Positions 1-32,000 of a DNA stretch of 32,000 bases are shown here, piece after piece. The DNA comes from Idiomarina loihiensis L2TR (lineage in GTDB: Bacteria; Pseudomonadota; Gammaproteobacteria; Enterobacterales; Alteromonadaceae): positions 1,920,001 through 1,952,000 of the forward strand of contig NC_006512.1 in the NCBI RefSeq assembly GCF_000008465.1. The letters are read 5' to 3'. Positions within the stretch are counted from its first letter, which is position 1. Each line of letters begins with the position of its first letter. Below the pieces are notes generated by a model that saw nothing but the letters and a program-made list of their open reading frames with translations, had not been told where the DNA came from and made no database searches. A program made the translations under genes and the position numbers.

Positions 1-743
1 AGGTTGCGGCCGCGTTTAAATTCACTCACATCACCTATCAGTGCCAGCAGCGAGGTCGCTGTTATCGGTCCGATACCCGGCAGGGTCATCAGCCGCTGAC
101 TGTCTTCATTCCTTTCGGCCTGTGTCGCTAAGTGCTTATCCAGCGCTTTAACTTCTTCATCCACCGCTCGCAGCATCTGATAGAGCCGGTTGATGAGGTC
201 CCGTGACTGAAGCGTCAGCGCATTGCTGTCGTCTTCCAGTACCTCCGGTACTCTCTGTAATATCGTACCGACTCGCTTCGGTAAAAGAATGCCGTATTCG
301 GCCAGTTGCCCCCGCAACCTATTCGAGAACTGCGTTCTCGTCTGCACGAAGCCTTCCCGCTGATTGACCATCAATGCTAAGTCCTGCTGCTCAATGCTTT
401 TCAGCCTGACCGTCTGACGGTTGGGTCGTGATGCCGCCTCGGCTATTGCCCGGGCGTCATTCGCATCGTTCTTCTCACCCTGCAGGTACGCTTTGACGAA
501 ACGCGGTGGCAACGCCACCGTTTTATAACCCAGCTTTTCACATTCGCGGCGCCAGTAATGACTCATGCCGCAGGACTCAACCGCTACTTCACAGTCATCC
601 GTACGGCTCAGCGTCGCCAGCTTCGCTAACACTTTATTGCTGCGCAGTTTTTTATTAAAAACTTCCTGCTCATTTTCATCCAGCGCCAAAACCTGAATAA
701 AATCCTTTGCCAAATCCAGGGCAATTCTGTTTACAATAGCCAT
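1..743 (-). CDS. IS110 family transposase (partial; the C-terminus runs off the window at position 1)
   Basis: I translated the minus strand from the ATG at 743-741. The ORF track misses it because it leaves the window. Sequence: MAIVNRIALDLAKDFIQVLALDENEQEV..VESCGMSHYW..GEKNDANDARAIAEAA..RLMTLPGIGPITATSLLALIGDVSEFKRGRN. It has the DEDD-type N-terminal domain and the LPGIGxxTA helix-hairpin-helix C-terminal motif typical of IS110/IS1111 transposases. A GGAGAGG Shine-Dalgarno lies just upstream. Confidence 0.9.
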   Translation of the reverse strand, partial: MAIVNRIALDLAKDFIQVLALDENEQEVFNKKLRSNKVLAKLATLSRTDDCEVAVESCGMSHYWRRECEKLGYKTVALPPRFVKAYLQGEKNDANDARAIAEAASRPNRQTVRLKSIEQQDLALMVNQREGFVQTRTQFSNRLRGQLAEYGILLPKRVGTILQRVPEVLEDDSNALTLQSRDLINRLYQMLRAVDEEVKALDKHLATQAERNEDSQRLMTLPGIGPITATSLLALIGDVSEFKRGRN

Positions 744-805
744 TGGTCCTCTCCACTCTGTTCTATAGAAGCTTGAACCTCTATATTGGCACATTGCGAT
801 GCCGC
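1..805 (-). mobile_element. IS110-family insertion sequence, partial; the inner boundary is uncertain, somewhere between 744 and about 840
   Basis: It contains the transposase above plus a short 5' non-coding end. IS110 elements lack classical terminal inverted repeats and target duplications, so the end cannot be fixed by eye. The neighbouring ORF terminates at 806. Confidence 0.6.
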
Positions 806-1765
806 TTAGGAGGGAGGGGACCATCTCATCAGGTTACTCTCCAGCGTTTTCTCTTGTGTGCAATCGACAAATTCATAAACATAAGAGCTGGCTTCCGGAA
901 CTTCTAATCTGACAACTTGTTGGTATGTATGCTCATGACGGATAATCTTGCCACCCGTGGGTAATTTGGCATGATTAATATCGGGAAACCAGTTAGAAAT
1001 AGACTGACAACCACTTCTCGTCGACTCATCTAAACCAAAAATATCACCGGCCTGTTTATTAAAATCTGTAATTAACCCGTCTTCATTAACAATAACTTTG
1101 GGTCTTCTCGACTCGGCAAAAAACACCCGGTAAAGCGAGTTCTTACCTTTTAAGTAATCGTTAGACTTTTGAGTTTCCTGATTCAGACGTTTTGCAGCGA
1201 CTATTGTACGAGCCACTGCGAGAGGAATACAGATGTTAAAAAACAGAAAAATAAGTCCCAAAATATATAGAGACGCATCAGGTAACTGTTCGTTAATTCC
1301 TGTCAATTCTGATAAGTCGATATCGTTAAGAATAATATAAAACGGCACAATATTAAGAATGCCGTAGAATAATGCAGCACGTCCACCTAAAAGCATCAAC
1401 GCTATAAGTGGTGAAGCATACATAAACATTGAGCTAACTTGTGCAAGGCTCAAGTCGACTAATAAAAGATTACAGGACAAACTCGCGGCAATAATCATGA
1501 CATGCAGAGAATGAGCACAAAAATGATAGTATCGAGTACTTAACCAAAATAGGGTCAGCATCACTCCCAAAAATGTGGAGGTAACGCCTATAGTGAAAAT
1601 TAAATGCAACTCTAATAAAGGGACAAGCGTATCAATAAAAACAGCTAATGAAAGGAAAGCTCCCGAGAAAAGAATAATTCTTAGTGCGCTGACTCGCCAA
1701 TTGGGAACACCATTTTCTGACGTTCCTTCGTCTTTAAGCAGAAAAAAGTTATTTAAGAAGTTCAT
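806..1765 (-). CDS. Polytopic membrane sensor protein with a C-terminal PAS-like domain, apparently truncated at the IS110 junction (possible pseudogene)
   Basis: ATG at 1765. The N-terminal ~200 aa form multiple hydrophobic helices. They are followed by YRVFFAESRRPKVIVNEDGLITDFNKQAGDIFG...YEFVDCTQEKTLE, a PAS-fold-like sequence ending in a DxTxxK-type motif. No output domain (HisKA, GGDEF etc.) follows. The frame stops at 806, inside or next to the IS end. Confidence 0.55.
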   Translation of the reverse strand: MNFLNNFFLLKDEGTSENGVPNWRVSALRIILFSGAFLSLAVFIDTLVPLLELHLIFTIGVTSTFLGVMLTLFWLSTRYYHFCAHSLHVMIIAASLSCNLLLVDLSLAQVSSMFMYASPLIALMLLGGRAALFYGILNIVPFYIILNDIDLSELTGINEQLPDASLYILGLIFLFFNICIPLAVARTIVAAKRLNQETQKSNDYLKGKNSLYRVFFAESRRPKVIVNEDGLITDFNKQAGDIFGLDESTRSGCQSISNWFPDINHAKLPTGGKIIRHEHTYQQVVRLEVPEASSYVYEFVDCTQEKTLESNLMRWSPPS

Positions 1766-1837
1766 GCTGGCCCGAATCAGTTCTCAGACAGCCATTAAAG
1801 AACGTTAAACCTTAAAAATCAACTACCTTTACTCAAG

Positions 1838-2344
1838 TTACTCTATATTAATCAGGTGCTGTCGATAAAAACGCCAGTGTCTGGAGTTTATTAAATACCA
1901 GCCACAAACAAACCAACCAAAAACAATTGCGGCGCGACCAAATGAAAAAGCACCATGTTGTTCAATGAATAGCCAGAAAATAAGTACGGCATCAAAAATT
2001 AAAGAGAGTAATAACAGAGGTTGAGCAAAACGCATTAATCTATTTGCCCAGTTAGCTTTGTCTTCACCGACAAAGGTGGTTGCCAGCAAAACAATTAAAG
2101 CAGGCAGACCAATCAGTAACATCAGCCCGAACTGCTCTGAACTGGTGTAGAAAAGCTTCAGTAATCGAGTTCGGTCTTCAGAAAAAGTCAGAGATATAAT
2201 GGCGGCGACATAGCCACGCATTTCAAATAAAAGCACCAGCAGGAGCGAGAGCGGTATACTCGCCCGGCCCTCTTTATCCAGGTATCGTGCTCTCTCTACC
2301 AATCGCTGCCCGGCGCTTGTCGCCTCGCTGCCAGATTTTTTCAT
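1838..2344 (-). CDS. Hypothetical integral membrane protein (about 4 TM helices); start uncertain
   Basis: 168-aa ORF with hydrophobic segments (LSLLLVLLF, LMLLIGLPALIVLLATTF, LLLLSLIFDAVLIFWLFI, AAIVFGWFVCGWYL). The ATG at 2344 has no clear SD and overlaps the upstream ORF by 71 nt. Confidence 0.5.
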   Translation of the reverse strand: MKKSGSEATSAGQRLVERARYLDKEGRASIPLSLLLVLLFEMRGYVAAIISLTFSEDRTRLLKLFYTSSEQFGLMLLIGLPALIVLLATTFVGEDKANWANRLMRFAQPLLLLSLIFDAVLIFWLFIEQHGAFSFGRAAIVFGWFVCGWYLINSRHWRFYRQHLINIE

Positions 2345-2492
2345 GGAAATAATAACCTACTGTATTCACTAAAGGTTCAATCAGAGCAATAGCACCACCA
2401 AGCACGACATCGCCTGTCATTAACCAGACTACGCCAAAGGCGATGGTAAAATGCATGATACCAAATGATACTGTCTTTACTGCGTCTTTCAT
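2274..2492 (-). CDS. DUF2061-like small membrane protein
   Basis: 72 aa, ATG at 2492 preceded by a GGGAGA SD. The sequence ..HFTIAFGVVWLMTGD..GGAIALIEPLVNTVGYYFHEKIW matches my recollection of the DUF2061 pattern (two helices ending in HE+xW). Confidence 0.6.
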   Translation of the reverse strand: MKDAVKTVSFGIMHFTIAFGVVWLMTGDVVLGGAIALIEPLVNTVGYYFHEKIWQRGDKRRAAIGRESTIPG

Positions 2493-2549
2493 AACAATCT
2501 CCCGCGTCGACTTTTATTGATTGTTGCCGATTAAGATTGTTACAGCCAA

Positions 2550-2587
2550 TTGATAAAAGCGATAACCCTGTTCGCTGCAGGGTATTT
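2550..2587 (-). terminator. Possible weak terminator downstream of uvrB
   Basis: Imperfect hairpin CCCTG/CAGGG plus flanking AT pairs at 2561-2587. On the minus strand it is followed by CGCTTTTATC. Confidence 0.3.
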
Positions 2588-2591
2588 ATCT

Positions 2592-4625
2592 TTAAACCGC
2601 TCGTTTAAGTTGTTCGCGCAGTTCAGCGACTTCATCGCGCAGTTTACCTGCTTGTTCAAACTCAAGGTTCTGCGCCGCTTTGTACATCTCTTTCTCTTTA
2701 GCGTCGATTTCTTTCATCACCGCTTTCGCGTCTTTAACCACTACCGTGCGGGCATCATACCCGGAGGCCACTTCTGCCAGCGCTTTTTCAGCTTTACTCT
2801 TACGAGCTTTAGCTGACCCCTGCCCCAAGTCCATCACGTCGGTAATGTCTTTATTCAGTCCCTGCGGGGTAATACCGTGCTCTTTGTTGTAAGCAATTTG
2901 CTTCTCGCGGCGACGGTCTGTTTCATCCATAGCGCGTTGCATAGAGCCGGTAATACGGTCGGCGTATAAAATGGCGCGGCCGTTAACGTTACGTGCCGCA
3001 CGACCAATCGTCTGAATTAACGAACGATCGGAGCGCAGAAAGCCTTCTTTATCCGCATCTAATATCGCGACCAGCGACACTTCCGGCATATCCAGACCTT
3101 CCCGCAGCAAGTTAATACCGACCAGCACATCAAACTTACCCAGACGCAAATCGCGGATAATCTCCATACGTTCAACGGTATCAATGTCTGAATGCAGATA
3201 ACGCACCTTTATGCCGTGTTCATCCAGATAGTCGGCTAAATCTTCCGACATCTTTTTGGTCAAAGTTGTCGCCAGCACCCGCTCGCCGACCTCTGTCCGC
3301 AAGCGTATTTCAGACATTAAATCATCCACCTGGGTGGCAACCGGACGCACTTCTATCTGCGGATCAATCAATCCTGTCGGCCTGACAACCTGCTCAACCA
3401 CTTCATTACCACTGCGCTCTAATTCATACTTGCCCGGTGTCGCTGACACATACAGGGTTTGTGGCGCTATAGCCTCAAACTCATCAAATTTAAGCGGCCG
3501 GTTATCCAGTGCTGACGGTAAACGGAAACCGTATTCCACCAGATTTTCTTTACGCGAGCGGTCGCCTTTATACATAGCGCCAATCTGCGACACAGTAACG
3601 TGTGACTCATCAATGATAAGCAGTGCGTTATCCGGTAAGTAGTCCATTAAGGTTGGTGGCGGCTCGCCCGGCGCACGACCGGATAAATAGCGTGAGTAGT
3701 TTTCAATGCCCGAGCAATAGCCAAGCTCCAGCATCATTTCAATATCAAACTGCGTACGCTGATTAATCCGCTGCTCTTCTATGAGTTTATTTTGCTTAAG
3801 CAGAATATCGCGACGATCTTTCAGTTCATCTTTTATCTTTTCAATGGCTTTAACCAGCACTTCCCGCGGTGTTACATAATGCGTTTTCGGATAAATAGTG
3901 GCGCGCGCAACGTCTTTTTCCGTAATCTGTCCGGTTAAAGGTTCAAAAAAGCTAATCCGATCAACTTCGCTGTCAAACAGCTCCAGACGCACCGCTATTT
4001 CTTCCGACTCCGCCGGAAAGATATCTATCACATCGCCACGAACCCGGTAAGTACCGCGCTCGAAGGCTGCGTCGTTTCGCTTATACTGCAACTGAGCCAA
4101 ACGCCGCAGAACGTCGCGCTGATCGATAATGTCGCCACGACGCAAATGCAACATCATTTTCATGTAAGACTCGGGATCACCCAGACCGTAGATGGCTGAT
4201 ACCGACGCAACCAGAACCACATCACGGCGTTCCATCAGAGCTTTGGTAGCTGACAAGCGCATTTGCTCTATGTGGTCGTTAATTGAGGCGTCTTTCTCAA
4301 TGAAAGTATCGGTTGTCGGCACATAAGCTTCAGGCTGATAGTAGTCATAGTAAGAGACAAAGTATTCCACCGCGTTATTGGGGAAATACTCTTTCATCTC
4401 ACCATAAAGCTGCGCTGCCAGGGTTTTATTGTGTGCCAGTATCAAGGTAGGACGCTGCGAACGTTCAATGACATTCGCCATAGTAAAGGTTTTACCTGAA
4501 CCAGTTACCCCCAACAGCACCTGATGCGCCAGACCGGCGTCCAGATTATCGAGCAGCGACTCAATGGCTTTGGGCTGGTCACCCGCCGGCTTGTATTTAG
4601 AAACCAGTTCAAATTTCTTAGCCAC
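2592..4625 (-). CDS. uvrB: Excinuclease ABC subunit B (UvrB)
   Basis: 677 aa, near-colinear with E. coli UvrB as I remember it. Shared segments include [10 protein letters not shown] (Walker A), [40 protein letters not shown] and the C-terminal [15 protein letters not shown] motif. The GTG start at 4625 has a GAGGAGAG SD. Confidence 0.97.
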
Positions 4626-5976
4626 GTTCTCTCCTCAACTCGCGTGAAAACCACCAATACGCAATAACAGCAGTAAACAGATTAGCGACCACCCCGCCAA
4701 TGAATAAACCGGTTAAGTCAGCGAGTACACTCCCCAAATAAGAGAGCGGTACGAATAAAACAAATAACCGAATGATACTTAACCACAACGCGTTCATTGG
4801 CCGGTGCACAGCATTAAAGCTGGAATTGGTCAGTATAATAATGCCCTGCAACCCGTAACCCAACGGCATAATATAAATAAAGAGCTTAACAATGTCGGCA
4901 ACCGCCTGCTCTTCGGCAAATACCTGAGCTATCCAGTGTGCGGTTACCAGCATCAGTAAATAAATGATCGCCTGAATGGCCAGCACGGCTTTTAACGCGG
5001 TTCGATAGGCTTCTTTCACCCGATCAATACGATCCGCGCCGTAGTTCTGGCTAATTAATGGCGGCAACGACATAGACAACGCCAGTATAATGACGCTGGC
5101 CAGTGACTCCAGTCGGGACCCGACACCGAACGCTGCCACGGCTGGAGCTCCATAAGATGCGACAATAGCAGTCATCACTGACATAGCTAATGGCGTCAGC
5201 ATATTGGCGCTGGCTGCCGGCATACCTATTTTTAAAATACCGCGGGCTGACTTAACCCATGCCTGAAAAAAAGGTCGTCCGGCCGGCGGTTTAGAAGAAA
5301 CCAGCTTGTTTCTGCGCAGCAACCAAAACACTAAAAAGACACCACTAAACCAGGAAATAACACTAGCAAGAGCAGCACCTTCAATGCCCATGGCAGGAAT
5401 AGGCCCTAGCCCAAAAATTAAAATTGGATCGAAAATGGCGTTCGCCAACCCACCGGAAGCCATAATAAGCGATGGTGTTCGTGTGTCACCGGCGGCTCGC
5501 AGAACCGCATTCCCAACCATAGGCGTAACCAACATCACGCAGCCCAGATACCAGAGCGTCATATACTCCCGTATCAATGGCATTAGCCGTTCCTGTGCCT
5601 GCAATAAACTGAAAACCGGATCCATCAGCAGGTAGCCAATAAGCGCCAATGCAGCAACTAGTATGGCGGATACTGAAAGCGCAGAAAAACCGTCAAAATG
5701 AGCCTCTTCCGGCCTGTCGGAGCCGTATTTACGGGCAATGACGGCAGAAGTGCCTATGCCTAAACCTATGGCCAGGCTTATAACGGTGAAAGTAACGGGA
5801 AAGGTAAAGCTGACAGCCGCAAGAGGGTCTGTTCCGAGCATACTGATAAAGAAGGTATCGACAACATTGAAGCTAATGAGAGTAGCCACACCGAAAATAA
5901 CCGGCCAGGTCATTTCCCAGAGTTTTTGTCCTACCGGCGCGCTGATAAGACTTCTTGATGCGTCGGCAGCTGCCAT
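4618..5976 (-). CDS. MATE family efflux transporter
   Basis: 452 aa with about 12 TM helices. The N-terminal [21 protein letters not shown] pattern and the overall length are typical of MATE (NorM/DinF-type) transporters. Its 3' end overlaps the uvrB start by 8 nt. Confidence 0.85.
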
Positions 5977-6109
5977 TCAATCCCTCCTCAGTTCGATAGC
6001 CGAATAGTGTACATGAGACTGTGCTTTGTGGCTACGGAGAATAGACTTTAGCCACTGCGATCCGTATAGTAATGGGCATTTCAACCCTTGCGAAAAACAG
6101 GATCTGAAC

Positions 6110-7297
6110 GTGGATTATCAACTCTCTGATCGTATCAATGCGATTCAACCATCGCCGACTCTGGCGGTTACTCAAAAAGCCAATGAATTACGCCAACAAG
6201 GCAAAGATGTTATTGGTCTGGGCGTCGGCGAGCCAGATTTTGATACACCAGATTTTATCAAAGAAGCGGCTATTCAGGCGATTCGCGATGGTAAAACAAA
6301 ATATACTGCAGTTGATGGCATCGACGAGCTAAAAGATGCAGTCATTAAAAAGCTGCAGCGCGACAATAACCTGAGCTACGAGCGCAAAGAAATTATTGTC
6401 TCTGCCGGCGGCAAACACAGTATTTTTAATTTGCTCAGTGCCTGGTTAAACCCGGGTGATGAAGTCATTATCCCCGCACCTTATTGGGTTTCTTATCCGG
6501 ATATGACCAAACTAGTTGGCGCAGAGCCCGTTATTGTTAAAGCCGGTATTGATCAGCGTTTTAAGATCACACCAGAACAACTGCGCGAAGCCTTGACCGA
6601 TAAAACCCGGTTAATGTTCATTAATAGCCCGTCTAACCCGGCGGGAACGGCATACACAGCAGACGAACTAAAAGCTTTGGCTGAAGTATTGCGTGACTAT
6701 CCAAAGGTACTTATCGCCACTGATGATATGTATGAACATATCCTCTGGAGTGATTCGGCTTTTGCTAACTTCCCTATGGTGGCTCCGGATCTTAAAGATC
6801 GCACCGTTATCCTGACCGGAGTATCCAAAGCTTATGCAATGACAGGCTGGCGTATCGGTTATGCTGCCGGACCTAAACCTATTATTGCAGCCATGAAAAA
6901 AATGCAGTCACAAAGTACTTCAAATCCAACCAGCATCAGTCAGTATGCAGCGGCGGCGGCATTAAATGGTGACCAGAGCTGCATTGACACAATGGTAAGT
7001 GCATTTAAAGAGCGTCACGACTACCTGGTAGATGCCTTAAATAGTATCGACGGCGTTAACTGTGTGCCCGGTGACGGTACCTTCTACGCGTTCGCACAGG
7101 TTGACGAACTAATGGCTAAAGCTAAGGTCAGCAGTGACGTTGAACTTTGCGAAAAACTACTTACCGAAGCAAACGTGGCCCTAGTGCCGGGCTCAGCTTT
7201 CGGTACCGATGGTTATTGCCGCCTGTCCTTTGCGACCAGCATGGATGTATTAAAAGAAGCGGTTAAGAGAATTAAAGACTTCTCAGAAAGTTTATAA
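6110..7297 (+). CDS. Pyridoxal-phosphate-dependent class I aminotransferase (aspartate aminotransferase-like)
   Basis: Motifs seen: IQPSPTLAV..A.ELRQQGKDVIGLGVGEPDFDTP, the NSPSNPAGT substrate motif and the SKAYAMTGWRIGY PLP-lysine motif. The track ORF starts at TTG 6026. I prefer the in-frame GTG at 6110, which has AGGA 7 nt upstream and gives a typical ~395-aa product starting VDYQLSDRINAIQPSP. Confidence 0.9.
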   Translation: MDYQLSDRINAIQPSPTLAVTQKANELRQQGKDVIGLGVGEPDFDTPDFIKEAAIQAIRDGKTKYTAVDGIDELKDAVIKKLQRDNNLSYERKEIIVSAGGKHSIFNLLSAWLNPGDEVIIPAPYWVSYPDMTKLVGAEPVIVKAGIDQRFKITPEQLREALTDKTRLMFINSPSNPAGTAYTADELKALAEVLRDYPKVLIATDDMYEHILWSDSAFANFPMVAPDLKDRTVILTGVSKAYAMTGWRIGYAAGPKPIIAAMKKMQSQSTSNPTSISQYAAAAALNGDQSCIDTMVSAFKERHDYLVDALNSIDGVNCVPGDGTFYAFAQVDELMAKAKVSSDVELCEKLLTEANVALVPGSAFGTDGYCRLSFATSMDVLKEAVKRIKDFSESL

Positions 7298-7303
7298 AAT
7301 AAA

Positions 7304-7340
7304 GGTTTTGGCGCCATTTTCCTGAATGAGCACCAAAACC
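7304..7340 (+). terminator. Possible hairpin terminator after the aminotransferase gene
   Basis: GGTTTTGGCGC (7304-7314) pairs with GCACCAAAACC (7330-7340) with one mismatch. No strong T-run follows. Confidence 0.3.
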
Positions 7341-7724
7341 CTATTAATTGAACAGTCATTCCAGCTCAAATCACGCCAATATTGCCCTTTTCTATTTTGA
7401 TAGTTTTATTACAAATTACTAAAAGTTGACCTCAGATAAAGTCAATCAGATCCCGATCAATTTAAGCAATGTCAAGCCCGATCAACTTATTTTTAGAAAG
7501 ATTTTTTGGCGCGTTTTTTAGTCAAATTCACTAAGAAATACACAAGTTGCTGATTCTTCAGGCATTGGTTGGTGACGTAATCACCAACATGAGTGTTTAT
7601 TCATCAAAATAACATAACCCATTGTATTTTATAGAAATTAAATCACTGCGTTATTTTTTAACCAGACCTAAAAATGCCTTCAAACCCGCATGAGTCTTAC
7701 GACTTAACAGAGTTAAACACAAGG

Positions 7725-7794
7725 TTATCCACAGATTCCGTGGATAAGATCATGTAGCCGTTATCTACTGCGACATTCAGATATCTGTGGATAA
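7725..7794. promoter_or_regulatory. Cluster of DnaA boxes, two perfect and one 8/9 (candidate DARS/datA-like or DnaA-controlled element)
   Basis: TTATCCACA at 7725-7733 (+). CGTGGATAA at 7739-7747 is TTATCCACG on the minus strand. TGTGGATAA at 7786-7794 is TTATCCACA on the minus strand. A weaker TTATCTACT sits at 7761-7769. GATC sites at 7748-7751 and 7798-7801 lie next to boxes 2 and 3. Confidence 0.6.
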
Positions 7795-7966
7795 TGAGAT
7801 CAGCGATAAACATAGCACTTATGTTATAGATGAATATTTTACAGTTACTTGACATTGTCATCGACAGCGATTGGCGTATGTTTTAGCGCTAATATGATTA
7901 AAAAAGCTATTTTGTCGACTTTTTCGACAACCGAACCGTTTTCCTTTAAAAACCTTCGCAGAATAG

Positions 7967-7995
7967 TTGACACCCCTGCGTATGAGCTTTAATAT
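7967..7995 (+). promoter_or_regulatory. Sigma70 promoter of the tRNA-Asn tandem
   Basis: TTGACA (7967-7972), a 17-nt spacer, then TAATAT (7990-7995). A GC-rich discriminator TCGCAGCC follows and an A/T-rich stretch (TTTCCTTTAAAAA) lies upstream. The tRNA 5' end is 21 nt downstream of the -10 element. Confidence 0.6.
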
Positions 7996-8015
7996 TCGCA
8001 GCCGTTGAATGTTGT

Positions 8016-8092
8016 TCCCCAGTAGCTCAGTTGGTTAGAGCGGTGGACTGTTAATCCATGTGTCGTTGGTTCGAATCCAACCTGGGGAGCCA
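8016..8092 (+). tRNA. tRNA-Asn (anticodon GTT), copy 1
   Basis: Folded by hand: acceptor TCCCCAG/CTGGGGA, D-arm GCTC-AGTTGGTTA-GAGC, anticodon arm GTGGA-CTGTTAA-TCCAT, T-arm GTTGG-TTCGAAT-CCAAC, discriminator G and an encoded CCA. It closely resembles E. coli tRNA-Asn. Confidence 0.95.
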
Positions 8093-8114
8093 AGCAACAT
8101 CCAACCTGTTCAAT

Positions 8115-8191
8115 TCCCCAGTAGCTCAGTTGGTTAGAGCGGTGGACTGTTAATCCATGTGTCGTTGGTTCGAATCCAACCTGGGGAGCCA
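8115..8191 (+). tRNA. tRNA-Asn (anticodon GTT), copy 2
   Basis: 77 nt, identical to copy 1, after a 22-nt spacer. Confidence 0.95.
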
Positions 8192-8202
8192 CATTTAGAG
8201 AG

Positions 8203-8226
8203 AACCGCCTATACGGCGGTTTTTTC
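8203..8226 (+). terminator. Rho-independent terminator of the tRNA operon
   Basis: AACCGCC (8203-8209), loop TATAC, GGCGGTT (8215-8221), followed by a T-run. It overlaps the stop codon of the convergent glycosyltransferase gene. Confidence 0.8.
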
Positions 8227-9240
8227 GTTTCTGGACCACAGCCCTGCACTCAGTTCAGTAACCGGCTGCTCAGCGCCTTTAGATATCCACTGAGCTAATT
8301 CATCTGCAACACTAGGCCAATATAACCGTTGCGGATTACGTTGGGTTAACCAGCTATCAATTGACACACTGTCGATTCGCTTAAGGACATGCGCCAACCC
8401 CTGCTCCTGCAGTATCTGCGCATTCCATTTTTGCTCAAACTGACCGGTCAAAGGTTTTACTGCAAGCGCTTTGCCCTGACTCAGAGCCTCGCAACTGGTT
8501 TCAAACCCCGCATTAGACAAAATAGCCGACGCCTTATTGAAGTGAGCGGCAAACTCCGCTCTCGAGGGAGGGTAACACTCAATATGACCTAAAGATTCGC
8601 GCTTTGCCAAAGGATGAAAAAAAGAAAACTCGTAATTATCTAAAGGCTGCAATTGTTCAATCACATGCCGTGGGTCTTCAAAGGGTAAATACACAACCAC
8701 ACGTTGCATTAAGCCACCACAGTTATTTTCTTCATGCCTGACCACAGGGGGAATCGCATTACCGGTTGAAAGCCAGTGCATACCGACAGGCTCTGAACAG
8801 GGCGCAAATGAAGATATCAGCTTTTTCTGCCACCAGGACAAACGCCGGAACAATTCAGGCTCTTGAAACGCATACTGACGACCCAAGCCAATACAGCGTA
8901 CTCCGGCTTTCTTAGCCGCCCAGGCGGTTACGGGTTCATAATCTGTGATCACTAAATCGTAATTTTTTACCGGTAACTTTTTTACATCCTGCCAAAACTG
9001 ACTCCAGTCGTTGTTCAGCAACGTCTTACGTCTTCGTAACCGCCCTTTTTCAGTGACAAAAGACAAACCCTGCTGCCACTGATAATCGCCGAAAACGTCC
9101 ATATCGAATAAGCCGGCAACATCACGCCCCGATATCAGGTAATCAATATCAACATTATATTTTGCAAGAGACTTTGCCATGGTGTGACAGCGACTCAGGT
9201 GACCATTACCCGTGCCCTGTATACCATAAAGAATTTTCAT
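8209..9240 (-). CDS. Glycosyltransferase (MJ1255/VC2487-like, GT-B fold)
   Basis: 343 aa. The N-terminal MKILYGIQGTGNGHLSRC motif is characteristic of this uncharacterised glycosyltransferase family. The ATGA start/stop overlap with the upstream PAP2 gene indicates an operon. Confidence 0.75.
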   Translation of the reverse strand: MKILYGIQGTGNGHLSRCHTMAKSLAKYNVDIDYLISGRDVAGLFDMDVFGDYQWQQGLSFVTEKGRLRRRKTLLNNDWSQFWQDVKKLPVKNYDLVITDYEPVTAWAAKKAGVRCIGLGRQYAFQEPELFRRLSWWQKKLISSFAPCSEPVGMHWLSTGNAIPPVVRHEENNCGGLMQRVVVYLPFEDPRHVIEQLQPLDNYEFSFFHPLAKRESLGHIECYPPSRAEFAAHFNKASAILSNAGFETSCEALSQGKALAVKPLTGQFEQKWNAQILQEQGLAHVLKRIDSVSIDSWLTQRNPQRLYWPSVADELAQWISKGAEQPVTELSAGLWSRNEKTAV

Positions 9241-9746
9241 ATAACGAACTCCGATACGACAATAGCCAGCGAAGCGCCGGCAACAATATCGCTGGGGTAA
9301 TGGACACCAACCACAACTCGGGAGGCACCAATGGCGGCAGCCCAGCCAAAACAGACTAAGCCAAGATTTGGGTAGTACTGATAGGTTACTGTAGAAAACA
9401 GAACCGCAGCTGCGGTATGGCCAGAGGGAAAACTGAATTTATCACTGGCGACAACCAAAGCGGCAAAGGATAAATTTAACTCACTGGGTCGCTGGCGCCG
9501 AAAACTGTTTTTCATTATCCAGTAAACCGGTAGCTCAAAAGCAAAGGCAAGTAACAGGTGGGCAAAATAGTCGTCGCCGGATTCGTCCAGAAGCCAGGCC
9601 ATTAATGCAATAACCAGGTAACCGTAACCGTCACCACTGCGCGACGTCAGCAGTGCAATCTGTCCGGGCAAATCCTTAGCCCGCAAACCAGAAAATAAAC
9701 AATAGCAATAGCGATCAAAACGTTGTAAATAACTGATTAGTACCAT
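9237..9746 (-). CDS. PAP2 family (acid phosphatase / lipid phosphate phosphatase) membrane protein
   Basis: 169 aa carrying the three PAP2 motifs: KxxxxRxRP (KNSFRRQRP), PSGH (FPSGHTAAA) and SRxxxxxHxxxD (SRVVVGVHYPSDIVAG). Confidence 0.85.
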   Translation of the reverse strand: MVLISYLQRFDRYCYCLFSGLRAKDLPGQIALLTSRSGDGYGYLVIALMAWLLDESGDDYFAHLLLAFAFELPVYWIMKNSFRRQRPSELNLSFAALVVASDKFSFPSGHTAAAVLFSTVTYQYYPNLGLVCFGWAAAIGASRVVVGVHYPSDIVAGASLAIVVSEFVI

Positions 9747-9940
9747 GTGGTTTAAAACCCATTTTGGCTTCAGTTGTAGCTACCTTGCCTAGCCTTTATG
9801 ACACTAAATGAGCAGTTTCGTGAAGAAAGTATGACAATGCACAAATTTTCTCCAAAACACATGCCCTCTGTCTGTTGTTTATGGCGGCCAAAACACCGAT
9901 AATATGCGGTCTTTGTTAAACACAGTATCCGGAAAGGTAA

Positions 9941-10522
9941 ATGACCGATTACTTACTGCTACTGATAGGCACCGTGCTGGTTAATAACTTTGTACTGGTG
10001 AAGTTTCTGGGTTTATGCCCCTTTATGGGCGTTTCCGGCAAGCTGGACACGGCAATAGGCATGTCAGCAGCGACCACCTTTGTGCTGACCCTGGCCTCGG
10101 TCTGTAGCTACCTGGTTAACCAATACCTACTTGAGCCGCTCGACTTAATGTCGCTGCAAACGCTCAGTTTTATTCTGGTTATTGCTGTGGTCGTACAATT
10201 TACAGAAATGGTGGTACACAAAACCAGTCCTACGCTGTATCGGTTACTGGGTATTTTCCTGCCACTTATTACCACCAACTGTGCTGTATTAGGTGTGGCT
10301 TTGCTTAACGTCAACGAGCAACACAACTTTGTGCAGTCCATTGTTTATGGCTTGGGAGCCGCTATTGGTTTCTCGCTGGTACTTATTTTGTTCTCAGCTC
10401 TGCGTGAGCGCTTAGCTGCCGCCGACGTGCCGGTAGCGTTTAAAGGTTCAGCTATTGCGATGATAACCGCAGGGCTTATGTCTCTTGCCTTTATGGGCTT
10501 TAGCGGATTGGTGAGCGCTTAA
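9941..10522 (+). CDS. rnfA: Rnf electron transport complex subunit A
   Basis: 193 aa. [32 protein letters not shown] is the canonical RnfA/RsxA N-terminus. It is first in the rnfABCDGE order. Confidence 0.95.
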
Positions 10523-11103
10523 TGAGTTTATTCGGAGCAGTTATCGCGCTGGGTATATTAGCGCTGATATTCGGAGTGATTCTTGGCTTTGCCGCGGTTA
10601 AGTTCCGCGTCGAAAGCGATCCTATTGTCGACCAAATTGATGAAATTCTGCCACAAACACAATGTGGTCAATGCGGTTACCCCGGTTGCCGACCCTACGC
10701 ACAAGCCATTGCCGACGGTGACGACATTAACAAATGTCCGCCGGGTGGCGAAGCGACCATAAAGCAGTTAGCCGATTTAATGGGCGTAGAAGCCAAGCCG
10801 CTGGATGATGCCCATGGCGAAGAAGACGTTAAAAAAGTCGCTGTTATCCGCGAGGACGAATGCATTGGTTGTACTAAATGTATTCAAGCCTGTCCGGTCG
10901 ATGCCATTTTAGGTGCAGCGAAACAAATGCACACGGTTATCGAACATGAATGCACCGGCTGCGACCTTTGTGTTGAACCTTGTCCGGTCGACTGTATCGA
11001 CATGGTAAAAGTAAAAGCAAGACCCGAAACCTGGCAATGGGATTTGGATACAGTGAAAGAGAACATAAAAGCCAATAGCATTCCGGTTAAGGTGGTGGAA
11101 TGA
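10522..11103 (+). CDS. rnfB: Rnf electron transport complex subunit B (Fe-S protein)
   Basis: 193 aa with an N-terminal TM helix, a [13 protein letters not shown] cluster motif and two 4Fe-4S ferredoxin motifs ([24 protein letters not shown]). Confidence 0.95.
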
Positions 11104-12770
11104 GCGACGTGCAGGCAAACAAACATGACTTTAGCGCCAATGTGATAGGCCACTTCCCGGGCGGCGTTCATCCTCCTGAACGCAAGCACCCGGCCAGCAG
11201 CCAGCCCATTCGTAAACTTAAGTTACCGCAAGAGCTGATTTTGCCGGTGCGCCAGCACATTGGGCCTTCCGGTAAGGTTTTGGTTAAGGTCGGCGAGCGC
11301 GTCGATAAAGGCCAGCGTTTAACTGAAGCAGGGTTAAGTCAAGGATTACCCTTGCACGCTCCAACTTCTGGCACCATTGCCGCCATTGAAGAGCGCCCTA
11401 CAGCACATGCATCGGGCTTGCCGGAACAGGCTATTGTCATTCACCCGGACGGCGAAAACCGCTGGGGAAATAAGCACGCACTGCCCGATTATCATGACGT
11501 TGAAATTTCACGCTTACTGGAACTGATTCAGGAAGCTGGTATTGCTGGTTTAGGTGGTGCAGGTTTTCCTACCGCTCAAAAGCTGGCACAACAAAAGCCT
11601 CTGAGACACCTTATTATAAACGGGGTTGAGTGCGAACCTTACATTGCCGCAGACGATCGCTTAATGCAGGAACACGCCGATGACATTATTGCCGGCATTC
11701 GTATTTTACAGTACATCACCCGTTGCGACTCGGTTCTGCTAGCTATTGAAGATAATAAGCCTGAGGCCATAAAGGCCATGGCAGAAGCCATTGACGACAA
11801 CCCGCAAATACAGCTTAAGGTAGTGCCCACCAAATACCCTTCGGGTGGGGAAAAACAACTGATTGAACTGCTTACCGGGCATCAGGTACCGAGTGGCAAG
11901 TTGCCGATGGATATCGGTTTATTGATGCAAAACGTCGGCACAGCTTATGCCGTTAAACGGGCAATTATCCATGGTGAACCATTATTAGAGCGCGTGGTTA
12001 CCCTGACCGGCGAGTCTCTGCAACAACGGGGCAACGTGTGGGCCTTATTAGGAACGCCAATTCAACACTTGCTGGATGAGTCAGGTTTTACCCCGGAGAA
12101 AAAGCAACGCATTATTATGGGCGGGCCAATGATGGGCTTTACCCTGCCTATTACGGAAGTGCCGGTCATAAAAACCACTAACTGTGTTCTGGCACCTACT
12201 GAGAAGGAACTTCCTTCTCCCGGACCTGAACTGGCCTGTATTCGATGCGGCGCCTGTGCCGATGCCTGCCCGGCAACATTACAGCCGCAGCAGTTGCAAT
12301 GGTTGGCCAAAGCCAAAGACTACGAGTCACTGGAAAAACACAACTTGTTCGACTGCATTGAATGCGGTGCCTGCGCTTATGTCTGCCCCAGCGAAATTCC
12401 ACTGGTGCATTACTACCGTAAGGCCAAAGCCGAAGTGCGTAATATTGCCCGGGAAAAAGCTAAGGCGGAACAAGCCCGTAAGCGTTTCGAAGCAAGACAG
12501 GAACGGCTGGAGCGTGAAAAAGAAGAACGCTTAGAGCGTCACAGAAAAGCCGCCGAAGAGCGCAAGAAAATGCAGCAGGAAATGCAACAAGAAGCGCAGC
12601 AGAAAAACAGCGACGAACCGGGAAGTAAAGCGGAAGAAAGCACTGAGAAACCAGCCGGTAAATCAGCTGCGGTTGCAGCCGCTATTGCCCGTGCTAAAGC
12701 TAAAAAGGCCGCTCAGGCTGCTAAAGAAAGCCCGGAAGAAAGCAACTCAGCCAAAGGAAGTGAGTCATGA
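11100..12770 (+). CDS. rnfC: Rnf electron transport complex subunit C
   Basis: 556 aa with a GLGGAGFPT nucleotide-binding motif, two ferredoxin motifs ([24 protein letters not shown]) and a K/E/A-rich C-terminal tail. Its start overlaps the rnfB stop. Confidence 0.95.
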
Positions 12771-13819
12771 GTTTCAGAATTGCATCGTCACCCCATGGGC
12801 ATAACCAGCGCAACACCAGCGAGATGATGCGCTGGGTTTGTTATGCACTGGTTCCCGGCGTACTGTTGCACAGCTACTTTTTTGGTTCCGGTATCTGGTT
12901 TCAAATTCTTCTGGCCGTGGTTACTGCAATTGCCGCCGAAATGGCCTGCACCGTAGCCCGGGAGCGTCCGGCATTTTCAGCCTTGCGCGACAATACTGCC
13001 ATAGTTACCGCCGTTTTACTGGCAATTAGCATTCCGTCATTAGCGCCCTGGTGGATCATCGTTATAGGGACGTTATTCGCCATTGTCGTGGTCAAACATG
13101 TTTATGGTGGCATGGGGCAAAACTTATTTAACCCGGCCATGGCTGGTTATGTGCTTCTGCTGGTGTCATTCCCGGTACAAATGACCAACTGGTTACCGGT
13201 TTCAGCTATTAGTGAGCATTCGCTTAACTTATGGCAAACGTTGCACACCATATTGTTTGAATACACGCCAGCAGGCTACAGCGTTGAGCAGCTCCGTTCC
13301 GGTATCGATGGCGTCACCATGGCAACCCCTCTCGACAGTATAAAAACCGGACTGACTCAGGGTTATACACTAACTGAAATTTATCAGCGCCCAGAATTCA
13401 GTTACTTTGCCGGTGCCGGCTGGCAGTGGATAAACCTGGGCTTTTTCGTCGGTGGGTTACTCTTAATTCAGCAACGTATTATCAGCTGGCACATTCCACT
13501 CGGCTTTCTTGGTGGTCTTTGTATACCCGCATTTATCGCGCATATTTTCGCCCCGGACCTGATGCCCGGACCTATCGTTCACGCCTTAAGCGGAGCAACA
13601 ATGTTAGGTGCCTTCTTTATTGCCACTGATCCGGTATCTGCGGCTACCTCTAATCGTGGACGGGTTATATTTGGCTTGCTTATTGGCTTCTTAATTTTTG
13701 TTATTCGCAGCTGGGGCGGCTACCCGGATGCAGTCGCCTTTGCTGTGTTGCTTGCCAATATGTGTGTACCGCTTATAGACCGTTACACGCGGCCTGTTGT
13801 ATACGGACACGGAGACTGA
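12767..13819 (+). CDS. rnfD: Rnf electron transport complex subunit D
   Basis: 350 aa polytopic membrane protein. It has the N-terminal SSPH motif and the FMN-attachment region (LSGATMLGAFFIATDPVS) typical of RnfD/NqrB. Confidence 0.93.
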   Translation: MSFRIASSPHGHNQRNTSEMMRWVCYALVPGVLLHSYFFGSGIWFQILLAVVTAIAAEMACTVARERPAFSALRDNTAIVTAVLLAISIPSLAPWWIIVIGTLFAIVVVKHVYGGMGQNLFNPAMAGYVLLLVSFPVQMTNWLPVSAISEHSLNLWQTLHTILFEYTPAGYSVEQLRSGIDGVTMATPLDSIKTGLTQGYTLTEIYQRPEFSYFAGAGWQWINLGFFVGGLLLIQQRIISWHIPLGFLGGLCIPAFIAHIFAPDLMPGPIVHALSGATMLGAFFIATDPVSAATSNRGRVIFGLLIGFLIFVIRSWGGYPDAVAFAVLLANMCVPLIDRYTRPVVYGHGD

Positions 13820-13820
13820 A

Positions 13821-14462
13821 ATGACGCTGAACAGTATGCAAAAAAACGGTTTATTGTTGGCGGCATTCGCAGTTGTTGCCACGTCTCTGGTTATTGGTGT
13901 GCAGGTGCTGACCGAAGACAAAATTGCCATGCAGCAGCAACAGCAGGTATTGCGCACCTTGAACCAGCTGATACCACCGACCATGCACGACAACGACTTG
14001 TATCAGTCCTGTCGTTTACTGGAGAATCCGGCATTAGGCAGCAGCAAGCCGCAACCCTTGTACCGCGCCTGGGTTAACGAAGAGCCAACTGCGCTGGCAG
14101 CAGAAGTTATTGCACCCGACGGCTACTCCGGCGCTATTCGTTTATTAGTGGCCATTAAACCCGGCGGGGAAGTCCTGGGCGTGAGAACTCTGCGCCATCA
14201 GGAAACCCCCGGTTTAGGCGACAAAATTGAAGTTGAAAAAAGCGACTGGATAAAAAGCTTTGCTGAGAAGCAAGTTCGCGGCGCAGACGATGACCGCTGG
14301 GCGGTGCAACGCGACGGCGGCATGTTTGATCAGTTTACCGGCGCCACCATTACGCCTCGCGCCGTGGTTTCGGCAGTAAAACGTGCGACTTTAGAACTTC
14401 AGCAACAAGCTGACGTTCTATTTAATGCCGACTTACCTCACTGTCAGGAGGTTCAGGAATGA
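13821..14462 (+). CDS. rnfG: Rnf electron transport complex subunit G
   Basis: FMN-binding domain protein with the ETPGLGDK and [14 protein letters not shown] motifs. I prefer the ATG at 13821, with GGAG 7 nt upstream and directly after the rnfD stop, over the track start at 13797. Confidence 0.9.
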
Positions 14463-15139
14463 ATGAATACAAACACTTAACCAAGCAAGGCTTATGGGAC
14501 AATAACCCAGCATTAGTTCAGCTATTAGGCTTATGCCCTTTATTAGCAGTTACCGCTTCGGTGACCAATGCGCTGGGTCTTGGGCTGGCCACCTTGTTTG
14601 TTCTGGTTGGCTCTAACATTACCGTGTCTCTGGTACGCGAATTTGTGCCATCGGAAATTCGTATTCCGGTCTTTGTTATGGTTATCGCCACTTTTGTCAC
14701 CATTATTCAGTTGTTGATGAATGCGTATGTCTTTCAGCTTTACCAGTCACTGGGTATTTTCATTCCGCTCATTGTGACCAACTGTGCCATTATTGGCCGC
14801 GCCGAAGCTTACGCTTCGAAAAACCCATGGCAACGGGCCGCCTTCGATGGGTTGGCAATGGGCGCAGGCTTTGCCTTAGTACTGGTTGTGCTGGGCGCAA
14901 TGCGCGAAATTATCGGTAACGGCACGCTGTTTAATGGCGCAGAACTCTTGTTAGGTGACTGGGCTGCACAATTGCGAATTGAGCTATTCACGGTGAATTA
15001 CCCATTATTGCTGGCGATACTGCCACCCGGAGCCTTTATTGGTATGGGTTTTATTATTGCGTTGAAAAATAAAATTGATGCAGTACGCAGCGCCCGCGCT
15101 GAAAAGAAAACCGTTACCCGTGCACGGGTTACTGCCTGA
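14459..15139 (+). CDS. rnfE: Rnf electron transport complex subunit E
   Basis: 226 aa. [22 protein letters not shown] and [18 protein letters not shown] are canonical RnfE/NqrD-like motifs. ATGA overlap with rnfG. Confidence 0.95.
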
Positions 15140-15164
15140 AAAATATAACAACAAATGACTTATT

Positions 15165-15800
15165 ATGAATAAAACCAAGCGTTACGAAATTTTAAGCCGA
15201 CTACGGGACAACAACCCCAACCCAACCACAGAACTGGAATATGACTCACCTTTTCAGTTACTGATTGCGGTCTTGTTATCCGCTCAGGCTACCGACGTTG
15301 GTGTTAATAAAGCCACTCGTAAGCTCTTTCCCGCAGCACCTACCGCAGAAACAATGCTAGCTCTGGGTGTGGATGGCATAAAAGAATACATAAAAACCAT
15401 CGGCCTGTTTAATTCCAAAGCCGAAAACGCTTACAAAACCTGCAAAATTCTGGTTCAAGAATATGGCGGCGAAGTACCGGAAGACAGAGCTGCACTGGAA
15501 GCCCTGCCTGGTGTTGGTCGTAAAACCGCAAACGTGGTGTTAAATACCGCCTTCGGCTGGCCGACTATTGCCGTAGACACGCACATATTCCGCGTGTCTA
15601 ACCGCACCAAACTGGCACCGGGAAAAAACGTCAAAGAAGTAGAAGAAAAACTGATAAAAGTGGTACCGGCTGAGTTTAAGGTCGATGTGCACCACTGGTT
15701 AATTTTGCACGGCCGTTACACCTGCATAGCCCGCAAGCCACGTTGTGGTTCCTGCGTTATTGAAGACTTGTGCGAGTTTAAAGAAAAAACCAGCGATTGA
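15165..15800 (+). CDS. nth: Endonuclease III (DNA glycosylase / AP lyase)
   Basis: 211 aa with the HhH-GPD motif LPGVGRKTANVVL, the catalytic region VDTHIFRV and the C-terminal 4Fe-4S loop Cx6CxxCx5C (CIARKPRCGSCVIEDLC). It sits immediately after rnfE, as in E. coli rsx-nth. Confidence 0.96.
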   Translation: MNKTKRYEILSRLRDNNPNPTTELEYDSPFQLLIAVLLSAQATDVGVNKATRKLFPAAPTAETMLALGVDGIKEYIKTIGLFNSKAENAYKTCKILVQEYGGEVPEDRAALEALPGVGRKTANVVLNTAFGWPTIAVDTHIFRVSNRTKLAPGKNVKEVEEKLIKVVPAEFKVDVHHWLILHGRYTCIARKPRCGSCVIEDLCEFKEKTSD

Positions 15801-15817
15801 GCTTATTACAGCTCAAT
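15796..15817. terminator. Hairpin shared by the convergent nth and motY 3' ends
   Basis: ATTGAGCT (15796-15803), loop TATTAC, AGCTCAAT (15810-15817). It spans both stop codons. No T-run. Confidence 0.3.
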
Positions 15818-16702
15818 CGACGACGGTTTTGTCAGTTGCACAATAACGCGGCGGTTAATCTGACGGTTTATCTCATTGTCATTGGATTTAACCGGACGAT
15901 CTTCACCGTGAGCAACGGTTTTAATCCGCTCGGCGTCTATACCACGCTCAACAAAAAACTGCTGAATTTCTTTCGCGCGCTGTTCGGTTAATTCCTGGTT
16001 CGGCCCACGCGCACCAAGCGAGTCAGTATAGGCATCCACCAGAACCAGTTCCAGCTCATTATCCACCTGAAGATAATCGCTAATCTGTTTAAGCTTTCGC
16101 TGCGAGGACAAAGTCAGCTTTTCGCTGTCGGCTTCATGGTTAAGCACCGTGTACGCAATATCATCAAAGCTGAAAGGCAATAACGCATTTACGCAGCTCA
16201 TAAAGTCATCATAAGTACGACGAAAATTCACCGACGACAAAGACACTGCCACCTGATCACGGTTGTTGTACCAGTCATCATAGAAAAACGTGGGATACCG
16301 CCCTTTCTCCAGCTCGCTTAACAAAGTCCATGCCAGTTGTTTTTGCAGCTCACCATCAAACTGCTTATACAGTTGCATATTACCAATGCGGTAACTGGAC
16401 TCACCGGGCTGCCAGCGCGGCGGCACCGACTCAATAGCAGACACACCATAGCTGTCCGGTAACTTCTGCATCTCCATTTTCATGCGCAAATTGAGCTCTT
16501 TGCTGGCTTCACTTTGAAACCGCACCTTACCGTAACGAGGAATTTCATGTTCCATCTCACAGGCTAAGCGGTTCTTTTCACTGATCTGCCAGGCGGAGTT
16601 ATCCAGGTTTGCACTGTAGTGCCTGACTGAGTTTGCTTGTGCCTGCCCGCTTAATAGCAGCAGCGAGGCTGAAACAGCAGTCAACATCGGCCAATTTTTC
16701 AT
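15806..16702 (-). CDS. motY: Sodium-type flagellar motor protein MotY (OmpA-like C-terminal domain)
   Basis: Colinear with Vibrio MotY as I recall it: LSELEKGRYPTFFYDDW, SSVNFRRTYDDFMSCVNALLPFSFDDIAYTVLNHE, and a C-terminal OmpA-like NRRVIV motif. I prefer the ATG at 16702, which gives the signal peptide MKNWPMLTAVSASLLLLSGQAQA, over the track start at 16747. Confidence 0.88.
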   Translation of the reverse strand: MKNWPMLTAVSASLLLLSGQAQANSVRHYSANLDNSAWQISEKNRLACEMEHEIPRYGKVRFQSEASKELNLRMKMEMQKLPDSYGVSAIESVPPRWQPGESSYRIGNMQLYKQFDGELQKQLAWTLLSELEKGRYPTFFYDDWYNNRDQVAVSLSSVNFRRTYDDFMSCVNALLPFSFDDIAYTVLNHEADSEKLTLSSQRKLKQISDYLQVDNELELVLVDAYTDSLGARGPNQELTEQRAKEIQQFFVERGIDAERIKTVAHGEDRPVKSNDNEINRQINRRVIVQLTKPSSIEL

Positions 16703-16830
16703 AAGCGCCCCTGATTTATTTCTGATACGTCTGTTATCGGCAAGCATTGCGGTTGCTTTAGTATTTCTGCAAGCAGAACTCCGTTATCTTTGGCATAATG
16801 GCGTTATGTTTTATTCACTACGGAAATTCT

Positions 16831-17478
16831 ATGTCAGACAGCTCTAACTCGCTTATGAAACAACGTTTTCGCGGCTACATGCCGGTAGTCGTCGATGTCG
16901 AAACAGCGGGGTTTAACGCAAAAACCGATGCGTTACTGGAAATAGCTGCAGTCTTGCTGGATTTCGATGACGACGGAATACTCAAGCCGGTCGACTCGGT
17001 TCATTACCACGTAAAACCTTTCGAAGGTGCCAACATTGAACAGGCAGCTATCGACTTTAACGGCATTGATCCGCACTGCCCCTTGCGCGGCGCCGTAGAG
17101 GAAGGTGAAGCGCTGCGTGAGCTTTTCAAGCCTATACGAAAAGCGCAGAAAGCTGCAGGTTGTCAGCGGAGTGTTTTAGTGGGACATAACTCAAACTTTG
17201 ATCACGGCTTTATGATGGCCGCCGCTGAGCGTGCCAATTTAAAACGTAACCCGTTTCATCCTTTTGTCAGTTTTGACACCACGTCGCTTGCGGCAATGAC
17301 CTTAGGGCAAACTGTACTGATTAAAGCATGCCAGGCAGCCGGTATTGAGTTTGACAGCAAACAAGCACACTCAGCCTTGTATGACACCGAACGCACCGCA
17401 GAGCTCTATTGCTGGATGATTAACCGCTGGAAGGAATTGGGTGGCTGGCCGCCGGAATCGCGTCAGGATAAAAGTTAA
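16831..17478 (+). CDS. rnt: Ribonuclease T
   Basis: [40 protein letters not shown] ... [27 protein letters not shown] ... [15 protein letters not shown] is colinear with E. coli RNase T (DEDDh exonuclease motifs). The start at 16831 matches the E. coli N-terminus; the track start at 16798 is probably too long. Confidence 0.95.
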
Positions 17479-17506
17479 CTTTACATACGAAATTCAGACA
17501 TAAAAA

Positions 17507-17530
17507 AGCCGCTCAAACGAGCGGCTTTCT
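17507..17530. terminator. Bidirectional rho-independent terminator between rnt and the peroxiredoxin gene
   Basis: AGCCGCTC (17507-17514), loop AAAC, GAGCGGCT (17519-17526). It is flanked by an A-run on the left and TTTCT on the right. Confidence 0.75.
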
Positions 17531-17545
17531 CAATTCAGTAAACGC

Positions 17546-18151
17546 TTACAGTTTGTCAGCGTTTTTAGACAAGTAAGAAGCAACGCCTTCTGCGTTTTCT
17601 TTCATGCCTTCTTTACCTTCTTCCCAGCCTGCTGGGCAAACTTCACCGTGCTTCTCGTGGAAGTTCAGTGCGTCAACCATACGCAGCATCTCGTCGATGT
17701 TACGGCCTAATGGCAAGTCGTTAACTACCTGGTGACGAACCATGCCTTCTTCATCAATTAAGAATGAACCACGGAACGCAACGCCAGCTTGTGGGTGTTC
17801 AACGTCGTACGCTTTACAAATGCTGTGACGAACGTCAGCAACCAACGGGTATTTCACCTGACCAATACCACCAGCGTCGGTTGACGTATTACGCCATGCG
17901 CTGTGAGTAAACTGAGAGTCAATTGATACACCGATGACTTCTACGCCACGTTTTTTGAATTCGTCTAAACGTTTGTCAAAAGCAATTAGCTCTGAAGGAC
18001 ATACGAAAGTGAAGTCCAACGGATAGAAGAAAACCACTGCTTTTTTGCCTTTGATGGCATCAGACAGTTTGAAATCTTCAACAATTTCACCTGAACCTAA
18101 TACTGCTGCTGCAGTAAAATCAGGTGCCTTACGACCTACTAATACAGACAT
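17546..18151 (-). CDS. Typical 2-Cys peroxiredoxin (AhpC/Prx1 subfamily)
   Basis: 201 aa. Peroxidatic Cys in FFYPLDFTFVCPSE, resolving Cys in GEVCPAGW. GGAGAG SD. Confidence 0.93.
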   Translation of the reverse strand: MSVLVGRKAPDFTAAAVLGSGEIVEDFKLSDAIKGKKAVVFFYPLDFTFVCPSELIAFDKRLDEFKKRGVEVIGVSIDSQFTHSAWRNTSTDAGGIGQVKYPLVADVRHSICKAYDVEHPQAGVAFRGSFLIDEEGMVRHQVVNDLPLGRNIDEMLRMVDALNFHEKHGEVCPAGWEEGKEGMKENAEGVASYLSKNADKL

Positions 18152-18310
18152 CGATTCTCTCCATTTAATGTTGAGTGTGTTAAATCTTCACCTGTAGTGA
18201 TGGGGATGCCTCAACGAAAAAACAAGGTCACTCACGACATTCACTACAGACTGTCTACTATTTGCTTAAATTCTATTCAGCTGAAGGCTACTTATTCCGC
18301 TGAAGGCTCT

Positions 18311-18649
18311 TTATTCAGCCGAAGGCTCCGGATGACGCTCTGCAACTTCAGAAACCAATTCTTGCAGTTCGCCGTTCTGGAACATTTCCATAATAATATC
18401 ACAACCGCCAACCAGTTCACCCTCAACCCAAAGCTGCGGGAAAGTCGGCCAGTTTGCGTATTTAGGCAATTCTGCACGGATATCCGGGTTTTGCAGGATA
18501 TCGACGTAAGCAAACGCCTGCCCACAGCCCATTAAGGCTTGTGATGCTTGTGAAGAGAAACCACAGCTAGGCAACTTCGGAGAGCCTTTCATGTACAACA
18601 GGATTGGGTTTTCTTCGATTTGCTGCTTAATTCTGTCAACCGTTTCCAT
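18311..18649 (-). CDS. grxD: Monothiol glutaredoxin (Grx4 family, CGFS type)
   Basis: 112 aa with the YMKGSPKLPSCGFS active site and WPTFPQLWVEGELVGGCDI, typical of GrxD. Confidence 0.95.
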   Translation of the reverse strand: METVDRIKQQIEENPILLYMKGSPKLPSCGFSSQASQALMGCGQAFAYVDILQNPDIRAELPKYANWPTFPQLWVEGELVGGCDIIMEMFQNGELQELVSEVAERHPEPSAE

Positions 18650-18850
18650 AACACCTCTGCTTAATATAATGGTTGATTAAAACACTCAGGTATTTTAACA
18701 CAGCCTATAAAGTTTTGTCCTAAATTGGAAGATTTCCTTGAAAAGCAATCCAGTCAGCCCTATATATCGTAAGGTATAACAAGAAAAAACCTGCGCAAGT
18801 TAATGTGCAGGTCGAACATTTGCACTCATAAAGAACGGAGAGAAAAAATT

Positions 18851-19432
18851 ATGGCATTTGAACTACCGGCTCTTCCATACGAGAAAAACGCTCTGGCACC
18901 GCACATTTCAGAAGAAACTCTGGAATACCATTATGGTAAGCATCACGCAACTTACGTGAGCAAACTGAACGATGCGGTTAAAGGTACCGACCTTGAAAGC
19001 AAGTCTCTGGAAGACATTATTAAGTCTGAAAAAGGCGGCCTGTTCAACAACGCTGCACAAGTATGGAACCACACTTTCTACTGGAACTGCCTAAGCCCGA
19101 ACGGCGGCGGCGAACCAACAGGCGCGATTGCTGACGCAATTAACGCTAAATTCGGTTCTTTCGACAAATTTAAAGAAGAGTTCAACGCAAGCGCTGCCGG
19201 CAACTTCGGTTCTGGCTGGACATGGCTGGTGAAAAAATCTGACGGTTCTGTCGATTTGTTCAACACAGACGACGCAGATACCCCAGTTGCGCACGATGGC
19301 GTAGAGCCACTGTTAACTGTTGATGTGTGGGAACACGCTTACTACATCGACTACCGTAACTCTCGTCCTAACTACTTAGAAGCTTTCTGGAAGCTGGTAA
19401 ACTGGGACTTCGTAAACAAGAACTTTGCTTAA
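18851..19432 (+). CDS. sodB: Iron superoxide dismutase
   Basis: [32 protein letters not shown]..., [11 protein letters not shown] and [13 protein letters not shown] are the Fe/Mn-SOD signature. The AAQ..NHTFYW context favours the Fe type. The ATG at 18851 has a GGAGAG SD; the track start at 18803 is probably too long. Confidence 0.95.
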
Positions 19433-19460
19433 AGCAGACTTGTGAATGATTAAAAAAGGC

Positions 19461-19471
19461 GCCGTTTGGCG
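19461..19471. repeat. Left copy of the 11-bp target-site duplication GCCGTTTGGCG of the IS4-family element
   Basis: Identical 11-mer at 20912-20922, immediately outside the other IS end. Confidence 0.85.
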
Positions 19472-19489
19472 TAATGCTTGTCAGTTAAG

Positions 19490-20815
19490 CTAACTGGCTG
19501 TCGGTTTAGAAGGCGGTCGCATCGGATAACGTTGCGGCCGCCTTTTTATTGAACGAGGGTAATATCGCTCTCGTCTTTCGGGCAGCACGAATGCGCTGGC
19601 CATTTCCATCATTTGCTCCATGACTTTGGGTATTTTTCCGGGTGAGATGTGTACCAGTATATGTAACTGCCCCACCAGATAATGAGAGGCTTGTTTGAAA
19701 CTTATTTGATTCGGCTCAATATGCTTCAGGCTATAGGCCATTTGCGCCATCATATACCGCAATAAGTTATAAGCGACCAGCATGCCCCACAACTCCTGCT
19801 CAACCAGGTCAGGCCGTTTGCTGCGCAGGGTCAGCTCACTCTTCAGCATATATTGTTTCATTTCACGGTAAGCCTGCTCGATTTCCCAGCGATGAGCATA
19901 TAAGTCAACGATATCGGCTTCAGGATAACGCATCGTGTCTGTCATTGAGGTTAATATCGCAACCTCTTTTTTAGCTATTTTCTTACACACTAAACGCGCC
20001 TGAACAGTGTCCGGTGCATTATCCCACTTCTTCTTAGCTTGTGGTGAGAGCCTAATTTCTACCAATTTGTCCGTGTCGCTAAAAGACTTCTTGACAGAGT
20101 ATTGTGCGCCTTTTCTGAGGGGAATAAGCCAATGGCGCTCCTCACCGGCACGATGCCATTGATCCAGTAAACCCAGCGCATAAAACCCTTTATCGAACAG
20201 CGTCAGTGAGTGGTCCGGCGTCTGTTCAATCAGCCGGGCTGCCAGGTCTACTTCACTAACCTCTGCAATACTGCCGAACTCCGTCGAGGTGACTAAATGG
20301 CTGCTTACTTCCATTTGATTCACCATCCGAATTTGAGGATAGTCGGATTCAGCCCGCTGGTTAGCCGTTCGCCCATAGGAAGCATCATTCTCCGGTGTGT
20401 CCGGTGTACGCCAGACGGTGCCGTCGACAGCCAGAACCGATAGATTATTCCAGTGAGAAAGCGGTAGTTTATCGAACCACAGCTCATTAGTGAGCTCAAA
20501 CATACGCTTCATAACATTAGCCCCCAAACGCTGACGAGCCTGAACTACGGCACTCGGCGCAACGTAAGGTCTTTTGCCGGGCAACATTAAATCAAGGTGT
20601 GAAACGAGCTGACGCATCGGCATTTCCCGAAATAATGCCATTCCTACGACCGCCCAGACCATAAAGTCCATTGGCAAACGGCGTTTGCGTACCGTTGTAA
20701 CGCCCGCGTCTTCAAGGCATTGTTCGATTAACTCAGGCTCCAGCAGATCCGGTAGTTTACTAAAATCATCCGGCGTAAACTCCTGCAGTTGGTCCAGTGC
20801 TTGACTCAGAAACAT
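19490..20815 (-). CDS. IS4 family DDE transposase
   Basis: 441 aa from the ATG at 20815 ([13 protein letters not shown]...). It has an N-terminal IS4-type domain, then LAVDGT (D), FDKGFY (D) and the YxxRWxIEqxyrEmK motif ([15 protein letters not shown]) of IS4-family DDE enzymes. The track start at 20875 would place a perfect 15-bp hairpin inside the coding sequence, so I prefer 20815. Confidence 0.9.
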
Positions 20816-20817
20816 AA

Positions 20818-20852
20818 AAAATCCGTAGTTAGAAAACCTAACTACGGATTTT
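20818..20852 (-). terminator. Perfect 15-bp hairpin plus U-run immediately upstream of the transposase start, inside the IS
   Basis: AAAATCCGTAGTTAG (20818-20832), a 5-nt loop, then CTAACTACGGATTTT (20838-20852). Read on the minus strand, the stem is followed by T6 and then the ATG. Confidence 0.45.
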
Positions 20853-20911
20853 GAAGTCTCTGCCGGATCGGTCAACCGATCGCTAAAATTTTTCTTAACT
20901 GATCGGCATTA

Positions 20912-20922
20912 GCCGTTTGGCG
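20912..20922. repeat. Right copy of the 11-bp target-site duplication GCCGTTTGGCG
   Basis: Identical to 19461-19471. Confidence 0.85.
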
Positions 20923-20934
20923 CCTTTTTTGTTA

Positions 20935-21930
20935 CTAAAATATATTATCCAACTGCTCACGATAACGGTCAAACGCTTCAAACTGCGGCATATGACCAAG
21001 GCCTTTCAGCTCATACAAATGACCATCAGGAATTTGCTCAACCACTATTTCGCCTAGTTGGTCGTAGCGGCCCAGCTGATAATCAACGCCTTCTTTTTTC
21101 CAGCCACGCCCGGGGCCTGTGGTGTCACGGGTTCCCAGAATTAAATGCGTTGGTACCGTTAATTGGTCAAACTCGTTAGACACATTGCCGGTAAAAATCA
21201 TGTCGTACGTCAACGCGTTATTCCAAGCTACCAGATCCCAGTCGCCGCCGTTTATCCACCCTTCGTGAATTTTAATTAACGCTTCGTAATCCTCTGACCA
21301 TTTACCGTCATAGTAATTTTTCTTCTGGTAGGCCCGGACTTTATCAATGGTTTTGCCCTGCTCGTTCTCATAAAAGAAGGCCGGATCTTTGTATTGCACA
21401 TAACGCAGATAGTCTTCCAGGCCTACCGGGTTAACCAACACCAGTTTCTCGACATTGTCGGCATGGTTCAGGGCATAGCGGGTAGCCAGCATGCCGCCCA
21501 TAGAATGACCCATCACAACAAGCTCATCTATTCCCAGCGACTCCACTAACCCTTTAGTGTTATCTGCCAGAGCTTCAAAAGAAAACTGATAATGCTCCGG
21601 TTTGGAGGACTTACCAAAACCGATTTGGTCCGGCATAAGTACCCCGTAGCCTTTTTCGTGAAGATAGTTAGCGGTCTTTTCCCAATAATCGGCGGCAAAA
21701 TTCTTGCCATGCAGCAGCAATACAGTCGGCTGGCCATCTTCTGCGGGTAAGTGCATGTAAGCCATTTCCAGCTTCTGCCGTTGGCTGTCGAATTCAAAGT
21801 TATGGACTTCAAAAGGGTAAGAATAACTACTCAAACGAGCATCGTATTTCGGAGCATGGTCGTCAGCAGAAGCCTGCGCTGTCAGCCCAAATAGAAAAGC
21901 GGTAAACACGGTATAAATCCAGGTACGCAT
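20935..21930 (-). CDS. Secreted alpha/beta-fold hydrolase
   Basis: HGKNF oxyanion region, GHSMGG nucleophile elbow, C-terminal GHMPQ histidine motif. The ATG at 21930 (AAGGA SD) gives the signal peptide MRTWIYTVFTAFLFGLTAQASA. The track start at 21978 is probably too long. Confidence 0.85.
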   Translation of the reverse strand: MRTWIYTVFTAFLFGLTAQASADDHAPKYDARLSSYSYPFEVHNFEFDSQRQKLEMAYMHLPAEDGQPTVLLLHGKNFAADYWEKTANYLHEKGYGVLMPDQIGFGKSSKPEHYQFSFEALADNTKGLVESLGIDELVVMGHSMGGMLATRYALNHADNVEKLVLVNPVGLEDYLRYVQYKDPAFFYENEQGKTIDKVRAYQKKNYYDGKWSEDYEALIKIHEGWINGGDWDLVAWNNALTYDMIFTGNVSNEFDQLTVPTHLILGTRDTTGPGRGWKKEGVDYQLGRYDQLGEIVVEQIPDGHLYELKGLGHMPQFEAFDRYREQLDNIF

Positions 21931-22053
21931 GTGCAAGTCCTTAGTTTGATTTTTAATCGTTACTATCTCGGTCAGCATTTAGACACGATAGTTCCATTTT
22001 GGAAAAGATACAAAGCTAACCGCAGACATCATTTAACCCACACAATCTCTTTT

Positions 22054-23472
22054 TTAGTCACTAGCTCTAGGACAGTTATGGCAGGTTGATTCATACTCCT
22101 TCCTGAATTTATCAGCAAAAGGAATCTCAAGTGTGTCCTCAAGCTCATTGTTAACCACCTGAAATTCGAGAAGTTCATCACGAGACAGCCAATGAATAGA
22201 ATTATGGGAGGCAGATTTAATCGAAAACCAGTAAAAATCATCCGCCCCAAGCATTTCATCGGTATAAATTCGGTGCAAATCATGAGCCGTGTCATGACGC
22301 GGAAAGTCCGTTGCTGGCTTACAATGAGATGCTTCAGCACTGTCGGAACACTGAGCCCACGAATGCACACCAACATGCGCCCCCTGGCCAACAGAGCGTT
22401 TCACTCCGGCCAAAAACAAGCTAACTCCCCCTGATGCCGCCACGCCATTGGAAATCAAATGCGTGTGAAGCCCTTTTTGGCGTATATACCGACCCAGTCT
22501 AAGCGTATCCCGATCATTGACAGAGCCGCCGTTAGCAGTGAACACAATTCGCTGAACGCCAGGGTGGGCTTCCAATGTTGATATCACCTTATCAGCCGTA
22601 TTACCGTCGAAGGTGCCGAGTAAATATAAGTTCGTATCAACCACAGCAACTGTTGTCTCACTATCTACCTCATTTTTTTCAGCTGTACGACTCGGTAATG
22701 CATCAATAGAAGTCAAAATCTCACGTGTGATTTTTTCGCGTTTCGCAAGATCAGCCATCCGGTTCGGTGTGTCGATGTTCAATGCGAAAAACACCGAACC
22801 TTCAGGCCATTCGACCCAGCCTACCCACCAGCCAAATCGACCTTCCCAACCGGTTTTTGCTCGCAAAATCCAGTTCCGCTCAGCTTCAACAATCATCAGA
22901 TCTTTTATTAGCCGCTGATGTTCTACCGCAAAAGGCAGTTCGTTACGGTAAAGCCTTTGCAAAAAGGCAATCTGTTCATTGGCAGAAATAGCCAACTGAC
23001 CATCCAGCCAATAATTACGGACATCGTCAGACGGGTCTGCATTTCCATAATCAATGCGCTTTAAGTAGCTTTTCGCTTTTTCGGCTCCAATATCCTCCGC
23101 AAACTGCTGATAAACCCAAACAGTTGAGTTACGTATAGCCGAGCGCAGATTCTGGTCACTATTATGTCCGGCAAAACTGCGTTCCACTCCATCCCACTTA
23201 AACACCTCGAACTCGTCCTGAACGACGCCAGCATCAAGGGCAAAAAGTGTGTGTGGGATCTTAAATGTTGAGGCTGGCGAAAACCGTTTTGCAGCTCTTT
23301 CTTTATCAAACACCAGAGTCGTCTGCTCGCTATCACGTCCATCGACTACGACAATGGTGCCCTCAGCCTCATATTTTTCGAATACGCTTCCCCAATCAGA
23401 GCGCTCCTGAGTCTCCGCACAAACGGGAACGGCAAAGCTCAATATAAAAAGCACGAGTAAGCTAATTTTCAT
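22054..23472 (-). CDS. Class D (OXA-like) beta-lactamase domain fused to a C-terminal ClpP/SppA-like (clan SK-like) domain; secreted
   Basis: 472 aa with signal peptide MKISLLVLFILSFAVPVCA. Residues about 20-260 carry all class D motifs at near-canonical spacing: S68-T-F-K71, S116-T-V118, Y142-G-N144, W155, K206-T-G208. Residues about 275-472 (FTANGGSVNDRDTLRLGRYIRQKG...ISNGVAASGGVSLFLAGVKRSVGQGAHVGVHSW) parallel the ClpP core INSPGGSV...GQAASMGAFLLAAGAKGKR...MIHQP, including Ser and His at equivalent spacing. One uninterrupted frame; GGAGA SD. Confidence 0.8.
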   Translation of the reverse strand: MKISLLVLFILSFAVPVCAETQERSDWGSVFEKYEAEGTIVVVDGRDSEQTTLVFDKERAAKRFSPASTFKIPHTLFALDAGVVQDEFEVFKWDGVERSFAGHNSDQNLRSAIRNSTVWVYQQFAEDIGAEKAKSYLKRIDYGNADPSDDVRNYWLDGQLAISANEQIAFLQRLYRNELPFAVEHQRLIKDLMIVEAERNWILRAKTGWEGRFGWWVGWVEWPEGSVFFALNIDTPNRMADLAKREKITREILTSIDALPSRTAEKNEVDSETTVAVVDTNLYLLGTFDGNTADKVISTLEAHPGVQRIVFTANGGSVNDRDTLRLGRYIRQKGLHTHLISNGVAASGGVSLFLAGVKRSVGQGAHVGVHSWAQCSDSAEASHCKPATDFPRHDTAHDLHRIYTDEMLGADDFYWFSIKSASHNSIHWLSRDELLEFQVVNNELEDTLEIPFADKFRKEYESTCHNCPRASD

Positions 23473-23688
23473 GTTGTCTCCAAAAGGTCTGGCGCTGCGT
23501 TTTTATTCTATGGCTTAATTAAAGGGCATCTGTGGAACTTGTGCTATAACAGTCCTTGGGTTCCACAACTATTTACTACACCATAGCCAGTAAGAGTACC
23601 GCAATAAAATTTACGTTACACGAAAGTGACGCTGGCCGCTGAGGCGGCTACACTGTGCATTATTACTCGCTTTAACGGAGGCTCTATT

Positions 23689-26049
23689 ATGCACGGCAGC
23701 TCACTTGGTCAATTCGGCAACTATCTGCGAGAAAAATGGGCCTCTCCGCGTCGCATTCGGTTCTGGCTGTTGGTACTGGTTATTCTCTACACCTTGCTGG
23801 GCTTTTTTGCCCTACCCTGGGTAATCCAATACGTTGCGGTGAATACGGCTAAAGAAGATTTTGGTCGCGAGTTGCGCATAGAGTCGGTGCACACTAACCC
23901 GTATACACTAACGCTTAGAATGAACGGCGTTACGCTAAATGACAAAGATGACCGGCAGTTACTTGGCTGGGGTAATCTGCTTGTCAACCTGGAATGGTCG
24001 AGCATTATTGACCAAACCTGGACTTTCGAAGCAATTCGCATAGACAAGCTAATGATTCAGGAAGAACGCTTTGTCTCAGGTGAAACGCGCTTCTCCCGTC
24101 TTGCCGCCGAAAGCTCTGGCCCAGAAGCTGGGAAAGAAAAAGCAGAGAAAGAAGAGTCTGCGGAAATGCCTGCCTTACGCATCAGAGACTTTAAGTTGGA
24201 AAACGGCATTCTGCGTTTTGCTGACAATCTAAAAGACGTAACAGCAGCTGACGACGCCGAACCCAAACAAGTGTCTCTGGCTCTGCAGAACATAGGCCTT
24301 TCCGTAAAGGATTTCACCCTGCAAAATGACGCGAGCTTCCCGCTACGCCTGAATGGTCAGCTTACAAAGGGCGGTAAACTCGCCTTCGACGGAACTTTTC
24401 AATTATTGCCGAGCCCAGCTCTGGAAGGAAATGCCGAAATTAATGAGTTGGCGTTTAAGCAGGCAGCCCCTTACCTCCAGCAATTTATGAACGTGCAGCT
24501 CGAAAACGGAACCCTGACCCTGAATGGACAAATGAGTACCAATGCACAACAACCTTTTGCTTTTAAAGGCTCTGCCAGCATCAACACGCTGAATATCAAA
24601 GAAGCCTCTAACGACGAGACTCTCCTTGGATGGGATAGCCTTCAAACCGGACAGTTTGATTTGAACATAGCAAGCAAAGAAATTGAAACAGCGCCCATTG
24701 TCGTTAAAGGCTTGTCTGCCCGGGTGGTCATTAACCAGGACAAAACCACTAACTTCGGACAACTTGTCGTTGATACGCCAGCCGACACAAAAGGCGATAC
24801 AAATAAAAGCGAGGAAACCCAACCGTTCGGTATCACTATAGAAGGTGTTGAGCTGTCTGACGGAGACGTTCAGTTTGCCGATAAATCTCTGCCGCTGCCC
24901 TTCTCTACAAGTATTCATACGCTAAGCGGAGAAGTGTCTACTTTGAGTTCAGATTCGTCTGAGCCCGCACGGGTGAAGTTTGAAGGCGAGGTTGCAGAAT
25001 ATGGCCTGGCACAGGTAAACGGCACCGTTCACGCCTGGCATCCAACGCGCCAGACGACTATTAATGTCAGATTCCGTAACCTTCAGATCCCGGAATACTC
25101 TCCCTATACCGTGAACTTCGCTGGCCGAAAAATAGCAGACGGCACGATGGATCTTGATCTCGACTACACCGTTAATGAGGAGAAGCTAGACGGACAAAAT
25201 AACTTGGTGCTACATGACCTGAAACTCGGCGAAAAAATGGAATCCAGCGACGCGATGGATCTACCGCTGGACCTCGCCATTGCATTGCTGCAGGACAGCG
25301 ACGGTGTCATTGACCTAAATCTTCCCGTGAGTGGAGATGTTGGCAACCCGCAGTTCGACTTTGGCAAAGTTATCCAACAGGCTGTGGGAGACGCTATTAA
25401 GTCTGTCGTTACCGCACCTTTCAGCTTTTTAGCTAACCTTGTGGGCGCGGACTCAGAAGAAATGGGTAAAGTCGAGTTTCCGGAAGGTCGTACCCATTTG
25501 CTCCCACCCCAGCGTGAACGCATTGCTAAGCTTCGCGAAGCACTCAACAAGCGGCCAGCTCTGGCTTTGGAGCTAGCTGGTCCATTCAACCAGGCTTTCG
25601 ATGCTCCTGCTCTGAAAGAAGATAAAGCGATGAAAGTTTTACAACAACGTCTGGCGGAAGAAGGAAGCGAGGTAGAGGAACCCAGCCTGACCAGCGAGTC
25701 GAGTCAGGACGCTATGGAGGCAATATTTTCCTCTCATTACCCGGACACAGAACTCGAAGCCCTGAAAGACCGCTTCACTGAAAAACCAAGTGAAGCATCC
25801 AATGAAGAGAAATTCGATGCGCTGGCCTATCGCAACCACTTAGCTGAAAAGGTAATAGCCGCGCAATCGATTACAAATGAGGAACTCAAAGCCATTGCAA
25901 ATGCACGTGCAGAGACTGTACGCGACGCTTTGGTCAACAATTCGGAGAGCGGTATATCTGCTGACCGGGTGCGTATTAGAGAGCCTCAGGAAGTCGATTC
26001 AGTAGAAGGCGAACGGATTGCCATGGAACTTGCTGTTACAACGGATTAA
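23689..26049 (+). CDS. DUF748 domain-containing large envelope protein (AsmA-like superfamily)
   Basis: 786 aa from the ATG at 23689 (GGAGG SD). It has an N-terminal TM anchor (FWLLVLVILYTLLGFFALPWVI), then repetitive beta-rich segments (ESVHTNPYTLTLRMNGVTLNDKD..., IRDFKLENGILRFAD...) as in DUF748/AsmA-like proteins. The family assignment is from memory. Confidence 0.7.
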   Translation: MHGSSLGQFGNYLREKWASPRRIRFWLLVLVILYTLLGFFALPWVIQYVAVNTAKEDFGRELRIESVHTNPYTLTLRMNGVTLNDKDDRQLLGWGNLLVNLEWSSIIDQTWTFEAIRIDKLMIQEERFVSGETRFSRLAAESSGPEAGKEKAEKEESAEMPALRIRDFKLENGILRFADNLKDVTAADDAEPKQVSLALQNIGLSVKDFTLQNDASFPLRLNGQLTKGGKLAFDGTFQLLPSPALEGNAEINELAFKQAAPYLQQFMNVQLENGTLTLNGQMSTNAQQPFAFKGSASINTLNIKEASNDETLLGWDSLQTGQFDLNIASKEIETAPIVVKGLSARVVINQDKTTNFGQLVVDTPADTKGDTNKSEETQPFGITIEGVELSDGDVQFADKSLPLPFSTSIHTLSGEVSTLSSDSSEPARVKFEGEVAEYGLAQVNGTVHAWHPTRQTTINVRFRNLQIPEYSPYTVNFAGRKIADGTMDLDLDYTVNEEKLDGQNNLVLHDLKLGEKMESSDAMDLPLDLAIALLQDSDGVIDLNLPVSGDVGNPQFDFGKVIQQAVGDAIKSVVTAPFSFLANLVGADSEEMGKVEFPEGRTHLLPPQRERIAKLREALNKRPALALELAGPFNQAFDAPALKEDKAMKVLQQRLAEEGSEVEEPSLTSESSQDAMEAIFSSHYPDTELEALKDRFTEKPSEASNEEKFDALAYRNHLAEKVIAAQSITNEELKAIANARAETVRDALVNNSESGISADRVRIREPQEVDSVEGERIAMELAVTTD

Positions 26050-26082
26050 TCCGCCCACGCTGTTGGAGCACAGCAATATTCG

Positions 26083-26850
26083 TCAGCAAGGACGCTGTCG
26101 GTAGAACTGACATAACAACCGGTAAACCTCGGGCATGTGCTCTTTCATGTTCTGTGGGTCTTCAAAAAAGGTTTCGCTGCATACCGCGAAAAATTCAGCA
26201 GGGCTGGTTAACGAATAGCCATCAAGCGGTAACGGCCTATGATGGATAGAATCGCTCTGCAACCTTTCCCAGGCCGCCGAAAAAATATCGTGCCATTCGC
26301 CGGGCTTCATATCCGGATGCATAGGCGGCGCGCCGTTGGCACCATCGCGCAACATATCGAGTTTATGGGCAAACTCATGAATAACAACATTACTGGCTTT
26401 TCCGTGACGAGCATGAGGCCCTGTTTGACATACCGACTGCCAGGATAGAATCAAAGGACCGCGCAGCCATGCTTCACCGCTTAACCCCGGGCTTTGAGGG
26501 TGAACAACGCCGTCGTCGCTCCGATACGGACGATTAGGAACAAAGTCCCCTTCGTAAAGAATAATGGTGTATAAATGATCGTACCAATCTAATCCAAGGT
26601 GCAAAATGGGCACACAAGCCATGGTTGCTATTTTTAGGCACATCGCATCGGTGAACTGAAAATCCCCGCCTGACGCAAAGTTTTTACGAACCAGAAAACG
26701 AAGCGCCATATCTCGCAGAGCATCGCGCTCCGCGCCTTGATAGCGCGCCATTACCGGCCAGTCAGCTACCGCTGACTCCCACTCACTTATCGTGAAACCC
26801 ATTTTTCTAATGCGTCTGTTCTCAAACCAATTACGTAATCGTTTAAACAT
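26083..26850 (-). CDS. mtfA: MtfA-like zinc-dependent peptidase (M90 family; Mlc titration factor A homologue)
   Basis: HEFAHKLD zinc motif, ..PAEFFAVCSETFF.., and a C-terminal LCQFYRQRP tail that parallels E. coli MtfA (HEVAHKLD, PAECFAVLSEYFF, FCQFYQQDP). I prefer the ATG at 26850 over the TTG at 26871. Confidence 0.85.
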   Translation of the reverse strand: MFKRLRNWFENRRIRKMGFTISEWESAVADWPVMARYQGAERDALRDMALRFLVRKNFASGGDFQFTDAMCLKIATMACVPILHLGLDWYDHLYTIILYEGDFVPNRPYRSDDGVVHPQSPGLSGEAWLRGPLILSWQSVCQTGPHARHGKASNVVIHEFAHKLDMLRDGANGAPPMHPDMKPGEWHDIFSAAWERLQSDSIHHRPLPLDGYSLTSPAEFFAVCSETFFEDPQNMKEHMPEVYRLLCQFYRQRPC

Positions 26851-26891
26851 GGCATTCTCGGCGTTGAACAAAAACGCAATAGTGAAATTGA

Positions 26892-27206
26892 TTAACTACT
26901 TGGCTTCGCATGGGTTTGCACTCCTTTCCCTGAAAACACCCAGCCGCTTAAACCATCCTGGTTAATCTGAATGGCCATAAAGTCTTTGCCGTATCGTATA
27001 CGTTTAACGTCATGGTCAGTTCCGGCCGGAACATCGAATACAACGCTGCACCCCGGTTTATTGGAGTAACCACATTCCCAATTGCTGTAAGCCGATACAG
27101 CTTCCGTAATTTTTACTTTATTGCCACGATCACTAGCAATATCAGCAGCCCATAGACCCAATATCACCAGGCAAATAGCGATTATTATTCCAATACTCAG
27201 TTTCAT
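26892..27206 (-). CDS. Hypothetical membrane-anchored small protein (possible SH3-like beta domain)
   Basis: 104 aa with an N-terminal TM helix (LSIGIIIAICLVILGLWA). Its ATG overlaps the upstream stop as ATGA at 27203-27206. Confidence 0.55.
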   Translation of the reverse strand: MKLSIGIIIAICLVILGLWAADIASDRGNKVKITEAVSAYSNWECGYSNKPGCSVVFDVPAGTDHDVKRIRYGKDFMAIQINQDGLSGWVFSGKGVQTHAKPSS

Positions 27207-27439
27207 TGCCAACCCAGCTCTTTATATGTTTTTTTATCCTGCTCCGGGAAGCCACTTATGTATTCTCCCCAGCCCATATACTCGTAATATTTGGTCATAG
27301 CTTCAAAGTAAGATGAAGCTTCGCAGGTCCAGGCAAGCTTCGCTCCAGGCCCTAACAAGCCACGGGCACTGTCACCTCGAGGGCCGGAAAGACAAAACGT
27401 CTGTGAGTTTTCACCTTCAGTCCATAGTTCGTGTTTCAT
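27203..27439 (-). CDS. Hypothetical small cytoplasmic protein (78 aa)
   Basis: MKHELWTEGENSQTFCLSGPRGDSARGLL..AKLAWTCEASSYFEAMTKYYEYMGWGEY. ATGA overlaps occur at both ends, so it is translationally coupled to both neighbours. It resembles a widespread uncharacterised small-protein family as I recall it; no function is known to me. Confidence 0.55.
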   Translation of the reverse strand: MKHELWTEGENSQTFCLSGPRGDSARGLLGPGAKLAWTCEASSYFEAMTKYYEYMGWGEYISGFPEQDKKTYKELGWQ

Positions 27440-27786
27440 AACCCGTTCTTCAACTCAGCAACAAACTCATCGAGAGATCTACCCATATCGAAAACACCAA
27501 AGTCAAAATCAACGTAGTAGACAGTACCAACAGAATTTGTAAAAAGCACGTTATCGCCTAAGGTGACGGCAAAAGGGCTGAGTTCCATGCCATTCAGGTA
27601 GGGTTTGTAAGCATTAACTATCTGCTCTTTATCTTTCTGGGGAATCTGTTCAATAATTTCCAGATTTCTATCCGGTATTTTCTCGGCAAGCTCCCGATAC
27701 AAAGACACATCAATAAACTTTCCTACAATATCTGTGTTGTGAGCAGGGGGCGTCAACGGTATGTCCTCTGTATTGCATAGAGTCAA
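27436..27786 (-). CDS. Hypothetical protein, SUKH/SMI1-KNR4-like C-terminal pattern (possible immunity-type protein)
   Basis: 116 aa. The C-terminus ..FAVTLGDNVLFTNSVGTVYYVDFDFGVFDMGRSLDEFVAEL resembles the SUKH fold signature. The only available start is TTG at 27786, with no SD and an in-frame stop 3 codons upstream, so the N-terminus may be degraded. Confidence 0.45.
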   Translation of the reverse strand: MTLCNTEDIPLTPPAHNTDIVGKFIDVSLYRELAEKIPDRNLEIIEQIPQKDKEQIVNAYKPYLNGMELSPFAVTLGDNVLFTNSVGTVYYVDFDFGVFDMGRSLDEFVAELKNGL

Positions 27787-27932
27787 AGGGGACTATCTTA
27801 CCTGTTGAAATTAAAAAATTACCAGCACCTTTACTTCACTTGACGACTCTTTACATCAACAATTCAAAGGTTAGATGCTGAACTTATCGAAAGTACTTAG
27901 CCGAGGTGTATTCGGGGAGCAAAGCGCTGAGG

Positions 27933-28529
27933 TTAGTCCTCAGCACTATTTTCAGACTCTTCTGACTTAGCCGCCTGTTCCAGTATTTTCTCGCGGAAGT
28001 TTTCCAGGCCTTTCATTACTAAATCGTAGGTTTTGTCGACACCACTTTCGACTTCGCCTTCGTATGCTTGTAAGCCTGTAAGAATATTTTTGGCGTCATC
28101 AAAGCCTTTTTCGATACCGCCAGTAATAGCTTCCATGAAATTATTCAGAGTTTCTTCTTCCGATTCGCCCGGGTTCATTTCCTTGTAGCGGCCATAAAAA
28201 TTGGTCGCAAAAGAAACAATGCGATCAGCCGTGGCCTCAGGAGAAGTATCAACGCCGGAGTCGTAAATTTTCTGCGTGGCGTTTTTGCCCATTACTGGTT
28301 CCAGCTCGGCGTTAATGCCTTCCAGCGCCGTTTTGTACAGTAAGCTGAGCGAGTCATTATTACTGTTCAGCGATACCCGTTCATGAGCGCGCAAAATGCC
28401 AGCATTATTTGCCTGCTTAGACTGCGCTGCCATCTCTTTCATGCTGTTGCGGTTGTCGTCGGTTTTTGCCGGACTGTTCTGTTTACCAGAACCCGTTACG
28501 GAGGTGCTATTACCTGTAGTAATTGACAT
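27933..28529 (-). CDS. DUF5610-like hypothetical protein
   Basis: 198 aa with an AGGAG SD. It has a low-complexity N-terminus, then ..SPEATADRIVSFATNFYGRY...FMEAITGGIEKGFDDAKNILTGL...VDKTYDLVMKGLENF, which matches my recollection of DUF5610. Confidence 0.6.
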   Translation of the reverse strand: MSITTGNSTSVTGSGKQNSPAKTDDNRNSMKEMAAQSKQANNAGILRAHERVSLNSNNDSLSLLYKTALEGINAELEPVMGKNATQKIYDSGVDTSPEATADRIVSFATNFYGRYKEMNPGESEEETLNNFMEAITGGIEKGFDDAKNILTGLQAYEGEVESGVDKTYDLVMKGLENFREKILEQAAKSEESENSAED

Positions 28530-28654
28530 AATATTGCTCCTGAAAAGTTCGGCTATAGCTTGATTTTAGTATAGCCCGTAACTTGTTAACGGCAGCTTCC
28601 GGTTAAAATTTAACCTTTTTTATTTGTTTTTATCAGGAGAGTTCGAGCACAGCA

Positions 28655-29080
28655 TTAAGATGTATATTCCATAATGAGCTCAGGGTGCCCCGTATGCTCA
28701 TCAACTTTTTCGTCCGTTGAAATAAATCCATGCTTTTCATAAAAACTTATGCTCGGGGAATTACCTTTGTAAACCGCAAGTTGCAAGCTCTCTCGCCTGC
28801 TCTTAGCGTCATTAAGTAAGAGCGTTCCGATTCCTTTGCCCTGAGCACCTGGAGTTACAAAAATTGCAGCCAAAGTGTGTTCATAAAGACTATAGAAACC
28901 GTATATTTCCCCTTCAAATTCGAATACAAAGGTCTCCGATGCAGGAATGTACATCTCACGCATGTCGCTAACCTTTGACTCCCAAAATTCCGCTTCTATA
29001 AAACTATGAGCTTTTATTGATGCAGAGAGCCATATTTCCAAAACCCGCTCAAGATCTGCTTCCTGATACTCCCGAATCAC
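28655..29080 (-). CDS. GNAT family N-acetyltransferase
   Basis: Acetyl-CoA motif A: IFVTPGAQGKGIGTLLL, plus FYEKHGF. I prefer the GTG at 29080 (product MIREYQEADLERVLEIWL, AGGGAAAGTAGG upstream). The track start, GTG at 29116, is the alternative. Confidence 0.85.
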   Translation of the reverse strand: MIREYQEADLERVLEIWLSASIKAHSFIEAEFWESKVSDMREMYIPASETFVFEFEGEIYGFYSLYEHTLAAIFVTPGAQGKGIGTLLLNDAKSRRESLQLAVYKGNSPSISFYEKHGFISTDEKVDEHTGHPELIMEYTS

Positions 29081-29118
29081 CCTACTTTCCCTCACTATTT
29101 GTAACCCAACTGCCACAC

Positions 29119-29583
29119 TTATTTTGCGTGCATTGAACTGTTAAGTTCAATTTCCATCGGCTGATAAATCAGCCCCTTAGACTCTCCTGTAGCACCTTTG
29201 CACTCAAAACCATAGCTCTCATAAGCGGGTACGGAAGACAGAGAAGCGCTAACCGTTACAATATCGGTTCTCGCGTGTTCCAACGCAGCTGCCAGCAATT
29301 TTTTACCCACACCTTTCTTCTGGTAGTCAGAACTAACGAATAACATTGCTACGTGACGCCCTTGTTTGAGCTCTATCACGCCCACAGTTTTACCGTCGCT
29401 TTCAGCAACAAGCATCAAATTATCGCCCTTCATTCGCTCACCGAACGAATGACTTGCGGCAATTGTTGAGAAGGTTGATACGCCTTCATCAGATAAGCTA
29501 TCAGCTACAGATTGAAGAAACGAGGCTAAGCAGATGGCGCTTACAGCTTCAAGATCCTTCTCTTCCATTTTCCTGATAATCAC
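29119..29583 (-). CDS. GNAT family N-acetyltransferase
   Basis: 154 aa. Motif A LFVSSDYQKKGVGKKLL, plus YESYGF. The GTG start has a GGGAGG SD. Confidence 0.85.
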   Translation of the reverse strand: MIIRKMEEKDLEAVSAICLASFLQSVADSLSDEGVSTFSTIAASHSFGERMKGDNLMLVAESDGKTVGVIELKQGRHVAMLFVSSDYQKKGVGKKLLAAALEHARTDIVTVSASLSSVPAYESYGFECKGATGESKGLIYQPMEIELNSSMHAK

Positions 29584-29625
29584 CGAAACCTCCCGAAATT
29601 TAATACTACTGCGAGTGTCACCAAC

Positions 29626-30054
29626 TCAAGCTCCAAGTAATGGTCGTTGCTTCAAGCTATGGTATTTCAGCGCCATCTGGAGGCAATGACTTAATGGTCC
29701 GCTCGCAGGATACGCACTTAAGGGGATAACAATAGCTCTTTTTCCTTCGTACTGGAATTCATCCGGGTAGACCTCTTTAAAGGTTTCGACCAAGACTGTC
29801 TGACAATGAAAGTAAACCCTAATGACATCGGGATCTTTTGGCTTCCAGTCCATTCGGATTGTACTACCGCCTTTCACAAGATAGCTAGGCTCGCCCCACT
29901 TGAGAGTCTCTTCAACAGCGCCCAAAGCATTTTCTTCGGCTACTGAAAAAATTAGGCTGCGAACATTTTCAAGCTGCCTTTGTGCCTCTACCGGGTAGGA
30001 AGTAAATTTGGCTTGTATGTCCGCGCAAGCGTTTGATTCATCTATTTCTGACAT
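29626..30054 (-). CDS. DUF1801 (YdhG-like) domain protein
   Basis: 142 aa. ..ETLKWGEPSYLVKGGSTIRMDWKPKDPDVIRVYFHCQT.. fits the DUF1801 pattern as I recall it. Confidence 0.6.
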   Translation of the reverse strand: MSEIDESNACADIQAKFTSYPVEAQRQLENVRSLIFSVAEENALGAVEETLKWGEPSYLVKGGSTIRMDWKPKDPDVIRVYFHCQTVLVETFKEVYPDEFQYEGKRAIVIPLSAYPASGPLSHCLQMALKYHSLKQRPLLGA

Positions 30055-30087
30055 TGCGCGCCTCTATTCGTGAAGTCAGTGCTTAGC

Positions 30088-30252
30088 TCAGTTGTTCATT
30101 GGCGAGTTCATCGTCCAATTCTTTCGTAAAAGCCCAGTGGTCACCGGTATCAAATGCGACGACCCAGGCTCCCTGTGCGGCGCTATCTTGTAGAGAGCTG
30201 TTACGAGTACCAAAACAACAATTACGGTTATAAAGGCTGTCATAATTTCCAT
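30088..30252 (-). CDS. Possible small single-pass membrane protein (54 aa)
   Basis: The ATG at 30252 has an AAGGAAC SD about 9 nt upstream. MEIMTAFITVIVVLVLVTALYKI is one TM helix. I recognise no homology. Confidence 0.3.
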   Translation of the reverse strand: MEIMTAFITVIVVLVLVTALYKIAPHREPGSSHLIPVTTGLLRKNWTMNSPMNN

Positions 30253-30314
30253 ATTCAGTTTGTTCCTTTGTCCGGCCTTATCTGTTCCGCTGTTTTGGTT
30301 TGTCAGCATTTAAA

Positions 30315-31736
30315 TTAACGATATCTTGTGATGAGCTCATTAATTTTTCTTCTGACAGGCGCTACAGTGTTAGATTGATTAGCTAAAATAACCACGATAA
30401 ATCCTTTATCTAAATATATGTCTAAACGCGCATCCACGCCTAAGTATGCGCCACCATGACCAACAATTCGATTATTCGGCTCGCCGCTAACAGAGAAACC
30501 ATAACCATACCAAAACGCGGAGTTGTAGTCGGTTTTTTCACTGTATGCTTCTTCAGTAAGCTCCTTGCTAAGTAGCTTATACTCAGTCAATGCTATAGCG
30601 AATTTATGTAAGTCCCCCACGGTAGAAAAACCACCGCCCGCTGGGCTGCCCTTAATTGCTCTGGTGTAAATGCTGTTAACCCAGTCATCACTGTAGCTTC
30701 GTTTCAAGTAGCCAGTAGCTAAGTTTTGATTTGATGAATCCAACTCGAAGCTACCTGTATTTATCATCCCAGCTTTGTTGTAAATGTTTTCTTGTACGTA
30801 GTCATAATAGGACGTACCCGTTACGCTTTCGATAACAAGCCCAAGCATTAGCATTCCTGAGTTACTATATCTATTCTGTGTACCCGGCGAAAATAGCAAT
30901 GGAGAGCTGGATACAAGTGGTTTATAGGCAGTTAGATCCCGGTAAGCTTCCTTGTTGCTTTTATTAAATTCGTCGTTAAAAAAGTTTCCAAAGCCTGAAG
31001 TATGCGTTAAGAGGTGACGAACCGTTATTGCTTCGACTTCTCCTTGTGGCAACCAACTGGTGTCTACGAAATCTATCAGTTTGTCTTCAAATTTAAGCTT
31101 GCCTTGTTCAATAAGTTGTAACGCCGCAACTGCTGTAAACATCTTGTTCATTGAACCCAAAGAAAATTTTGTCTCTACTTCATTTTTCACGCGCCACGGT
31201 CTATTCGCATAGCCAACAGCTTCCTGAAATAAGACATCTTTTCCTTCGGCAACTAAAACAACACCTGAAAAAGCTTCGTTTCGGGCTAACTTATCAATAA
31301 AGTTAGTGAGTTTCTGTTTTAGTTCTTGTGCAGTAATGGTTGTTAACTTTTGAGAATCAGATGTAACGTCTTCAAAGGTGAAATAATTGATCTTAAACGG
31401 AGATTTTCTTTCTCTATTTATCATTAAATTGTATTCAAGGTCATTGTTGCTTGAAATTACACGAACGCGCTCATTACCATTTTCCGCGGAAAGGTGCTTC
31501 TGCACCTCAAGTTGCCCAAAGGTATTTTGCTGATTTAGTAAAACGCCAACATGTGCATCAATCCCATACCTTTCAATCTGACTATTTGACATGTTTTTCT
31601 GTAAGTATTTAATAACCTCTGTTCGTGAGCCTTCGTTAAAAACTCCCACAAAGGATTTAGCAAACTTTTCATCGGCAAATGCTAATTTGGAAAAATAGAC
31701 AGGTATTAATAATAGAAGTATGTATTTAGTTCGCAT
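30315..31736 (-). CDS. Beta-lactamase-family serine hydrolase (class C / PBP4*-EstB-like) with an N-terminal extra domain; secreted
   Basis: 473 aa with signal peptide MRTKYILLLLIPVYFSKLAFA. It has an S-x-x-K motif (FSLGSMNKMF), a Y-x-N motif (RYSNSG) and a GHGG motif in place of KTG. About 150 aa lie N-terminal to the catalytic domain. AGGA SD. Confidence 0.8.
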   Translation of the reverse strand: MRTKYILLLLIPVYFSKLAFADEKFAKSFVGVFNEGSRTEVIKYLQKNMSNSQIERYGIDAHVGVLLNQQNTFGQLEVQKHLSAENGNERVRVISSNNDLEYNLMINRERKSPFKINYFTFEDVTSDSQKLTTITAQELKQKLTNFIDKLARNEAFSGVVLVAEGKDVLFQEAVGYANRPWRVKNEVETKFSLGSMNKMFTAVAALQLIEQGKLKFEDKLIDFVDTSWLPQGEVEAITVRHLLTHTSGFGNFFNDEFNKSNKEAYRDLTAYKPLVSSSPLLFSPGTQNRYSNSGMLMLGLVIESVTGTSYYDYVQENIYNKAGMINTGSFELDSSNQNLATGYLKRSYSDDWVNSIYTRAIKGSPAGGGFSTVGDLHKFAIALTEYKLLSKELTEEAYSEKTDYNSAFWYGYGFSVSGEPNNRIVGHGGAYLGVDARLDIYLDKGFIVVILANQSNTVAPVRRKINELITRYR

Positions 31737-31857
31737 TTATTTGTCCTAACGTATTAGAATGTTGGACTTAATTTGTTCAGAAAACTCGCTTAAGTCGATG
31801 AAGAAATTGATATTTTTTTGCGATTTTTTTGTGATTGACGAAAACTAAGGACTGTAA

Positions 31858-32000
31858 ATGTCAGATTTTTCAATAGAAAGCTTAGGTAAGACACCTTTCT
31901 TTCTTGACGAGTTTTTAGTCGACGCTCAGCGCAATACCCTATCGGTTAACGACTCAGTACAAACCGTTGAACCAAAAGTTATGCAGGTGTTGTTAGTTCT
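31858..32000 (+). CDS. Winged-helix (OmpR/PhoB-type, CadC/ToxR-like) transcriptional regulator, N-terminal fragment; continues past the window end
   Basis: The ATG at 31858 has AAGGA 6 nt upstream. I translated MSDFSIESLGKTPFFLDEFLVDAQRNTLSVNDSVQTVEPKVMQVLLV. The F.LdeF.Vd...n.L......v.lEPKvmqvL pattern is typical of CadC-family DNA-binding domains. Confidence 0.6.
   Translation, partial: MSDFSIESLGKTPFFLDEFLVDAQRNTLSVNDSVQTVEPKVMQVLLV

What the first reader, a model, noticed from the sequence alone, without database searches (positions are those of the whole stretch)
22054..23472. Secreted class D (OXA-like) beta-lactamase fused in-frame to a ClpP/SppA-like serine-protease-fold domain
The N-terminal ~260 aa form a complete class D beta-lactamase module: STFK, STV, YGN, the tryptophan that stabilises the carbamylated lysine, and KTG, all at near-canonical spacing.

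The ORF then continues for ~200 more residues instead of stopping. The core of that extension (FTANGGSV...NGVAASGGVSLFLAGVKR-x10-H) lines up with the ClpP/clan SK core (NSPGGSV...GQAASMGAFLLAAGAKGKR-x10-H). The candidate nucleophile is Ser347 and the candidate base is His370.

I know of no described OXA enzyme with this architecture. The only familiar pairing of a class-D-like penicillin-binding domain with a protease is BlaR1/MecR1, which is built differently: a membrane zinc protease with a C-terminal sensor.

The protein could be one of three things:
- a beta-lactam-responsive periplasmic protease
- a bifunctional cell-wall or peptide hydrolase
- a lactamase tethered to an oligomerisation scaffold

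It sits just downstream of the IS4 insertion, next to a secreted alpha/beta hydrolase transcribed in the same direction.
Basis: partly seen in the sequence, partly recalled or inferred. Interest (0 to 1): 0.72.

Follow-up and report, generated by a model that had tools for sequence, protein, structure and literature searches.

The report
OXA beta-lactamase fused to ClpP-fold hydrolase
In one lineage of the marine bacterium Idiomarina loihiensis, the chromosomal OXA-type beta-lactamase gene has recently captured the body of an uncharacterised secreted ClpP-fold enzyme, giving a real two-domain protein; nothing shows that the two halves work together.

Summary
Window 22054..23472 is one 472-aa ORF, but on the minus strand.

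- **N-terminal half.** Residues 1-266 are a complete class D beta-lactamase with all motifs. It is 72.7% identical to OXA-2-type crystal structures.
- **C-terminal half.** Residues ~273-467 fold confidently (pLDDT 93) into a ClpP/crotonase fold. Ser347 and His370 align with ClpP's catalytic Ser and His. They are conserved in 148 and 147 of 149 family representatives. ClpP's Asp has no equivalent.
- **The domain's family.** It is a large family (5,686 cluster representatives) of secreted or lipoprotein-type proteins. Neither Pfam nor NCBIfam has a model for it.
- **The fusion is real but narrow.** The identical protein sits on 15 independent contigs, and a diverged 476-aa version on 5 more. Both halves are under purifying selection (dN/dS 0.08 and 0.09). 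No other protein cluster among 5.8 billion has this architecture.
- **Origin.** Close relatives carry a 267- or 271-aa lactamase. The fusion came from a ~677-bp insertion at the stop codon plus a one-base shorter A-run.
- **Coupling.** No evidence links the two activities, and stand-alone homologues never neighbour OXA genes.

Most likely this is an opportunistic fusion of two independently acting periplasmic hydrolases. Interest is moderate.

The parts
22054..23472 (-). Whole fused ORF, 472 aa plus stop. Identical to Idiomarina loihiensis AAV82640.1 (L2-TR, UniProt Q5QWM3) and AGM36681.1 (GSL 199).
23416..23472 (-). N-terminal hydrophobic signal sequence MKISLLVLFILSFAVPVCA (aa 1-19), judged by inspection. 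A GGAG Shine-Dalgarno lies 7 nt upstream of the ATG.
   Evidence: Alignment to OXA-46 precursor residues 11-265.
22687..23415 (-). Class D (OXA) beta-lactamase domain, aa 20-262. Motifs: STFK 23260-23271, STV 23119-23127, YGN 23041-23049, KTG 22849-22857.
   Evidence: NF012161 scores 294.8 bits against a cut-off of 250. 72.7% identity (176/242, ungapped) to PDB 6xj3; OXA-2 (1k38) scores nearly the same. Coordinates.
22654..22698 (-). Inter-domain linker LPSRTAEKNEVDSET (aa 259-273). It contains the fusion junction: codon N267 (22672-22674) replaces the K-stop of unfused strains.
   Evidence: Homology with the unfused strain ends at window 22672. pLDDT is below 50 for residues 259-273 in the full-length model.
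22072..22656 (-). ClpP/crotonase-fold domain, aa 273-467, of an unmodelled secreted family. Key residues: GGS 22522-22530, Ser347 22432-22434, His370 22363-22365, His397 22282-22284, His427 22192-22194. Cys375 and Cys384 flank a loop (22321-22350). CHNC motif at 22072-22083.
22003..22671 (-). DNA absent from unfused relatives. It is the acquired segment encoding the signal-less mature domain. Its last 66 bp (22003-22068; codons RASD, the stop and 51 bp) are unique to this lineage and mark a later ~3-kb deletion.
20935..21978 (-). Downstream alpha/beta hydrolase gene (347 aa) on the same strand, 75 bp after the fused stop. The simple scan found no terminator-like site between them.

Best explanation
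This is a genuine, evolutionarily recent gene fusion confined to one Idiomarina loihiensis lineage.

The species' intrinsic periplasmic class D beta-lactamase is an OXA-2 relative and is normally 267 aa. Its stop codon was lost when a ~677-bp fragment inserted at its extreme 3' end. That fragment encodes the mature part, without the signal peptide, of a horizontally acquired secreted ClpP-fold protein. A one-base shorter A-run (GAAAAGAAAT becoming GAAAA[G/A]AAT) puts the two frames in register. A later ~3-kb deletion removed four downstream genes and rewrote the last codons, giving the 472-aa form in this window.

The lactamase's promoter, ribosome-binding site and signal sequence now express and export both domains, joined by a flexible ~15-residue linker.

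Inferred mechanism: the two halves act independently in the periplasm. The N-terminal half hydrolyses beta-lactams through Ser68 and carbamylated Lys71. The C-terminal half is a Ser347/His370 hydrolase, most likely a peptidase or esterase, of an uncharacterised extracytoplasmic family. The fusion persists because it is the only way this signal-less copy can be made and exported.

Shown: the architecture, the fold, residue conservation, the origin and purifying selection. Inferred: catalytic competence, substrate class and independence of the two activities.
For: - **Lactamase half.** establish its identity and motifs.
- **Fold.** AF2 gives pLDDT 93.3 and pTM 0.89. Foldseek PDB hits are dominated by ClpP, with MenB-type crotonase-fold enzymes among them (rank 1 is a MenB); E is about 1e-6 and TM 0.5-0.56.
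- **Sequence link to ClpP.** The family profile's best PDB hits are ClpP at E 0.02-0.05, with Ser and His in register. hhalign against E. coli ClpP pairs S347 with S97 and H370 with H122. CLP_protease is the Pfam family most often hit by relatives: 7 of 46, best E 5.4e-5.
- **Residue conservation in 149 representatives.** S347 148, H370 147, G316 148, S317 143, R359 148, H397 148, Y414 147.
- **Local structure.** The model places Ser347 between a strand (aa 336-346) and a helix (aa 348-354), a nucleophile elbow. His370 follows a strand.
- **Extracytoplasmic family.** Stand-alone homologues are 220-240 aa with their own signal or lipoprotein leaders.
- **Reality of the fusion.** It is on 15 plus 5 independent contigs.
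- **Selection.** Window versus L021 gives dN/dS 0.076 for the OXA half (41 synonymous, 13 nonsynonymous) and 0.093 for the C-domain (20 synonymous, 7 nonsynonymous). The binomial P is 2e-8.
- **Origin.** Unfused relatives end AEKK* (267 aa) or AEKNSQRR* (271 aa). The 271-aa strain's flanks are 99.5% identical to the window's. In the 476-aa lineage a second copy of the OXA 3' end (TGAAAAGATATCGTCAACG) lies 46 bp after the fused stop, so a ~12-bp direct duplication flanks the insert.
- **Restricted distribution.** Only the query's own 90% cluster covers the full length; every other listed hit covers 51-58%. None of 15 genome loci is fused.
- **No linkage elsewhere.** No OXA gene lies near any of 17 stand-alone loci.
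Against: - No activity was measured for either half.
- Sequence similarity to ClpP is sub-threshold for this protein.
- ClpP's Asp171 aligns with hydrophobic Ile426, so the catalytic machinery is incomplete by ClpP standards. It could be a dyad, or could use His427 (His in 113 and Tyr in 32 of 149).
- I had no model coordinates, so the Ser347-His370 distance could not be checked.
- The full-length model was poor (pLDDT 59, shallow OXA alignment). Domain packing, or its absence, is therefore unknown.
- Retention of the fusion with strong constraint on both halves is also what genuine functional coupling would produce.
- Whether the protein stays intact or is cleaved at the linker is unknown.
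Confidence: 0.62

Rival explanations
1. Functional coupling. The fusion creates a new bifunctional periplasmic enzyme. The penicillin-binding/lactamase domain and the ClpP-fold hydrolase would cooperate. Examples: a beta-lactam-responsive protease, a two-step cell-wall-peptide or beta-lactam-product hydrolase, or a lactamase delivered to a particular substrate or complex.
For: Both halves are under equally strong purifying selection in the fused state. The fusion has persisted long enough to accumulate dS 0.16-0.28 between two lineages. The C-domain family is repeatedly fused to other secreted hydrolases: Abhydrolase_3, Peptidase_M28. That suggests it often works next to a second catalytic domain. 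Invariant Arg331 and Arg359 could bind a carboxylate such as a peptide C-terminus.
Against: The architecture exists in a single 90% cluster only. A strain with 99.5%-identical flanks lacks the fusion, so it is a dispensable polymorphism. No OXA gene was found within about 3-5 kb of the stand-alone homologue in any of 17 loci. The junction looks like an accidental insertion plus an A-run slip. The linker is predicted to be disordered.
Confidence: 0.14
2. Passenger or scaffold. The C-terminal domain is catalytically irrelevant here. It would be a tolerated appendage, or an oligomerisation or stability module for the lactamase.
For: ClpP-fold proteins commonly oligomerise (established knowledge). 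The catalytic Asp of ClpP is missing. The fusion is polymorphic.
Against: dN/dS of 0.093 in the C-domain rejects neutrality, P = 2e-8. Every family-invariant polar residue is retained in the fused copy: S317, D320, R331, T337, S347, R359, H370, H397, Y403, Y414. A scaffold would not need a near-invariant Ser/His pair at the ClpP catalytic positions.
Confidence: 0.12
3. Conflict-system cassette. The C-terminal domain is a swapped-in toxin or effector module. The SUKH/SMI1_KNR4 gene that follows it in the 476-aa lineage would be its immunity protein, as in polymorphic toxin loci.
For: In loci L021-L024 the fused gene is followed directly by a SMI1_KNR4/SUKH gene. The region also holds RhsPI- and SUKH-annotated small genes. 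The site is hypervariable, with four structural states.
Against: Stand-alone homologues carry ordinary signal or lipoprotein leaders and have no SUKH neighbour (tblastn empty). The window's lineage lost the SUKH gene but keeps an intact, constrained C-domain. No toxin-trafficking domain is present. The SUKH segment is a separate indel on the other side of a shared intergenic repeat.
Confidence: 0.03
4. Artefact. A sequencing or assembly error, or a frameshift, wrongly joins two genes.
For: The junction lies in an A-run, where length errors are common.
Against: Identical fused ORFs occur in two complete genomes and many independent metagenome assemblies from different technologies. A diverged lineage keeps the frame. 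The downstream part has no start codon or signal peptide of its own.
Confidence: 0.01

Closest known systems
OXA-2 / OXA-46 group class D beta-lactamases (PDB 1k38, 6xj3, 3if6)
   Same: The N-terminal 262 residues align without gaps at 72.7% identity, with all class D motifs and a signal sequence. The protein passes NCBIfam's general class D model.
   Different: It scores below the OXA-2 family cut-off (432 against 590 bits). It is chromosomal and intrinsic to Idiomarina, not integron-borne. It carries a 205-residue C-terminal extension that no described OXA has.
ClpP (MEROPS S14, Pfam PF00574)
   Same: Same fold. The GGS oxyanion-loop motif, the strand-Ser-helix nucleophile elbow and the strand-end His are in the same register.
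   Different: No Pfam hit for this protein. Asp171 is replaced by Ile426. The protein is exported rather than cytoplasmic, so no AAA+ partner is possible. It has extra conserved residues (R331, R359, H397, Y403, Y414) and a disulfide-type Cys pair. Oligomeric state is unknown.
Membrane or periplasm-facing ClpP-fold peptidases: SppA (S49), NfeD, SDH-type proteinases
   Same: ClpP-fold serine hydrolases that act outside the cytoplasm (own knowledge). One family member each gives a faint hit to SDH_protease and NfeD1b_N.
   Different: SppA and NfeD use a Ser-Lys dyad (own knowledge), whereas this family conserves Ser-His. No significant hit to PF01343, PF01972 or PF25145.
BlaR1 / MecR1
   Same: The only well-known pairing of a class-D-like penicillin-binding domain with a protease. 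The sensor part of NF000326 aligns at 171.6 bits.
   Different: The score is below the cut-off of 400, and only the sensor region (profile positions 351-581) aligns. Domain order is opposite. There is no membrane M56 zinc-protease domain and no transmembrane segments beyond the signal sequence.
Natural bifunctional beta-lactamase fusions such as LRA-13 (class C plus class D, Alaskan soil metagenome; recalled from memory, not checked here)
   Same: A class D domain naturally fused to a second serine-hydrolase domain in one exported polypeptide.
   Different: There the partner is another beta-lactamase. Here it is a ClpP-fold domain of unknown substrate.

Membership tests
Class D beta-lactamase | Score above the curated family HMM cut-off (NCBIfam NF012161 bla_class_D_main, 250 bits) | tested here: met
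   294.8 bits over residues 27-257. Pfam PF00905 E = 2.8e-45.
Class D beta-lactamase | Active-site motifs S-x-x-K, S-x-V, Y-G-N, K-T-G and the Trp that stabilises the carbamylated Lys | tested here: met
   STFK 68, STV 116, YGN 142, W155, KTG 206. All are aligned identically with OXA-2-type structures.
Class D beta-lactamase | Hydrolysis of beta-lactams | not testable with these tools
   Needs nitrocefin or MIC assays.
OXA-2 family (NF000267) | Score at or above the family cut-off of 590 bits | tested here: not met
   432.3 bits. 72.7% identity to the closest solved structure. It is a related chromosomal lineage, not an OXA-2 allele.
ClpP (S14, PF00574) | ClpP/crotonase alpha/beta fold | tested here: met
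   AF2 pLDDT 93.3. Foldseek PDB hits are dominated by ClpP, with MenB (rank 1) among them; probability 1.0, E about 1e-6, TM 0.5-0.56.
ClpP (S14, PF00574) | Pfam CLP_protease gathering threshold | tested here: not met
   No hit at E up to 1 for this protein. Hits at E up to 10, all weak (best 5.4e-5), in 7 of 46 relatives.
ClpP (S14, PF00574) | Catalytic Ser and His at the conserved positions | tested here: met
   S347 aligns with S97 and H370 with H122. Conserved in 148 and 147 of 149 representatives.
ClpP (S14, PF00574) | Catalytic Asp (Asp171) completing the triad | tested here: not met
   With F187 aligned to W428, Asp171 falls on Ile426. That position is hydrophobic (I, M, V or L) in nearly all of the family.
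ClpP (S14, PF00574) | Cytoplasmic tetradecamer that docks an AAA+ unfoldase | not testable with these tools
   Signal-sequence-dependent export argues against an ATPase partner. Oligomeric state was not predicted.
SppA / S49 | Pfam Peptidase_S49 match and a Ser-Lys dyad | tested here: not met
   PF01343 is not among the families listed for the protein or its relatives (only the top 25 of 29 families are shown). The conserved partner residue is His, not Lys.
BlaR1 / MecR1 sensor-transducer | N-terminal membrane M56 zinc-protease domain followed by a C-terminal sensor; NF000326 cut-off of 400 bits | tested here: not met
   171.6 bits, with only profile positions 351-581 aligned. No Peptidase_M56 hit.
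Polymorphic toxin with SUKH immunity | C-terminal toxin domain followed directly by a cognate immunity gene, conserved across homologues | tested here: not met
   A SUKH gene follows only in L021-L024. It is absent from the window and from 17 stand-alone loci.

The most novel reading that the evidence does not exclude
The C-terminal domain represents a new, very large family of extracytoplasmic Ser/His hydrolases built on the ClpP fold. It would have a non-canonical third residue and a conserved Arg/His/Tyr pocket. Its natural substrates would be cell-envelope peptides or acyl esters. In Idiomarina its fusion to an OXA enzyme would create a two-active-site protein whose halves act on related substrates, for example peptidoglycan stem peptides and beta-lactam mimics of D-Ala-D-Ala.
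Probability: 0.1. Interest if true: 0.75.

Novelty: new variant of a known kind. Interest (0 to 1): 0.45.

Why it matters
**A fusion caught in the act.** All intermediate states still segregate in one species: unfused 267 aa, frame-shifted 271 aa, fused 476 aa, and fused-and-trimmed 472 aa. One natural strain pair with 99.5%-identical flanks differs by the fusion. That pair allows a direct test of what a new domain does to a resistance enzyme.

**An unstudied enzyme family.** The partner domain belongs to a large family of exported ClpP-fold proteins (5,686 cluster representatives) with a near-invariant Ser/His pair. It has no Pfam or NCBIfam model and no studied member. The fused, easily assayed lactamase gives a convenient handle for expressing and exporting one member.

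**A reservoir of OXA-2 relatives.** For resistance surveillance, Idiomarinaceae and their neighbours carry chromosomal enzymes about 65-73% identical to the integron-borne OXA-2 group.

**Limits.** The fusion is narrow and polymorphic and probably has no clinical relevance. No new mechanism has been demonstrated.

Tried and rejected
- **Full-length structure.** The first combined alignment (A3) misaligned the C-domain homologues onto the OXA half. The repaired alignment (A4) gave a poor model: pLDDT 59, with the OXA half unresolved because only 9 OXA sequences were included. It says nothing about domain packing beyond a disordered linker.
- **Catalytic geometry.** No model coordinates are returned, so Ser-His geometry could not be measured.
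- **Gene neighbourhoods.** Stand-alone homologues sit next to a carboxypeptidase-regulatory-like protein and an M28 peptidase in Marinicella, an amidohydrolase and a PhzF-family protein in Idiomarina sp., and proteins I judged by eye (not scanned) to be HipA-like and GFA-like in Pseudidiomarina. These show no conserved operon, so they give no functional inference.
- **Toxin/immunity idea.** It was prompted by the SUKH gene in L021 and rejected (the window lineage lacks the gene).
- **IS4 involvement.** Rejected, because the element is missing from 100%-identical contigs.
- **Literature.** Searches on Idiomarina with OXA or class D, ClpP-like periplasmic fusions, COG3904, and OXA C-terminal extensions found nothing on this protein or family.
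- **Curated models.** Pfam and NCBIfam scans of this protein and of 20-56 relatives found no model for the domain.
Full report
**1. The observation**

Window 22054..23472 holds one uninterrupted ORF of 472 codons plus a stop, on the minus strand.

The protein is identical to Idiomarina loihiensis AAV82640.1 (strain L2-TR, UniProt Q5QWM3) and AGM36681.1 (strain GSL 199). The window is 100% identical over 9,419 bp to GSL 199 CP005964.1.

- STFK 68-71, STV 116-118, YGN 142-144, W155, KTG 206-208
- GGS 315-317, ASGG 346-349 (Ser347), GVH 368-370 (His370)

A GGAG ribosome-binding site precedes the ATG. The first 19 residues form a hydrophobic signal-type sequence.

**2. The N-terminal half**

- Pfam Transpeptidase matches residues 38-253 at E = 2.8e-45.
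- NCBIfam's general class D model scores 294.8 bits against a cut-off of 250.
- The best specific family is OXA-2, at 432 bits. That is below its 590-bit cut-off.
- Against solved structures, the best hits are 6xj3, OXA-2 (1k38) and OXA-46 (3if6). The alignment to 6xj3 is ungapped, with 176 of 242 residues identical (72.7%).

This half is therefore a complete class D beta-lactamase of a chromosomal lineage related to the OXA-2 group, but not within it.

**3. The C-terminal half**

*No curated model.* Residues 265-472 match nothing in Pfam or NCBIfam.

*Homologues.* Homology search finds 51 relatives. Nearly all are stand-alone proteins of about 220-240 aa with their own hydrophobic or lipoprotein-type leaders. 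The closest is only 66% identical.

*Family size.* A profile search of 1.84 billion cluster representatives finds:

| E-value threshold | Proteins found |
|---|---|
| 1e-3 | 5,686 |
| 1e-10 | 1,015 |
| 1e-30 | 244 |

*Partners.* Many relatives are multidomain. The domain appears next to Abhydrolase_3 plus EF-hands (sometimes with RTX repeats), Peptidase_M28, DUF4377, or unannotated N-terminal regions. No Pfam or NCBIfam model covers the domain in any of them.

*Fold.* An AlphaFold2 model built on 46 sequences is confident: pLDDT 93.3, pTM 0.89. Foldseek against the PDB returns over a thousand hits. The top of the list is mostly ClpP from many species, alongside MenB-type crotonase-fold enzymes, one of which ranks first. 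These hits have probability 1.0, E about 1e-6, TM 0.5-0.56 and 13-21% identity.

*Sequence-level signal.* It is weak but consistent.
- Profile searches against PDB sequences put ClpP first, at E 0.02-0.05.
- CLP_protease is the Pfam family most often touched by relatives: 7 of 46, best E 5.4e-5.
- All alignments, including hhalign against E. coli ClpP, pair the GGS loop with ClpP's PGG(S/V) loop. They pair Ser347 with Ser97 and His370 with His122.
- In the model, Ser347 sits between a strand and a helix, and His370 sits at the end of a strand. This is the ClpP arrangement.

*Conservation across 149 diverse representatives.*

| Residue | Conserved in |
|---|---|
| Ser347 | 148 |
| His370 | 147 |
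| Gly316 | 148 |
| Ser317 | 143 |
| Asp320 | 137 |
| Arg331 | 130 |
| Thr337 | 144 |
| Arg359 | 148 |
| His397 | 148 |
| Tyr403 | 138 |
| Tyr414 | 147 |
| Glu433 | 135 |

*The missing Asp.* ClpP's Asp171 has no counterpart. With the F187/W428 register it falls on Ile426, a position that is hydrophobic in nearly all of the family. The adjacent His427 is His in 113 and Tyr in 32 of 149.

*Conclusion for this half.* The domain is a ClpP-fold, probably catalytic Ser/His module of a distinct, uncharacterised extracytoplasmic family. It is not a ClpP or an SppA.

**4. Is the fusion real, and how common is it?**

- The identical 472-aa protein is encoded on 15 contigs from NCBI genomes and from JGI, ENA and Logan metagenomes.
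- A diverged 476-aa fused variant is on 5 further contigs.
- Between the two fused lineages, the OXA half has 41 synonymous and 13 nonsynonymous differences (dN/dS 0.076).
- The C-domain has 20 synonymous and 7 nonsynonymous differences (dN/dS 0.093). That departs from neutrality at P = 2e-8.

Artefact and decaying passenger are therefore both excluded.

The fusion is nonetheless very narrow. In a search of 5.8 billion clusters, only the query's own 90% cluster spans the full length. Every other listed hit covers 51-58% of the query. A scan of 185,579 species-representative genomes found 15 loci with the domain, all stand-alone. They come from Pseudidiomarina, Idiomarina, Marinicella, Luteimonas, Lysobacter, Thalassolituus and myxobacterial MAGs. 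None of 17 stand-alone loci has an OXA gene nearby.

**5. How the fusion arose**

Four states of the same chromosomal spot, between the OXA gene and an alpha/beta-hydrolase gene, coexist in I. loihiensis-like genomes.

| State | OXA product | What follows | Loci |
|---|---|---|---|
| A | 267 aa, ending AEKK* | three-gene cassette (124 aa, DUF6892, Peptidase_S26) | L001-L003 |
| B | fused, 476 aa | a SUKH/SMI1_KNR4 gene, then the same cassette | L021-L024 |
| C | fused, 472 aa | the hydrolase gene directly | this window, L025-L032 |
| D | 271 aa, ending AEKNSQRR* | a remnant of the cassette | L033, L034 |

State D's flanks are 99.5% identical to state C's.

The junction sequences are:
- A: GCTGAAAAGAAATAGTCAACG
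- D: GCTGAAAAAAATAGTCAACG
- B: GCTGAAAAGAATGAGGTAGAG
- C: GCTGAAAAAAATGAGGTAGAT

In B, 46 bp after the fused stop, the OXA 3' end recurs as TGAAAAGATATCGTCAACGTCG. A ~677-bp insert is thus bracketed by a ~12-bp direct duplication.

The insert starts a few residues before the first strand of the mature domain. It lacks a start codon and a signal peptide.

Insertion into the A-type sequence would have recreated a stop (AAA TGA). The one-base shorter A-run, shared by B, C and D, is what joins the frames. Whether the slip preceded or followed the insertion cannot be resolved.

State C then arose by a ~3-kb deletion. It removed the SUKH gene and the cassette, and replaced the last eight codons with RASD-stop.

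The 267-aa form is also carried by Idiomarina strains labelled I. abyssalis, I. rhizosphaerae and Idiomarina sp. 017G within the same 90% cluster. Most Aliidiomarina and other OXA homologues are 261-275 aa and cover only the OXA part of the query. The unfused form is therefore ancestral.

The nearest donor-like sequence is only 66% identical, and no I. loihiensis-labelled stand-alone copy appeared among the hits. The fused copy is therefore probably the only family member in this genome. This last point is an inference.

**6. Most likely mechanism**

*Shown:*
- one exported polypeptide with two intact, selectively constrained domains
- a linker (aa 259-273) predicted to be disordered

*Inferred:*
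- The halves act independently in the periplasm.
- The lactamase works through Ser68 and carbamyl-Lys71.
- The C-domain is a Ser347/His370 hydrolase (peptidase or esterase) that now depends on the lactamase's expression and export signals.

I give this reading about 0.62.

Genuine coupling is not excluded; I give it about 0.14. The reasons are that both halves are equally constrained and that the family often sits beside other hydrolase domains. However, the fusion is polymorphic, confined to a single lineage, and has an accidental-looking junction, all of which argue against an evolved two-site machine.

The other readings:
- A non-catalytic scaffold (about 0.12) fits poorly with the near-invariant Ser/His pair and the low dN/dS.
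- A toxin/immunity reading (about 0.03) was prompted by the SUKH neighbour in state B. It fails because stand-alone homologues lack such neighbours, and because state C lost the SUKH gene without losing the domain.
- An assembly artefact (about 0.01) is excluded by the independent contigs.

**7. Comparison with known systems**

- **Closest for the N-terminal half:** OXA-2 and OXA-46.
- **Closest for the C-terminal half:** ClpP. The fold and the Ser/His register match. The Pfam threshold, the Asp, the cellular compartment and an ATPase partnership do not match or cannot apply.
- **SppA and NfeD** are extracytoplasmic ClpP-fold peptidases but use Ser-Lys (own knowledge). No significant hit to them was found.
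- **BlaR1/MecR1** is built differently. Only its sensor region aligns, at 171.6 bits against a cut-off of 400.
- **Natural bifunctional lactamase fusions** such as LRA-13 (class C plus class D; recalled from memory) are the nearest architectural precedent.
- **Literature:** no paper in the searchable library describes this protein or family. IMG's automatic annotation already names both halves.

**8. Verdict**

The thing is a new variant of a known kind: an OXA enzyme with an unprecedented, recently acquired ClpP-fold partner from an unstudied family. It is narrow in distribution and has no demonstrated new mechanism.

Its main value is twofold. It is a traceable example of a gene fusion in progress, and it is an entry point to a large unmodelled family of exported Ser/His proteins. 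Interest 0.45.

**9. What failed**

- The full-length model was uninformative.
- No coordinates were available for active-site geometry.
- Neighbourhood analysis of stand-alone homologues gave no functional clue.

Noticed in passing
window 19472-20911 (target duplications at 19461-19471 and 20912-20922): An IS4-family element (transposase ORF 19490-20875, minus strand) with an 11-bp target-site duplication GCCGTTTGGCG and imperfect terminal inverted repeats TAATGC..TCAGTTAAG. It is absent from metagenome contigs that are otherwise 100% identical to the window, so it is a very recent insertion in the GSL 199-type genome that the window matches. It is unrelated to the fusion.
   Followed up: yes
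window 22000-22671; loci L002 4803-7268, L021 4801-8418, L033 4802-4920: The spot between the OXA gene and the alpha/beta-hydrolase gene is hypervariable, with four structural states among near-identical genomes. Its variable cargo includes a SUKH/SMI1_KNR4 gene, a DUF6892 gene and a Peptidase_S26-like gene. A shared ~42-bp intergenic repeat (TCAACGTCGTTGAA.TGGCG...AAGAAATG) precedes different cassette genes.
   Followed up: partly
window 27436-27786 (-) and neighbouring small ORFs; L021 1-8: Small genes upstream of the DUF748/AsmA-like gene are labelled RhsPI and SUKH_5/SMI1_KNR4 in precomputed annotations. These are immunity-protein-like orphans with no visible toxin gene. My own Pfam scan of 27436-27786 found nothing at E up to 0.001, so the label is unconfirmed.
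   Followed up: partly
window 30315-31736 (-): A second serine beta-lactamase-fold protein (Pfam PF00144, E = 4.9e-52, 473 aa with about 145 extra N-terminal residues) lies 7 kb from the OXA fusion. Whether it is a class C enzyme, an esterase or a DD-peptidase was not examined.
   Followed up: no
proteins P0067-P0215; examples P0089, P0169, P0116, P0129: The ClpP-fold domain defines a large family (5,686 cluster representatives at E up to 1e-3) with no Pfam-A or NCBIfam model. Members are mostly exported or lipoproteins. The domain recurs next to Abhydrolase_3 plus EF-hand (with or without RTX), Peptidase_M28, DUF4377 and unannotated N-terminal domains. In Marinicella (L004) a stand-alone member sits directly upstream of an M28 peptidase gene, which echoes the M28 fusion.
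   Followed up: partly
proteins P0216-P0334: Chromosomal class D enzymes 65-78% identical to this OXA core, and so close to the integron-borne OXA-2 group, are widespread. They occur in Aliidiomarina, Halopseudomonas, Natronospira, Thauera, Halomonas and many metagenomes. This suggests a marine or saline gammaproteobacterial reservoir for that group.
   Followed up: no
L020 732-1021 (Idiomarina fontislapidosi CECT 5859): Only a partial match to the C-domain family (query residues 47-204 in a 290-nt segment, 57% identity). It may be a degraded or fragmentary copy in another Idiomarina species.
   Followed up: no
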